The notes below the pieces were generated by a model. That model had not been told where the DNA came from. It ran no database searches and saw only the letters and a list, made by a program, of their open reading frames with translations. From an uncultured delta proteobacterium (GTDB lineage: Bacteria; Desulfobacterota; Binatia; UBA9968), in assembly GCA_963771465.1 (NCBI GenBank), contig CAVYTU010000013.1, forward strand, positions 64,001-128,000: a DNA stretch of 64,000 bases, written 5' to 3'. A program made the translations under genes and the position numbers. Below, in pieces: positions 1 through 64,000 of this stretch (the stretch's first letter is position 1; the number at the start of each line of letters is the position of its first letter).

Positions 1-897
1 CGGCTCGGTCAGACCGGCCATATCTTCGAAATGCCGCATATCCTCGGCGCAGACGGAGCTGGAGTCGTCGTCGAAGTGGGCTCAAAGGTGCGTCATTTGA
101 GATCCGGCGACGCCGTTTGTCTCTATCCGCCCACCGGCTGCGGCGAATGCGAATTTTGCCTCGGTGGCAATGACTGGATGTGCATTCGTCTGCGCGTGCT
201 CGGCGAGCGGATGGAAGGAACCTACGCGGAATTTGTCCGCTTGCCAGCTGAGAACTGTTTCGCCATTCCACCGGGATATACCTTCGCAGAAGCTGCAGCG
301 TTTCCGCTAGTGTTCGTTACGCTGTGGCGCATGCTCATCACCAACGGCAAATTGCAGCCCGGTGAAACCGTGCTCATCATCGGCGTCGGCGGCGGCGTGG
401 CGAGCGCATCGCTGCAAGTCGCCAAGAAACTCGGCGCGCGCGTCATCGTCACGTCGAGCAGCGATGAAAAACTCGCGCGGGCTGAAAAACTTGGAGCGGA
501 TTTCACCATCAATCATCGTAAACAGGATTTCGCCGACGCGGTTCACCAGCTGACTCAGCAGCGCGGTGTCGATATGGTCGTGGATTGCGTCGGCGGTGAA
601 GTGTGGCGCAAAAGCTTGGCGTCGCTGGCGCGCGGCGGGCGCCTCGTGACCTGCGGCGCCACGGCGGGGGGGCAGCCCGACGACGACATCGCGGCGATCT
701 TTTCCAAGCATTTAAAAATTTATGGTTCGACCCTTGGCAGCCGCGGGGAGTTTCGCCAGCTCGTGAATTTTCTCACCATCGCGCAAATCAAGCCGATCAT
801 CGACAGCGTCTTCCCGCTGCGTGACGCGGCGGCGGCGCAGCATCGCGTTGAAACGGCCCAACAGTTTGGCAAAGTTGTGCTCGAGATTTCGGATTGA
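1..897 (+). CDS. Zinc-binding alcohol dehydrogenase / quinone reductase (MDR family), 5' end outside the window
   Basis: Frame is open from base 1; ILGADGAG, structural Zn motif CGECEFC, Rossmann GVGGGVA, C-terminal FGKVVL. Confidence 0.9.
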   Translation, partial: RLGQTGHIFEMPHILGADGAGVVVEVGSKVRHLRSGDAVCLYPPTGCGECEFCLGGNDWMCIRLRVLGERMEGTYAEFVRLPAENCFAIPPGYTFAEAAAFPLVFVTLWRMLITNGKLQPGETVLIIGVGGGVASASLQVAKKLGARVIVTSSSDEKLARAEKLGADFTINHRKQDFADAVHQLTQQRGVDMVVDCVGGEVWRKSLASLARGGRLVTCGATAGGQPDDDIAAIFSKHLKIYGSTLGSRGEFRQLVNFLTIAQIKPIIDSVFPLRDAAAAQHRVETAQQFGKVVLEISD

Positions 898-1015
898 AAC
901 TGCTGCTGCGTGCCGTTTCGTAGCTGTCAATTGCTTAAATAGTTCAAACCATTCAATATCTCTGGGTCAGATCCATCGCGGCTCGCTGCTATCCGTTTAT
1001 TTCCATTCCGAAGTC

Positions 1016-1090
1016 CGTCATTCCCGCATGCTTTAAGCGGGAATCCAGGGGAGCGGCCTGGACCCCCGATAAAAACATTCGGGGGTGACG
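1016..1090. repeat. REP-like palindromic element, copy 1
   Basis: CGTCATTCCCGCATGCTTTAAGCGGGAATCC...CCCCCGATAAAAACATTCGGGGGTGACG: two hairpins closed by CGTCA/TGACG. Near-identical copy at 62158-62234 and partial copy at 27174-27195. Confidence 0.85.
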
Positions 1091-1171
1091 CCGTTGTGAC
1101 AAGTTTCATCGCCTGATAGCGCGCAGCTTGCTGAGCAATTATTTAAATTATTGGCAAAGCAGTTCGAACAC

Positions 1172-2131
1172 TCATCCAAGTAATTTGCGCCGATTCAGCG
1201 CTTCGGCGCAGGCTTCGAGTGTGGCGAGCTGGTCGTTGGCGGCGAAGCGCAGCACCACAGTGCGTGCCCCGGCTGCGGCATATTTCTCCATCCAATCGAT
1301 CACTTCATCCCACGAGCCGGTGACGCAGAGCATGGCGTTGGCGACGGCCTCGTAGGACCGGCTGTAATATTGAGCGAGGAATTGCTGGCCTTCGACGACG
1401 GCGTCTTTGCCGCCGGCGGCCAGGGTGAAGTAGATGCCGGGATGAATTGATTCGGGATCGCGTCCGGCGTCGGCGGCGTAAGCGCGAATCTTCTGCCAGC
1501 ATTCGCCATAAACGTCCGGCGACTTGATGTTGTTGATCCAGGCGTCGGCGAGCCGGGCGACACGCTTGAGCCCAGGTTCGACATTGTTCGATGCCAGCCA
1601 GATCGGTACGCCGCCCGCTTGCGCGGGCTTGGGCTCGATGGTGACATGTTCGAAGCGCGTAAACTTGCCTTCATACGAAACGTCATTCTCGCGCCAAAGC
1701 CGGCGCATGACGTGGACGATCTCTTCGCTCATCTTCATGCGCGCGCTGGGATTCAATCCTAAAACTTCGAACTCATGCTCCGAAGCTGGTTCTTTTGGCC
1801 GTCCGTAGCCGACACCGAGATCGGCGCGACCGCTGGTTAGCCAGTCGAGGCTGGCGAGTTGGTAGGCGAGCAAGATCGGATTGCGCAGCGCGGCGAGAAA
1901 GATCGCCGTGCCCAAACGCACGCGCTGGGTCCGCGCGCCGACGGCGGCGAGGGTGGTGAGCGCGTCGATACGCGGCCGCGCCGTCAAACTGTCGCCGACC
2001 CAGACGGAGTGAAAGCCCAACGACTCAGCGAGCTCGGCGATTTGATAGAGAGTCGACGGATCGGCGCGGCCCGACATGATCGCCTCGCGGGTGGGAAGAA
2101 GGATGCCGAAGTTTATTTTTGCAATATTCAT
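1172..2131 (-). CDS. LLM-class (luciferase-like) flavin-dependent oxidoreductase
   Basis: FGILLP, AESLGFHSVWVGDS, RLGTAI, GRADLGVG, PIWLA motifs; start taken at MNIAK. Confidence 0.9.
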   Translation of the reverse strand: MNIAKINFGILLPTREAIMSGRADPSTLYQIAELAESLGFHSVWVGDSLTARPRIDALTTLAAVGARTQRVRLGTAIFLAALRNPILLAYQLASLDWLTSGRADLGVGYGRPKEPASEHEFEVLGLNPSARMKMSEEIVHVMRRLWRENDVSYEGKFTRFEHVTIEPKPAQAGGVPIWLASNNVEPGLKRVARLADAWINNIKSPDVYGECWQKIRAYAADAGRDPESIHPGIYFTLAAGGKDAVVEGQQFLAQYYSRSYEAVANAMLCVTGSWDEVIDWMEKYAAAGARTVVLRFAANDQLATLEACAEALNRRKLLG

Positions 2132-2183
2132 GTTGCTACTCTCAGAGAACAAGTCCCTGAGCGTTGGTCGCCGCTACCTTCAT

Positions 2184-2639
2184 TTATTTATTGTCTCCAC
2201 TGCGGATTAATCGCGCGACATCGTACTCCATGATAGTTTCGCCGCGTTGGTTTTTGACCCATTGGCGGTAGCGCACGATGCCGCCGCCGCGAGCGGGCAC
2301 GGCTTTAGTGTCCAAGACTTTGATTTCGACCTGGATGGTGTCGTTGACTTTCACCGGGCCGAACAGACGCATCTTATCCAGTCCGGCAAACGCCATTCCC
2401 GTACCATGAATCAGTCCGGTCTGCACGGTCAGGCCTTCGGCCATGCCGAATGTCAGACTACCCGGCGCGATGCGCTCGCCGTACAAACTTTCTTTGCGGA
2501 TGTATTCCATGTCCAAGAACAGCGGCTCGGTGAGTCCCACCAAGTTTACGAATGTCAGAATGTCGTGTTCGGTGATCGTGCGCCGGCCGGTTTCATATTT
2601 CTCGCCGGCATGGAACTCTTCAAAAGTTTTGCCCTTCAT
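2184..2639 (-). CDS. MaoC/PaaZ-type hotdog-fold dehydratase
   Basis: GKTFEEF..G...T.RRTITE.D and GERIAPG motifs; its ATG overlaps the TGA of the upstream CoA transferase (ATGA). Confidence 0.88.
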   Translation of the reverse strand: MKGKTFEEFHAGEKYETGRRTITEHDILTFVNLVGLTEPLFLDMEYIRKESLYGERIAPGSLTFGMAEGLTVQTGLIHGTGMAFAGLDKMRLFGPVKVNDTIQVEIKVLDTKAVPARGGGIVRYRQWVKNQRGETIMEYDVARLIRSGDNK

Positions 2640-3838
2640 ATCACGCTCTTTTTCCTGAGTTGATCGATCGCTTCGGATTGCATGCCAAGCCACGAAGACA
2701 AGACATCGTCATTGTGCTCGCCGAGCAACGGCGGCGGCAAGCGCACCGATGCCGGCGTTGCGGAAAATTTGACCGGGATACCGGCCATGCGAATCTTCCC
2801 CACAGTCGGATGATCGACTTCGACCAGCATGTTTCGGTGCAGCACCTGCGGCGCGGCGAAAACTTGATCGATGGTTTGCACCGGCGCACAGGGAACGTTT
2901 GCTTGGTTGAGCGCTGTTACCCAATGCTCCGTCGTCTGCGTCATGAAGATTGCAGAGAGAATAGCGATCAGCTCTTGGCGGTTCGCCACCCGATCGGCAT
3001 TCTTGGCGAAGCGCGGATCGTCGGCGAGCTCGGCGCGCTTGAGAGCCGGACAAAGCCGTTTCCAAATCGACTCGCTGGCGGCGCCGAGCACCAAGAAACT
3101 GTCGGCGGTTTGAAAGCTTTGATACGGCACGATCGTCGGATGCGCGTTGCCCCAACGGCCGGGAACCTTGCCACCGATGAGATAATTGCTGCCGGCGTTG
3201 ATCAGCGTGGCGACTTCAGCTTCGAGCAGTGAGGTGTCGATCTTTTGCCCAACGCCGATTTTTTCGCGGGCGTAGAGCGCGGCAACGATCGCCTTTCCCA
3301 GCATCAAGCCGGCGACTAGATCGATGATCGCGACGCCGACTTTCAGCGGTCCACTCTCGTTCGTACCGGTGATGCTCATCAAGCCGCCCCAGGCTTGCAC
3401 ATTCAGATCGTAGCCGGGAATGTCCGCCATCGGCCCGTCGGCGCCGAATCCCGACAGCGAGGCGTAAACAAGTCTCGAATTCCCTGCGCGCAGTTCCTTT
3501 TCTCCGAGACCCAAACGATCCATCGCGCCCGGGCGAAAGTTTTCGATCAAGACATCGGCTTGCCCAGCCAATTGCTTTATCAAGGCGATGCCGTCGGCTG
3601 ACTTGAGATCGACGGTGAGGCTCTTCTTGTTGCGATTGGTGCAAAGGAAATAAGCGCTCTCGCCGCCGGCAAACGGCGGCCCCCAGCCGCGTGTGTCGTC
3701 GCCGACGCCGGGCTGTTCGACTTTGACGACCTCGGCACCGAGATCGCCGAGAAACATCGTGCAGTACGGCCCGGCGAGGACACGGGTCAAGTCGAGAACG
3801 CGGATGCCGTCGAGGGCGCCGTTATTCGCTTCACTCAT
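2636..3838 (-). CDS. Family III CoA transferase (CaiB/BaiF)
   Basis: LDGIRVLDLTRVLAGPYCTM.LGDLGAEVVKVE, NRNKKS, ENFRPG, GYD motifs. Confidence 0.95.
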   Translation of the reverse strand: MSEANNGALDGIRVLDLTRVLAGPYCTMFLGDLGAEVVKVEQPGVGDDTRGWGPPFAGGESAYFLCTNRNKKSLTVDLKSADGIALIKQLAGQADVLIENFRPGAMDRLGLGEKELRAGNSRLVYASLSGFGADGPMADIPGYDLNVQAWGGLMSITGTNESGPLKVGVAIIDLVAGLMLGKAIVAALYAREKIGVGQKIDTSLLEAEVATLINAGSNYLIGGKVPGRWGNAHPTIVPYQSFQTADSFLVLGAASESIWKRLCPALKRAELADDPRFAKNADRVANRQELIAILSAIFMTQTTEHWVTALNQANVPCAPVQTIDQVFAAPQVLHRNMLVEVDHPTVGKIRMAGIPVKFSATPASVRLPPPLLGEHNDDVLSSWLGMQSEAIDQLRKKSVI

Positions 3839-3839
3839 G

Positions 3840-3902
3840 GTTCAAACCGTTCAATCCTCCGGCTTTCGCAGGGGTCCGTTCAAGCCGTTCAATTCGTTGA
3901 AC
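3840..3902. repeat. Degenerate 9-mer tandem repeat (GTTCAAnCC)
   Basis: gttcaaacc gttcaatcc ... gttcaagcc gttcaattc gttgaac; the same unit occurs at 12781-12810 and 56629-56720. Confidence 0.7.
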
Positions 3903-3945
3903 ACTACACTAACCTCTCCCGCAAGCGGTCGACGGAAGAGGTCGT

Positions 3946-4326
3946 TCATTTAAACTCGATGCCTTTGGTTTTGAGAATTTCATCCAGAGTTTCCACGCCT
4001 AGCCACAGACCGGGCATGCCGCCGGGGATCGCCGCGACTTCAACGGCTTCGAGAACTTCTCGGGGCGCCGCGCCCAGGGTGAGCGCTCGTTCGCTGTGCA
4101 GCTTCACACCGCGCGGACGATTGAGCGCGCAGCAGATGCCGACCATGATCAGCTCTTTGGTCTTGCGCGGCAGTGCGCCTTCGCGGCCGAAGGTGGCGTC
4201 GACGTAGATGCCTTTGAGCTTTTCAAAATACTCGGGATCGAGCTTGGCGATAATGTCGTAGGCTTTGTTTTGCGCGCCGAGCGCGGTTTTCTCGAAGGCA
4301 TCTTTGGATTCGTTCGCCATGGCCAT
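3946..4326 (-). CDS. Carboxymuconolactone decarboxylase / AhpD-like protein
   Basis: GALPRKTKELI...H...AL..GA...EVLEA...GG.P pattern. Confidence 0.88.
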   Translation of the reverse strand: MAMANESKDAFEKTALGAQNKAYDIIAKLDPEYFEKLKGIYVDATFGREGALPRKTKELIMVGICCALNRPRGVKLHSERALTLGAAPREVLEAVEVAAIPGGMPGLWLGVETLDEILKTKGIEFK

Positions 4327-4401
4327 TCCTTTCAGAGTGCTGATATGAAAGCGTCGAGTGCTGCGACCGTAAGTTCAATGTTTCTTGGTTTGCGATCTAT
4401 A

Positions 4402-4438
4402 CGTAGTTCCAGTTCCGTCGCATTCGCTCGGGACAAGC
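4402..4438. repeat. Short dispersed intergenic repeat
   Basis: Reverse complement GCTTGTCCCGAGCGAATGCGACGGAACTGGAACTACG matches GCTTGTCCTGAGCGAATGCGCAGGAACTGGAGCCACG at about 60720-60756. Confidence 0.6.
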
Positions 4439-4445
4439 TTTGCGG

Positions 4446-6128
4446 CTAATCCTTCCTCGTATTCTGACTGATGACTACGTCGACAAGCGCCGGACCGTTT
4501 TGCTCTAAAGCGCGTTTGAGCGCTGGCTCGATGGCGTCAGGATGTTCGACGCGCTCGCCGAAGATACCGAAGGTTTCGGCCAGCCTGGCGAAGTTGATTT
4601 CCGGGCCGGAAATTTCGGCGCCCATTTCGGCGGCGATTCTAATTCGTTCTTCCGATCCGCGGAACTGATTTTTCACCGCCATATAAGCTCGGTTGTTGAA
4701 CACGATGACGACCAGAGGAATGCGATATTTGGCCAGGGTCCAAAGTCCCTGCAGACCGAACATCGTGCTGCCGTCGCCGAGACACGCGACGACGCGGCGT
4801 TTGGGCGATGCGAGTTTGGCACCGATCGCCGCGCCCAATCCCCAGCCCAAGTAACCGCCGGATGAGTTCGAGAAATATTCTCGCCCCGGAGAGAACTGAA
4901 AGTTCGCCATCAAGATATCTTTGCTGGTCGGGCTCTCGTTGACGATCAAGGCGTTTTTTTCGACGAGCTTGTCCATTGTCCGTGCCAGGCGTGCTGCGTT
5001 GATCGGCGTGGCGTTCCAACCTTGGCTGACGCGACTTTCAATTTCCGCGTTGGCTTGTTGCTTGGCTTTGCGGATGCATTCCATGCGCTCAGTCTTAATT
5101 TCCATTGTCGGCTCGACTTTCGAATAGCATTCGATCAGTGACTTGAGCGCGCTTTTGGCGTCAGCGACGACGCCGATATCGACGGGAAAAACTTTGCCGA
5201 TCTCCCAGGGATCTTCTTCGATGTGGATGATCTTCGTGGCCGGCTTGATGACGGGCTCGGGGATGTAACGATATTCACGGATCAAGCGGCAGCCGATGGC
5301 AACGATGACATCCGGCTCGCCCCATTCGGGTAAATCGAATGACGGTTGCCGTTCGGCAATTTGAAAACTTTGCGGGTGCGTGGTTGGAAAAGACAGAAAC
5401 GAATAGCGCGGTTCCATGACGACCGGTGCCGCGACCATTTCGGCGAGCTTAACCAATTCTTCCGCCGCGCCGCACCTCGCGATGGCGCTGCCGGCGACGA
5501 TCAGCGGCCGCTTCGCTTCGGCGAGCAGTCTGACTGCATCTGCGAACGCTTCGGGATCGCCGGCGATGCGCGGCGAAACTCGCGAACGTTCCGCTTCAGG
5601 ATTCGCCACGGAAATTGGCTCGCCGAGAAGATTGCTGGGCAGCGCGAGATAGACCGGTCCGGTCGGCGCGGACGACGCGACTTTGAAGGCGCGGTTCAAA
5701 TACTCCGGGATGCGATCGGCGCGGTGAACCTCAGCGCTCCATTTGGTGAACTGCTTGGTCATCTCGACGAGATTTTTTCCCTCGGTATGGGAGTCTCGGC
5801 CGTCGATGCGAGTGTCGACATTGGTCGACGTCACGATCACCGGCGAGCGATCGCGATAGGCATCATAAAGCGCGCCCACCGAGTTGGCCGATCCCGGCAA
5901 GGTGCTCACTTGTGCGAGCTGCGGCCGGCCGGTGACGCGCGCATGGCCGTCGGCCATTGAGACGACGCACGTCTCGTGCATCGCCAGAATGAAACGGATT
6001 TTTTCCTGGTCGGCGATGGTGCCGATAAATTCCTGGCCGCTGGTTCCCGGCAAACCGAAAACATACTCGACGCCGTGAGCGGCGGCGACTTCCAAGTAGG
6101 CTTGGGAAGCGATTCTTGCTTCAGCCAT
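4446..6128 (-). CDS. Thiamine-diphosphate enzyme, benzoylformate decarboxylase-like
   Basis: GVEYVFGLPGTS, HE..VSMADG, ThDP motif GDGS...NN, GGYLGWGLGAAIG. Confidence 0.9.
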   Translation of the reverse strand: MAEARIASQAYLEVAAAHGVEYVFGLPGTSGQEFIGTIADQEKIRFILAMHETCVVSMADGHARVTGRPQLAQVSTLPGSANSVGALYDAYRDRSPVIVTSTNVDTRIDGRDSHTEGKNLVEMTKQFTKWSAEVHRADRIPEYLNRAFKVASSAPTGPVYLALPSNLLGEPISVANPEAERSRVSPRIAGDPEAFADAVRLLAEAKRPLIVAGSAIARCGAAEELVKLAEMVAAPVVMEPRYSFLSFPTTHPQSFQIAERQPSFDLPEWGEPDVIVAIGCRLIREYRYIPEPVIKPATKIIHIEEDPWEIGKVFPVDIGVVADAKSALKSLIECYSKVEPTMEIKTERMECIRKAKQQANAEIESRVSQGWNATPINAARLARTMDKLVEKNALIVNESPTSKDILMANFQFSPGREYFSNSSGGYLGWGLGAAIGAKLASPKRRVVACLGDGSTMFGLQGLWTLAKYRIPLVVIVFNNRAYMAVKNQFRGSEERIRIAAEMGAEISGPEINFARLAETFGIFGERVEHPDAIEPALKRALEQNGPALVDVVISQNTRKD

Positions 6129-6143
6129 TATGACGATAACTCC

Positions 6144-6290
6144 TCATTGATATAATCGATCGATGAAACCGCTATTATCAAGTTCTTTTAGCAGACTTGA
6201 ATTGATAAATCGCTTCGGCTGAGCCTTCGCGGCCTCTGGCCTTTCTTTCGCCGCGAGATCGAGCAGCGCTTTGAGCCCCACTTCGCCTTT
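6144..6290 (-). pseudogene. 3' remnant of an NMT1/THI5-type substrate-binding protein gene
   Basis: Minus strand reads ...EVGLKALLDLAAKERPEAAKAQPKRFINSSLLKELDNSGFIDRLYQ*, matching the C-termini of the SBPs at 15744-16730 and 7339-8331. It has no start codon and abuts the stop of the 6295-7278 gene. Confidence 0.75.
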
Positions 6291-6294
6291 CGCC

Positions 6295-7278
6295 TCACCG
6301 AATCACCTTATCCGCCCGCACCAGCACATTCGGTGGAATCGTTAGACCGATCTGTTTGGCGGCTTTTAGATTGACGATAAATTCAAACTTAATCGGCTGC
6401 TCTACAGGGAGATCGGCAGGCTTTCTGCCTTTTAGAATCTTGTCCACAAACGTTGCGGCGCGCCGGAACAGATCGTTAAGGCTCGGACCGTAGCTCATAA
6501 GCCCACCGTCTTCGACAAATTCTGGGGCAAAGTATATTGCCGGAAGCCGGCTCTTTACCGCAAGTTCTGCAATTTGCGTTCGATGAGAATTGAGAATGGG
6601 GCTTTGTAGCAGAAGGACCGCGTGAGTACCGCCTTTGCTTGCGGCTCGGAATACAATCTCGATATCTTTGGGAGCGGCTACGTCGAGGGATTGAAGTTTT
6701 ACTCCGAACGCCGCCGCAGCGCGCTCCAGTTCTTTTAACGATTGCGCGTTGCCCGCTTGGCTTGCAGTCCCGACAACGGCGACGCGCGACATTTTAGGAA
6801 TTACTTCTTTCAAAAGCTCAAGTCGCTTTCCGCCGATCTCCGGGGCGAGGTTGGACAATCCCGTAATGTTTCCACCCGGACGCGCGAGACTTGCGACGAA
6901 TCCCGATGCCACAGGATCGGCTTCGTTCGTCATTACGATGGGGATACTGTTCGTTGATTCCTTGGCGGCGCGAGTTGACGTCGGACCGGTCGTGACGATC
7001 ACGTCTACCTTGAGACGCACTAGCTCGACCGCAAGCTCGGTGAGGCGATCGAGATTTCCCTCTGAATATCGATACTCGATGACAAAGGTTTTACCCTCAA
7101 AATGTCCAAGCTCACTGAGACCCCGCCGGAATGCTTCTGTACGGGCGGGGACTGAGGAAGGGGAGAGAGCGCTTAGATATCCGATCCGCGGGATTTTCGT
7201 TGTCTGCTGTGCTTCGGCTGGGATACAAAGTGCAAGGAGCACCGCGTTAAGCGCAAGGCGAATAACTTTGTTGCACAT
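6295..7278 (-). CDS. ABC transporter substrate-binding protein (ABC_sub_bind/PF04392-like)
   Basis: Signal peptide, then AQQ..KIPRIGYL, DPVASGFVASLARPGGNITG, GGLMSYGP, KPADLPVEQP, VNLKAAKQIGLTIP. Confidence 0.93.
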   Translation of the reverse strand: MCNKVIRLALNAVLLALCIPAEAQQTTKIPRIGYLSALSPSSVPARTEAFRRGLSELGHFEGKTFVIEYRYSEGNLDRLTELAVELVRLKVDVIVTTGPTSTRAAKESTNSIPIVMTNEADPVASGFVASLARPGGNITGLSNLAPEIGGKRLELLKEVIPKMSRVAVVGTASQAGNAQSLKELERAAAAFGVKLQSLDVAAPKDIEIVFRAASKGGTHAVLLLQSPILNSHRTQIAELAVKSRLPAIYFAPEFVEDGGLMSYGPSLNDLFRRAATFVDKILKGRKPADLPVEQPIKFEFIVNLKAAKQIGLTIPPNVLVRADKVIR

Positions 7279-7338
7279 GAATGTTTTCTCCCCGCTGTTG
7301 CTACCGACTGCCGGCTCACCCCTAACTTCTTATTATCT

Positions 7339-8331
7339 TCACGGCCACACCGACTTGATGAAACCGGTTGATTCCAACTCTTCCATGAAACTCGGGTCCA
7401 TGAACTCCTCGGCTTTGCGGCCTTTGGCCTTGGGGTTGTTCTCGGCGATTAAACTCAGAGAATTCTCTACGCCTTTGGCGTTGATCTTGGGAATCTTTTT
7501 GATGTAGCGCGAGGTGAATAGATCGTGAGTTGTCGCCAACATGTCGCGGTCGGTGACGCCGCCGTATCGCCTTAGTGCGCGGATGCCGAGCTCGCGATCG
7601 GTGAAGAGTTTCTTGGTTCCTTCGATGTAGGCTTTGAGAAAGCGCAGCACCACGTCGCGATTGGCTTTGGCGTAACGGCGGCTGACGACCACCGTGGTGG
7701 CGGGACTTTCGAAGCCGGAATCGGCGAAGTCGATTAACGTGCGAAGATTCAACTTCTCCGCTTGCATCGAGGTGGGGAAGGAAATCATGCCGCCGTCGAC
7801 GATCTTTTGCGCGATGGCGGTGGCGATGTCGGGCATTCTGCCGATTTGCACGAGCTTGACGTCTTTCTGCGGTTCCAAGCCCCAATTCTTGAGCGCCGGC
7901 CGTACTAACAAATCCGTCAGCGATCCGAAGCGCGTCACGGCGAGCGTCTTGCCTTTGAGATCCTGTGGCTTGGTGATGCTCTGGTGCACCATTAGCTTCA
8001 TGATCTGATTGTCGATGGAACTAGCGACCTGCATCAAGTCGGCGCCTTCCACAGAGGCTTGCAGATAGACCACCGAGGAAATGGTGGCGAGATCGAGCTG
8101 GCCCGATACGTGAACTTGCACGAGTTGCACGCCTTGAACGTAAACCATTTCGCTGTCGAAGCCATATTTTTCCAGCAAGCCGGCTTCCTTGGTGGCGAAG
8201 AGCGGATAGAACGCGGCGCTGGGCGAGGGATAACCGACGCGCAGTTTGACGTTCGCGGCGCTTTGCGCCGCGAACGAATGGATAATGGATAATTGAAAAT
8301 TGATAATGACTAAGAGCAAGAGTCGTTTCAT
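7339..8331 (-). CDS. NMT1/THI5/SsuA-type substrate-binding protein
   Basis: Signal peptide, KYGFD.E, DLKGKTLAVTRFGS, C-terminal ELESTGFI. Confidence 0.9.
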   Translation of the reverse strand: MKRLLLLVIINFQLSIIHSFAAQSAANVKLRVGYPSPSAAFYPLFATKEAGLLEKYGFDSEMVYVQGVQLVQVHVSGQLDLATISSVVYLQASVEGADLMQVASSIDNQIMKLMVHQSITKPQDLKGKTLAVTRFGSLTDLLVRPALKNWGLEPQKDVKLVQIGRMPDIATAIAQKIVDGGMISFPTSMQAEKLNLRTLIDFADSGFESPATTVVVSRRYAKANRDVVLRFLKAYIEGTKKLFTDRELGIRALRRYGGVTDRDMLATTHDLFTSRYIKKIPKINAKGVENSLSLIAENNPKAKGRKAEEFMDPSFMEELESTGFIKSVWP

Positions 8332-8369
8332 CGTTCGACCTCCAGCGTAAACGCAAGCAATTTGGCCAA

Positions 8370-9202
8370 CTAAAGATCAAAAAGTTGCTGCGCGTTGGCG
8401 AACATGAGTTTGTCTTGCACTGCCGGTTTGAAATTCATTTTGTTGAAGCTGATAAGCGCCTTTTCTAAATCTACATAGGGGAAGTCGGTGCCGAACAGCG
8501 CCTTGTCTTGGAGCCGTCCGCCGATGGCCTTGAGAAAGACTTCCGGCAATTGCTCGGCCAGATAGCCGGAAGTGTCGACGAAAAGATTTTTCTTGTGCGT
8601 GACCACGCCGATGAGTTCTTGTTCCCATGGCCAGCCTGGGTGAGCGGCGATGATTTTCATTTTCGGAAAATCACGGGCCAACATGTCGAGATGAATAGGC
8701 CTGCCGTAGTCGAGGGCGATACCGCTGCCACCGTCGGTATTCGCTCCCAGCACAGTGAAGCCGACGTGGAATAGCGCAGGTTTGCCGCTCGCCTGGATCA
8801 CTTCCCAAATATCGTAAAACCGCTTGTCGTTGGGATAGAAGCCTTGATCGGGCGGATGAAACTTGAAGCCTTTGACCGCGGGATTCTTCACCAACTCCGA
8901 GGCGTAGCGCGCGACGGCGGTTAGATCTGCCGCGTTGGTGTCGAGCGATGCGAGGATTCCCGCAAAAGCGTTTGGATGATTGGCGACCAGTTCGAGCACA
9001 TGTTCGTTGCTGTTGCGCGAGCCTTCGTTGACCGTTGAGGGATGCCAGCCGATCAGCAAAGCCTGAACGTCGTTCTTCACATATAATTCAGCGAAACTTT
9101 GGCTGTTTGCGGGATGTCGGCGAGATTTCTTCTGAAGTAGCCGCAGGCGTGATGGTCCAGCCCGCGGGTGCTGGGATGGACGTGGACGTCAATCGCTTTC
9201 AT
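8370..9202 (-). pseudogene. Amidohydrolase_2 family metallohydrolase split by a single-base frameshift near 9095-9100
   Basis: ATG at 9202 gives MKAIDVHVHPSTRG (metal-binding DxHxH) and stops after 41 aa. A neighbouring frame continues FAELYVKNDVQ into ORF 8370-9080 (KFHP, FHVG, AHPGWPW, FGTDFP). Confidence 0.8.
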
Positions 9203-9212
9203 GTTGGCTTGG

Positions 9213-10397
9213 TCAATTCGCGCGCGATCTCAGCCAAGGATTGGCCTTGTCGTTGGTGTAGAACGATTGGTTTTCGCCGGCCATGTCGGTGAGCAGGTTC
9301 GGCGCAGGTAACGGTTTGTCTCCGAGCATTTGATTCGTCCTAGCCAAGTCTTGAAGTAACCCGGCTGCGCCAATGGCATCTATTTCCTTCAACGGCGGCT
9401 TGGGCATCTTGATGCCTTCGGTGGCGACATAGTCTACTGTGGCCGGCGTTTCGCCGAGCTCCGCGACGCGGGCGGCGGCGACGAGCATCGAGGTTCGAAG
9501 CGCGCGTTTTATGGTTTCGTCATCGAGGCTGCGGCTGTCAGCGTCCGCTTGCTCATAAATCTTCGCGTTGGGCTTTTGCTCGACGTAAAATTTTGGATTG
9601 TCTTTCGCCAAATTAGTGAGCAATGGCGACGAGCGTAAAAAAATGTCGCCGCGCAGCTCCGCCATGACGCGCGTGACGTCCTCGACGATGGACGGTTTCC
9701 AACTATCGAAACTGATGAATGGCGGCAGCAATTTTAGATCCTTGGCCTGCTGATCGACCTGCTCGATGCGAGCGCCGCATTCCAGCAAGCGCACGGCCAT
9801 GACCGCGTAGACCATCAAGATGCCATTGGAGACGAAGCCGGAAATGTCCTGGGTCGGAACGGGTTCGCGACCGAGAGTCTTCAGGAACTCCAAGATCGAT
9901 TCTCGGTTGGCCGCGTCCATATCGCCGGTGACGACTTCGACCATCTGCGTGTAGAGCACTGGATTGAAAAAGTGGGTGAGGGCGAACTTGTGGCTGTTGA
10001 CCATGCCAACGCTTAACAAGGTCGCGCGCGTCACGGATGACGTGTTGGTCGTGAGCAGACCTTTAAAGCCGGCTTCACGCAGGGTTTTGTAGACGGTGAG
10101 TTTTGTTCTGGCGTTTTCCGAAACCGCTTCGGTGATGTGATCGGTCTCCACCAGACCAGCGAGATCACTGGCCGGTATGAGGAGCGTGCGAAGATTGTCG
10201 ATCTCTTGGTCCGTGATGCGGTTACGCTTCTGCAAACGATCGATGGTTTGTTCGCGCCGATCGGTCAACGAATCCATGATTGATTGCGCCGCGTCATAAA
10301 CCAGCGTGCGAAAACCTTTCATCGCATAGAGAAAGGCGATGTCAAAGCCCATCACGCCGAGGCCGACGACGCCGACAGTACGAATTGGCTTGCTCAT
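9213..10397 (-). CDS. 3-hydroxyacyl-CoA dehydrogenase family protein
   Basis: VGVVGLGVMG, EAVSE, TNTSS, HFFNP, GFVSN motifs; start at MSKPIR. Confidence 0.88.
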   Translation of the reverse strand: MSKPIRTVGVVGLGVMGFDIAFLYAMKGFRTLVYDAAQSIMDSLTDRREQTIDRLQKRNRITDQEIDNLRTLLIPASDLAGLVETDHITEAVSENARTKLTVYKTLREAGFKGLLTTNTSSVTRATLLSVGMVNSHKFALTHFFNPVLYTQMVEVVTGDMDAANRESILEFLKTLGREPVPTQDISGFVSNGILMVYAVMAVRLLECGARIEQVDQQAKDLKLLPPFISFDSWKPSIVEDVTRVMAELRGDIFLRSSPLLTNLAKDNPKFYVEQKPNAKIYEQADADSRSLDDETIKRALRTSMLVAAARVAELGETPATVDYVATEGIKMPKPPLKEIDAIGAAGLLQDLARTNQMLGDKPLPAPNLLTDMAGENQSFYTNDKANPWLRSRAN

Positions 10398-10526
10398 CCG
10401 GTAATCTCTGCTGAAAAAATTGACTGGTCGGGAAATATCACACGCAGTCGGGCAACTCAATGAAGTGAATCGCATTGCCTTGACTTGGTATAAGGCGTTC
10501 TCTATTACTGCCAGCGTGCACGGAGG

Positions 10527-11549
10527 ATGGCTTTGATGAAGCGCTTCGAGGGATTTGGTTTAGCCGCGGTTATGTTGCTCGCACTGATGTTTTCGCACGT
10601 CAGTAACGCTCGCGCGGGACAAGCCGGGGAGTTGGAAAAACTAAACGTCTGCTACTCGTCGATTGCTGCGACTTCGATCACGACTTGGGTACCGCATGAG
10701 GCGGGCATTTTCAAAAAATACGGTCTCGACGTGAGCGTGATTTACGTCGCCGGGGCCCAGGCGATCACGACTTTGCTTTCTGGCGATGCGCATATCGTGC
10801 AAGGGTCGGGAGCCGCCGCCGCGTTGTCGCGTTTGTCGGGCTCGGATGCGATTACCATCGCGACGACGATCAATGTGATTCCCATGAGTTTGGTTACGAC
10901 GCCGGACATCGCGACGCCCCAAGATCTCAAAGGCAAAACATTCGGCGTCAGTCGCTTCGGCTCGCTTACCGATCTAGGTCTGCGCAAAGCCGCGGTCGAA
11001 TTCGGACTCGATCCGAACAAAGACATCAAGATGATTCAAACCGGCGGCGTGCCGGAGATTTTGCTTTTCATGCAGCAGGGCGTGATCAAAGGCGGACTCA
11101 TTTCGTCGCCGACTTTGGAAAAAGCCAAAGAGCTGGGCTACCGGGAGTTGATGAATTTGAGCGAAGTGAAGTTTCGTTACCCCGGGACGGCGTTGGTGAC
11201 GACCGATGCCTTCATTCGAAACCGGCCGCAGACGCTCAACCGCTTTCTCAAGGCGACCTTGGAAGGGATCAAATACGCCAAGGCGAATCCAGACTTCACC
11301 GTGCGTGTGCTCGGCAAGTACACACGCAACACCGACACCAAGCTGCTCATGAGCGCGTTCAAGAGTTATGTGCTCGGTTATATCCGCAACATCCCCACGG
11401 TCACCCTGCCTGAGATGGAAGCGGTAATTGAAGATATTGCCGAGCGCAATCCCAAAGCCAAAGGCGCCGACGCGCGCCGTTTCTACGACCCCGCGCCGCT
11501 GGAGCAGTTAGCGAAGGAAGGGTTTATCAAGGAGTTATACCCGCGTTAG
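10527..11549 (+). CDS. NMT1/THI5/SsuA-type substrate-binding protein
   Basis: GGAGG RBS, signal peptide, GIFKKYGLDV, DLKGKTFGVSRFGS. Confidence 0.9.
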   Translation: MALMKRFEGFGLAAVMLLALMFSHVSNARAGQAGELEKLNVCYSSIAATSITTWVPHEAGIFKKYGLDVSVIYVAGAQAITTLLSGDAHIVQGSGAAAALSRLSGSDAITIATTINVIPMSLVTTPDIATPQDLKGKTFGVSRFGSLTDLGLRKAAVEFGLDPNKDIKMIQTGGVPEILLFMQQGVIKGGLISSPTLEKAKELGYRELMNLSEVKFRYPGTALVTTDAFIRNRPQTLNRFLKATLEGIKYAKANPDFTVRVLGKYTRNTDTKLLMSAFKSYVLGYIRNIPTVTLPEMEAVIEDIAERNPKAKGADARRFYDPAPLEQLAKEGFIKELYPR

Positions 11550-11709
11550 ATTCGCAAGCCAGTTTAAGACATTCGCGTGGCTCACATCGTTCAAACCTGC
11601 CGAAAGCTTGACGGTTACCATTGGCCTGGCGTAAGTAGAGCAGAAATCGTTCTCGCAGGGCAACCCTCGGTGGTTGCCACTTTTATCCTGAGTGCTGAAA
11701 AGGATCACC

Positions 11710-12765
11710 ATGAAAGCCGCTGTGTTGTACGAAGTGCGCCAGCCTCTCAGAATCGAAGAACTGGAAATGCCGGACGTGCACGATGACGACGTATTGATCA
11801 AAGTCGTCTCGTGCGGCGTGTGTCATACCGACCTGAAAGTCATCGAAGGGCGCAATCGCTTTACGCCGCCGACCATCCTCGGCCACGAAGTCGCCGGCAC
11901 GGTGGAGCAGGTTGGCGCGCTGTGCAAAGATTTCAAAGCCGGCGACCGAGTGATCATCGGCATGCGCTACAAGTGCGGCCGCTGCCGCTACTGTCTGAGC
12001 GCGCACGAAAATCTCTGCGAGCGCCGGCCGGCGCCGCCGAATTTAAAAAAGAAAGACGGCACGGTAGTGACCCGCTGGAATGTCGGCGGCTTCGCGCAGT
12101 ACGTTGCCGTCCCGGCGTATATGGCGTTCAAAATCCCCGACGTCATTTCCATGGAAGAGGCGAGCGTGGTCGGCTGCCGGGTGACGACGGCCTACAACGC
12201 CGTCAAACATCGCGGCAAGCTGGAGCCCAACGAATCGGCGCTGGTGATCGGCTGCGGCGGCATCGGCCTCAACACGATTCAGTTCCTCAAATGCTTTGGC
12301 GCCTTTCCGATCATCGCCGTCGATATCGCTGAGGAAAAACTAGCCGCGGCGAAAAGTTTCGGCGCCACGCACACGATCAACGCGGCGAGTGAAGACCCGG
12401 TGAAGGCGGTAATCAAACTCACCGCAGGCGGTGTCGACAAATCCTTCGAAGCGATCGGCAACAGCAAAACTTCAGATCAAATCATCCAAGCGACACGACC
12501 GGGCGGCACGGCGACGATCATTGGCGGCCTGGGCAGCGGGCCGTTCACCATCAGCAGCGGCAACTTCGTCACCAAGGAAATCACCATCACCGGCGTGTCC
12601 AGCAGGCAGGCCAACGACGTCGACGAAGTGTTTCAAATGGCGCAGCAAGGCCGGATCGAATTGAAGCAACTCATCACCAGGAGTTACCCCTACGAGCAGA
12701 TCAACGAAGCCTTGGAAGATTTGGAGCATGGCAAGCTCAGGATGGGGATTTCGATTTGGAACTGA
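11710..12765 (+). CDS. Zinc-dependent alcohol dehydrogenase
   Basis: MKAAVL, CGVCHTD, GHE, CGRCRYC...C, GCGGIG motifs. Confidence 0.93.
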   Translation: MKAAVLYEVRQPLRIEELEMPDVHDDDVLIKVVSCGVCHTDLKVIEGRNRFTPPTILGHEVAGTVEQVGALCKDFKAGDRVIIGMRYKCGRCRYCLSAHENLCERRPAPPNLKKKDGTVVTRWNVGGFAQYVAVPAYMAFKIPDVISMEEASVVGCRVTTAYNAVKHRGKLEPNESALVIGCGGIGLNTIQFLKCFGAFPIIAVDIAEEKLAAAKSFGATHTINAASEDPVKAVIKLTAGGVDKSFEAIGNSKTSDQIIQATRPGGTATIIGGLGSGPFTISSGNFVTKEITITGVSSRQANDVDEVFQMAQQGRIELKQLITRSYPYEQINEALEDLEHGKLRMGISIWN

Positions 12766-12780
12766 AGAAGAATTAAGCTC

Positions 12781-12810
12781 GTTCCAAACGTTCAAGCCGT
12801 TCAAATCGTT
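12781..12810. repeat. 9-mer tandem repeat
   Basis: gttccaaac gttcaagcc gttcaaatc gtt. Confidence 0.65.
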
Positions 12811-12832
12811 TTCGGATGTTTCGGAGTAGGAG

Positions 12833-12961
12833 ATGAATTTAAAAAGATCGTTGGCGTTGGTTGTATTCGTCGTCGGCGCGGCGGCGCCCATCGGCCTCAA
12901 CCGCAACGCCACCAACTACGGCGCGCTGCTCTACTTATCGATTGAGCATAATCTCTTTTGA
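12833..12961 (+). pseudogene. 42-codon ORF, probable 5' remnant of a substrate-binding protein gene
   Basis: AGGAG RBS, then MNLKRSLALVVFVVGAAAPIGLNRNATNYGALLYLSIEHNLF*: a signal-peptide-like start and a segment resembling SBP N-termini. Confidence 0.5.
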
Positions 12962-12997
12962 GCCGAATCGGGCCTGAGAAATTACCGGAGGTGAAGC

Positions 12998-14089
12998 ATG
13001 CAAGGAGTTATCGACGCTGACACGCATATCTCGGAGGGCGCGTCGATGTGGGCGTTGATGGATCAGGCGATGCAGCCGCGCCGGCCGATCATGCTATCGG
13101 TGCCGGAAGATACCTGGTACGGCAATCGCAATGCCTTCTGGCTGATCGACGGCGAGATTTACCCCAAGCCCGCCGGCAAGGGCAGCTTTGCGCTGGTCAC
13201 ACCCTCGGCGCAGAAAGTCCAAGCCGGACGTAAAGACTCGACGCCAGCGACGCGCGAGATGACCGACATTGAGGCGCGCGTCGCTGACATGGACAAGCTC
13301 AGTACGGCGATGCAGGTTGTCTATCCCACGCTTTTTCTGGTTTACAACACCAAAGATCGAGATTTAGAAGTTGCGTTGTGCCGCGCCTACAACCGCTTTC
13401 TCGCCCAGGCCTGCGGCCAGGCGCCGGAGCGGATAAAATGGGTGGCGGTGTTGCCATTTCAGTCGATGAGCGTTGCCCTCGATGAAATTCGCTTTGCCAA
13501 ACAGAACGGCGCGGTGGGCATCTTTTTTCGCGGCATCGAAGGCGAATACACACTCGACCATCCGTATCTTTTCCCAGTGTACGAGGAAGCGCAGAAGCAT
13601 AACCTGTCGATCTGCGTGCACACCGGCTGTGGTGTGAAGCAGATACTGGATATGTTCGACCTGGCGCGCAACCACACCTTCGGCCATACGCGGGTGATGC
13701 CGCTGCTGGCGTTTCGCGATCTGGTGGCTAATAGGATTCCCGAACAGTTTCCAAACCTGCGCTTCGGCTTCATCGAAGCGGCGGCCGGCTGGGCGCCGTT
13801 TTTGATCCACATCATTCGCCGCTTGCTCAAAGAACGGTTCAAGTACGGCTCCAGCGCCGAGCTGTTTCGCGAGTACCGATTGTTCATCGCCTGCGAAGCC
13901 GATGAGGATATTTCTTATATCGCCAAGTACACCGGCGAGGAGCACCTGCTGATTGGCTCGGACTATCCCCACAGCGATCCGTCGCGGGAAGATCAGTTCG
14001 TCAACGCCATCAACGTGCGCGAAGATATTTCGGCGGCGCTGAAGCAAAAGCTGCTTTACGACAATCCGCGCACGTTTTATGCGTTGTAG
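12998..14089 (+). CDS. Amidohydrolase_2 family protein (decarboxylase/hydratase-like)
   Basis: GGAGG RBS; IDADTH, VVYPT, CVHTG, FIEAAAGW, GSDYPH.D. Confidence 0.92.
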   Translation: MQGVIDADTHISEGASMWALMDQAMQPRRPIMLSVPEDTWYGNRNAFWLIDGEIYPKPAGKGSFALVTPSAQKVQAGRKDSTPATREMTDIEARVADMDKLSTAMQVVYPTLFLVYNTKDRDLEVALCRAYNRFLAQACGQAPERIKWVAVLPFQSMSVALDEIRFAKQNGAVGIFFRGIEGEYTLDHPYLFPVYEEAQKHNLSICVHTGCGVKQILDMFDLARNHTFGHTRVMPLLAFRDLVANRIPEQFPNLRFGFIEAAAGWAPFLIHIIRRLLKERFKYGSSAELFREYRLFIACEADEDISYIAKYTGEEHLLIGSDYPHSDPSREDQFVNAINVREDISAALKQKLLYDNPRTFYAL

Positions 14090-14093
14090 CCTT

Positions 14094-14610
14094 ATGAGAC
14101 TTAAGACGGTGTTCGTTGCAGTTTTAATTGCGATAAATTGCTCGTTCGTATCGCTCGCGGCGGGGCAGGAAGTTTTCATCGGCAATCCGGGCAAGAGTCT
14201 CAACTTCTTTCACTTCGACTTGGCCATCGAGCGCGGCTTTCTTCCGCGAGCTCGGTCTCGATGTCAAACTATTGCATACGAAATGCGATGTCGCGGTGAC
14301 GGCGTTGCTGACCGGCGATCTCCAGGCGACGGGCTGCGTTGGCACGGCGTCGCGCGTGATCGCCAGCCAAAACGTGCCGGTGCGCACGGTGATCTGGCTG
14401 TTCAAGAAACCGACTTTCTACGTGGTCGCCAGACCCGAAATCAAAAGCGCGGCCGATTTGAGAGGCAAGACGGTCGGTATCAGCTCTTTCGGCCGAGTTA
14501 TGATTGAAACGCTCGGCACGGCGGTGGGCAAAAACGTCGACTTCCCGCCCGAGCGATTGGTCGATTACACGCTCCTACGGGAAGCGCAAAAAGAGTTGGG
14601 CGTTCAGTAA
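14094..14610 (+). pseudogene. NMT1-type SBP pseudogene (frameshift plus large internal deletion)
   Basis: MRLKTVF...AIERGF, then an extra T near 14238-14240. The other frame continues FRELGLDVKLL...DLRGKTVGISSFG and jumps directly to the C-terminal ...LVDYTLLREAQKELGVQ*. About 170 aa versus 315-340 aa for intact paralogues. Confidence 0.85.
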
Positions 14611-14620
14611 GGAAGCCGTT

Positions 14621-15565
14621 ATGAAAAAAACCTGGGCGATCATTTTTGTTTTGACATGGACGCTTGGGGTGGCGACATCGGCGTTGAGCGCCGACGCGCC
14701 GTCCAAGGTACGCATCGCTTACGCGAGCCGGAGCAGCTCGGCGTTGCCGCAGTACATGGCGTTGCAAAAAGATTTCTTCAAAGCCGAAGGGCTCGACGTT
14801 GAAATCATTCAGATGAATCCCCGGCTCGGCGCCACCGCGGTGGTCAACGGCGACGTCTCCTTTGCTACGCCGTTTACCAGCACGTTTCGCGGTGTGCTTC
14901 AGGGATTCCCGATGAAGCTCGTCTTCGTTCATATCAAAAAAGGTCCCTACTACGTCATGGTGCGGCCAGAGATCAAGGACGTGCAGCAACTCAAAGGCAA
15001 AAAGATCGGCGTGGCGACGATCAAAGGCACGGATCAATTGGTCGCCGAAGAAATGCTGCAAGCCAAGGGTTTTAACACGAGCCTGCTGCAGGCTGTTGCT
15101 ATCGGCGACGGCCCGGTGCGGATGCAGGCGCTGATCAGCGGCGCCGTCGAGGCGGTTTGTTTGGCGCCGCCGCACGATCTGATGCTGCGCAAACTGGGTT
15201 ATAACGCACTCGTCGGCCCACCGGAAGTAGGATTGCCGTCCGCCGGCATGCTCACTTCGGATCGTCTCATCAAGGAGAACCCACAGATCGTTCGACGCAC
15301 CCTCAAAGCTTTGTTGCGGTCGCATTACCATATTGTCGAGAACCGGCAAGACTCGATCCAGACTCTGATCAAATGGCTGCCGCAGCCGCTCGATGTTGCC
15401 GAACACTCCTATGACGCCGAGCTGAAGAATTTGAACCGCGACGGACTTTTGACGGATGCGGAAATCGAAGCGATCATCGAACGAGTCGGCGACAAAAAAC
15501 GTCCGTTGGATGAGGTGAGAGATTTTTCCTTCGCGCGCGCCGCGCTGAAGGAACTGGGCCGGTGA
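14621..15565 (+). CDS. NMT1/THI5/SsuA-type substrate-binding protein
   Basis: Signal peptide MKKTWAIIF, FFKAEGLDVE, LKGKKIGV; close paralogue of 16916-17872. Confidence 0.9.
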   Translation: MKKTWAIIFVLTWTLGVATSALSADAPSKVRIAYASRSSSALPQYMALQKDFFKAEGLDVEIIQMNPRLGATAVVNGDVSFATPFTSTFRGVLQGFPMKLVFVHIKKGPYYVMVRPEIKDVQQLKGKKIGVATIKGTDQLVAEEMLQAKGFNTSLLQAVAIGDGPVRMQALISGAVEAVCLAPPHDLMLRKLGYNALVGPPEVGLPSAGMLTSDRLIKENPQIVRRTLKALLRSHYHIVENRQDSIQTLIKWLPQPLDVAEHSYDAELKNLNRDGLLTDAEIEAIIERVGDKKRPLDEVRDFSFARAALKELGR

Positions 15566-15583
15566 TGATTGAATAATCGGCGA

Positions 15584-15647
15584 TGGAATACTGGAGTATT
15601 GAGCCGGAATTCCAAAATCTCATCATTCCACTATTCCGACACTTCCA
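15584..15647. repeat. Inverted pair of degenerate 8-mer tandem repeats
   Basis: tggaatac tggagtat tg ... catcattcca ctattccg acacttcca, between convergent genes. Confidence 0.55.
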
Positions 15648-15743
15648 GTTCCTATCCCTCAAAGGTTTTCTTTCGTCTCGAAGCGCTCGCCTAATTCCGA
15701 CACGCAGTGGCAGCGACGAAACATTCGTCAGGCTACGCACCAA

Positions 15744-16730
15744 TTATTTGTACAGTTCTTTGATGAAACCGGACTTTTCCAGCTCCGCGACAAACGAGTT
15801 GTCGATGAACTGTTCCGGCTTAGCGGTTTTGCCGCCGGGATTGACCGAATAGTTGAGCAACGTCTGCATGGCTGCGGTGGAAACGTACGGCGCCTGCTCC
15901 CAGAATTTCACATAGGTGTTGTAAGTTTCGTCGAGGTCTTCCTTGTTATCGGTCTTGGTGTATTTGGCAATGATCTGTTTGGTCGCCTCCGGATCGGTGC
16001 GGGCGATTTTGGTCCCTTCGATATAGCCCTGAACGTAGCGCCGTACCTTGTCGGGATTGGCCGCGATGAAATCGCGCGTGGTCGCCAATCCGGCGTGGAT
16101 CATCGGGATATTGCGAGCGCCCACATCGATCAGCTCCTTTAGCCCGGCTTGGCGCAGCTTCAACGTCGACGGTGCGGAAACCACCGCAGCGTCGATGCGT
16201 CCCGCGCTGAGCGCGGTGATGATATCAGGCATGCCCTGCAAGTGAGTGACCTGCACGTCTTTGCCCGGCACCATGCCGGCCTGTTGAAACAGCATCTTGG
16301 CGGTGAGGTCGGTGGTCGAACCCGGCAAAGTTACGCCGAAAATCTTGCCGCGCAGCTCGCTTAACTGTTTAAATTCAGGCTTGCTGTACACGGAGAGCAC
16401 GGCGCGATTCAAAATGCCGATGATAAAGGCGATGCGCGCACCGCCAAGACCGGCTTCGATGATTTCCGTTGCCGGGTTGACGATGTCCATGCTTCCCGAA
16501 AGAAGCGCTTGGGTGCCGGTGGCGGACAGCAAATATTTCATGTCAACTGCCAAGCCATATTTCGCGAACAGACCTTTGTCCGACGCCAGCCAAAGCGGCG
16601 CGAATGCGCCGCCGATGGATGCGTAGGTCGCGCGCAGTGGAATCAACTCGGCGCTCCAAGCGGCGTTACTCGATAGGGCGCCAATCGTAAAGACGGTCAA
16701 AATTAGCTGCTTGAATCGGCTAAATCGCAT
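15744..16730 (-). CDS. NMT1/THI5/SsuA-type substrate-binding protein
   Basis: Signal peptide, GLFAKYGLAV, ELRGKIFGVT.PGS, ELEKSGFIKELY. Confidence 0.9.
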   Translation of the reverse strand: MRFSRFKQLILTVFTIGALSSNAAWSAELIPLRATYASIGGAFAPLWLASDKGLFAKYGLAVDMKYLLSATGTQALLSGSMDIVNPATEIIEAGLGGARIAFIIGILNRAVLSVYSKPEFKQLSELRGKIFGVTLPGSTTDLTAKMLFQQAGMVPGKDVQVTHLQGMPDIITALSAGRIDAAVVSAPSTLKLRQAGLKELIDVGARNIPMIHAGLATTRDFIAANPDKVRRYVQGYIEGTKIARTDPEATKQIIAKYTKTDNKEDLDETYNTYVKFWEQAPYVSTAAMQTLLNYSVNPGGKTAKPEQFIDNSFVAELEKSGFIKELYK

Positions 16731-16915
16731 CGGCGTCCACCCTCGTTAAAAGTCTGTGATCTTATAGTAAAAATTAGCTCATCCCGCTAGTGCCGATGAT
16801 CCCGACGGCGAATGGGACGTTACCACCGCGGCGTGCGACTATGTTAGGAATAGCTGGCCGCTGGAGAGGCGATGGCTGGTGAAGCAGACTTAGGCCGACG
16901 ACGGAGGACAATCGA

Positions 16916-17872
16916 ATGAAAGGCCAAACCGTTTTCACCGTTGTGCTGGCGCTGATCTGGGCCGCGCCGATCGACGTTACGGTTACCGCGGCTGACGCGC
17001 CGCTGCAGGTGCGCTTTGCCTACGCGAGCCGAAGCAATATTGTCACGCCCAAACACGTGGCGCAGTCGAAAGGATTCTTTAAAGCCGAAGGCTTGGAAGT
17101 CGAAATGATTCAAATGAATCCTCGACTCAGCGCCACCGCGATTATCAACGGCGACGTGACTTACGCCGATGCATTCACCAGCACCTTTCGCGGCATCATG
17201 CAGGGCTTTCCAATCAAACTAGTCTTTGTGCATCAGAAGAAAGGGCCATATTTTTTGATCGCCCGTCCGGAAATCAAGGACGTCCAACAGCTTAAGGGCA
17301 AGAAACTCGGAGTCGCGACGATCCGCGGCTCTGATCATCTGGTCGCCGATGAATTGATGTTGTCGAAAGGTTTCAATCCGGCTGGAGTCCAGCCCATCGG
17401 TGTCGGCGACGCGTCGATGCGCTATCAGGCGATGATCGGCGGCGCCATCGATGTCGTGGCGGTGGCGACGCCGCAAGATTTGATGTTGCGGCAAAAGGGT
17501 TTCACGGTATTAGCGGGCCCGCCGGAAGTCGGCGTGCCGGGCTCGGGCGTGTTCACTTCCGAGAAGTTTCTCCGCGAGAATCCGCTGGCGGTCAAAAAAA
17601 CACTTGGAGCTTTATTCCGCTCGCATAACTTCATTCTCGATAATAAGGCGGAGACGATTCAGGCGATGATGAGATGGCTGCCGCAGTCGCTGGAAGTGGC
17701 GACTCATTCCTACGACATCGAGATGAAGGTGCTGACCCGTGACGGATTGATGACCGACAACGAGATCGACACGCTGATCGCCAAGCTCGGCGAGAAAAAG
17801 CGTCCGATGGACGAAGTACGCGACTTCACCTTGGCACGCCAAGCGTTGAAGGAATTGGAGAGCGGGAAATAA
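16916..17872 (+). CDS. NMT1/THI5/SsuA-type substrate-binding protein
   Basis: GGAGG RBS, signal peptide, GFFKAEGLEVE; paralogue of 14621-15565. Confidence 0.9.
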   Translation: MKGQTVFTVVLALIWAAPIDVTVTAADAPLQVRFAYASRSNIVTPKHVAQSKGFFKAEGLEVEMIQMNPRLSATAIINGDVTYADAFTSTFRGIMQGFPIKLVFVHQKKGPYFLIARPEIKDVQQLKGKKLGVATIRGSDHLVADELMLSKGFNPAGVQPIGVGDASMRYQAMIGGAIDVVAVATPQDLMLRQKGFTVLAGPPEVGVPGSGVFTSEKFLRENPLAVKKTLGALFRSHNFILDNKAETIQAMMRWLPQSLEVATHSYDIEMKVLTRDGLMTDNEIDTLIAKLGEKKRPMDEVRDFTLARQALKELESGK

Positions 17873-17875
17873 ATG

Positions 17876-17903
17876 GTAAGGGGCGGTTGCGATCGCCCCT
17901 TAC
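17876..17903. terminator. Perfect 10-bp hairpin between convergent genes (terminator or GTAG-like REP)
   Basis: GTAAGGGGCG-gttgcgat-CGCCCCTTAC immediately after the stop at 17872. Confidence 0.6.
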
Positions 17904-17930
17904 ACATTTCGATTCCGAAAATCTCGACGA

Positions 17931-18338
17931 CTATTGGCGTGCGCCGAACGTGTTCTGCTGAACCATCCAATCTTTTTGCGGCGAGAGATCAACGCGTTTG
18001 TTGTCGACCATTTGGTCTTTGGCCGTGACGCGGAGAATCTCGAGGGGATCTTTTGAGCCGCTTTCGAACCAGTACTTGAAGCCGCGTGGGATCAAGATTC
18101 CTTCGCCTTTCTGATACTCGCCGATCAGCTTATCGCCTTCGCCATAAAACTTGACCGCGCCGCTGACGACGTACCAGAAGGCGTCGTCGCCGGTATGGGT
18201 GTGGAGATTGTTCTCGCCGCCGTCTTTGACGATCTGCATCTGGACCTTCATGAGATCGCTGCTGCAAACCGTCAGGGTTTTCTTAACGCCCTCGAACTCG
18301 GGCGTTTGGAATCTGAATTCTTTTGCATCCTGTGCCAT
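17931..18338 (-). CDS. Cupin domain protein
   Basis: GGENNLHTH.G.D.FWYV.SG and GEGILIPRG cupin motifs; GAGGTGA RBS. Confidence 0.88.
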   Translation of the reverse strand: MAQDAKEFRFQTPEFEGVKKTLTVCSSDLMKVQMQIVKDGGENNLHTHTGDDAFWYVVSGAVKFYGEGDKLIGEYQKGEGILIPRGFKYWFESGSKDPLEILRVTAKDQMVDNKRVDLSPQKDWMVQQNTFGARQ

Positions 18339-18541
18339 GAGTCACCTCGCTCTGAAGAATTGTGCCAGCTTAGTCCCGATTGTGTCTGACGGTCAAGAGC
18401 GCGCCGCGAGTCAGGTAAATTTCGCGCCGAGGCGTTGACGCTTCGCTGGGTCCTATATTACTTATGCCGACAACCACAAGAGCGGCTTGGTCGAGCAACT
18501 GCAAGGCAAGTGAGGATGGAGTCGGAGAATGGAGCGGTAAA

Positions 18542-19894
18542 ATGGGAAGTGTGACCATTGCCAATGCGCTAATCATTCCCATGACGGCAGATCGTCGTTC
18601 GTTCAACGGCTATGTGCGGACGGGCGACGGTGCGATCACTGCCGTCGCCAGCGGCGCACCGCCGCAAAGTGCCGAGGACAACGAGACGATCGATGCGTCT
18701 GGTTGTGTGCTGATGCCCGGCCTGATCAACGCGCATACCCATCTTTATCAAGTTTTGCTGCGCGCGGTGTGGGAAGACTTAGAGCTCATGCCCTGGCTGA
18801 AACGGATCTACGGCTGCGCTCGTGTTTTGACGCCGGAGCATTTTTATCAGGGCAGTCTACTCGGCTGTGTCGAGACGATTCGTAGCGGTGTGACGACGGT
18901 GTGCGAGCATAATTTTCTCAATCCCAGTCCGGAGTGCGCGTTGGAATCCGTTCGGGCGATCCAAGAATCCCGTTTGCGCGCGGTGTTTGCGCGCACGGTC
19001 ATGGACACCGGCGAGATCGTGCCGGACTGTACCAAAGAAAAACCCGAGCAGGCGTTTCAGCGTATCGACACCATGCTCGCCAAACACAAAAATAATCCAC
19101 GGCTGACTTTCATGACGGGTCCGAATACACCGCCGATCAACACGACGCCTGACTTGCTCAGGGAAGTGCGCCGTTTTGCCGACGATAAGTCGATCGGCAT
19201 CAGCGCCCACGTGGCCGAGTCGAAATCGGTGGTCGATGCGGTAAGAAAACAACATGGCGCCGACGGCGTCGTCGAATTTCTGCACCGGTTCGGCATTCCG
19301 GCCAAGAACTCGATCTTCGCTCACTCGGTCCATGTATCGGCGGAGGAAATTCAAATTCTCCGAGAAACCGGTACTTCGGTGTCGCACAATCCGGTGAGCA
19401 ACATGATGCTCGGCGACGGCGTGGCGCCGGTGGTGGAGATGCTGCGCCAAGGCGTCAATGTCGGTCTTGGCACCGACGGCGCGGCGAGTAATCACTCGCA
19501 GGATCTCTTCGACACGATGAAGGCGGCATCGCTGTTGCAGAAAGTGCATCATCACAACGCCGGCGTGATCAAGCCCTATGACATTCTACGCATGGCGACG
19601 ATTGGCGGCGCGCGGGCGCTCGGGCTCGATGCCATTTGCGGTACCATCGAAGTTGGCAAGCGGGCCGATTTGATTCTAGTTAATCTCGACACGGTTCATA
19701 ACCAGCCGGTAAACGACATTTTCAGCCAGATCGTTCACTGCGCCAAAGCGAGCGACGTGCAGACGGTGATCGTCGACGGCGAGATCGTGATGCGCGATCG
19801 CCGGTTGACCAAGCTCGATGACGGCAAGATACTTGCCGATGGGAAAATTGCCAATCGCGATCTGATGGAGCGAGTGAGCCGGCTGTCGTTCTAG
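18542..19894 (+). CDS. Amidohydrolase of the MTA/SAH deaminase-chlorohydrolase family
   Basis: MPGLINAHTH, HVAES, AHSVH, HNPVSN, LGTDGAASN, G.IEVGKRADL. Confidence 0.92.
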   Translation: MGSVTIANALIIPMTADRRSFNGYVRTGDGAITAVASGAPPQSAEDNETIDASGCVLMPGLINAHTHLYQVLLRAVWEDLELMPWLKRIYGCARVLTPEHFYQGSLLGCVETIRSGVTTVCEHNFLNPSPECALESVRAIQESRLRAVFARTVMDTGEIVPDCTKEKPEQAFQRIDTMLAKHKNNPRLTFMTGPNTPPINTTPDLLREVRRFADDKSIGISAHVAESKSVVDAVRKQHGADGVVEFLHRFGIPAKNSIFAHSVHVSAEEIQILRETGTSVSHNPVSNMMLGDGVAPVVEMLRQGVNVGLGTDGAASNHSQDLFDTMKAASLLQKVHHHNAGVIKPYDILRMATIGGARALGLDAICGTIEVGKRADLILVNLDTVHNQPVNDIFSQIVHCAKASDVQTVIVDGEIVMRDRRLTKLDDGKILADGKIANRDLMERVSRLSF

Positions 19895-20042
19895 CCTGTG
19901 CACTGCGACTGCTGATAGCAGTTTTCAATCAACTCTGATGACGAGGATCGGTGGGAAAGATTTCTCAGTCGCTTCGCTTCTTCGAAATGACGGATAAAGC
20001 CTGCTTGTCATTTCGACCTTTGGGAGAAATCTTTTTCCGGCC

Positions 20043-20909
20043 ATGATCTACTTGCTCCTCGCCATCCTCGGCTCTGGCGTCATTCCGGTTGTTTTTCGCG
20101 CTTTCGGAGGTTGGCGCGTCAATCTGTTTTGGGCCATTCCGATCAACTACGTTGTTTGCGTGGCGATTGGAAACTTTCTCGCAAAAAATTCTCTCGATAT
20201 TCCAACCTTGGCTTCGCAGCCATGGATCGGTTTGGCGGCGCTTCAGGGAATGCTCCTGGCGGTGAATTTTTTCTTGCTGGCGCACACAGCGCAGCGCGCC
20301 GGCGTGGCGATCGCCGCGCTGGCGAGTCGCTTGTCCGTGGCGATTCCGTCGTTGCTCGCGTTCGTGCTTTATGACGACACGCTGACGCCGGTAAAAATTG
20401 CCGGGCTCGTGGCCGCGTTGGTCGCATTGTATTTATGCACCGCGCCGGATCGAGGCAGCGGCGGACTTAGCTCGCGCTTATTTCATTTTCTGCCGATTTT
20501 GGTGTTCGCCACCTTCGGCTGCTATTTCACGATTCTAAAATACTTGCAGAGTTACTATCTCAATCCGTCCAACTATCACGCCTATGTCATGTCCGGATTC
20601 GTCTTTGCGTTTATTTCGAGCGTCGTAATCGGCGTCGGCAAGCGCGTGTTCTCGACCGCGGACTTTCAAATTGGCAACCTTCTGGCTGGCATCGGTCTGG
20701 GCTGCATCAATTACCTCGCAGTCTACGCGCTGCTCAGAGTGCTGGCGTTGCAAGGTTGGGAAAGCTCCCAGCTCTATCCGATTTATAGCGTCGGCGTCGT
20801 TGCGGTGAGCACGGTTTTGGCGTTTCTCTGTTTTCGCGAAAAATTATCAGCCCAGAAAACCATCGGCTTAGCCGTCGGTCTCGTCGCCGTGGCGCTACTC
20901 AATCGATGA
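20043..20909 (+). CDS. DMT/EamA superfamily transporter
   Basis: About 10 hydrophobic segments in two repeats; C-terminal FREKLS..K.IG motif. Confidence 0.85.
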   Translation: MIYLLLAILGSGVIPVVFRAFGGWRVNLFWAIPINYVVCVAIGNFLAKNSLDIPTLASQPWIGLAALQGMLLAVNFFLLAHTAQRAGVAIAALASRLSVAIPSLLAFVLYDDTLTPVKIAGLVAALVALYLCTAPDRGSGGLSSRLFHFLPILVFATFGCYFTILKYLQSYYLNPSNYHAYVMSGFVFAFISSVVIGVGKRVFSTADFQIGNLLAGIGLGCINYLAVYALLRVLALQGWESSQLYPIYSVGVVAVSTVLAFLCFREKLSAQKTIGLAVGLVAVALLNR

Positions 20910-20962
20910 TTCTGCTCGGTCAGAACTGGGCAGATAAAACTTCAGTAACTCACCGTTCCCAG

Positions 20963-22501
20963 TTACGCGATCTTCATATCCCAGCCGAGCACTTTCTCAT
21001 CGGGGCGCATCTTCCATTGCAGATTTTTTGCCGCGCCGTAGATAGTCGCGAGATTGTAGAGCGGCACGTACGGCGCGTCGTCCATAAGAATCTTGCCGGC
21101 TTGCTGTAGCAGCGCGATGCGTTTTTTGTTATCGGGGATTTGTTGCTCTTCGTCGATCAACTTGTCGAACGCCGGATTGCTGTAATTGCAGCGCTTGGTC
21201 GTGCCGGTGCGAAAATATTGATCGTAAAAAGTGTCGGCGTCGGTGAGCGAGCCGCGATTGTTATAATAAAAAGGCAGCTTGCCGCCGTTGACTCCGTCGG
21301 GACCCCAGAAGAGCGCCCATTCCTGCGAAATCAGTTCCACTCGAAAGCCGCCTTTGACCATCTGCGCGGCGATGACTTGGCAGACTTCGCGGTCTTTCGG
21401 ATAACGGCCGGCGGAGTAGTAAAGCTGCACGTCGCAGCCGTTGGCGTAGCCGGCCTGCGCCAAGAGTTCTTTCGCCTTCTGTGGATTGTACGGATAGCGT
21501 TTCAGTTTTGGATCGGTGCCGACGACCTGCGCGCCGACCGGTCCGGGAGTCGGATAGCCGAGACCGTCAAAGATATTTTTGATCAACGCCGTAGCATCGA
21601 CACTGTAATTCACCGCCTGGCGCACCAGCTTATTATCGAAAGGCTTGTAAGCGACGTTCATCATCAGAAAATACATTTCCAAGCCTTCGATCTTGTCGAC
21701 TCTGACGCGCGGATGCCGCTCGAGGCGCGCGACTTCATGGACCGGCACGTCGTTGATGAAATCCGTCTGACCGGATTCCAACGCGGCGAGTCGGGCGCCG
21801 TCTTCGATAACCTTGCGAAAGACGATTTCTTTGATCGCCGCTTTGCCACCCCAATAATCATCGTTGCGCGTGAATACGAGATTGCCGCCGCGTTGAAAAC
21901 TGACGAATTTGTAAGGGCCGGTGCCGGTGGGGTGTTCGAGCCATTGATCGCCATACTTTTCGCCGGCGACTTTGCTAACGATGAAACGGTTGCGCAGGCG
22001 ATCCAAGAAGATCGCCAGAGGTTGTTTAGTGACGAAGATGACTGTTTGATCGTCGGGTGTCTGGATCTCAGTCACATCTTTGAAATTGGACGCTTGCAAG
22101 CTGCCGCCTTTTTCGTCGCGCATTTTTTCCACCGAGTAGGCGACGTCTTTTGAAGTGAGCGGCGCGCCGTTGTGGAATCTTATTCCTTTTCTTAGCTTGA
22201 ACGCCCAGCGCGTTCCTTGGAATTGCCACGACTCGGCGAGGACACCGACCCAGTCCTTCTTCTTGTAATCGAGCTCGACCAGCGGCTCGAAGACATGTTG
22301 CCAATTACCGTAAATCGAACCGGAGCTTTGTTTGTAGAGATGGATCGAGTCGGCGACGGTGTTGTGATAGATGGTCACGCGGTCGCGCGACGCAGCTAAG
22401 GCATCGCGCGAAATGTGTGGCGTAATCAGCGCGCCGACGCCGACCGCGGCGCTCTGTTTCAAGAATTCGCGACGGCTGAATGATAACCTGCTTTTCGCCA
22501 T
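20963..22501 (-). CDS. Family 5 (peptide/nickel) ABC substrate-binding protein with Tat signal
   Basis: SRREFLK twin-arginine motif, LAESW, LRKGIRFHNG, GTGPYKF, VRQAVNY; GGAGG RBS before MAKS. Confidence 0.93.
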   Translation of the reverse strand: MAKSRLSFSRREFLKQSAAVGVGALITPHISRDALAASRDRVTIYHNTVADSIHLYKQSSGSIYGNWQHVFEPLVELDYKKKDWVGVLAESWQFQGTRWAFKLRKGIRFHNGAPLTSKDVAYSVEKMRDEKGGSLQASNFKDVTEIQTPDDQTVIFVTKQPLAIFLDRLRNRFIVSKVAGEKYGDQWLEHPTGTGPYKFVSFQRGGNLVFTRNDDYWGGKAAIKEIVFRKVIEDGARLAALESGQTDFINDVPVHEVARLERHPRVRVDKIEGLEMYFLMMNVAYKPFDNKLVRQAVNYSVDATALIKNIFDGLGYPTPGPVGAQVVGTDPKLKRYPYNPQKAKELLAQAGYANGCDVQLYYSAGRYPKDREVCQVIAAQMVKGGFRVELISQEWALFWGPDGVNGGKLPFYYNNRGSLTDADTFYDQYFRTGTTKRCNYSNPAFDKLIDEEQQIPDNKKRIALLQQAGKILMDDAPYVPLYNLATIYGAAKNLQWKMRPDEKVLGWDMKIA

Positions 22502-22528
22502 GTGTTCCTCCATGATGAGAACTTTCTT

Positions 22529-23944
22529 TCATGCACACGCGATCGCCGGGCGGCGGGTGTGCCAGTCGGTTGCGCTCTGATAGGCCGCGGAAGCGTTCAG
22601 CACCGTTTGATCGGCAAACCACGCGCCGATCAGTTGCATGCCGATCGGCAGGCCTTCGGGATTGATTCCACAAGGCAGCGAACAACCGGGCAAGCCGAGC
22701 ATGCTGGGGAAGCGCAAGAGATTGGACTGATTATAACTCGCGTGCCGGGCGTCGTCGCCGTTGCCTTTTACGCCTTCGGACAACGGTGGCGCGACTCGTG
22801 CTGTCGTCGGTGCAGCGATGATGTCGATTTTTTCATAAGTCGATCGGAGCGCTTCGCGAATACGCTGACGCGCGCGCTGGGCGGTCAGATATTCCGATGC
22901 GGTGATCGCCATGCCCACGGCTAAGCCGCGCGCCACATGCGGCACGAAGTCATGATAGCGCTCGCGAAACCAGCGGCGATTTATCCCGGCGCTTTCGGCC
23001 GAACTGGTCAGCATCGAGGTCATCGCCGCGTAGCTCAACTCTGGCACGTCGACATCGACGATCTCACTGCCTTGGCTGGCTAGGACTTTGAGTGCCGCGT
23101 CGAACGCAGCCCGCACTTCGGCGTCCACGCCATCGAGAAATTTCCTGAGCACGCCGACTCGCTTTTTTGCGTTCGCATCCAGCCGCGACGTGTACGCCGG
23201 AGTGTCTTGATGCACGCTGGCCGGGTCGCGGGGATCGAAACCTGCGGCCAGGTCGAGTCCGAGCGCGATATCTTTCACAGCGCGGGCAAAAAGGCCGACA
23301 TGATCTTGGCTCCAGGCACCGCGAAAGGAACCGTGCCGGCTGATGATGCCAAAGGTCGGTTTGAAGCCGACGATGCCGCAGTAGGAGGCTGGACGGCGAA
23401 CGGATGAACCGGTTTCGGTGCCGTAGGAGATTGGACCGATTCCGCTCGCCACGGCAGCCGCCGAGCCGCCGCTCGAACCGCCGGCGATTCGGTCAAGATG
23501 CCACGGATTGTGCACTGGACCGAAGTGCGAGAGTGTCGAGGTGCCGCCATGGCCAAATTCATCGAGATTAGTTTTTCCGATGATGATGGCGCCGCCAGCG
23601 TGAAGCCGTTCCACGAGGGTCGAGTCCGTGTCGGGAATCCAGTCTTGCAAAATTTTCGACCCGCCTGTGGTGCGCACGCCCTTCGTGTTGAACATGTCTT
23701 TGATCGTCACCGGCACGCCGTGCAGGGCGCCGCGATAATTGCCGCGGCCGATTTCTTCATCGGCTTTTTTCGCTTCAGCGCGCGCTTGCTCGCCGAGCAC
23801 GGTGATGAAAGCGTTGAGCTTTCCTTCGAGCCGTTCCAGTTGGGTCAATGCGGCGGTCACGGCTTCCGCTGACGAGAGCTGGCGGCCGGCGATCAGCCAG
23901 GAGAGATCGTTGAGGGACAATTCGAAAATTTCGTTGGGCGCCAC
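22529..23944 (-). CDS. Amidase signature family enzyme (GatA/AtzE-like)
   Basis: LHGVPVTIKD, GKTNLDEF, GGSSGGS, GTETGSSVRRPAS; probable GTG start just after the upstream small ORF. Confidence 0.92.
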   Translation of the reverse strand: MAPNEIFELSLNDLSWLIAGRQLSSAEAVTAALTQLERLEGKLNAFITVLGEQARAEAKKADEEIGRGNYRGALHGVPVTIKDMFNTKGVRTTGGSKILQDWIPDTDSTLVERLHAGGAIIIGKTNLDEFGHGGTSTLSHFGPVHNPWHLDRIAGGSSGGSAAAVASGIGPISYGTETGSSVRRPASYCGIVGFKPTFGIISRHGSFRGAWSQDHVGLFARAVKDIALGLDLAAGFDPRDPASVHQDTPAYTSRLDANAKKRVGVLRKFLDGVDAEVRAAFDAALKVLASQGSEIVDVDVPELSYAAMTSMLTSSAESAGINRRWFRERYHDFVPHVARGLAVGMAITASEYLTAQRARQRIREALRSTYEKIDIIAAPTTARVAPPLSEGVKGNGDDARHASYNQSNLLRFPSMLGLPGCSLPCGINPEGLPIGMQLIGAWFADQTVLNASAAYQSATDWHTRRPAIACA

Positions 23945-23946
23945 GG

Positions 23947-24135
23947 TTACGCCTTTTTTCCCGCCGGTTGTGTTTGCAGCGAAATCCACGGCGTGTCTTT
24001 AGCGAACTCTTCCAGCTCAGCGACGACTCGCAGGTTGTCTTCGATCTCTTTGGCGATCGTTTCGAGATCGGCGGGCGCAATTGTCACACCTTCTAGCAAT
24101 GCCAATCGGTGTGCGAGATTATCTTGATCCTTCAT
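23947..24135 (-). CDS. Small GatC/AtzG-like amidase partner protein
   Basis: 62-aa acidic helical ORF with a TAAGGAGA RBS, ending 2 nt before the amidase start. Confidence 0.65.
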   Translation of the reverse strand: MKDQDNLAHRLALLEGVTIAPADLETIAKEIEDNLRVVAELEEFAKDTPWISLQTQPAGKKA

Positions 24136-24184
24136 GCGGATCTCCTTACGCGTCGTGTCGAGTGACTGAGTTTAACACCTTCAG

Positions 24185-25198
24185 TTAGGCGCCATTGCCG
24201 GCGACTGCCGTCAGCGCCGGAAGAACTTCGCCCAAGAAAATGCCGAACTGTTCGTTCAGATCGTCGCCGATCGGGCGAATCGCGACATGGTCGACGCCGG
24301 CTTCGATAAAGCGACTCACGCAGTCAACGCAATGTTCTACAGATCCGCAGGCAGTCCAGATTTCCACGCCCTCGCGGGTAAAATCTTTTTGGTAATAAGC
24401 ATCGAGAAAGGTTTTCGCTTCGCGAAACGCTTGATCACGATCGCGGTTGACGGCAACGCCGTAGTACAGAACCGTCTTGAATGCATTTGGATCACGCCCT
24501 TCTTCAATCAACATCTGTCGCAATCGCGGCAGATAATCTTGAAACATGGCGAGCTCGATCTGATTGGTCATCCAGCCGTCGGCGTAGCGAGCGATGCGCC
24601 GTAGCGAGCGTTCGACGCCGCGCGCGCCGATCTGCGCTGGCCGCGGCGTTCCGGCGATGTAGATAGGGCAGGGTTTTTGCGCCGGCTTGGGCAACAGATC
24701 CACATCGTCAAAAGAATAATACTTGCCGTGAAAGGTGGCGTGCTCGTCGGTCCAAAGAACGCGCAGGGCTTGCAGCATCTCTTCCAACCGTCCCGGGCGC
24801 TCTTTGCTTTGGACGCCCATCACTTCGAGCTCCTTGGCCGCCATCGGATGTTGGCTCGCCGGATAACCCATGCACGCCGCCAACCAAGTGCGGCCGCCCG
24901 AGAGCACGTCGAGACTCGCCCACTGCAACGCGAGCAGCACAGGATTGCGTTGCGCGATGGTCGCCATGCACGCGACGCCCAGCTTAACCCGCGAAGTGTG
25001 CGCCGCGATGGCGCCCAACAGCGGGATGCATTCCAAGCGCGGCTTGCTCAAGATGCTGTCGCCGACCCAGATCGCGTCGATAAAGCCGCTGTTCTCAGCC
25101 GCCGCCGCCATGTCGATCAGTTCGCGCGCCGGCGTGCCCTTGGTCACCAGCGCTCGGTTAGACAAGGTGAGACCGAAAGTAGTTTTTCTTTCCGCCAT
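24185..25198 (-). CDS. LLM-class flavin-dependent oxidoreductase
   Basis: FGLTL, IWVGDS, VKLGVAC, LDVLSGGR, PIYIAG, ADGW motifs. Confidence 0.9.
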   Translation of the reverse strand: MAERKTTFGLTLSNRALVTKGTPARELIDMAAAAENSGFIDAIWVGDSILSKPRLECIPLLGAIAAHTSRVKLGVACMATIAQRNPVLLALQWASLDVLSGGRTWLAACMGYPASQHPMAAKELEVMGVQSKERPGRLEEMLQALRVLWTDEHATFHGKYYSFDDVDLLPKPAQKPCPIYIAGTPRPAQIGARGVERSLRRIARYADGWMTNQIELAMFQDYLPRLRQMLIEEGRDPNAFKTVLYYGVAVNRDRDQAFREAKTFLDAYYQKDFTREGVEIWTACGSVEHCVDCVSRFIEAGVDHVAIRPIGDDLNEQFGIFLGEVLPALTAVAGNGA

Positions 25199-25466
25199 GC
25201 CGGCGAGCATAGGACGAGGGCGCGAAGGTTTTCAAGCGTGGGATAAATTAATCCACATTTAAGTCGAGTGCGCGACATCGTGCGCGAGGCGATCAGATTA
25301 TTGTCTTGAACTAACCGCAACACGCGTCACGCCGGCCAGATCGAATATCTGCGCGGCTTCGTTAAATTCAATGATTGGTTTCTGGGGGCGGAGAAGTGAA
25401 GTTGAATATGCTTTTCGCGGCTGGTCGGAAGGTCAGTGGTTCAATCGATAGAATGGCCTTCGACAG

Positions 25467-25535
25467 GTTTAACGCAAAACTAACCGGCGCGTGCTAGCTC
25501 GCTGGCACCTGTCCGGGTTGAGCACGTAGTTAGCC
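25467..25535 (-). other. Integron attC recombination site (69 bp)
   Basis: Minus strand: GGCTAAC (R'') TACGTG CTCAACCC (L'') GGAC-AGGTGCCAGCGAGCTAGCACGC-GCC GGTTAG (L') TTTTGC GTTAAAC (R', GTTRRRY). The ORF stop TAA lies inside R''. Confidence 0.8.
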
Positions 25536-25881
25536 GCCACCGACACCCCCATTGCGGACTGTTGAGCCCTTGAATTCCTTATCGGCGAGACAGCTTTTGA
25601 TGGTGTCCTGTCTGTGCTTACGAGAAATGGCCAACTGGCACATTGTCTTCTTGTAGTATAACTTTGCCTCGCAATCGCTCATGAACACTCTTGCGAGCTC
25701 TACGTTGATGCAGGAACTCGCTGCGATCTCGTCATCGGTCGCCAATTTGGACATGCAGTAGTCCGCGACCCAGTGAATTTTCGTTCCCGCGACAGAGCAT
25801 TCGCGCGTTTGGGCGAATACGGGAGTGGCTGCAGTTATCGCGGCCAGGAGAAGGAGTTGGAGCGGTAATCGCATGGGCTAA
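25473..25881 (-). mobile_element. Solitary integron gene cassette (no intI in the window)
   Basis: Begins G|TTAGCC one base before the ATG; this is the exact complement of R'' GGCTAAC. Contains one ORF and ends in the attC at G|TTAAAC. Confidence 0.8.
25530..25874 (-). CDS. Hypothetical secreted Cys-rich protein (cassette cargo)
   Basis: 114 aa, signal peptide ending VFA-Q, six Cys in the mature part; fills the cassette exactly. Confidence 0.8.
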   Translation of the reverse strand: MRLPLQLLLLAAITAATPVFAQTRECSVAGTKIHWVADYCMSKLATDDEIAASSCINVELARVFMSDCEAKLYYKKTMCQLAISRKHRQDTIKSCLADKEFKGSTVRNGGVGGG

Positions 25882-25976
25882 CCAATAATATACGGTCCAA
25901 TATTTGCCGATATTAAACCGAGCGTTCCTTCTCAAACTAAAAACAACCGCGGCGACAGGAAACCATATTTCCTACA

Positions 25977-27011
25977 TTAAAGTTGCACGCCTTTCTTCAA
26001 CGACTCGGCCAGCTCACGCAGATATTCGTCTTGCTCCTTGGGCGTGTACAACGCCAGCGAGCCGTCGGCGTTTTTCGGGATGCCGCCGATGAAGTGGAAG
26101 GCGTGGCCGTCCCAGTCGTAGAACTCATCGCCGCGTTGATAGATTTCTTTCCATTTATATCCGACCGGGCTGCGATGCAGACCGGTGCGTGCGGGGAAGT
26201 TATCTTCCTTGTCGCGGGAGTCGTTGAGATGTTCCTTGGCACCGGCTTCTTCAGGCAGTCCTTCCCACATGCGTCGGTAGTTGGGCAAATACTCCTCGTC
26301 GCGCACGGTGAATGCCGTGTGCATGTCCCACCACGGGCTGTGGCCGGCGATGCGTTCGTCGAGCTGATCGGCTAGTTTATAGATTAGCCGCGCGCCACTA
26401 CGCATGCGTAAAACCAGCGTGCCTTCGGCCGTCTGAGCATTGCGCTCGGCTTCCATGCCGCAATACTTTTCGAAAAAGGCGGCGGTTCGGGCGAGATCGC
26501 GAGAGCCGTAAACGCAATGACTGATGCGGCCGACTTTCTCCGTGGTGTGGACTTCCATCGCGCCGTTCGGCATCTTTACGGGCGCCCAAAATTCATATTG
26601 ATTGCCGTCGGGATCGGCGAAGCAGACCACCGTGCCTTCTTCGCCGTCTGCCGCCGTCTTGATTGGCTCGGTATGCGGGATTTTGTGTTTGTCGAGCCTT
26701 TTTAAATGCGCGTCGATGTCCTCGGGCCGGATGTAAAAGCCGCAACGCGGCATGTCCTTGCCGAGTTCTTTCGCCTTAGGATAGTTTTCCGGTTGCAAGA
26801 ACGCGCCGATGCGGCACGACTCGTCGTCCCACCACATGAAGCAAAATATCGGCGTATTTTTTTTCCGCATGTTTGTCGTGAGTCCGTTGATCGGCCTGAT
26901 CGGCAAACCGGTCGCATGGAGCGCCCAATAGCTCCAGCCCGGCAAGTCGTTGGCGCCGACGACGTAATGATCGATCCAGTGAACTGCGCCTTTGGGTTCT
27001 ACATTTGCCAT
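25977..27011 (-). CDS. VOC (glyoxalase / extradiol dioxygenase-like) two-domain protein
   Basis: IDHYVV, FADPDGNQYEF, ISHCVY, HTAF, YDWDGHAFHF repeated VOC motifs; GGAGG RBS. Confidence 0.85.
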   Translation of the reverse strand: MANVEPKGAVHWIDHYVVGANDLPGWSYWALHATGLPIRPINGLTTNMRKKNTPIFCFMWWDDESCRIGAFLQPENYPKAKELGKDMPRCGFYIRPEDIDAHLKRLDKHKIPHTEPIKTAADGEEGTVVCFADPDGNQYEFWAPVKMPNGAMEVHTTEKVGRISHCVYGSRDLARTAAFFEKYCGMEAERNAQTAEGTLVLRMRSGARLIYKLADQLDERIAGHSPWWDMHTAFTVRDEEYLPNYRRMWEGLPEEAGAKEHLNDSRDKEDNFPARTGLHRSPVGYKWKEIYQRGDEFYDWDGHAFHFIGGIPKNADGSLALYTPKEQDEYLRELAESLKKGVQL

Positions 27012-27110
27012 AAGTGATCCTCCGATAAATTAGACGAGAAAAGTTAATTCATTATCGCGAGCGGTACCAAACTGGCGAAAGGGTGTCAAACTCATGTCGC
27101 GGAGTTTGAT
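27003..27110 (-). promoter_or_regulatory. Upstream region of the VOC gene, duplicated at 32389-32495
   Basis: Minus-strand TTGACA-N17-TACCGC, GGAGG RBS and ATGGCAAAT; inverted repeat TCAAACTC-N8-GAGTTTGA overlaps the -35 box. Confidence 0.65.
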
Positions 27111-27173
27111 CTCGTGCTCTGTGGGGCGGATTCCCGGCAGTTCGCTGCGTTAAGTTAATTCCGATTCCACAAT

Positions 27174-27195
27174 CCGTCATTCCCGCATGCTTTAA
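27174..27195. repeat. Truncated copy of the REP-like element
   Basis: CCGTCATTCCCGCATGCTTTAA, identical to the start of the 1015-1090 copy. Confidence 0.75.
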
Positions 27196-27413
27196 TTGCG
27201 CAGTGCGAAACGGCGGCTTCCGCGATTTGGTTCCTTTTATTTTAGTCGCTATTTATTACAGACTTTTTACGTGACCCGTATTGATCCGAGTTCTTTCCCG
27301 AGATACGGTTTACGAGACAGCTAAAAAGTAAGGTAGTGAAAGCGACCTCCGACGGCTCAAAATTTTATTGCGAAAATAGTTGATTTGAAACCCACAACAG
27401 GAAGGTTCCCGAC

Positions 27414-29876
27414 ATGGCTGAAAAAATCATTCGGTTGGATTCACGCCGGGACATAGAGGCGATCGCATGGGCAAAGGAGCTGCACGTGACCGATGCGTGG
27501 TTTCACAGCTCGCGCTTTCGCCATATCACACGCCTGCATACTTCAGCTGAGGTTGTTTCTCTGCGCGGCAATTTGCAGGCAGATCACACGATTGCCAAGC
27601 AGGCGGCCATTAAGTTGTATGATTACTTGCAGCGCTTGTTCCGGGATAAAAAACAAGAGACCACCTATGGCCCGTATTCGCCCACCGGAGCGGTGCGCGC
27701 GGTCATGGAAGGAATCAAGGTGCTTTATCTCGGCGGCTGGGCGACGTCAGCCAAGGGTTCCGAATCCGAGGACCCGGGCGCCGACTTGGCCAACTATGCT
27801 TTGGATCGGGTGCCCAAAGAAGGTGGCGCTTGGGTGCGCGCGTTTTTGCATCAAGACGAAGTGCAACGTTCGCGGCGCATCCGCATGTCTTCGCTGCAAA
27901 GAAAAAAGACTCGCCCCATCGAGTTTAGCCCGCCGCTGATTATTCCCGACGGCGATACCGGTCACGGCGGCGAGCACCATACGCGCAACCTGGTTAAGAC
28001 CTTCGTCGAAAACAACATCGGCGCGATCCATATTGAAGACCAGCGCGGCGGCAGCAAGGTTTGCGGGCATCAGGGGCAGAAAGTTTTGGTGTCGACCTCA
28101 GAGATGATTGCGCGGCTCAATGCCGCGCGGCTCCAATATGACATCATGAATGTGCCGGGCGTGATCGTCGCTCGCACCGACTCCAACGATGCCACGGCCA
28201 TCGACAGCGTCGACGATGAGCGCGACCATCCCTTTGTCTACGGCGCGACCGATCCGGGTATCGTGCCTTTTAAGAATGTCACCCTGGCGGTGATTCGAAA
28301 GTTTTACCAAAAAGGCTTCAAGGAAATTAATGGCCATCTGCTCTACAAGATTTCCGAGCAAGCTTACGTGGACGCGGAAAAATGGCTCAAGCAAGAGCGA
28401 CTCTTCGACCGCATTTCCGAAGGCATCGAGAGAATTGGGAGCGAAATTGCCGCGCTTAAGAAATTGCGCCAGCGGGTGCGGCGCCCGGGCAAAGGCCAGC
28501 GCGACTTTCGCGAGCAGCTAGCGGCACTGGAAATCAGTGTGAAAAAGGTCATCGAAGAAACCGTCGACGGGGTGATCGCCGATATCCGGCAGGAGTGGGC
28601 CGAAAAAGCCCGGCTCAAAACCTTTGCCAACGCGGTCGCGGATGCCATGGAGAGCAGCAACAAGGGCAAAGGCGCGCTGGCGATGTCCATCGACCGGTGG
28701 AAGAAATATGCCGGCAGCGTCTCTTATTCGGAGGCGCGCGAGCGAGCCGAGTCGATGGGGATCGATGTCTTCTGGGATTGGAACCTGCCGAGAACTCCCG
28801 AAGGTTTTTATGTTATCACCGGTGGCCGCAACATGGCCACCGCTAGAGGCTTGGCCACCGCGCCCTTCGCCGAGCTGATCTGGCGCGAGACGGCTAAGCC
28901 TGACCTAGCGGATGACAAAGCGTGGGCTGATGCCATTCACGCGGTCTATCCGGATAAAATGTTGGCTTACAACTTATCGCCGTCATGGAATTGGGACGTC
29001 TGGGGATTTACCGACGATCAGATTCGCAATTTTGCCAATGAGCTGGGGAAAATGGGCTACGTCTTCAACTTCATCACCTATGGCGGACATCAGACCGAGG
29101 CGTTGATGAACGGCCGCCTGGCGCGTGCCTTAAAAGAAGAAGGCGTGCTCGGCTTTGTCAGATTGATTCAGCGCGCGCTGCGCCTAACCCATGATCCAGC
29201 GCAATTTCCGCAAAGCTTTGTCGGCGGCGACTGGGCGGACCGGTTTCGCCGCGCCGCCCGCGGCCCTTCGCTGACGAGCTCTTCCATGGGCGGCAAATCG
29301 ACCGAGACCCAGCATCGCAAAGCCGTGGAGGTTCCCACCAGCGTGCTGGAGAAATGGCTCAGCATGTGGGCCGAACACTGGAATAAACAGGGCCTGTATC
29401 GCGCCGGCGCCGTGAGCGTCGAATTGAGGGAGCGCTGGGCAGGCTCCGAGGACATGATGCTTAACCTGTTCGACGAGGCCCACGATAAAATCGCGGAAAT
29501 CATTTTTCGCGTCGATAAGGATCGGGAAGGCCGAAAATTTCTCGCGGTCAAAGACCAGAATACTATAAAAAAATACCGTTCGCGGCGGTTGATGACGTTG
29601 ATGCATTTTTTCCTTCTGCATCGTTACAAAACCGATCGGGTTCATTATGTCACACCAACGAATGACAATCGCTTGTCCGTGCAGCGCATGATCCAGAACG
29701 GCGTATTTCGCGCGGCGCGCACCGACGATCCGAACATCATCTCCATCGAAGTCGACACCGCGCGCGGCCAGAAGATCTTCGCCAATGTAGAATCGATAAG
29801 AAGGTTCATCGCTCGTCAGTTCAAACCATTGGAGCGCCAGACTGAAACCCGGCGCGCGGCCAGCCGGGGCGTTTAG
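27414..29876 (+). CDS. aceA: Isocitrate lyase, long ICL2 type with C-terminal extra domain
   Basis: [40 protein letters not shown]; large central insertion; C-terminal KDQNT...[25 protein letters not shown] like mycobacterial ICL2. Confidence 0.92.
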
Positions 29877-29914
29877 TGCCAGTTCCACGGATCGGAGTAC
29901 AAAGGCATCGGCCA

Positions 29915-32101
29915 ATGTCAAACTATATCGAAAACTCTGGGTTACGTATCGAGGAGCAGCTCTATCGTCTGGTGCGGGATGAAATAGCACCGGGCACGGG
30001 CATCGATCCCGGCTCATTCTGGGGTGACTTCGGCAAGCTTGTCACCGACTTGGCACCGAGGAATCGCGCGCTCTTGGATAGACGGGATGCGTTGCAAAGC
30101 CAGATCGATGAATGGTGCCGAGCGCATAAAGGAAAACCGTTCGACATGGATGAATATAAGACCTTGCTCCAGGAGATCGGTTATCTTGTTCCCGAAGGCG
30201 AGGATTTCCAAGTATGCAGCACAAACGTCGACCGGGAAATTGCCGCGATCTCCGGCCCGCAGCTCGTGGTGCCGCTGGACAACCCCCGCTACGCGCTCAA
30301 CGCCGCCAACGCGCGCTGGGGCAGTCTCTATGATGCGCTCTACGGCACCGATGTGATCCCGGAAGACGATGGTGCTGAAAAAGGCGAAGCCTATAACCCG
30401 CGGCGCGGCGCCAAAGTCATCGCCTACGCCGAAGCCTTTTTGGATGAAGCTGTGGGCCTTGCCGGAGGAAAGTTTTCTGAGGTTACCGAGTTCGCGCTCA
30501 AGGACGCCGGCGGCACGAAGCAACTGACGGCAAAGTTGCAAGACGGGCGAGAAGTGGGGTTGGCCGAGGTCGCCAAGTTTGCCGGGTACAGGGAAACGGC
30601 CGGACGGCTATCCCATCTCTTTTTCAGAAATAACGGTTTGCACATCGAGATCCGCATCGATCGCAATCATCCGATTGGCAAAACCCATGCGGCGGGATTG
30701 AAAGATGTGGTCATCGAGTCCGCGGTAACGACGATTCAAGACTGCGAAGATTCGGTGGCAGCGGTCGACGCCGCCGACAAAGTACGCGTGTATCGTAACT
30801 GGACGGGCATCATGAAAGGGACATTGACCGCGAGCTTTGATAAAGGCGGGATGGAGTTGCTCCGCAGTCTTAATCCCGACGTTTGTTTCACCGCTCCCAA
30901 TGGCAAGGCTGAAACGCTGCCTGGACGCAGCCTGTTGCTCGTGCGTAACGTCGGCATGCATATGTACACCGACGCGGTCACCACGGCGGACGGCGCGGAA
31001 ATTCCCGAGGGATTTCTTGACGCCATGGTGACCGCGCTGGCCGCGCTGCACGATTTGCAGCGAACCGGAACGGTCATCAACAGTCGAACCGGCAGTGTTT
31101 ATATAGTAAAGCCCAAGCAGCATAGCGCCGACGAGGTGGCGGCGACGGTGGAGTTATTCGAACGCGTCGAGGATGCGCTAGGACTTAAGAGGAACACGCT
31201 CAAGCTCGGCATTATGGACGAAGAGCGGCGCCTGACCGTCAATCTCAAGCAAGCCATACGCGCGGCCCGCGAGCGGGTCGTGTTTATCAACACCGGATTT
31301 CTCGACCGTACCGGGGACGAAATTCACACCAGTATGGAGCTCGGCCCGATGTTGCCGAAATTGGCCATCAAGAATCAACCGTGGCTCGGCGCTTACGAAG
31401 ATTGGAATGTCGATGTCGGCATTGCGACGGGTTTCCCAGGCAAGGCGCAGATCGGCAAAGGGATGTGGACCATGCCGGACGAGATGCGCAAGATGATGGA
31501 TACGAAGCAAGCCCACCCGGAGGCTGGCGCGAATACGGCATGGGTGCCCTCGCCGACAGCCGCAACGTTACACGCGCTTCACTACCACAAAGTCAACGTC
31601 CTCAAGAAACAAACGACACTGGCAGGCAGCCGCGCGAGTCTGGACGCCATCCTTACGCCGCCCCTGCTCGATCGAAAGCTCAGCGCGGAAGAAATTCAAA
31701 ACGAGCTCGATAACAACGCCCAAGGGATACTTGGCTATGTGGTGCGCTGGGTGGATCAAGGTATCGGTTGTTCGAAGGTGCCGGATATTCATGACACCGC
31801 GCTCATGGAAGACCGCGCCACACTGCGCATCTCCAGCCAGCACATCGGCAACTGGCTGCATCACAACATCCTCAACCGGGAACAAGTCATCGAGACTTTT
31901 AAGAGAATGGCGGCCATCGTTGACCGCCAAAATCGCGGCGAACCGAATTATCGCAACATGGCGCCAGCATTTGACCAAAGCATCGCTTTTAAAGCTGCCT
32001 TGGATATCGTCTTCAGGGGACGTGAAACGGCCAACGGCTACACCGAGGCCGTGCTGCATAACTGCCGCCGGAGGGGCAAGTCGGCAAAGCCCACGATTTA
32101 G
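29915..32101 (+). CDS. glcB: Malate synthase G
   Basis: [74 protein letters not shown]. Confidence 0.97.
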
Positions 32102-32388
32102 TTAGCAGGATGCAACCCGATGGATCACGCCGGCGGCCGGTAACGATCCAGCTTTAGACCCACCCAGTGATTTCGAGCAGCGCAACGCTCACACCTCCGG
32201 TAATGAGACAGAACAGCGGATAGGCCACGGACCAGGTTTACGGGCATACGAGACATGACGGACAACTGTCCGGTGGCTGAAGTGATCAAGCGGTCTAAGT
32301 TTGGCGCGTAGCGTAGGCGTCGAGCGTCGATTGGTCAAATGGCGTGCGAAGAATTGAAGTTAGCTTGTTAAATTATTATTTTTAAATA

Positions 32389-32495
32389 ATTTGCCATAAG
32401 TAATCCTCCGAAAAATGAGCCGGGTAAACTAACTCACTCACGCGAGCGGTAACAAACTGAAGGCAGCGTGTCAAATCTCATTCAGCGAGTTTGAT
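32389..32495 (-). repeat. Orphan second copy of the VOC promoter/RBS/start region
   Basis: Aligns with 27003-27110 (ATTTGCCATAAGTrATCCTCCGA, CGCGAGCGGTAmCAAACTG, GTGTCAAA, GAGTTTGAT); its reading frame stops after 9 codons. Confidence 0.8.
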
Positions 32496-32509
32496 ATCTA
32501 TTTTTTTCC

Positions 32510-33723
32510 TTAGCCGCGCGCGCTCTGGACGAGTTTCTCGGGCGCATCTTGGAATTTTATTTCGGCGTCCTGGGGCAAGAGCCATTTCTTCAGCGGCCGG
32601 CCTTCGGCCAAGGCGCGCAGCTCTCGTTGCCAAATTTTTCTAAATAGGATGATGCCGACATCGGAGCGTCCTAGATGTTCCCGAGCGCGATCGGCGACCA
32701 GCCTTGGCCGACTTGCGCGACATAGTCTTGGGTATGCACTAAAGCAATTTTGTCATTGAAAAACTTATCCAAGTCGTGGAAATTGAGTTTTCCCGACAGC
32801 ACCGCTTCGCCCATCTGCGCGACGGAGATTTTTGTTTCCGGCGCGGCGGCGGCGCGGCGTGCGCGGTATTCATCGGCGGCTTTACCGGTCAGCGGCAAAC
32901 GGCGCAGGCGAAATTCCAAAGACCGCTCATCGTCGAGCGGCACGTCCCACTGCATGCGGTCTTCCGCGCCGCACTCCGGTTCCGGCGAGGGATTTCTAAA
33001 CGCGTAAGCGTTGGGCATGAAAAAATGAAAAACATTGCGCCAGCCTTGCGCGAAGCTGGCATAGGACGTCGTGCCCCAGGGGCTTTCCTCTTTGGAAATC
33101 TCCGGCAGCCCGGCGCGATTATTGGCTGAGGACGCCGAGTAGGCGCCGCGATGCACGAACGGCACGTGATAGGTGTCGCCGTTGTTATCGATGCGCTGGA
33201 AAAAATTGCACGGCCAGACTTCGGTTGACAGCACTTCGAGGACGCCGTCCGCTTCCATATGCGGATAGCGTGGAAATGTCGGCGCAGCCCCAACGCCAAG
33301 ATAAGCGAAGATCAGGCCGAGATATTCCTGAGTGGGATAACTTTCGATGTGGATCTTGCCGGCAAAGGATTGATCTTCCGCCGGCTGCTCGGTGCACTGG
33401 CCGGCGCCGTCGAACAACCAACCGTGATACATGCAGCGGATGCAGTCGCCTTCCACCCGGCCGGCGGAGAGCTGCGTGCCGCGATGGGGACAGCGAAAGC
33501 CGACAACATGCGGCGCGCCGGTTTCACCGCGGTAGAGCGTAAAGCGCTCGCTCATGATCTCGATCGGTTTGGCTTCGCCGGCGCGGAGATCCTCAGCGCG
33601 GTAGATCGGCTGCCAGAACCGGCGCAGGTAATTTCCCGCGAGGGTGCCGGGCTTGGTCGAGACGAGATCGTTCCAGCGCAATTTTTTTGTGGCGCGGCTG
33701 TTTTTGCGTTTAGCTAAAGGCAT
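32510..33723 (-). pseudogene. Rieske non-heme iron oxygenase alpha subunit (phthalate dioxygenase/VanA-like), single-base frameshift near 32700
   Basis: CPHRG...CMYHGW Rieske motif and DTYHVPFVH. After VGQG the conserved tail VADRAREHLGRSDVGIILFRKIWQREL...SARG* continues in another frame to the stop at 32510. Confidence 0.85.
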
Positions 33724-33852
33724 GTTGCTTCTCTAAGTTTCATCTTGAAGCAAAATCCAACCCGGTCGGTCGTTGTGCAGTGAGTTTGCATTCAATTAGT
33801 CCAACGAACTATAGATGCGGTTGCTATATATAGCATCCAGATTTTTTTGACA

Positions 33853-34617
33853 ATGAAACTTGACGGCAAAGTTGCTCTTGTCACCGGCTCGGCGCGCGGG
33901 ATCGGTTGGGAGATCGTTCAGGCTCTGGCCGAAGCAGGTGCGCAGGTTGTGCTTTGTGATCTCGCGCAAGCTGATGTCGATGAAGCTGCGGCGAAATTAA
34001 GATTGCCTTGCGAGAATGTTTTGGGCGTTAGCGCGGATGTGACTTCGGAGCGCGACGTCGCGAATCTTATCCGCCGCACAGTGGAAACGTTTTCGCGCCT
34101 GGATGTCCTGGTGAACAACGCCGGCTTTGCCTGGCCGCGCGGCGGGCCGGTTAATTTGGAACTGGCCCAGACGCCGCTGGATGTTTGGCGCAAAGTGCTC
34201 GACACCAATCTCAACGGCACATTTCTTTGTAGCCGCGAAGCGCTCAAGGTCATGCACCGGCAGGGAGGCGGTTCGATCATCAATATTTCTTCGCCCCAGG
34301 GGAAAAAGGGCAAACTCTTGCGCGGTCCGTACAGCGCGGCCAAGTTTGCCGTCGAAGGATTGACGCAAGTGCTGGCTTTGGAGAACGAGGCTCACAATAT
34401 TCGAGCGAATTGTCTCGATCCCGGCGGCATCGTCGCCACCGAAGCGATCAGAAATATTCCCGGCAATCGCGGCGTGCGCATGCTCAGTCCAGCGGTCGTC
34501 CGGCCTTGCGCTGTTTACCTCGCTTCGGATGAGTCTAGCGGAATCACCGGTCGATCGCTTGTTGCGCCGGATTGGAACAGGGAGCACGGGCTTGAGGTGC
34601 CGCACACTGTAGCCTAG
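33853..34617 (+). CDS. Short-chain dehydrogenase/reductase
   Basis: TGSARGIG, LVNNAG, INISS, YSAAK motifs. Confidence 0.93.
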   Translation: MKLDGKVALVTGSARGIGWEIVQALAEAGAQVVLCDLAQADVDEAAAKLRLPCENVLGVSADVTSERDVANLIRRTVETFSRLDVLVNNAGFAWPRGGPVNLELAQTPLDVWRKVLDTNLNGTFLCSREALKVMHRQGGGSIINISSPQGKKGKLLRGPYSAAKFAVEGLTQVLALENEAHNIRANCLDPGGIVATEAIRNIPGNRGVRMLSPAVVRPCAVYLASDESSGITGRSLVAPDWNREHGLEVPHTVA

Positions 34618-34659
34618 CGGAGTACACTAAGCCGAAAACGCCAAGAGGAAAAGAAAATC

Positions 34660-35643
34660 ATGGTGGCAAAGTCAAAGCTGAAATTTCTTACCTGTTTGCT
34701 CGCGGTCGTCGGTTGGTTTGGCAACGCGGAAGCCAGGACGATTCACGTCGCCGTGCCGACGCTCAGCATGGTCGTCATCGCTTTCACCGCGGCTAAAGAG
34801 CGAGGCTATTACCGCGAGGAAGGATTGGACGTCGACTTGGTGCAAATGCGCGACACGCTGGGCATCTCGGCGCTGATCGGCGGCAACGCGGATTTCGCGT
34901 CCATGAGCGGCGCGGGTTTGACCGCGATCTTGGGCGGCATGCCGCTGCGTTTTGCTTACAGCAGTTTTTTTCGGCCGATGTTTTGGCTCTATGCCAAGCC
35001 GGAGCTTCAGGACGTTAAGTCGCTAAGAGGCAAGCGCATCGGCGTCACCGGCCTCGGCAGCGGCCCGGATAATCTTCTGCGCGAGGTGCTCAAACGCAAC
35101 GGCATCGAGGGCGGACGGGATGCGACGATATTAGCTTTGGGCTTGCCGGCCACTCTCGCGACCGCGCTCAGAAACGGCATCGTCGATGCCGGGATGATCA
35201 GCCCGCCGTTTAATTTCGTCGTGCGCGACGCCGGATTTCGCGATTTGGTTTCGTTCCTGAAAGAAGATTTCGTCGAGCTGCAAGGCAGCATTCTGGCGCA
35301 CGAGCGAATCTTTCAATCCGAGCCCGCGACGGTGGAAAAATTCGTTCGCGGCACCGTAAAGGGATTGCGCTATGCGCGCGAAAACAAAGCGGGGACGATT
35401 CCAATTCTTCTGCGCTACATGAAGATCAAGGAAGACCTCGCCGGACAATACTACGAGCAAGTGCGCCCGATCATGACCGCCGACGGCACCGTGAGCGTGG
35501 ACCTGCAGAAAAAGTATCTCGACCAAGCGCTCAAAGTTTTGAACCCAAAAGAGCAGCCGACAGTGGAGCGGATTTACAACTATTCCATAGCGCGCAAGGT
35601 CAATACCGAGCTCGACGCCGCAGGATGGAAGCCGGGGAAATAG
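34660..35643 (+). CDS. NMT1/THI5/SsuA-type substrate-binding protein
   Basis: Signal peptide, GYYREEGLDV, LRGKRIGVTGLGS. Confidence 0.9.
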   Translation: MVAKSKLKFLTCLLAVVGWFGNAEARTIHVAVPTLSMVVIAFTAAKERGYYREEGLDVDLVQMRDTLGISALIGGNADFASMSGAGLTAILGGMPLRFAYSSFFRPMFWLYAKPELQDVKSLRGKRIGVTGLGSGPDNLLREVLKRNGIEGGRDATILALGLPATLATALRNGIVDAGMISPPFNFVVRDAGFRDLVSFLKEDFVELQGSILAHERIFQSEPATVEKFVRGTVKGLRYARENKAGTIPILLRYMKIKEDLAGQYYEQVRPIMTADGTVSVDLQKKYLDQALKVLNPKEQPTVERIYNYSIARKVNTELDAAGWKPGK

Positions 35644-35669
35644 TGGAGCCGGAATTTTCTTGGACTATT

Positions 35670-37358
35670 CTAATCAAGCCGAATCAGCAAACCCTCGTCC
35701 GGGCGCAGTTGGAAATCGCCTTGAACACGTTCGCCGGAGCGATCCAGGTGCGTTGATAATTCAATCGTTCCCTCGGAAGTATCCGTGTAGCGACGGAGCA
35801 CCTGCGGTTGGGAACCGAGGTTGAGAGCGATCAGAAATTCCCTCTCATCCGTCGACGTGCGCCGAATGTAGGCGAGCATGTCGCCCTCGGCTTCCAGTGG
35901 CTCGAAGCCGCCCACCTCCAGCGCGGGTTCTCCGCGACGCAGCTCAATGAGGCGACGATAGAGGGTTAGGATGGAGCGCGGATCGTTGCGTTCGGTGTCG
36001 ACGTTCACCTCATGGAAGTCCTCGGCGATTGGGAGCCATGGCTTTCCTGCGGTGAACCCCGAATTTTCCTCAGAACTCCACTGCATGGGCGTCCGTTCTG
36101 GATCTCGGCCCAGTCCCTTCCCGGGTACGTTCTTCTCGAAGGGATCCTGTACCCGCTCCGGCGGGATCGCTACATCGTGCATACCGATCTCGTCGCCGTA
36201 GTAGATCGTTGGCGTGCCGCGCAGTGTAAGTAGGAGCATTGCGGCGACTCTCGCCTGCGCTGGACCCACACGCGAGGCGATCCGATGCTGATCGTGGTTT
36301 CCCAGAACCCAATTGGGCCATGCACCCTTGGGCAGTGCCGTTTCGTATTCCGTGATGAGCCGCGCGAGATGACGCGCATCCCATTTGGCAAAGATGAGCT
36401 GGAAGTTGAAAGGTAGGTGCGTGCCGGTGAGATCGGTACCATAGTATTGAACCAATCGCTCCACCGGGAGATAGATCTCGCCGATGAGCACGCGCTCCTG
36501 GTATTCGTCGAAGAGCTGGCGCATCCGGGCAATAATGCTGTGCACCTCTGGCTGATCGGTGGTTTGGATTGGGATCAATGCCTCGTACGGGTCCATCCCT
36601 TCGTGCCAGCTTGGGTTGGAAGGGTTATCGCGGAAACGCTCGTCTTTTATAATGTGCCAGAGCACATCGACTCGAAAGCCGTCCACACCGCGTTCCAGCC
36701 AGAAGCGGAGCACGTCGAGCATGGCGATCAACACTTGGGGATTACGCCAGTTGAGGTCCGGCTGCTCCGGAAGAAACGCGTGATAGTAATATTGTCCGGT
36801 GGGTTCGTGATGCTCCCAAGCACTTCCGCCGAAGGCGGAGAGCCAATTATTGGGCGGGCGACCATCCGGAGCGGGATCGTACCATAGGTACCAGTCGCGT
36901 TTCGGGTTATGGCGCGATGATTTCGATTCGAGAAACCAGGGGTGCTGATTAGAACTATGATTGGGTACAAAGTCGAGGATCACTTTGAGCTTTCGCGCGT
37001 GCGCCTCACGGAGCAGGTCATCAAAATCACCGAGGTTGCCGAATAGCGAGTGGATACCGGTGTAGTCCGAGACGTCGTAACCGAAGTCCTTCATCGGCGA
37101 GGGATAGATCGGCGAGATCCAGATCGCTTCCACGCCAAGCCAGCGCAGGTAATCGAGCCGCGAGGTAATGCCAGGAAGGTCGCCGACGCCATCGCCGTTG
37201 CTGTCCATGAAGGAACGCGCGTACACCTCGTAGATTGCCCCGCGCTGCCACCAGGTGTAGGTCGGTGTGAGTCCAACATCACGCTCGGAGTGGCTCGTCG
37301 GCTCGATTGCGCGATCTTTCATCCCAGAAATTTTCCCGTTACTGAGATCTAACGTCAC
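35670..37358 (-). CDS. GH13 alpha-glucosidase / oligo-1,6-glucosidase
   Basis: WWQRGAIYEVY.RSF.DSNGDGVGDL, DFVPNHSS, GVDGFRVD, IGE, LGNHD motifs. Start may be at 37323 instead. Confidence 0.93.
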   Translation of the reverse strand: MTLDLSNGKISGMKDRAIEPTSHSERDVGLTPTYTWWQRGAIYEVYARSFMDSNGDGVGDLPGITSRLDYLRWLGVEAIWISPIYPSPMKDFGYDVSDYTGIHSLFGNLGDFDDLLREAHARKLKVILDFVPNHSSNQHPWFLESKSSRHNPKRDWYLWYDPAPDGRPPNNWLSAFGGSAWEHHEPTGQYYYHAFLPEQPDLNWRNPQVLIAMLDVLRFWLERGVDGFRVDVLWHIIKDERFRDNPSNPSWHEGMDPYEALIPIQTTDQPEVHSIIARMRQLFDEYQERVLIGEIYLPVERLVQYYGTDLTGTHLPFNFQLIFAKWDARHLARLITEYETALPKGAWPNWVLGNHDQHRIASRVGPAQARVAAMLLLTLRGTPTIYYGDEIGMHDVAIPPERVQDPFEKNVPGKGLGRDPERTPMQWSSEENSGFTAGKPWLPIAEDFHEVNVDTERNDPRSILTLYRRLIELRRGEPALEVGGFEPLEAEGDMLAYIRRTSTDEREFLIALNLGSQPQVLRRYTDTSEGTIELSTHLDRSGERVQGDFQLRPDEGLLIRLD

Positions 37359-39286
37359 GCACCCTCAGCCGGTGCCGGCAAGAGCGCGCATGCAGCATGA
37401 CCCGGAATTCGCCATCCCTCGTCCGTCTCCAACGGCGGAGTGCCGGTCCCGCCATAACTCGGGTGCTCGCTCGACCACAGCGTCTCCCATCGCCTTCCCT
37501 CCGGCGGGGCAAGCAGCGGCTCGGGCGCCGGAGAGCGATGCAGGTCACGGCCCAAGTTTACGATCAGGATTCGGTCGTTTCCACTGGCGGTGAAAAAGCG
37601 CAGGACGAATGCTTCCGGACCAAGCACCGCGCCATCCACTGACCCGGCGTGATGATGGCGAAATACGTCGTCATCCCGGCGTAGCCGCAAAAGGTCCCGA
37701 TGTAGCGCGTATACCTGGCCATGGCTCTGCCGTTCGCTAAGATCGAGCTTGCAGAGTTCGAAGATTTTGCGATCGTGTGGATCGGGGAGCAGTTGCTGCA
37801 CCTCGGCGGTAGCTAGACTTCGGAACTGTCTGACAAACTCGGCCCGTCCCTTTCGCACTTTGACGGCGAGATCCTGTTTATGGTCCGCAAAAAATAGGAA
37901 CGGGCTTGAGGCGGCGAACTCCTGTCCCATGAAGAGCATAGGTGTTTCAGGTGCAAGCAATAGCAACGCCGTAATCGCCCGGTACCGTCCCGGACTGGTG
38001 AGCAGATGAATGCGCGTGCCGGCGGCGGAGTTGGCGATCTGATCGTGGTTCTGGATGTAATTGACGAAGGCGGTGTGCGGAAGCCCGAACGTTGGGGTGC
38101 CACGCCGTTGGTTTTGCCATTGGTACCGCTGTCCCTGATAAAGGTAGCCCCACTTCACCGCGGAGACGAATTCTTGGGGCGTACCCAAGTAGTCGGTGTA
38201 ATAAGCCTCGTTTCGCCCGGTTAGCGCTACACCGGCAGTATGATGGAAGTCGTCGTTCCAGAGCGCATCCATACCATAGCCGTCCTTGTCGACTGAACGG
38301 ACGAGTTTGACGTCCTGAAGCTCATTTTCCGCGATGACGACGGTATCGCGTCCGCGCGCTGCCTCGCGCACGCGCCCGGTGATCTCCTTCAGAACATGCA
38401 CTGGGGAGGCGTCGAAGATCTGCTGGGTTGCATCCAGGCGAAGGCCATCGATGTGGAACTCATCGACCCAGTAGCCGGCGTTCGCGATGAAGAACTCCCG
38501 CACCGGTGCGCAATGCTCGCCGTCGAAATTGATCGGCTCACCCCATTCGTTTTCGTAGCGGTGGGTGAAGTAATATCCTGAAAATTCCTTTAGGTAAGCC
38601 GCGTCGGGACCTACGTGGTTATAGACAACGTCCAGAATCACTCCAAGTCCGGCCGCGTGTGCCCGGTCGACGAAGCGACGAAAATCATCCGGGGTGCCAT
38701 AGAGGCGGGTGGGCGCAAAGAGGTCCACGCCATCGTATCCCCAACCGAATTGGCCGGAAAAATCTGCCACGGGCATTATCTCCAGCAGGGTGATTCCGGC
38801 GGCGGCGAGTTCGCCCAGCTCTCGGGCGGCGGCATCCCAGCTCCCCTCGCGGGTAAACGTCCCGATATGCATTTCATAAATGACTTGCCCTTCAAGGCCG
38901 ACTCCGCGCCACGCATCGTCAGTCCAGCGAAATGCCTCCGCATCCACAACCTGCGAGGGACCGTGCGGACCCTCGGGTTGGAAGCGCGAGGCCGGGTCAG
39001 GGTACGCCTTGGCACCGTCGAGTCGGTATCGATAAAGCGTGCCTGCCGTCGCATCCGGTACAAGCCCAGAATAGTAGCCCGTACTCTCTTGTTCCAGTTC
39101 GTGAATCAGCGAATCTTTGCCAAGGCTGGCAGTTGCCATTCCGCCATCGAGCACGACCTCCACCCGCTTCCGGTGCGGCGCCCAGACGCGGAAGTGAACT
39201 CCCCCCGCACGGATGAGTTCAGCGCCAACGGGTAACCGCCGAGTTATTTGGCTGGATCTAGTTTCAGCGGCTTTTAGTATGGTCAT
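37355..39286 (-). CDS. treZ: Malto-oligosyltrehalose trehalohydrolase
   Basis: FRVWAP, PDPASRFQPEGPHGPS, YEMHIGTFT, WGYDGV, DVVYNH, GLRLDA, WNDDFHH, QNHDQ, LFMGQE. Confidence 0.92.
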   Translation of the reverse strand: MTILKAAETRSSQITRRLPVGAELIRAGGVHFRVWAPHRKRVEVVLDGGMATASLGKDSLIHELEQESTGYYSGLVPDATAGTLYRYRLDGAKAYPDPASRFQPEGPHGPSQVVDAEAFRWTDDAWRGVGLEGQVIYEMHIGTFTREGSWDAAARELGELAAAGITLLEIMPVADFSGQFGWGYDGVDLFAPTRLYGTPDDFRRFVDRAHAAGLGVILDVVYNHVGPDAAYLKEFSGYYFTHRYENEWGEPINFDGEHCAPVREFFIANAGYWVDEFHIDGLRLDATQQIFDASPVHVLKEITGRVREAARGRDTVVIAENELQDVKLVRSVDKDGYGMDALWNDDFHHTAGVALTGRNEAYYTDYLGTPQEFVSAVKWGYLYQGQRYQWQNQRRGTPTFGLPHTAFVNYIQNHDQIANSAAGTRIHLLTSPGRYRAITALLLLAPETPMLFMGQEFAASSPFLFFADHKQDLAVKVRKGRAEFVRQFRSLATAEVQQLLPDPHDRKIFELCKLDLSERQSHGQVYALHRDLLRLRRDDDVFRHHHAGSVDGAVLGPEAFVLRFFTASGNDRILIVNLGRDLHRSPAPEPLLAPPEGRRWETLWSSEHPSYGGTGTPPLETDEGWRIPGHAACALLPAPAEGA

Positions 39287-39432
39287 CAGATGTTCCTTTG
39301 ATGTGCTCGCGGAGAAAATGAAATTGCCGGCGCGTACGCTGATGCTTGCGACTTGTGCGCCCTTGCTCTGGTTTTCGGTGGCCAACCGTTTCGCAGAAAC
39401 AGGAAAAAACCGGAAACTGAAAAACAGCAGGT

Positions 39433-39552
39433 GGCGGCTTCGGCGTCATACGGCATGTCGCCGACTATAACGATTTTATCGAGAGCGTTCTCGCCAAGCT
39501 TACTGAGCGCAGGTTCGAAAATATCCGGGTGCGGCTTGGATTGTTTGACGTC
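39433..39552 (-). pseudogene. Fragment of a HAD-family hydrolase
   Basis: DVKQSKPHPDIFEPAL...VGDMPYDAEAA (HAD motifs III and IV) with no motif I/II in frame. Confidence 0.7.
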
Positions 39553-40194
39553 GGGGACAAAGCGTCGGCTTCGATCCGTGCGATTTTTTATGAGCTCACC
39601 AACGCACCTTTCCGGCAGGTCGTGAGAAGATTGACCATTGAACATGCTAGTGAGAGCATGAGAGTTCGCTATCATGCGCACTCTGCATGGCCGCATTGAC
39701 ATTCTTCCGCGCTACCGACGGGTCCAACATTGGCGCAAAAAGAGCTGCAAAAGATTTCGCCCTCTTTGTCAAAACCCTTGCCCTCTTGGATGATGCAATC
39801 ACAATCATCGTGTGCGCAATTCAGTTCTGCCATTGGCTATAACCTTCCTTTCAGGTGAATTGATGTAAAAGAGAGTAGCAACCCGAGTGCCAGTGGGCGA
39901 CAAAGAAAAACACTAATGACTAGTCGCGAATTTGAAGTTCACGCAGGATTTTCGCTATCACACAAGCGGAATTAAAAGTCCCGATTAGGAGTGATTTTTC
40001 CGACAGCAACATGCCGCTATTCAGCGGCCTCGCGCCCGTTCTAAAAGGCCGACCATTGCGAACGTTGGGCAAACCCATTTCGCGGAAGTAGGATCGCCAC
40101 GGCATCGGTCCAATACTGGACCCTCGCGTTTAGCCCGGCGTATACTCCGCTGGTACTATGGAAATTCGATTTGATGCGACAAGGAGGGAATCAC

Positions 40195-40866
40195 ATGCCT
40201 CAAGTATCTGCGGAATTGCGTTGGTTTTTGAATGCGACGAATGTGAACGATGTGGACGCGTTCGATCGGTGGTTCAAATCAGGAACCTTGTTGCCAGGGG
40301 GCGGCAAGAAGCCGCGCGAGGACGTGTATGCAGTCGATCCCTCCACCGACGAGCTTGGAGTGAAGAAACGCGAGGGCAAGTCGGGACTCGAGGTGAAAGC
40401 GTTGGTCGAACCAGGATTTTTTTCCGTTGAGTTCGGAACCCGAAACGCGACGGTTCAACTCTGGTCCAAGGTGACATCGAATATTCTGACGCTACCGGTT
40501 GGTGTGACAGCCAGGCGTACGACGCTGAAGACACGATGGCTCCGGATGTTCGACACCGCAACATCTGTTGCGACGGAGGTCAAACTTGGGGCGGGCTCGT
40601 TCGGAGAAGATCCCGCACAGGAGTCTCCGCCCAATTTCGGATGCAATGTGGAATGGACCTTCGTAGAGGTACCTGGCTTGGTCGCGAAGTGGTGGACATT
40701 TGGCCTAGAGGCTTCCGCATTTGAGCAAACTACTCCGGTTCACTCCCGTTTGGAGAATGGGATCCGAAGAACCCTGGCCGCAATGACGACTAATTTAGGG
40801 AACGCACCAATCCTGGGCGAAGCATGGTGTGAGCAGAGTTATCCGCAGTGGATTAGATCGTTATAG
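40195..40866 (+). CDS. Hypothetical protein, possibly CYTH-like fold
   Basis: AGGAGG RBS; SAELRWF, REDVY, LGVKKREG, LEVK, KTRWLR, CNVEWT, TFGLEA, SYPQW pattern. Confidence 0.7.
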   Translation: MPQVSAELRWFLNATNVNDVDAFDRWFKSGTLLPGGGKKPREDVYAVDPSTDELGVKKREGKSGLEVKALVEPGFFSVEFGTRNATVQLWSKVTSNILTLPVGVTARRTTLKTRWLRMFDTATSVATEVKLGAGSFGEDPAQESPPNFGCNVEWTFVEVPGLVAKWWTFGLEASAFEQTTPVHSRLENGIRRTLAAMTTNLGNAPILGEAWCEQSYPQWIRSL

Positions 40867-41235
40867 ATTCGCACCTCCGTGGTTCAAATCCCGTTAAGAG
40901 CATGGCGGCGCAGCTAAACGATGACTCGAAGGTCAGGTTTTCCCTGTCTGAACCCATTCGATCACCTTGACACGAATTTATCTGCGCGACTTTCAGCCGT
41001 ACTTATCGCCGAGACTAAAGCTGTTGTCGTGGTGGCCCTTTAATTTGCCGCGGCACGTTGCAGTAGTCGGTCGAACTGACGCGTCGACCAATTAAATAGC
41101 CAGCCGTAGAGTTAAGATTCGCAGAGGAGGATTATTTGTTAAATATTTTTAAAATATTCGATTCTTCAGAACTGTCGGTGTAACATAGTTTTAAGCCAGT
41201 ATAGTGCTTAGGCCGTGAAACGCAGGGAGGAATCT

Positions 41236-42255
41236 ATGCGTGACGGAAAGATCCAAGTCGGACTCATGGGGTTAGGCCAGATCGGCCGACACCTTTATCA
41301 GCTTGCGGCAGAAAGCGACGATATCGAGATCGTCGCGGTTGCCGACATCGGCAAGCCGGAAATTCTCCACTATCTCCTCAAGAGCGACAGTGCCGACGCA
41401 CCACAATGCGAACTCCAGGACAATTATCTGGTCAATGACAAGTTTCGCACCAGGATGTTGCAGATTGCCAAACCCGGGGACGTTCCGTGGGACGTTTTCG
41501 GGGTCGATTGCGTGATCGATGCCACCGGCCGATATCGCCGCCGTGAATATCTGGAAACCCACCTGCAAACCGGCGCAGGCCGGGTGATTCTCGCATCGCT
41601 TCCAGCAGAGCCCATCGATCGTGTGCTGGTTCCCGGCATCAACGAAGCCAGCGCGGTCCGTGGCGACAGATTGATTTCGGCAGGTTCGGCAACCACCAAC
41701 GCGCTTGCGCTGATTTTGTATTTTCTCGACGCGGCGCTGGGAGTCGACTACGCGTCGCTGACCACAGTCCATGCCTACAGCAGCGATCAATCTTTGCAAG
41801 ATTATGCCCACGAGGATTTTCGTCGGAGCCGGTCCGCCGCCCAGAACATTATCCCCAACAGTAATGAGTCGGCGCATTGGGTCGAATTGATATTGCCAAA
41901 ATTCGCCGGAAAGTTGAGCGGCTACGCCCTCAACGTGCCGGTGCAACGAGGATCGTTGTTGGATCTGACCTGCGTGATGCACGACAGCGGCGTGACCGTC
42001 GCGCAGGTGAACGACGCTATGCGCGCCGCGGCTAACGCTCATCCGGTGCTCATCGGTATCACCGATGATCCCATCGTTTCTTCCGATGTCATTGGCTGTC
42101 GGCAATCGTTGCTGTTTGATGCGCAAGCGACCCTCAAAGCAGGAAAAAACATCGTCAAGGTCTTGGCCTGGTACGAGAGTTTGGGTCATGCGTGCCGCGT
42201 GCTCGACGTGGTTCGGCGCTACGGTCAGCTCGATGGCGATGGAGGTGTCCAATGA
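41236..42255 (+). CDS. GAPDH-family protein lacking the catalytic cysteine
   Basis: GLMGLGQIGR, VIDATG, TTVHAY, NIIP, PIVSSDVIG; the active site reads SAGSATTNALA instead of SNASCTTNCLA. Confidence 0.9.
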   Translation: MRDGKIQVGLMGLGQIGRHLYQLAAESDDIEIVAVADIGKPEILHYLLKSDSADAPQCELQDNYLVNDKFRTRMLQIAKPGDVPWDVFGVDCVIDATGRYRRREYLETHLQTGAGRVILASLPAEPIDRVLVPGINEASAVRGDRLISAGSATTNALALILYFLDAALGVDYASLTTVHAYSSDQSLQDYAHEDFRRSRSAAQNIIPNSNESAHWVELILPKFAGKLSGYALNVPVQRGSLLDLTCVMHDSGVTVAQVNDAMRAAANAHPVLIGITDDPIVSSDVIGCRQSLLFDAQATLKAGKNIVKVLAWYESLGHACRVLDVVRRYGQLDGDGGVQ

Positions 42256-43253
42256 GAGTTGCCATTAACGGATTTGGCCGCATCGGCCGCACGGTATTTC
42301 GTATTCTCGACAAGCGTGGAGACGTCGAGGTGGTCGCGATTAACGATCTCTTTGACAATGAAGCGCTGCGCTACTTACTCCATTACGATACCGTCATGGG
42401 TCCGTTCGACGGCACCCTGCGGCTCGAAGGCGATGATTTGGTCACCCCTAATGGCCGAACGCGGATGGTGTGTGAAAGGGATCCGCTAAAACTGCCGTGG
42501 AAAGATCTAGACATCGATGTGGTAATCGAGTCGACCGGGATTTTCACCGCCAAGGAGCAATTGACCCAGCACCTGCGCGCTGGCGCCAAGCGGGTTGTGC
42601 TCACGGTGCCAGCCAAAGACGCCATCGACTACACGGTCGTCCTCGGCGTCAACGATGACGGGCTCAATCCCGAACATCGGATCATTTCCAACGCCAGCTG
42701 CACCACCAACTGTCTAGCGCCATTGGCGAAGGTCTTGCACAACTCTTTTGGCATCGTCGAGGGCGTCATCAACACGGTGCACGCCTACACCAACGACCAG
42801 CGTCTTGCCGACGTGCCGCACTCGGACTGGCGGCGTAGCCGCGCCGCGGCGGAAAATATCATTCCGACTTCGACCGGCGCCGCCAAAGCGGTCGGCATGG
42901 TATTGCCGCAATTGAAAGGCCGGCTGGACGGCATCGCCGCGCGCGTGCCGGTGCCCGACGGTTCGGTCGTCGACCTATTCGTCGAACTCGAGAAAAGCGT
43001 GACCGCTGACACTGTGCATGCCGAGATCCGCGCGGCCGCCGAATCCAAGCGCATGAAAGGCATTCTGCAATTCGTGGACGCCCCCGTGGTGTCCTCGGAT
43101 ATTATAGGAAACGCCCATTCCTCCATTTTCGACGCGGGATTTACCACGGTTACCGGTGGTAAGTATCTCAAGTGTCTCAGTTGGTACGACAACGAATGGG
43201 GTTACTCTAACCGCGTCTGCGATTTGCTGAGATTAATGGCAGGATGGCAATGA
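42252..43253 (+). CDS. gap: Type I glyceraldehyde-3-phosphate dehydrogenase
   Basis: INGFGRIGR, ESTG, SNASCTTNCLAP, TVHAYT, WYDNEWGYSNR; ATGA overlap with the upstream paralogue. Confidence 0.96.
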   Translation: MRVAINGFGRIGRTVFRILDKRGDVEVVAINDLFDNEALRYLLHYDTVMGPFDGTLRLEGDDLVTPNGRTRMVCERDPLKLPWKDLDIDVVIESTGIFTAKEQLTQHLRAGAKRVVLTVPAKDAIDYTVVLGVNDDGLNPEHRIISNASCTTNCLAPLAKVLHNSFGIVEGVINTVHAYTNDQRLADVPHSDWRRSRAAAENIIPTSTGAAKAVGMVLPQLKGRLDGIAARVPVPDGSVVDLFVELEKSVTADTVHAEIRAAAESKRMKGILQFVDAPVVSSDIIGNAHSSIFDAGFTTVTGGKYLKCLSWYDNEWGYSNRVCDLLRLMAGWQ

Positions 43254-43356
43254 CCCGCGATTGTTTGATTTCCATGTGTCGCTCCGGGGTTTTGCGGGTT
43301 AATTGTCATGCTAATCAAGTGTAGGAATCTCTTTCTCGCCTCAACCGTGAAACCTG

Positions 43357-45486
43357 CTACGGTTCGATCAATTCAAAATCGATCTCGCTGCGAAACGCAT
43401 TGATGCGCGCGACTTTTACGCGCACGTTGTCGCCGAGACGAAATTTCTTGCCGTGGCGGCGGCCTTTGATGACGTATTCTTTTTCGTAGTAGTCATAATC
43501 GTCGTCGGTGAGCGTGGCGAGTTTTACCAAGCCTTCGATAAAAAAATCATCGAGCTCGACGAAGAAGCCGAAGTTGGCGAGGCTGTTGATAAAGCCGGGG
43601 AATTCATCGCCGATCTTGTTCATCATGAATTGGGCTTTTTTGAGCGCGACCATCTCGCGCTCGGCATCCATGGCGTGGCGTTCTCGTTCTGAAGTGTGCT
43701 TGCCGGATTCTTGCAACCCGCGAAGGAGGTCTTCGCGCTCGTTGGGCTTGAGTTTTTCGCTGCGCAGTGCTCGGTCGAGCATGCGATGGACGATTAAATC
43801 CGGGTAGCGGCGGATCGGCGAGGTGAAGTGGGTATAGCAGGTCGACGCCAGACCAAAGTGGCCGATGTTTTCCGGCTGATAGACCGCTTGCTTCATCGAG
43901 CGCAGTAGCACGCGGTTGACCACCCGCTCTTCCGCTTGGCCGCGCGCCGACTCCAATAGTTTTTGTATTTCCAGCGGCGCGATGTTGTCTTTCTTTTGCG
44001 GCAGCCGGTAGCCGAGTGAAAGTAGGAACGGCGCCAGGGCTTCCAGCGCGTCTTGGTCCGGCCCTTCGTGAACCCGGTAGATCGTCGGCCATTTTTTTTC
44101 CGTCAGATGGCGCGCGACCGCTTCGTTGGCAGCGATCATGAATTCCTCAATGATTCGATGGGCGATATTGCGTTCGGCCCGGACGATATTTTCCGGCATG
44201 CCTTGGAGATCGAGAATTATTTCCGCTTCCGGCAGATCGAAGTCGAGATTGCCTCTGGCCTTGCGGTTGTTGAAAATCAACAATGCCAGCTCTTCCATCA
44301 GCCTGAATGCAGCGACGAGATTTCGATAGCGCTCCAGACACTCCTCGTCCTTGTCGACCAAGATGCGCCGCACGTTGGTGTAGGTCATGCGCTCGTGGCT
44401 GCGGATAACCGAATTGAAAAAGCGGCTGCCGACGACTTCACCTTTGGCGTTGAATTCGATGGCGGCCGATTTCGTGAGCCGGTCTTCGTTGGGATTCAAA
44501 CTGCAAATGCCATTGGACAGCGCCTCGGGCAGCATGGGGATCGCGCGGTCGGGGAAATAAACGCTGGTGGCGCGCGCGTAGGCTTCCTGATCGAGGGCGG
44601 TTTCGGGGCGGACGTAGTAGGCGACGTCGGCGATGGAAACAATCAGTTCATAGCCGCGCTCGGTTCTGCGCACGTACACCGCGTCGTCGAAGTCCCGCGC
44701 GTTCTCGCCGTCGATGGTGACGATGGGTAAATCGCGCAAATCTTCGCGTGCGGCGATTTCCGCGGCGCTGATTTCATAGGACGCCTGCGCCACCTCGCAA
44801 TGGACTTCGGCGGGAAAGCTGGTGGAAAGACCAAAACGAAATAGGATCGACTGTGCTTGCACGGCCGGGTCGTCGGGATCGCCCATGACATTGACCACCG
44901 TCGCCTGCGGCGGTGACATGGCGGTGCCGAAACGGTTGATCTCGGCGGCGATCACTTTGCCTTTTTCAAGTTTATCCGCGCCGCGCTGCAGCGGAATAGC
45001 CGCGATCCGCGCGTCCATCGGCACGAGATAGGCGTTGCCGTCGATTTCATCATAGGTTCCAAGCAGATGTTTTTGCGCGTGCTCGATGACTTGCAGCACA
45101 TGCGCTTCGCTGCCGCCGCGTTGTTTGCGGTCGATTCGCACCATCACTTGGTCGCCGTGCATGACGCGGCGCATTTCGCGGCGGTTCAAATAGACATCTT
45201 CAGTGTCTTTGTCTTCCGGAATTAGAAATCCAAAGCCGTCTGGATGTGCTTGGACCCGGCCGCGGATGAGATTTTGCCGGTCGGGCAGGGCATAATGATT
45301 TTTTTTCAACCGGACCAGCTGGCCGTCGCGGCAAAGTGCGCGCAGCGCGTCGATGACGGTTTGAAGCGCATCGCGGCCAAATCCGGCGCGGCGCTGAATT
45401 TCCGGCGGCGTCAATCGTTCGCGTGGTTTCTTGGCGAAGATCTCAAGAATTTTCCGCTGGGCATCGTTCAAAGTTTGTCGACTCAT
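43357..45486 (-). CDS. rnr: Ribonuclease R
   Basis: N-terminal HTH, HPDGFGF cold-shock domain, TIDGENARDFDDA, EEFMIAAN, YTHFTSPIRRYPDL, C-terminal S1 domain. Confidence 0.95.
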   Translation of the reverse strand: MSRQTLNDAQRKILEIFAKKPRERLTPPEIQRRAGFGRDALQTVIDALRALCRDGQLVRLKKNHYALPDRQNLIRGRVQAHPDGFGFLIPEDKDTEDVYLNRREMRRVMHGDQVMVRIDRKQRGGSEAHVLQVIEHAQKHLLGTYDEIDGNAYLVPMDARIAAIPLQRGADKLEKGKVIAAEINRFGTAMSPPQATVVNVMGDPDDPAVQAQSILFRFGLSTSFPAEVHCEVAQASYEISAAEIAAREDLRDLPIVTIDGENARDFDDAVYVRRTERGYELIVSIADVAYYVRPETALDQEAYARATSVYFPDRAIPMLPEALSNGICSLNPNEDRLTKSAAIEFNAKGEVVGSRFFNSVIRSHERMTYTNVRRILVDKDEECLERYRNLVAAFRLMEELALLIFNNRKARGNLDFDLPEAEIILDLQGMPENIVRAERNIAHRIIEEFMIAANEAVARHLTEKKWPTIYRVHEGPDQDALEALAPFLLSLGYRLPQKKDNIAPLEIQKLLESARGQAEERVVNRVLLRSMKQAVYQPENIGHFGLASTCYTHFTSPIRRYPDLIVHRMLDRALRSEKLKPNEREDLLRGLQESGKHTSERERHAMDAEREMVALKKAQFMMNKIGDEFPGFINSLANFGFFVELDDFFIEGLVKLATLTDDDYDYYEKEYVIKGRRHGKKFRLGDNVRVKVARINAFRSEIDFELIEP

Positions 45487-45624
45487 AGGCGTGACGTAAG
45501 CTTCTACCGGAATCGCCAAGTTTTCAATCGAGGGACACTGCGTTGTTCGGCGCAAGAGTTCTCGGCTGCCCCTCGAAATGGCAACGATCGGAAGACGCTA
45601 GCCTGGACCATTCGCGGGAAATTG

Positions 45625-45800
45625 CGATCGAGGTGCAACCCTTCCGGAACGAAGGTAAATCAGTTGTGCCTTGAAGATTCAATCGGGAAGAGTTGCTTAT
45701 GAGCGCAGTAACGAGAAGGTCAACCATCGTGCCAAGGGGCGAATGCAAGACAAAATATCGGCGCAGGTGCCTTCGTTTCTCCAGGGTCGCACCCCGATCG
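45625..45800 (-). ncRNA. Putative 6S-like structured RNA (~176 nt)
   Basis: 31-nt terminal arms pair, with the isolated mismatches forming G-U only on the minus strand. Internal CCUGCGCCGAUAUUU resembles E. coli 6S CCUGAGCCGAUAUUU. A promoter-like sequence lies directly upstream. Confidence 0.55.
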
Positions 45801-45804
45801 AATC

Positions 45805-45833
45805 AGTATCATTCGTTGCCTTCATAGTCGGAA
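45805..45833 (-). promoter_or_regulatory. Putative sigma70-type promoter for the structured RNA
   Basis: Minus strand TTCCGA-N17-GATACT, ending 4 nt before the 5' arm of the hairpin. Confidence 0.4.
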
Positions 45834-45842
45834 TAATCCGGC

Positions 45843-46127
45843 CTAGGTTTGCGCTCGCGACGATTCTTTGGCCAACTCGGCCATGAACCAATCGTCGGTC
45901 ATGTCGGCGGGCCGGGGAATTTCGGCGAATGGAATGTCTCGCTTGAGCGATTCGAGAATCCCACGCGCGGCGTCGAGAAAGTCGCGCATGGCGAGCAAAA
46001 CGATAATGGCTTTCTTGCGTTCGACGGTGCGAATGATGCCGACCTCTTCATAGGACTCGAAGATGAATTTGATGTAAGCGATGTGCTCCGGTGGAATTTC
46101 TAAGTAGATGTCCTGCAGGTCCATCAT
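45843..46127 (-). CDS. DUF4911-like small protein
   Basis: IAYIKFIFESYEEVGIIRT motif typical of this family. Confidence 0.75.
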   Translation of the reverse strand: MMDLQDIYLEIPPEHIAYIKFIFESYEEVGIIRTVERKKAIIVLLAMRDFLDAARGILESLKRDIPFAEIPRPADMTDDWFMAELAKESSRAQT

Positions 46128-46136
46128 GGTGATTCT

Positions 46137-48791
46137 TTATCGATTGAGAAAACGATCGAGGGCGTCGGGGAGCCACGCTTTGCCGTCGCGAGGTTCTGGG
46201 TCGGAGCGGGTTTCCGATTCACCGCGGTCGCCGCGCAAAGCTTGGGCGAGAGCGCGGTTGTCGAGTCTGATTCTCACGTCGGGAATCGTGCCGTCGGCGC
46301 GAAAGGTGATTGCCATGCGGCCGCGCCGGTCGAGCAGGTAGCGGAGCAGACGATAATCGCGTTGTACTTCTTGGGTGACCTTTGGCGAGAGCGAGATCAA
46401 ACCGTTCCATTTCGTCGTGCGGTCGAATCCGATCCAGCCGGCCCCGGTGACTGTGTATTCGGGAGTGACGATGACAAGATTCTCGCTCCGAATACGCGCA
46501 GGCTCGATGGTGAAATCGGCCTTCAAGGAGTCGAATGAGGTGTCGGGTTGGCTTACCAATCTTGCAAAACCAGGCGGCAGCCGGGCGGTCGTTTCGGTGG
46601 AAACGGTCGTGCCACTGCCGCGCAGCAACAGTTGGCTGACTAGATTGAAATCCTTAATCGCTCCCGCTCGGACCTCGGCTGCGCCGGAGCCGATAATCGC
46701 CCTGCCGATATTGCCGCCGGCTTTCGCTTCAACGGCGAGGCGGGCGTGACCGCTGAGTTGTCCGATGAATTTGTTGGGGAGTAGCGACAAACGCTGCGCC
46801 GCGAGGGAACGCAGATCGAGGTCATCACTTTGTGCCGTCACTTCAACCCGTCCGGGGTTAGTACCACCGCTTAGATAACCGTCAGCGCGAACGATACCGC
46901 CGAAGACTCGCAGCGATAAATTATTGAAGTCTAAGCCAGCTGCCGAATAAACGACATCCGCGCGCAAGTCGCGAAAGTCGAAATCTTGCAGCTTGCCGTC
47001 GCTCGCCGTGAGCTTACCCTTGAGCACGAACAGGTTTTTTTCATAGCGAATCTCACCCTTGGCGCCGGCGTTGTCGAGACGAACTTTTGGCGCCCTGTCG
47101 AGCGTCGGTAGGTCGGCGAGATTGAGCTGAACGGACTGAAGCCGGTAGGAGACGTTAGGTTCGAGCAGATTGGCCGCGACGCCGTCGAAAGCAAACTTCG
47201 AAGCGCCGAGACGAAAGTTTACGTTTTCAAACCTCGCTTGTCGGCCGGCAAAGACAATCGTACCGTTAACGGTGTCGATCTTGTGGCCGTTCTGGCGATG
47301 ATTGAACGTACCGTCGGTGAGCTTGAGTTGGCCGCGAATGCTCCAATCGTCCGCGCCCGGCAGGGATCGCCGGTCGATGGTAATATTCACATCAATCGCA
47401 CCGCCGACGCCGGCGTAAGCGGCAGGTGTGAAAATCCTACTCCAACCCGCTACGGTGCCTTGAGGGCTGGCGAGATTGAGTTGGAGCCGGGCTTCCTCGC
47501 CGACCGTGGCGCTGCCGCTGAAAACGATCTGGGTCGGCCCGCTGACCATCATCGACTCATGAAATAAATATTTTTGCTTCTGCCGTGAAATCTGCGCGCG
47601 GATATCCAAGGGCCGATCGAGAGGCTTGCGCAGCCAGTCATTGAAGCTAAGCTCGCTTTTGTCGGCGCGAACCAGCGCGCCCATGCGTAGAGTGCTCCAT
47701 GTGCCTTCGAAACGGCTGTAAGCGCTGATGGCGCCGTCAAGGGCGATGTTCGGCGACAGGTTTTCACGAAATATGCCGAGATTACGCAAGCGAGCGATGG
47801 GCAGTGATTCCAACGTCAGCTTGCCTTGCACGTAAGCGTCTTCCCAATTGCGCCGCTCGGTAAACTCGATCTTGCCAGTGACCACGGCGTTGTAATCGGA
47901 CGACCCGAACAGCGGCGCCTTAAGCGTCAGATCGTCGATGCGTGGGCGCGCCAAGGTGCCGGACAGTCTGGCTTGCAGCGACATGGGCCCGGTGACGTCG
48001 AGTTCACGAGGAATTTTATCGCGCAGATCGGCGATGGCGCGAGCAACGAGCGGCACATGAAGTGAGTCGAACCGCATCGACACGTCGAGGCCGCGTTGCT
48101 GCCAAGAACCGTTTGGCGGCCCGGGACTCAGCTCGCCGTCGATCCGCATGTCTTGTCCCGCTCCTTCGGTTAACGCCGCGGTCAAGCGGATTCGCATTTT
48201 GGCCGTCGGATCGAAGCCGCTGACCTTCAATGAGATATTTTTTAAGCGCAGCTCGGCGGGCACTTTGATGGAGCGGTCGAGATACTCGATCCGGCCGTCC
48301 TGAATGCGAAATTCACTGACGGCGATACGAACCGAACCACGTCCGTGCCTGCTCGCGCTAGAAGATGACTTAGTAGACTTTGTCGATTCTTGCAGTTTAC
48401 TGATTAGCTCGGTGAGGTTGAGCAAGCCGATCTCGTCGCTGATGATTTGCAGTTCAGGCTCCTTGAACGTCAGCGAATCGATGACGACGCGGCCAAACAC
48501 GAGTTCCCACAAACTCACGCCGAGGATCAATTCCTTGGCGCGCACGGCCGGAGTCGCGGCGAAACGGGCATCGTCGGCGATGCGAAATTCCTTGGCGGAA
48601 AACCCCAGGGTGCCGAGCAGATTGACTTCGAGGCTGGCAAAGCTGATCTCATTGCCGAGAAATTTTTGCAATTCCTGCTGCACCAGCTCGCGATTGCGGC
48701 CGGCTATCAGGTTGAAAGAGTACGCCAGACTCGCGGCCACGACGGCGCTGACGGCGAGCATGACTAACAGAATGTTGCGCGGGCTTTTCAT
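46137..48791 (-). CDS. AsmA family protein
   Basis: N-terminal membrane anchor, long beta-rich body, C-terminal FDSLKADFTI...GAGWIGF...GT..DV AsmA-like tail. Confidence 0.85.
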   Translation of the reverse strand: MKSPRNILLVMLAVSAVVAASLAYSFNLIAGRNRELVQQELQKFLGNEISFASLEVNLLGTLGFSAKEFRIADDARFAATPAVRAKELILGVSLWELVFGRVVIDSLTFKEPELQIISDEIGLLNLTELISKLQESTKSTKSSSSASRHGRGSVRIAVSEFRIQDGRIEYLDRSIKVPAELRLKNISLKVSGFDPTAKMRIRLTAALTEGAGQDMRIDGELSPGPPNGSWQQRGLDVSMRFDSLHVPLVARAIADLRDKIPRELDVTGPMSLQARLSGTLARPRIDDLTLKAPLFGSSDYNAVVTGKIEFTERRNWEDAYVQGKLTLESLPIARLRNLGIFRENLSPNIALDGAISAYSRFEGTWSTLRMGALVRADKSELSFNDWLRKPLDRPLDIRAQISRQKQKYLFHESMMVSGPTQIVFSGSATVGEEARLQLNLASPQGTVAGWSRIFTPAAYAGVGGAIDVNITIDRRSLPGADDWSIRGQLKLTDGTFNHRQNGHKIDTVNGTIVFAGRQARFENVNFRLGASKFAFDGVAANLLEPNVSYRLQSVQLNLADLPTLDRAPKVRLDNAGAKGEIRYEKNLFVLKGKLTASDGKLQDFDFRDLRADVVYSAAGLDFNNLSLRVFGGIVRADGYLSGGTNPGRVEVTAQSDDLDLRSLAAQRLSLLPNKFIGQLSGHARLAVEAKAGGNIGRAIIGSGAAEVRAGAIKDFNLVSQLLLRGSGTTVSTETTARLPPGFARLVSQPDTSFDSLKADFTIEPARIRSENLVIVTPEYTVTGAGWIGFDRTTKWNGLISLSPKVTQEVQRDYRLLRYLLDRRGRMAITFRADGTIPDVRIRLDNRALAQALRGDRGESETRSDPEPRDGKAWLPDALDRFLNR

Positions 48792-48944
48792 CGCACCTGC
48801 GAGGGCGCGCCAAAAGTGATTCTAGAAACTCTGCCGATGATGATTGGCTGGAAAATGCGAATGGCGGCCAAGGTCAATTGATATCATGCCGTCGCAACTG
48901 TTGCAGCGAACGCCGGATAATTTATTTCGCCGTGATGCCGCGCT

Positions 48945-50144
48945 TTAGTTCACGCGCTCGACGACGGTGGCGATGCCTTGGCCGACGCCGATGCACATGG
49001 TCGCTAGGCCGTAACGGCTGCCGCGTTTTTTCATTTCATGAATGAGCGTCGTCACGATGCGCGCGCCGCTGCAGCCGAGCGGATGGCCAAGCGCGATGGC
49101 GCCGCCGTTGACGTTGAGCTTATTCAAGTCGATGCCCAGCTCCCGGGCGCAGGCGAGCACCTGGGACGCGAACGCTTCGTTCAACTCCACCAAATCAATT
49201 TGGTCGATGGTCAGGCCGGCGCGCTTCATGGCCTTCTGCGCCGCCGGGATCGGCCCGATGCCCATGTAGTTGGGATGGACGCCGGCGGCGGCCGAGGCGA
49301 CGATGCGCGCCAACGGCTTGAGCTTGAGCTGCTCGGCTTTCTCAGGCGTCGTGATCAGCAGCGCCGCGGCGCCGTCGGAGAGTGGCGAGGAATTGCCCGC
49401 GGTGACGCTGCCGCCCTTTTTGAAGCTCGCTTGCAAGCCGGCCAGAATCTCCAAGGTGGTATCGGCGCGCGGTCCTTCGTCTTTGTCGTGGACGACGGTC
49501 TTGCCGCGCTGGACTGTTTCAAAGGGCATGATTTCGTCTTTGAGCCGGCCGTCTTGCTGCGCCTTGAGCGCTTTCTGGTGGCTGGAGAGCGCCAGCTTGT
49601 CTTGGTCTTCGCGGTTGATCTGATATTTTTCCGCGACGTTCTCGGCGGTCTCACCGTTGTTGATGAGGGAGTAAAGCTCGCCCATGCGCTTGTTGGGAAA
49701 GCGCCAGCCCAGGGAGCTGTCGTACATTTGCACATCGCCGCGCTGAAAGGCATTGGCCGGCTTCGCCATCACCCAGGGGCCGCGCGTCATGCTCTCGACT
49801 CCGCCGGCAACGAACAGGTCGCCATGATCGGTCTCGACGGCGCGTCCCGCTTGATTGATCGCTTCGAGGCCGGAGCCGCATAGCCGGTTTATCGTGGCGC
49901 CGGGTATCGTGTAGGGAAGTCCCGCTAGCAGCGAGGCGTTGCGCGCGACGTTGCGCGAGTCTTCGCCGGCTTGATTGGTGCAGCCGAAATAGACGTCTTC
50001 GATCTCGTCTTTATTGATGCCGGTCTTGGCGACCAATTTCGCGATGATATAAGCCGCGAGGTCGTCGGTGCGAACGTCTTTGAAGATGCCACTATGCCGG
50101 CCCATGGGCGTGCGCACGGCTTCGACGATGACTGCTTCTCTCAT
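48945..50144 (-). CDS. paaJ: Thiolase (PaaJ/PcaF-like 3-oxoadipyl-CoA thiolase)
   Basis: NQAGED.RNVAR, NRLCGSG, ELNEAFA, GGAIALGHPLG, MCIGVGQG; in an operon with paaF/G/H-like genes. Confidence 0.85.
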   Translation of the reverse strand: MREAVIVEAVRTPMGRHSGIFKDVRTDDLAAYIIAKLVAKTGINKDEIEDVYFGCTNQAGEDSRNVARNASLLAGLPYTIPGATINRLCGSGLEAINQAGRAVETDHGDLFVAGGVESMTRGPWVMAKPANAFQRGDVQMYDSSLGWRFPNKRMGELYSLINNGETAENVAEKYQINREDQDKLALSSHQKALKAQQDGRLKDEIMPFETVQRGKTVVHDKDEGPRADTTLEILAGLQASFKKGGSVTAGNSSPLSDGAAALLITTPEKAEQLKLKPLARIVASAAAGVHPNYMGIGPIPAAQKAMKRAGLTIDQIDLVELNEAFASQVLACARELGIDLNKLNVNGGAIALGHPLGCSGARIVTTLIHEMKKRGSRYGLATMCIGVGQGIATVVERVN

Positions 50145-50887
50145 GATTTCACCTGACCTTCTTGATAACGGTAAAATCCTCGGCCGCTACTCTCGCCGAG
50201 GAATCCGGCGATAACCAATTTTTTCAACAGCGGCGCCGGGCGATAGCGGTCATCGCCGGTCTCGCGCTGCAAGCCTTCGAGCACGGCGAGCACCTCGTCC
50301 ACGCCGATTTGATCGGCCCACTTGAGCGGCCCTTGGGGATAATTGACGCCCAAGCGCATGGCCACGTCGATCTCATCCGCGCTGGCGACGCCCTCTTCGA
50401 GACTGCGCGCGGCTTCGTTGATGATCAAACTCAAAATGCGCGGAAAAGTCAGGCCCGGCGCGTCTTTGACCCGAACGGTGTCTTTGCCGAGGGATTTGAA
50501 TAGCTGCTCTGCCTGCACCAGAGACGGCTCGCTGGTTCTAAGGCCGCCGGCCAATTCGATCAATTTTCGATCCTTGAGCGGATAAAATGTCGCGAAGCCG
50601 GCAAGCCGTTCCGGTTTTTTGATCCACGCAGACATCTGCGTCACGGTGAAGCGCAGGCAAGTGCTGACGATGACGGACGCCGGCGGCAACGAAGCGTCGA
50701 GACGTTGCAACACGGCGCGCTTTTTATCTTCGGCGCCGCTTTCCGTATCGATGACAAAGTTGGTCGTCGCCGACACCGCCGTGGCATCGTTGAGTTGTGA
50801 TGTCTCCAAGCCTTGCGCTTGTCCTAAGGCGCGCAGCTCTTCGGCGAGGCGGTTTTTGCCGATAATCGCAACGCTACTTTTTGTCAT
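50141..50887 (-). CDS. 3-hydroxyacyl-CoA dehydrogenase family protein (PaaH C-terminal-half-like)
   Basis: Degenerate Rossmann fold; [38 protein letters not shown]. Confidence 0.85.
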
Positions 50888-51740
50888 AGCTGTAAAAACC
50901 CCGTCCGGTTTTACGCCCAAGATTGCCGCCGGCGACCATGCGTTGTTGGATCGGGCTCGGACGAAATCGGGGATCTTCAAAAAAAGAGCGGTAGAGCGAC
51001 TCGGTGGCGGCGAAGTTGATGTCGTTGCCGATCAAGTCCATGAGCTCAAACGGCCCCATGCGGAAGTTACCGGCCTCCTTCATGATGCGGTCGATGGTTT
51101 CCACCGAAGCATCGCCGTCGCCGAGGACGCGCAAGCCTTCGTTGTAAAACGGCCGGGCAACGCGATTGACGATGAACCCCGGCGTATCTTTGGCGCGCGC
51201 CGGCGTTTTGCCCATCGCCTTCATCAGCGCCGTGGCTTTCTCCATCGTCGCCGCGCTGGTGCGGTCGCCTTGAATCACTTCGACCAAGGCCATGAGCGGC
51301 GGCGGATTGAAAAAATGCAGTCCCAGCACGCGTTCTTGATGAACGGCGCTGGCGGCGATGGCGGTGACGTTGAATGACGAGGTATTGGTTGCGAGCAGTG
51401 TTTCTGGTGCGCAAATGGCGTCGAGTTGCTTGAAAATATCGCGCTTGAGCTCAAGCTTTTCCGGCGCGGCTTCGATGACCAATGCGCTGCCGTGGGTGTC
51501 TTCGAGACGGATGCTGGCGCGCAAACGGCCGAGAATCTCTTGCTCTTGCTCGGCGCTTAGCTTGCCGCGCAGACGGCTGCCTTCGAGAAAACTTTTCACC
51601 CGTCCCAAACCGGTGTCAATAAACTCCTGCTTGACGTCATAGATAAGCGTTTCGAAGCCCGCCTGCGCCGCCACCTGAGCGATCCCCGCGCCCATGGTGC
51701 CGGCGCCGAGGACGGCGATTTTTTCTGCTTTGTTGGCCAT
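50874..51740 (-). CDS. paaH: 3-hydroxyacyl-CoA dehydrogenase (PaaH-like)
   Basis: [55 protein letters not shown]. Confidence 0.85.
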
Positions 51741-51799
51741 GGTTTTTTGCTGTTTCGAGTTTCGCGTTCTAACTCGGAACTAGCAACCCAAAACAAATT

Positions 51800-52579
51800 T
51801 TATTTCCCGGTAAATACCGGCGCGCGTTTTTCCAGAAACGCTTTCACGCCTTCGTCGTAGTCGGCGCTCCGGCCGGCGATCTCTTGCAAGTGCGCTTCGT
51901 ATTCCAAGTCCGATTCGACATTGGGCAAATTCGCATGATTGACGGCGCGCTTGATCAAGCCGATGCCGCGCGGCGCGCGGGCGACTTGTTCGGCGATGGC
52001 GCGCGCCGACGCGGCGAATTCCGCCGCCGGGAAAACCCGCGCCACTAAACCGATGCGCTGCGCTTCGTTGGCATCGACGGTATCGCCGAGCAGCAAGAGC
52101 TCCATCGCTTTGCTCAGGCCGACGAGCCGGGGGAGAATAAAGCTGCCGCCGGAATCCGGCGCTAGGCCGACGCGTACGAAGGACTGAATGAATTTGGCTT
52201 CATCCGACGCTAGGCGCAAATCGCAAGCGAGGGCAAAGTTGCAGCCGGCGCCGGCGGCAACGCCATTGACCGCGGCGATGACGATTTTCTCCATGGCGCG
52301 AATCTGCCGGATCATCGGATTGTACTTTTCCCGTAGCGAGGCGCCCAACGAGCCTTTCTGCTCCGGCGTGCGGCCTTTCAAATCCTGCCCGGCGCAAAAC
52401 GCCCGGCCGGCGCCGGTGATCATAACGCAGCGTACTTCTTGGTCGCGTTCGCCGTCGCGCAAGGCTTCGAGCACTTCCTTGTTCATCTGCGGGATAAAGG
52501 CATTTAGCGACTGCGGCCGGTTGAGCGTGATTGCAGCCACGCCCTTTCGTTTTTCGTAGATTATGGTTTCGTAGGCCAC
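51800..52579 (-). CDS. paaG: Enoyl-CoA hydratase/isomerase (PaaG-like)
   Basis: GRAFCAGQDL, YNPMI, AVNGVAAGAG, GLAPDSGG, LPRLVG motifs. Confidence 0.8.
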   Translation of the reverse strand: MAYETIIYEKRKGVAAITLNRPQSLNAFIPQMNKEVLEALRDGERDQEVRCVMITGAGRAFCAGQDLKGRTPEQKGSLGASLREKYNPMIRQIRAMEKIVIAAVNGVAAGAGCNFALACDLRLASDEAKFIQSFVRVGLAPDSGGSFILPRLVGLSKAMELLLLGDTVDANEAQRIGLVARVFPAAEFAASARAIAEQVARAPRGIGLIKRAVNHANLPNVESDLEYEAHLQEIAGRSADYDEGVKAFLEKRAPVFTGK

Positions 52580-52590
52580 GGTTTGTCTCG

Positions 52591-53364
52591 CTACTTGCCT
52601 TTGAATTCCGGTTTGCGCTTTTCGAGAAAGGCTTTCATGCCTTCAGTGCGATCTTCTGAGGCGAACAGCAGATAAAACGATTTGCGTTCAAACTCCAAGC
52701 CTTCGTCAAGCGCGCTGTTGGCCGCTTTGAGCACCGCTTCTTTGGCCGCTTTGATCGCCAGCTGTGGTTTGGCGGCGATTTTCTTGGCGATGTTTTTCGC
52801 TTCTTCGAGACAAAGCTCGCCGGGCACGACGCGATTGACCAAGCCGAGGCGTTCGGCATCGGCGGCGTTGAGCATGTCACCGGTCAGGACCAATTCCATG
52901 GCGCGATATTTACCCAGGACGTGAGTCAAGCGTTGGGTGCCGCCGCTGCCGGGGAGGATTCCTAAATTCACTTCTGGCTGGCCGAAGCGCGCCGATTCGG
53001 CCGCGACGATGATGTCACAGCTCATGGCGAGCTCACAACCGCCGCCTAGAGCGAAGCCGTTCACCGCCGCGATCACCGGTTTCGATATCTGGTTAATCTG
53101 GTCGCGATAGGCGAGCCGCTCTTGAATGCGTTCGTCGAACGGACCGCGCTCGGCCATTTCTTTGATATCGGCGCCGGCGGCGAAGACTTTTTCTCCGCCA
53201 GTGACGATGATCACGCGCACTTCTACGTCGTGATCGAGTTCCTGCATGGCCAGCGACAGGTCTTTAACTAGACCGTAGGAAAGCGCGTTGAGAGCTTGCG
53301 GGCGATTGAGCGTGACGACGGCGACGGCGCCGTCTTTTTCGACGATAACGTTATCAAAGTCCAT
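52591..53364 (-). CDS. paaF: Enoyl-CoA hydratase (PaaF-like)
   Basis: [37 protein letters not shown] motifs. Confidence 0.82.
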
Positions 53365-53531
53365 GGTGATTGAGCTTTAAGACATACACCATGGTAGAGG
53401 GCGATTCAAGAAATGCGCCGCTGCGTGGATGCTACTGACAAAGCGGGTTTTCACATTTTCTGGCGCCGTGCCGCGCCTTAGCGCGCCGCCGTTTGACACC
53501 CTGGAGTCGATTTGTAACTATCCTGCCATCC

Positions 53532-54215
53532 ATGTCCAACCGTCTCGAACCTGCAACGCGGCACTACGACGAAAAGCTGCAACAGATTCTTAAAACCTCG
53601 GCGAAAATTTTCGCTGAAAAGGGATTTCATCACACCTCGGTGCGCGACATCGCGCGCACGACCAAGATGAGTTTGTCGGGCTTGTACTACTATTTCACGA
53701 CCAAGGAAGAACTGCTCTATCTGATCCAGGAACGCTGCTTCATGACCCTGTTGCAGCGCTGGGAACAAAGCGGCTCGCCGGACTTGGATGTGCGCGCGCG
53801 CATCCGCGCCTTTGCGGAGAATCATCTGAGTTTTTTTCTTCATAACATGCCCGAAATGAAAGTGATGGCCCATGAAGATGAGTCGCTAACCCGCGAGTTT
53901 GATGACAAAATCCTCGTGCTGAAGCGCCGCTACGTCAAAGTGATCATGGACCTGATCGGCGAGCTGCAAGAGCAGGACGGCGCCAAGGGTGTCGATCTGC
54001 GCTTGGCGACATTCTCGCTGTTCGGTATGATGAACTGGATCTATACCTGGTACCAACCCAAGCGCGATCTGCCGGTGGGGCAGCTGATCGATCAAATGTT
54101 GCGCGTGTATTTTTTCGGTTTGCTCAACGCGGGCAATTCCGATGAAGGCTGGTTCACGGCGCGCGCAACGGCGAATCAGAAGGACGCTTATTCACTGTGG
54201 CAGAATAGACGTTGA
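53532..54215 (+). CDS. TetR/AcrR family transcriptional regulator
   Basis: FAEKGF..TSVRDIA...GLYYYF.TKEELL HTH and GMMNWIYTWY; divergent from the paa-like operon. Confidence 0.93.
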   Translation: MSNRLEPATRHYDEKLQQILKTSAKIFAEKGFHHTSVRDIARTTKMSLSGLYYYFTTKEELLYLIQERCFMTLLQRWEQSGSPDLDVRARIRAFAENHLSFFLHNMPEMKVMAHEDESLTREFDDKILVLKRRYVKVIMDLIGELQEQDGAKGVDLRLATFSLFGMMNWIYTWYQPKRDLPVGQLIDQMLRVYFFGLLNAGNSDEGWFTARATANQKDAYSLWQNRR

Positions 54216-54335
54216 GCCGAGCAGGCGATAGTTAAAAGGTAAAATCAAGGGGCCTGGAACTGGTTGGTCTCCGAAGGATTTTCCTTTTTCCAGTTGCCTT
54301 TAGAATGGGTCGGTTCAAGTTCAATGGGAGTTGTT

Positions 54336-54869
54336 ATGAGTCTTTTACGCATCGGCGATCTGGCGCCGGAGTTTAAAGTCAAAGGAATCTTGCGCGGACA
54401 AGTCGCCGACTATTCACTGGCCGGATACAAGGGCAAATGGCTGGTGCTGTTTTTCTATCCGGCCGATTTCACTTTCATTTGCCCGACGGAAGTCACCGGC
54501 TTCAGTAAAATGGCCAAGGATTTTGCCGCCGAAGGCGCCGCGATTCTCGGCGTCAGTGTCGACTCCATCGACAGCCACCAGTCGTGGGCCGAAGAGTTAG
54601 GTGGTTTGGAATACCCGTTGCTGAGCGACGAAGCGAAAACACTTAGCCGTGCTTACGGTGTGCTCGATGAGAAAGAAGGCGTGGCGTCGCGCGCGACTTT
54701 TATCATCAATCCCGCCGGCGTTATTTTCTATCAGGTGGTCAGTCACGTCAACGTCGGCAGGAGCGTGGAAGAAACGTTGCGCGTTCTAAAAGCGCTGCGC
54801 ACCGAGCGGCTCTGTCCGTCCGATTGGAAACCAGGCGAGGCGACGGGAGATTTGGCGCTAAAATATTAG
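54336..54869 (+). CDS. 2-Cys peroxiredoxin (AhpC/TSA)
   Basis: FFYPADFTFICPTE and resolving LCPSDWKPG; GRSVEETLRV. Confidence 0.94.
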   Translation: MSLLRIGDLAPEFKVKGILRGQVADYSLAGYKGKWLVLFFYPADFTFICPTEVTGFSKMAKDFAAEGAAILGVSVDSIDSHQSWAEELGGLEYPLLSDEAKTLSRAYGVLDEKEGVASRATFIINPAGVIFYQVVSHVNVGRSVEETLRVLKALRTERLCPSDWKPGEATGDLALKY

Positions 54870-54872
54870 AAC

Positions 54873-54960
54873 AATGGAAAATGGATAATGGATAATTTCG
54901 GATTTCGAGAGCGCCGTGCTTGTTCCTCAATTTTCAATTATCCATTTCCCATTATCAATT
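54873..54960. repeat. Inverted pair of 7-mer tandem arrays (AATGGAT / ATCCATT)
   Basis: aatggaa aatggat aatggat aatt ... ctcaatt ttcaatt atccatt tcccatt atcaatt, able to form a hairpin. Confidence 0.75.
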
Positions 54961-54965
54961 GATCT

Positions 54966-55694
54966 ATGTCCCTCGACACCATCCAGCAAAAAAAGCAGGT
55001 TATCGAAAGCCGCGCGCGCATCCGCGAGTTCGTCTTCGGCATTCAAGACGGCTTGATCAGCACCGTCGGGCTGCTCGCCGGCATCCAGGGCGCTACAGAA
55101 AACAATCTCGTCGTGATCGTGACCGGCTTGACCGCAATGTTTTCCGGCGCGATCTCGATGGCTACGGGATCCTATCTCTCGTCCGGCGCGCAGAAAGATA
55201 TTTTCGACAAAGAGATCGCCGATGCCGAGAAGCTCGCCACGAGCGAACCTTATCTCGCCGCTGAGGGACTGCTGAAAGCGCTCGGTGACGAGGGACTGAG
55301 CAAGGAACAAAGTTATCGCATGGTGAAGGTGTTGTTGCTCGAACGCAACGTGTTTTTGCGCACGTTCCAAGAAAAAGTTTTCGGTCTGGGCAGCGCCGAA
55401 ATCAATCAGCCGCTCAAGGCCGCGTCGGTGATGGGTTTGTCTTTCATTATCGGCGCGGTCATTCCGCTCCTTCCTTATATCGCGATGGCCGGTGTGCCAG
55501 CGCTTTATGTATCGGCGCTCTTAAGCGCGCTGACCTTGTTTGTCGTCGGCGCGTTCAAAGGTCATCTTGCCGGCCAGTCGTGGTTGGTTTCCGGTGGTAA
55601 ATTTTTCGTGATCGCCGTCAGTGCGACAGGATTGGGATACCTGATTGGTCTCGTTGTGCAGTGGTTCTTTCCGGGGATCTCGATCCCGGCTTAG
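54966..55694 (+). CDS. VIT1/CCC1 family iron/manganese transporter
   Basis: REFVFGIQDGL, GAISMATGSYLS, SFIIGAVIPLLPY motifs. Confidence 0.93.
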   Translation: MSLDTIQQKKQVIESRARIREFVFGIQDGLISTVGLLAGIQGATENNLVVIVTGLTAMFSGAISMATGSYLSSGAQKDIFDKEIADAEKLATSEPYLAAEGLLKALGDEGLSKEQSYRMVKVLLLERNVFLRTFQEKVFGLGSAEINQPLKAASVMGLSFIIGAVIPLLPYIAMAGVPALYVSALLSALTLFVVGAFKGHLAGQSWLVSGGKFFVIAVSATGLGYLIGLVVQWFFPGISIPA

Positions 55695-55747
55695 ATTCAA
55701 ACCCTCACCCTTCCCTTTGCCATCGGAATGAGCGAGGGTAAGATTCG

Positions 55748-56623
55748 TTAGACTGCGATAAGACTTCGCAGCAGCGTCAGATTCTCGCGGTCTTCTTTGA
55801 GATCCGGCCCCTTCGGCGTCTCCAAACACATCGGCAGGCCCCAAAAGCGTTGGTCGTTCATCAGCAGGCGAAAGGCTTCGACTCCGATAAAGCCTTTGCC
55901 AATATGCTCGTGGCGGTCGACCCGGGAGTGAAATTCTTTTTTCGAATCGTTGAGGTGGAACGCCGCCAGCAGGCTGATGCCGATGGCTTCGTCGAATTCG
56001 CTGAAGGTTCTTTCGTAGCCTTCTTGGGTTCGCAGATCGTAACCGGCGGCGAAGGCGTGCTCGGTGTCGAAACAGACGCGAAGACGATCACAGTCTTTGG
56101 TCGCGTCGATCATGGCGCTGATCTGCTCGAAGCGGTAGCCGAGATTCGAACCCTGGCCGGCGGTGACTTCCAGTGTGACTTTGACGATGAATTTCGGGCA
56201 AGCTTTGTGGATTTCATCCAACGATTTGGCGATGGTCTTGATTCCTGCCAACTCGCCGGCGCCGACGTGGGCGCCGGGATGAGCGATCAGATTCGACACG
56301 CCGAGAACTTCGCAGCGCTCCATTTCGTCGATGAACGCGGCAACCGAGCGCTGGCGCAATGCCGCGTCGGGGGAGCCGAGATTGAGCAAATAGGAGTCGT
56401 GGGCGACCACCGACGTGATGCCGGTTTCTTTGCGGTTGGCGTGGAACTGGGCAATCTCGTCTTTGTCCAACGGTTTTGACGCCCACTGGCGCGACGACTT
56501 GGTAAAAATCTGAATCGCCTCGCAGTCGACCTTCCGGCCTTCAAGAAAGGCGTTGCCGACGCCACCGGCGATGGACATGTGAGCGCCCAATAATGGGCCT
56601 CGTGGAGTGTTTGTGGTCTTCAT
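55748..56623 (-). CDS. nfo: Endonuclease IV
   Basis: LGAHMSIAGG, HDSYLLNL, HPGAH, EVTAGQG, DTEH, HLNDS, DRHEHIG, LETP. Confidence 0.96.
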   Translation of the reverse strand: MKTTNTPRGPLLGAHMSIAGGVGNAFLEGRKVDCEAIQIFTKSSRQWASKPLDKDEIAQFHANRKETGITSVVAHDSYLLNLGSPDAALRQRSVAAFIDEMERCEVLGVSNLIAHPGAHVGAGELAGIKTIAKSLDEIHKACPKFIVKVTLEVTAGQGSNLGYRFEQISAMIDATKDCDRLRVCFDTEHAFAAGYDLRTQEGYERTFSEFDEAIGISLLAAFHLNDSKKEFHSRVDRHEHIGKGFIGVEAFRLLMNDQRFWGLPMCLETPKGPDLKEDRENLTLLRSLIAV

Positions 56624-56628
56624 AACAT

Positions 56629-56720
56629 TTTGAACGGCTTGAACGATTTGAACCTTTTGAACGAATTAAAACCGCGGCATTTGGTTTAAGCCGTTAAAGT
56701 CGTTCAAAACGTTCAAGTCG
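56629..56720. repeat. Inverted pair of 9-mer tandem arrays (TTGAACnnn / nnnGTTCAA)
   Basis: ttgaacggc ttgaacgat ttgaacctt ttgaacg ... gtttaagcc gttaaagtc gttcaaaac gttcaagtc. Confidence 0.75.
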
Positions 56721-56727
56721 TGTTCGG

Positions 56728-58338
56728 TCATCGGATGAAGTGTCTTTTTTCCACCAGCGGTAAAGAAATACTGCCGGCGCTTAAGAGTTTGTCGTGGAAT
56801 TCGCACAAGCTAAACTTGCTGCCCAGTCGTTGCCGTTCTTGGTCGCGTAGGCGGTTGATGATCGACCAGCCGAGCGCATAGCCCATCGGCACCGACGGTG
56901 ACTGGCTGTACCAGTTGAGATCGCCGCAGGCCTGTTCGCGGGGAAAATGCAGCTCGCGCACCATCCGGTCGGCGGCTTCATCGTAGGTCATTTTGCCGGT
57001 TTGGGTTTTTACGTCGATGATGATTCGCAGCGCGCGCCACAGGCGGTCTTTGAGCATGACGAAGCGGTGCTCTTGGGACTGTAAGAAGCCTTGCTCCTGC
57101 ATGAGCTGCTCGCAGTAAAGTGCCCAGCCTTCGTAAAACACGGAAGACTCGTTCATGAGACGCGGCAGAGTTGCCGCCGCCGGCGTGCCGTTGGCGATGG
57201 AAAACTGTAAATGGTGGCCGGGATAGCTTTCGTGTACCGAGGTATTCTCCAATCCGACGAAGTTGTGCTCGCGCAGCAAATCGTCGTTGGTTACCGGCGT
57301 GACGTAATAGTAGCCGACTTGGTCAGGGTCTTTCGGCGACGGCGAAAGATAAGCCGCGAACGGAATTTCGTGGCGGCGGAATACCGGCGTGTGGACGACA
57401 TGGAGTTCTTCTTTGGCTGGAAATGTCACCAGCCGCTTTTCCCGGACAAAGTCGCGCGCCGCTTTCATCGCTCGGTCATAGACCGACAAGACTTGATCGC
57501 TCGACGGATGGTTTTCCTGAATGCTCTTGGCAACCGCTTCGACGCTCTGGCCCGGCGCCAATTCTTCAGCGAGGGTTTCCAGCTCAAGCTTAGTCTTGGC
57601 GAAAAGATTTTCTCCCAGGGCGAGGAGACTCTGGGCGTCGTGATCGAGAAAGTGTTTTTTCTTTAGCAGCAGGTTGAAATGCTCTTCGCCGACGGCGTAG
57701 ACGCCGCGGCTGCGGGGCAGGAGATGCTGTTCGAGAAATGACGCGAAGTCATTGATCGCGCTCTTGGCTCTCCCAATCGCTGTGCCGAGGGTAATCGCGT
57801 CGATTGTCGCGGCTTGGACTTTGGGATGGTCCGCCAGGCTGTCGAGAAAAGCGATGCCGCCCTTGGCGCCTTCAAGCGCATTCTCCGTCCAAAGCTTGGG
57901 CGGATTGGCTGCTTTACGGTTTAGATTGGTGATGCCCTGTTGCATCAGCGCCGGTGTGCGATTCAAACGGCTCAGGAGATTGCCGGCGAGATCGTTGGTC
58001 GCGCGCACCGTGAGAATGTAGATCGCGTCGATGGGCGAGTAGGTATCCGGCTGCTTGAGGCGGTAGTCTTCCTTGGCGTGTTCGTATTGCTGAATCGTCA
58101 GTCTGCCTTCGAGCAAGGCGTAATCGATGGCTTCGTCCGCGGTCAAATCCGCGGTCGGAATTTGCCGCAGTTTGCGCAGCGATTCCCGCACGAAGATGGT
58201 TTCCGCTTTGTAGCTCTTGTCGGAATAATCGTTGAGCAGGTGGTCATAGCCGGCGATGCCATAATAGATAGCGTCGGTCGGGTGCAGGTCGAAGTATGAT
58301 TTGAAATAGCTTGCGCAAAATTCGCTGAACTCGGACAT
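56728..58338 (-). CDS. DUF885 family protein (putative metallopeptidase)
   Basis: HESYPGHHLQ, FYEGWALYCE, LWRALRIIID, FHD.LL..GSI.L motifs. Confidence 0.92.
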   Translation of the reverse strand: MSEFSEFCASYFKSYFDLHPTDAIYYGIAGYDHLLNDYSDKSYKAETIFVRESLRKLRQIPTADLTADEAIDYALLEGRLTIQQYEHAKEDYRLKQPDTYSPIDAIYILTVRATNDLAGNLLSRLNRTPALMQQGITNLNRKAANPPKLWTENALEGAKGGIAFLDSLADHPKVQAATIDAITLGTAIGRAKSAINDFASFLEQHLLPRSRGVYAVGEEHFNLLLKKKHFLDHDAQSLLALGENLFAKTKLELETLAEELAPGQSVEAVAKSIQENHPSSDQVLSVYDRAMKAARDFVREKRLVTFPAKEELHVVHTPVFRRHEIPFAAYLSPSPKDPDQVGYYYVTPVTNDDLLREHNFVGLENTSVHESYPGHHLQFSIANGTPAAATLPRLMNESSVFYEGWALYCEQLMQEQGFLQSQEHRFVMLKDRLWRALRIIIDVKTQTGKMTYDEAADRMVRELHFPREQACGDLNWYSQSPSVPMGYALGWSIINRLRDQERQRLGSKFSLCEFHDKLLSAGSISLPLVEKRHFIR

Positions 58339-58407
58339 GCCAGTGAGATATCACCTAAATCACTAGCGCGCAATTTTTCACTGACGCGGCTCGGCGAAGC
58401 GCGGGTT

Positions 58408-59187
58408 TTATCGTCGGACTTGCGCGGGACGGTCCAAGACGACGTTGGTGATCGCCGGGGAGTTTTCCAGAACGATCAAGGCATCGACGCCGACGCGCAG
58501 CGCGATGCCGGGAATCTTGCCGTAGAGCCGCACGACTTTGTAGCGTGTGCCGGCCAATTCGGCGAGCACGTAACTCTGCGCGCTGTGGATCGCGTGACGT
58601 TGCAACGCCCAGAGTTCTTCGCTCAAGCCGTCTTCGTGCTGCCAAGGGGTTCGCAACCCCGCGAGCACGAGCACCGTGCCGTCGCGCGTCGCACGGGTGA
58701 AAAGTGTGGACGGCACCTTTTCGCTGCTGCCGAGGTCGGCCGTGGCGGCGCGCGGCAAAGCGATCGGTTTCGGCGCCGGGATCGCGCTGCCGGAAGGGCG
58801 GTCGAGCAAGACATTGGTCACGATCGGCAGGCGCGCCAATTCGGCCAACGCGTCGGCGCCGACTTCCAATGCGATGCCCGGAATTTCCTGATAGCGGCGC
58901 ACGAGTCGGTATTTTCTGCCGTCCAAATGATTCAGCAGATCGCCTTGAATCGATGCGATGGCGCTGCGCTGCGTGCGCAGGGCTTCATCGCTGAGCCGCG
59001 ATTCCAGCCGCCACGGAACGTTCAAACCAACCAACACTAACGCCGTGCCCTGGACGGCCGTCTGATCGATCACTTCGCGGGAAATCTTACCGGCGCTCTG
59101 TGCTAGCGCGACGGTGGCAACAAGAAGCAGTAGCCCGGTGTGGCAGGTCGTTCTCAACAACCGCTGACTCCGAATCGGGTGGATCAT
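58408..59187 (-). CDS. Secreted protein with two tandem subtilase-propeptide (inhibitor I9)-like repeats
   Basis: GGAG RBS and signal peptide ending ALA-Q; two ~95-aa repeats (GT.LVL.GL..PW..E..LS.E....QR.AI.S.Q...Y...R.Y..IPGIAL.VG.DAL..L...P..TNV.LDRP) joined by a Pro/Ala linker. Confidence 0.7.
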   Translation of the reverse strand: MIHPIRSQRLLRTTCHTGLLLLVATVALAQSAGKISREVIDQTAVQGTALVLVGLNVPWRLESRLSDEALRTQRSAIASIQGDLLNHLDGRKYRLVRRYQEIPGIALEVGADALAELARLPIVTNVLLDRPSGSAIPAPKPIALPRAATADLGSSEKVPSTLFTRATRDGTVLVLAGLRTPWQHEDGLSEELWALQRHAIHSAQSYVLAELAGTRYKVVRLYGKIPGIALRVGVDALIVLENSPAITNVVLDRPAQVRR

Positions 59188-59390
59188 AAATATGCTCCAT
59201 CGGAATGAAGGTTCGCCCAGGTTACAGGATGAGCAGCAAGAAGCTCTGCCTTGAAAGAATACTATACCGGTTTGAGCCTGCCTGTCGAGCCGGTGTATCG
59301 TGACGCGCGTCATGGGGCGCGAAACAAAATGTTTGACCGGTCTCGGCGGAGAGGATATTCCTACAGTCAAAGTCAAAGGAAGAATTGTCC

Positions 59391-60677
59391 ATGGAACTGG
59401 AATTGCTCGATTACTCGATTGACGAATTGCGCTGGGCTGATCGGACTTCGCTGATAGGGAAATCGCTGACCGTCGCCGCGGCCGATCTTGAGGGATTACT
59501 GAAAGAGCTGAGCCATGGTATTCGCGTTGACTACGAGCTCGTCCGTCCCGGCGAATCGACACGCATCGTGCATGTCTTGGACACGGTGCTGCCGATCGCG
59601 AAGCTGTCGGACTCCGTTAAGGCATTCCCTGGTTTTGACGGTCCGGCGCAATTGGTTGGCAGCGGAAAAACGGTTCGTATCAAAAATCTTTTGGTGACGG
59701 TTGCCGGGCGTTTTCCCGACTATGACACGTTGACACCGATCGAAAAGCCGCGTGAAGGGATCATCGACATGGCCGGCATCGGCGCGCCCTATTGTTACGG
59801 CTCGGATTATTTTCATTTGGTGCTTACGCTCTCGCCGGATCAAACCGTGTCCAACGCCGCTTTCGATCACGCGCTGCGAATGATGAGTCTGCGCTGTGCT
59901 GGTTTTCTCGCGGCCGTGGCGAAAACCGAGTGTGAGCCAGAAAAGCGTTTGATCAAGCTACCGATGGTTAATGACGCTCTACCCAAAGTCGCGCTGGTTT
60001 ATCAGGTGCAGAGCCAGCTTTGTTGTGCGCGCACGTTTTACTATGGCGAAGAGATTTCGAAGACGCTGCCGACGTTCATCCATCCGGCGGAGTTTTTCGA
60101 CGGCGCGGTGGTGAGCGGTAATTTTAAAAGCGAGCGTAAGATCGCCACATCCGTGCATTGCGATAATCCATTTGTCACCGAGCTCCTCGGGCGGCACGGC
60201 AAGAGTTTAAATTTTCTTGGCGTGATTCTGTCGCGCGGTTACAACGACAGCTTCGAACAGAAAAAGAAGCAGGGATTGTGGGTGGCGCGTTTGGCGCGCA
60301 ACCTCGGCGCCGATGGCGTCGTCGCATTCATGGAAGGAACCGGCAACGGTACCGTCGATTTCATGCAAACGGTCAAGGCGTGCGAAGACGAAGGCATCAA
60401 AACTGCGGCTGTGCTGCACGAATCCAACGGGCCCAGGGGTTACGAACGGCCGCTGGTGGATCATCCTACCGAAGCGGACGGCATGATCAGCCGAGGTAAT
60501 GTGTCGGAAAAAATACTGATCCCGCCATTGACCGTCGTAGTCGGTGGCACGGAGTTGGATTTACATCTGAAGGCGAAGCACAATCCACATCTGCCATTCC
60601 TATTCGACCCAACGATTTTTTTCGGCTCCTATGGCAAGATGGGCGTCAGCGGCTTTCGCGCGGAGTATGAGAACTAG
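59391..60677 (+). CDS. Glycine/sarcosine/betaine reductase component B subunit (GrdE/GrdI-like)
   Basis: VRPGESTRI.HVLD, GSGKT, EGIIDMAG, LPKVALVY, PTFIHPAE.FDGAVVSGN, HGKSLNFLGVI, LGADGVV..EG.GN..VD. Confidence 0.9.
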   Translation: MELELLDYSIDELRWADRTSLIGKSLTVAAADLEGLLKELSHGIRVDYELVRPGESTRIVHVLDTVLPIAKLSDSVKAFPGFDGPAQLVGSGKTVRIKNLLVTVAGRFPDYDTLTPIEKPREGIIDMAGIGAPYCYGSDYFHLVLTLSPDQTVSNAAFDHALRMMSLRCAGFLAAVAKTECEPEKRLIKLPMVNDALPKVALVYQVQSQLCCARTFYYGEEISKTLPTFIHPAEFFDGAVVSGNFKSERKIATSVHCDNPFVTELLGRHGKSLNFLGVILSRGYNDSFEQKKKQGLWVARLARNLGADGVVAFMEGTGNGTVDFMQTVKACEDEGIKTAAVLHESNGPRGYERPLVDHPTEADGMISRGNVSEKILIPPLTVVVGGTELDLHLKAKHNPHLPFLFDPTIFFGSYGKMGVSGFRAEYEN

Positions 60678-60778
60678 CTGAGGCTGGAGATGATTCCAAT
60701 TCGGACGGTTAGCGGCAAGGCTTGTCCTGAGCGAATGCGCAGGAACTGGAGCCACGCAAAGGATTAAGGAGACACACA

Positions 60779-62083
60779 ATGATCAAAGTGCTCCATTATT
60801 TGAATCAGTTTTTCGCCGGCATTGGCGGGGAAGAAGAGGCTGGACAGGAAGTGGTTTTCTTGCCCCGCGCTGTCGGCGTCGGTGTTGAGATCGAGAAGGC
60901 GCTCAAAGAGTATGGAGTCGAGTTCGCCACCGTCGCTTGCGGTGATAACTACTTTCACGAAGCGGAAGAAAAGGCGCTACATGCGATTCGCTCATCCATC
61001 GCACAATTCCACCCCGACCTATTTATCGCCGGCCCGGCGTTCAATGCCGGCAGATACGGTATCGCCTGCGCTAAAGTTTGCAGTTGGGTGCGCGACAACT
61101 GGCAGATCCCGGCGATCACGGCGCTGCACGAAAACAATCCCGGCATCCAAGAAATCGGCCGCCATGTTTTCGTCGTTCAAACCGGTGCTTCGACGGCGTC
61201 GATGGCGGAAACTCTGAAACGCATCACGCTGTTGACGAAGAAGCTCATTGCGGGCGATGCCAGCGGCGCGGCGAATTTCCGCGCTGAGTATTGCTTGCCC
61301 ATTGCACGGCGCTTCACGGTTAGAACGGACAAAGCGGACCACGTGCGCGCCGTCGATCTCTTGCTGGCTAAGCTCAATGGCGAAAGATATGAAAGCGAGA
61401 TTCCGCGGCTCGAGTCCGAGCGGCATTCAATTCCAAACTTGGCGGTTGACCTTAAGGATTCGACCATCGCGCTGGTCACTGAAGGAGGTCTGGTGCCGAA
61501 GGGAAATCCCGATCGGCTGGAGAGCTCGCGCGGCTCAAAATACTTCAAATATTCCATCGACGGGCGCAATGATTTTCGACGCGGTGAATTCGAAGCGATG
61601 CACACCGGCTACGACACGTCTACGGTTGACCAAGATCCCGATCGCATCGTGCCGCTCGACGCCATGCGCGTGCTGGAAAAGGCGCAACGATTCAAAAAAC
61701 TCCACGATCACTATTTCGTGACCACCGGCACCGGCGCCATGCCGAGCAAGATGGCGGAACTCGGCGGCGGTATCGCTGATGAGCTTGTCGGCGCCGGTAT
61801 CGACGCGGTGTTGTTGACTGCGACGTGAGGCACCGGCACGCGTAGCGGCGCTACGATCGCGAAGGAGATCGAGAAGAAGGGAATTCCCGTGGTGTTGATT
61901 ACCTGTCTATCCAACGTTGCCGCGCAAGTCGGCGTCGGCAGGATACTCGGTGGTAACAAATTTCACTACCCGCTGGGCCAGCCGGAGTTGCCGGCGGCGG
62001 AAGAATTACGCTGGCGCGTGGCGCTGATCGAGAAAGCGCTGGTCTCGTTGGAGACAGAGGTCAAAGAGCCGAAGATCGATTGA
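60779..62083 (+). CDS. grdB: Reductase selenoprotein B (GrdB/GrdH-like), Sec at UGA 61826-61828, 434 aa
   Basis: HYLNQFFAGIGGEE, AGPAFNAGRYG, IALVTEGGLVPKGNPD; LTAT-UGA-GTGTRSGATIAKEIEKKGIPVV continues in frame with GrdB-like sequence to the stop at 62083. Confidence 0.88.
61829..61862 (+). promoter_or_regulatory. Putative bacterial SECIS element
   Basis: Stem CGTAGC-GGC-GCTACG starting 13 nt after the in-frame UGA, with G in the apical loop. Confidence 0.6.
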
Positions 62084-62157
62084 TGCTTGACGATTCAATC
62101 GCTGTGGGTCGATTCTCCGCAACTGGCTGCGTATTGTTAGTCGCTTATCCGAAGTGG

Positions 62158-62234
62158 GTCATTCCCGCATGCATTAAGCGGGAATCAACGCGGGTCCGGA
62201 CCTGGACCCCCGATAGGAACATTCGGGGATGACG
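62158..62234. repeat. REP-like palindromic element, copy 2
   Basis: GTCATTCCCGCATGCATTAAGCGGGAATC...CCTGGACCCCCGATAGGAACATTCGGGGATGACG, between convergent genes like copy 1. Confidence 0.85.
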
Positions 62235-62289
62235 CCCTTAAGACGAATCTCATCGCCGAGCTAATACCCGCAGCTCGCTACGGGGTTGT

Positions 62290-63714
62290 TTAGCGCGCCG
62301 AGCCGCCGGTGATCTGGCTTGCGGTATCGAGCCAGTCGAGCTCCATCGTTACACCCAGGAAAAATCGCCGCACGGTATCGTCGACCAGCCGGCGCGCGTC
62401 TTTGCCACGCGCGGCATCGATGAGTTCGAGCGCTCGTTGGTAGGCCTCGATGTCGAGCGGATCGTCGGCGCGCCGGTCGAATTCGCTCACCAGCCGATCG
62501 AGCGCTTTGTCGAGGATCGCCATGCCGCCGCGGTTGCGCACGTAACCGCAAGCGGCAACGAAGCCGATTAAGAACGGATCGCCATTCATCATCACATAAC
62601 GCTGATTGGCGTCCGACTCATAAGCCGCCGCCAGCTTGGGATGAACTTCGCCGCTGATTCGTTTCAACGTGGTGACGATATCGGTGATGTCGCCGATGTT
62701 ATCCAAGTAGGGCTGGTTCTCGTCGAGGAAACGCTCGGTCTCCACCGCTGTCGTCACATGGGCGTTGTGGGTGATAAACGCTTGGGTCGCCATGACGATA
62801 TCCGAGGCGAGAAATTTATCCCTGGGCCGCTGCTCGCCCGGCATCCTGCCGAGATCTTCCCAGATTGGGATGCCTTCGATTTTGAGATGCTCGATGAGCG
62901 GCCGTTTCATGATTTCCAACTGTACCCGCAAGCTCATGCGCCGCTGGCTCGAATTGAACGTCACCATGTAGTGGAGCAGGCCGGCGAGGCCGATACCGTA
63001 GAATATTTCGTAGCGAATCATCCGTTGCAGTAATGTTTCCGTGGCGCTTTGCGGATCACCGAGTTTTTTTACCGACCCGGCAACGAAGTTCCAGGCCTCC
63101 TCGGGCACGATGCCGTCTTGCACCAACTGTTCCCGGCGCCAGACCAACAGGACGGCGATAAGAAAGCAGTAAAGCCGCTGCAGCCCGTCGATGATCGAGT
63201 AACGAATGTTACCGTCGTTGAGCGAGCGCACGCCGCCGGCCCAGCCGATGGCAGCGATCTTACTTTCCGGCATGGCCGCGCCTTCGATGAAGTCGCGGAT
63301 CAGCCGGCGGTAGATCGGGTCGGTCATGTGATCGAATGGCGGCCGCTGGAAAAAGTTGTCTTTGACCGACAAGCGTTGGATGTAGGTGCCGAGGGACTCG
63401 CGCACGTGGCCGATCCTGCCGTCGGTCTTGGGATCGTCGATCTCCGGTCCGATAATAGTTACCGGACCCGGGCGCGTGAGCACCGCGGTGAATGCACTGC
63501 TCTTGAGCTCCTGCACCAAGGTTGTCACTGCGCTGTGAAGCTTGCGCGCGCGTTCCAGTTTCGTCGGCTTTTTGGCCCGGCGTTGGCCGCCGCCACCGCG
63601 CAGGTTTCTTAGTTCACGCTTGACGGTTCGAACCGACGGGCCGCTGTCCGCCACGTCCGGTCCGCGCACGATGTAATCGACGATGCCGTTTCTGCCGTAC
63701 TCGTTGATGGCCAT
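62290..63714 (-). CDS. Hypothetical protein with ParB/Srx-superfamily (DUF262/DndB-like) motifs
   Basis: Strong AGAAAGGAGG RBS before MAINEYG; FQR...LIRDF..G..MP...YSIIDGLQRL and a later FN..QR.M motif. Confidence 0.7.
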   Translation of the reverse strand: MAINEYGRNGIVDYIVRGPDVADSGPSVRTVKRELRNLRGGGGQRRAKKPTKLERARKLHSAVTTLVQELKSSAFTAVLTRPGPVTIIGPEIDDPKTDGRIGHVRESLGTYIQRLSVKDNFFQRPPFDHMTDPIYRRLIRDFIEGAAMPESKIAAIGWAGGVRSLNDGNIRYSIIDGLQRLYCFLIAVLLVWRREQLVQDGIVPEEAWNFVAGSVKKLGDPQSATETLLQRMIRYEIFYGIGLAGLLHYMVTFNSSQRRMSLRVQLEIMKRPLIEHLKIEGIPIWEDLGRMPGEQRPRDKFLASDIVMATQAFITHNAHVTTAVETERFLDENQPYLDNIGDITDIVTTLKRISGEVHPKLAAAYESDANQRYVMMNGDPFLIGFVAACGYVRNRGGMAILDKALDRLVSEFDRRADDPLDIEAYQRALELIDAARGKDARRLVDDTVRRFFLGVTMELDWLDTASQITGGSAR

Positions 63715-64000
63715 TCTGGCCTCCTTTCTAACTTCGTATCCGGGAAACTGGATTGCCATATTGGTTATAGTTTCCTCGCGGTAAACTGAGGGAAGGGTTT
63801 TCGCAAGCTGTGTGGAAAGACGATGGTTATGACAGCGACGACAGCGAGCGAGCGCAAAACTCTTCGATGTCCTGGTTTGTCGCTTGGCGTGGATTAGCAC
63901 GATTCTATTCATCGCGTGCCTGAAAAAACCGCCGCCGAGAACGTTGGAAATGGGAAGATTAGGGGTGGATCGCTTTGCCGTTGAAGCAATCGCGATGGTA

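Follow-up and report, generated by a model that had tools for sequence, protein, structure and literature searches.

A GAPDH paralogue lacking the catalytic cysteine, encoded upstream of a canonical GAPDH in several groups of uncultured bacteria, as a candidate non-catalytic partner subunit

The window, the whole stretch of 64,000 nucleotides analysed here, carries two overlapping genes of the type I glyceraldehyde-3-phosphate dehydrogenase (GAPDH) family in a genome assigned to Binatia. Gene B, the second, is canonical, and gene A, the first, is under strong purifying selection despite the loss of catalytic residues. Gene A belongs to a clade of upstream GAPDH paralogues for which no published name was found and which is informally called X in what follows. 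Our preferred reading, in which we place slightly better than even confidence, is that the non-catalytic X and the canonical B would form a mixed GAPDH oligomer, as suggested by their co-inheritance, their coupling and the pattern of conservation. The support for an A-B oligomer is association throughout, namely co-transcription, co-inheritance and conservation pattern as read from sequences, and it is from these associations that we infer the binding of the two proteins, their stoichiometry and the effect of X on B. A homo-oligomeric X that simply has to be expressed together with gap would produce the same pattern.

The layout of the locus is summarized in Table 1. The initial annotation had described two full-length GAPDH genes sharing an ATGA, the second one canonical and the first one endowed with altered motifs, an intact frame and a ribosome-binding site, and the locus was found to be as described. 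Gene A encodes GLGQIGR, SAGSATTNALA, TVHAY, DFRRSRSAAQNIIP and WYESLGH exactly as claimed, and B has GFGRIGR, SCTTNC and WYDNEWGY. A chance arrangement of A and B is excluded since the same layout is seen again in 139 loci. A promoter and terminator scan found no promoter upstream of A, its counts being equal to the shuffled expectation.

Table 1. Features of the A-B locus (positions refer to the window)
Feature	Position	Strand	Remarks
A+T-rich leader of gene A	41134..41235	+	spanned by a soil RNA library contig with 0 mismatches
Shine-Dalgarno-like GGGAGG of gene A	41225..41230	+	5 nt before the ATG; from sequence
Gene A (X-type)	41236..42255	+	ATG at 41236, stop TGA at 42253-42255; 339 aa
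GGAGG of gene B	42241..42245	+	within the 3' end of gene A, 6 nt before the ATG of B; from sequence
ATGA overlap	42252..42255	+	stop codon of A and start codon of B shared; translational coupling
Gene B	42252..43253	+	ATG at 42252, stop at 43251-43253; 333 aa; canonical type I GAPDH

Contigs from a soil RNA library match positions 41134-41552 and 42334-42532 with 0 mismatches as well as positions 43062-43300, and another one of 789 nt (41523-42311, 4 mismatches) bridges the A-B junction; these contigs are assemblies in which DNA carry-over is possible, and neither a single transcript nor a transcript start can be proven from them. Near-identical pieces of A are also present in RNA libraries of two further studies. 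Three RNA runs with small shares, labelled X2, X4 and X5, were set aside as indicators of habitat or expression, their matches being mostly to conserved motifs from other organisms; a few of their pieces fall within A at 0-1 mismatch.

Both proteins contain the Pfam domains Gp_dh_N and Gp_dh_C, with E-values in A of 3.2e-18 for PF00044 and 3.3e-41 for PF02800, and they share 38% identity over 328 residues. With TIGR01534, whose cut-off is 367.2 bits, B scores above it (426.7 bits) and A below (261 bits). Gene A does not qualify as an Epd either, with a TIGR01532 score of 185 bits against a cut-off of 530.55 and no catalytic Cys. Ten columns were scored (D32, C149, C153, H176, T179, R195, T208, G209, R231 and N313), in a numbering that we take to follow G. 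stearothermophilus GAPDH. The signature of B is DCCHTRTGRN, with all ten sites intact, and that of A is DAAHSRNENS. Both Cys149 and Cys153 are replaced by Ala in A, the other losses being Arg231 to Asn, Thr208-Gly209 to Asn-Glu and Asn313 to Ser, and the protein keeps GxGxxG, Asp32, His176, the equivalent of Arg195 and the S-loop. In type I phosphorylating GAPDH, Cys149 is the thioacyl nucleophile; with this residue absent, the product of gene A cannot form the thioacyl intermediate. The phosphate-site arginines of GAPDH are the equivalents of Arg195 and Arg231, of which A retains the former and has Asn in place of the latter, a replacement that breaks its Ps phosphate site. The C-terminal tail, QLDGDGGVQ, measures about 10 residues and is devoid of Cys.

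The AlphaFold model of A (pLDDT 87.9, pTM 0.88) finds its best Foldseek matches in GAPDH structures (TM 0.87-0.90). By sequence, the closest PDB entry is 1HDG (220 bits), and a natural Cys-less relative closer to A than ordinary GAPDH was not found in the PDB. A single long stretch of low confidence, the S-loop, appears in the monomer models of A and B alike. This loop builds the tetramer core of GAPDH through inter-subunit contacts, and its low confidence in modelled monomers fits a segment held by such contacts. Since the B model is equally low, the feature is generic and was discarded as a sign specific to A.

The initial annotation had foreseen that close homologues retaining the Cys would point to a private decay event. 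None of the best 120 homologues of A (77-91% identity) does so: position 149 is Ala or Gly and position 153 is Ala in 120 of 120. The pairing, also expected to be conserved, recurs with B directly downstream of A in 35 of the 36 related loci, and 139 pairs are observed across phyla; the MAGs holding the related loci bear, for the most part, the label Candidatus Binatia or 'delta proteobacterium', and in the remaining locus (L023) the contig stops 79 nt beyond A. As anticipated too, dN/dS lies well below 1. The Nei-Gojobori method, applied to the window and 15 intact loci, gives medians of 0.10 (A) and 0.065 (B) over the 77 pairs, out of 120, with dS<1.5, and non-synonymous change is about 1.55 times greater in A than in B.

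The window and 32 of 35 close loci preserve an intact frame for A; of the other three, L033 and L034 have an interrupted one and L020 has one fused in frame to B. All three loci come from long-read MAGs, in which sequence errors are possible. The in-frame X-B read-throughs of L020 and P0128 were accordingly not retained as fusion (Rosetta-stone) evidence, an indel or assembly error being possible. Other candidates from the search for longer homologues were dismissed as well: P0273 and P0275 contain long stretches out of frame and are frameshift artefacts, P0276 consists of an unrelated N-terminal part ahead of a canonical GAPDH, and the remaining longer ORFs are other fusions, such as GAPDH-TIM, none of them credible as X-B.

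Beyond the close relatives, an exhaustive representative search showed that the cluster representatives nearest to A also depart from the canonical residue at position 149, and locus scans with two of these representatives brought the total to 196 loci. Sequences of the X type were encountered in MAGs labelled Binatia, Fidelibacterota/Marinimicrobia, Acidobacteriota, Actinomycetota, Eisenbacteria and Pseudomonadota. X is followed by a canonical GAPDH in 139 of the 196 loci; 52 others are solo canonical GAPDHs, distant matches of the scan, and X stands without a visible partner in four loci only, all at contig ends (L023, L057, L095 and L155). In the 139 assessable cases, X always adjoins its canonical partner. 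Of 135 pairs with measured spacing, 92 are at -4, 25 at -1 and 14 between 0 and +3, so that 117 overlap by -4 or -1.

The main tree comprises 101 rows (35 X, 47 partner B and 19 solo) and was obtained as a quick IQ-TREE run under LG+C20+F+G4 without bootstrap. All 35 X rows, including A of the window, form one clade (SH-aLRT 99), and X and partner B together (82 rows) are split from the 19 solo GAPDHs with a support of 93. The two are sister clades, and the branching order within X mirrors that of the partners. A first quick tree, also without bootstrap, had contained a 99-support clade of 20 rows. From the single X clade, the split of X and B from the solo sequences and the mirrored trees, it follows that the pair goes back to an old tandem duplication and has been passed on as one unit. 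Gene A has the attributes of this clade by position as well as by phylogeny, lying within it in the tree and immediately preceding, with an overlap, a same-strand canonical gap.

Position 149 is variable across 143 X: it is Cys in 33, Ser in 57, Ala in 46, Asn in 4, Thr in 2 and Gly in 1. The 33 sequences keeping Cys149 also keep His176, and 31 of them are labelled Acidobacteriota, one carrying another label and one none. The loss of Cys put forward in the initial annotation therefore stands for gene A and its 120 close homologues but cannot be extended to the whole clade. Within X, Cys149 was lost several times: the Cys-less state requires at least three changes on the 101-row tree, and a single clade of all Cys-less X is rejected by an AU test (42-row set, LG+G4; delta lnL 56, p-AU 0.004) whose constrained group was defined once the tree was known. 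Both phosphate-site arginines are kept in none of the 143 X, so that the substrate site is impaired in every one of them. Repeated loss of the nucleophile is expected if the role for which X is maintained had already stopped depending on catalysis. Because 33 of the 143 keep both Cys149 and His176, X may have begun as a functional enzyme with a changed specificity, and not as a partner subunit from the outset.

Conservation was compared between 35 diverse X proteins, 47 of the B type and 17 solo ones. The glycine-rich NAD motif (GxGRIGR) persists in X, as do Asp32, Ser148, Thr150 and His176, with Ser148 and Thr150 conserved in at least 90% and His176 present in 142 of 145 upstream-type ORFs. 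The best-conserved block of X is the S-loop, HAYtsDQ.LaD..RrsRsA.eNIIP, and the strands VPv..GS.vDl and dPIVSSD are retained as well. The residues lost in X are Asn6, Asn31, Glu93, the active-site block SNASCTTNCLAP, Thr206, Gly209, Ala211, Tyr311 and Glu314, together with Arg231, which is Asn in 80%; the TGAAKAV loop is degenerate and positions 152, 153, 209, 211 and 213 are variable. Conserved residues that are specific to X and unlike those of B amount to G4, P118, A168, T171, D273, I275 and A293, which are scattered, and in this comparison X shows no new conserved set of catalytic residues in place of the active site.

In the host class, the X-B pair is an accessory module of a single family (f1), beside a class-wide solo gap. 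Among 121 genomes of the class that are at least 80% complete, X was found in two, both in the window's own genus, and in none of the 113 outside family f1; the B-type gene is likewise confined to this family. In nearly all genomes of the sample a single canonical match, at about 350 bits, is seen, and genomes without X show no other. Within family f1, at least 48 of 90 genomes carry X, with a patchy distribution by genus (25 of 31 in g1, 8 of 8 in g84 and 1 of 12 in g3). These counts include unpublished genomes, one in the class sample (G083) and three in the family, of which G158 has X and G137 and G140 do not. The window's genome also has the class-wide solo gap, which is its third GAPDH gene (C7:11727-12740) and faces the phosphoketolase and acetate kinase genes in convergent orientation, and B is therefore not needed as a housekeeping GAPDH here; pgk-tpi is located elsewhere, on C17.

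X and B are acquired, lost and moved together. The flanking genes of the pair are common to only 6 of the 36 close loci, the pair itself being constant, and the Binatia sequences nest among MAGs labelled Fidelibacterota and Pseudomonadota in the X and B trees alike. The simplest reading of these sequence data would be that a two-gene cassette entered family f1 laterally and moves as a unit. An ancient presence of the pair in the class, combined with many losses, is a conceivable alternative.

According to our preferred reading, A and B would be made from one bicistronic, translationally coupled unit and X and B would combine in a mixed oligomer of the GAPDH type, with X2B2 as the probable composition. 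X would give an NAD-binding domain and an S-loop to the tetramer core and contribute no active site; it might stabilise B, activate it, tune its cofactor use or cooperativity, or regulate it. The retained dinucleotide-binding motif and Asp32, contrasting with an unconserved substrate site, would also suit an X acting alone, as a homo-oligomer or monomer, in the capacity of an NAD(H)- or metabolite-binding sensor, a regulator or an RNA- or protein-binding moonlighter co-expressed with gap to match levels. Another GAPDH in the genome could then cover metabolism, and inactive GAPDH-like proteins with other roles are known in eukaryotes, such as the one described for the trypanosomatid flagellum (PMC4106842). 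We nevertheless consider a solitary role unlikely: X is never away from its canonical partner in the 139 assessable cases, 117 of 135 pairs overlap by -4 or -1, the X and B trees mirror each other, and the best-conserved block of X is precisely the S-loop that builds the tetramer core. The association evidence invoked for a mixed oligomer applies equally to an X that binds B transiently, as an assembly factor or as an inhibitory regulator capping or disassembling B tetramers instead of a stoichiometric subunit, and non-synonymous evolution about 1.5 times faster than in B is expected of a regulator. However, the near-universal overlap and translational coupling suggest roughly equimolar synthesis, and conservation of the full-length fold exceeds the needs of a capping factor, which makes a transient role distinctly improbable in our opinion.

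Slightly less credit still is given to X as an enzyme of new chemistry dispensing with the thioacyl, for instance NAD-dependent redox or phosphotransfer on another sugar phosphate with the help of His176 and other retained residues. The near-invariance of His176 (142 of 145), the conservation of Ser148 and Thr150 in 90% or more, the preserved NAD motif and the Cys149 of the Acidobacteriota X would all agree with such an activity, but an active site is hard to reconcile with a position 149 that can be S, A, C, N, T or G, with variable positions 152, 153, 209, 211 and 213, with scattered X-specific residues forming no new catalytic constellation and with 0 of 143 X keeping both phosphate-site arginines. 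Finally, the loss of GAPDH-essential residues and a score below the TIGR01534 cut-off might designate A as a decaying duplicate that has no function and is on its way to becoming a pseudogene. Selection and conservation both led us to reject this explanation, which has next to no chance of being correct: no disruption of the frame is seen in the window or in 32 of 35 close loci, dN/dS is 0.10, the fold is predicted with confidence, several phyla are represented in the clade, whose tree and that of the partners mirror each other, and a single recent clone is excluded by identities of 76-92% and by dS values up to more than 1. A more ambitious form of the mixed-oligomer reading, which we advance tentatively and with somewhat less than even confidence, would hold that X-B is an obligate two-protein GAPDH of several uncultured phyla, in which a dead NAD-binding half of the tetramer sets activity, cooperativity, cofactor use or oxidant tolerance. 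The pair would then constitute a self-contained cassette transferable between phyla, as into family f1 beside the solo GAPDH, and the loss of Cys, in three or more independent events, would have come after X had turned into a structural or regulatory subunit.

Compared with known systems, A resembles type I GAPDH (GapA, EC 1.2.1.12; 1HDG of Thermotoga maritima and 1GD1 of G. stearothermophilus) in its two Pfam domains, length, fold, GxGxxG, Asp32, His176 and S-loop, and differs from it by the absence of Cys149 and Cys153, the replacement of Arg231 by Asn, a score under the cut-off and a position always upstream of a real GAPDH. In chloroplast GAPDH, both subunits are catalytic and GapB regulates through a C-terminal extension bearing a Cys pair. 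The likeness of the present pair to the chloroplast GapA/GapB A2B2 enzyme resides in two paralogous subunits issued from duplication, one of them regulatory (PMC11025378). In contrast, A has neither an active site with its catalytic Cys nor a Cys in its short tail, and the genes are bacterial, adjacent and translationally coupled. A parallel may also be drawn with prozymes, since A has lost catalytic residues yet remains under purifying selection (dN/dS 0.10). The AdoMetDC prozyme and HisZ-HisG are dead-paralogue activators. As in these systems, a dead paralogue is kept under selection, and a hetero-oligomer with the active sibling is, by analogy, the mechanism proposed for A; prozymes belong to other enzyme families, are eukaryotic except for HisZ and have demonstrated activation and binding, whereas A is known from sequence and model. 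Trypanosomatid deoxyhypusine synthase is reported to be a heterotetramer of dead and active paralogues whose activity is thereby controlled (PMC3663545). The flagellar GAPDH-like protein of trypanosomatids is predicted inactive and is lineage-conserved, with a cofactor site possibly retained; A differs from it in that the trypanosomatid protein is eukaryotic, structural in the flagellum, unpaired with an active GAPDH gene and read as the relic of a lost pathway (PMC4106842).

A 2025 review of the GapDH-like superfamily makes no mention of such a protein in its matched passages (PMC12041015), and no description of a bacterial Cys-less GAPDH partner was found in the full-text literature, a coverage that leaves subscription journals outside. 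The pair is apparently undescribed, and a pseudoenzyme paralogue partnered with an active sibling is a known kind of arrangement. The source databases annotate X as 'glyceraldehyde-3-phosphate dehydrogenase', and gap copy numbers are inflated as a result in metabolic reconstructions. GAPDH is a much studied enzyme that is treated as a homotetramer in bacteria, and a conserved dead partner would mean that central carbon metabolism is subject to one more level of regulation or assembly. The groups concerned are abundant and uncultured, their MAGs being labelled as marine Fidelibacterota/Marinimicrobia and as soil Binatia and Acidobacteriota. The series leading from Cys-keeping to Cys-less X offers a path for studying how an enzyme subunit turns into a pseudoenzyme. 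If the proposed association is true, X-B would represent a natural, hard-wired version of the classical half-of-the-sites behaviour of GAPDH.

The pair, formed by the upstream GAPDH paralogue X and its canonical partner B, is preceded in the window by other genes (see table). The 231-aa ORF had no match in Pfam and was absent beside the pair in 36 related loci. The short ORF with the partial HAD hydrolase match may reflect gene truncation or an incorrectly placed start, and the two adjoining alpha-amylase-family genes resemble, from their domains, a putative trehalose or maltooligosaccharide-processing pair.

The third GAPDH of the genome, a canonical solo gene on contig C7, is convergent to phosphoketolase and acetate kinase genes, and almost every genome of the class has a single gene of this type. 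With the X-family profile at E<=1e-30, zero GAPDH matches were obtained in six genomes of family f2 (G029, G061, G069, G077, G085 and G093) and in G053, which is congeneric with the window. The completeness of these seven genomes is 95-99%, and their GAPDH may be of a different kind or highly divergent.

Features within and outside the window, with coordinates and strands
Feature	Location	Strand	Remarks
231-aa ORF	window 40171-40866	+	upstream of pair
Short ORF	window 39286-39702	-	HAD hydrolase match, C-terminal part only (profile positions ~130-190)
Two adjoining alpha-amylase-family genes	window 35670-39385	-	one with CBM48 and DUF3459
Canonical solo GAPDH	G000:C7:11727-12740	-	third of genome; outside window
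Solo GAPDH	L200:4728-5738		grouped with C7 gene
D-xylulose-5-P/fructose-6-P phosphoketolase	C7:8866-11229		neighbour of solo GAPDH
Acetate kinase	C7:7583-8845		neighbour of solo GAPDH
Very divergent second GAPDH-like gene, Zobellella	L196:936-2387	-	
Very divergent second GAPDH-like gene, Zobellella	L198:943-2394	-	
Single in-frame ORF of X and B	L020:5986-8004		672 aa
Extra GAPDH fragment	L026:9251-10009		~1.2 kb downstream of pair; 86% identical to B residues 189-292

The in-frame ORF of locus L020 and protein P0128, which continues from the C-terminal end of X into the N-terminal part of B, result from a natural fusion or, alternatively, from an indel error. The extra fragment of L026 resembles a partial duplication of the canonical gene.

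The Zobellella second GAPDH-like gene forms a long branch in the tree, carries the ten-residue signature VCAHTRTGRN (DCCHTRTGRN in gene B of the window) with Asp32 replaced by Val, and adjoins a gap gene with an Arg195 to Gly replacement. The upstream ORFs of L120-L155, L160 and L172, from MAGs labelled Acidobacteriota, retain Cys149 and His176 and have lost Gly209 along with one or both phosphate-site arginines (for example DCAHTRTNNN, DCCHTLTNRN and ECCHSRTNSN). Such Cys149-keeping paralogues may be transitional forms linking enzyme and pseudoenzyme.
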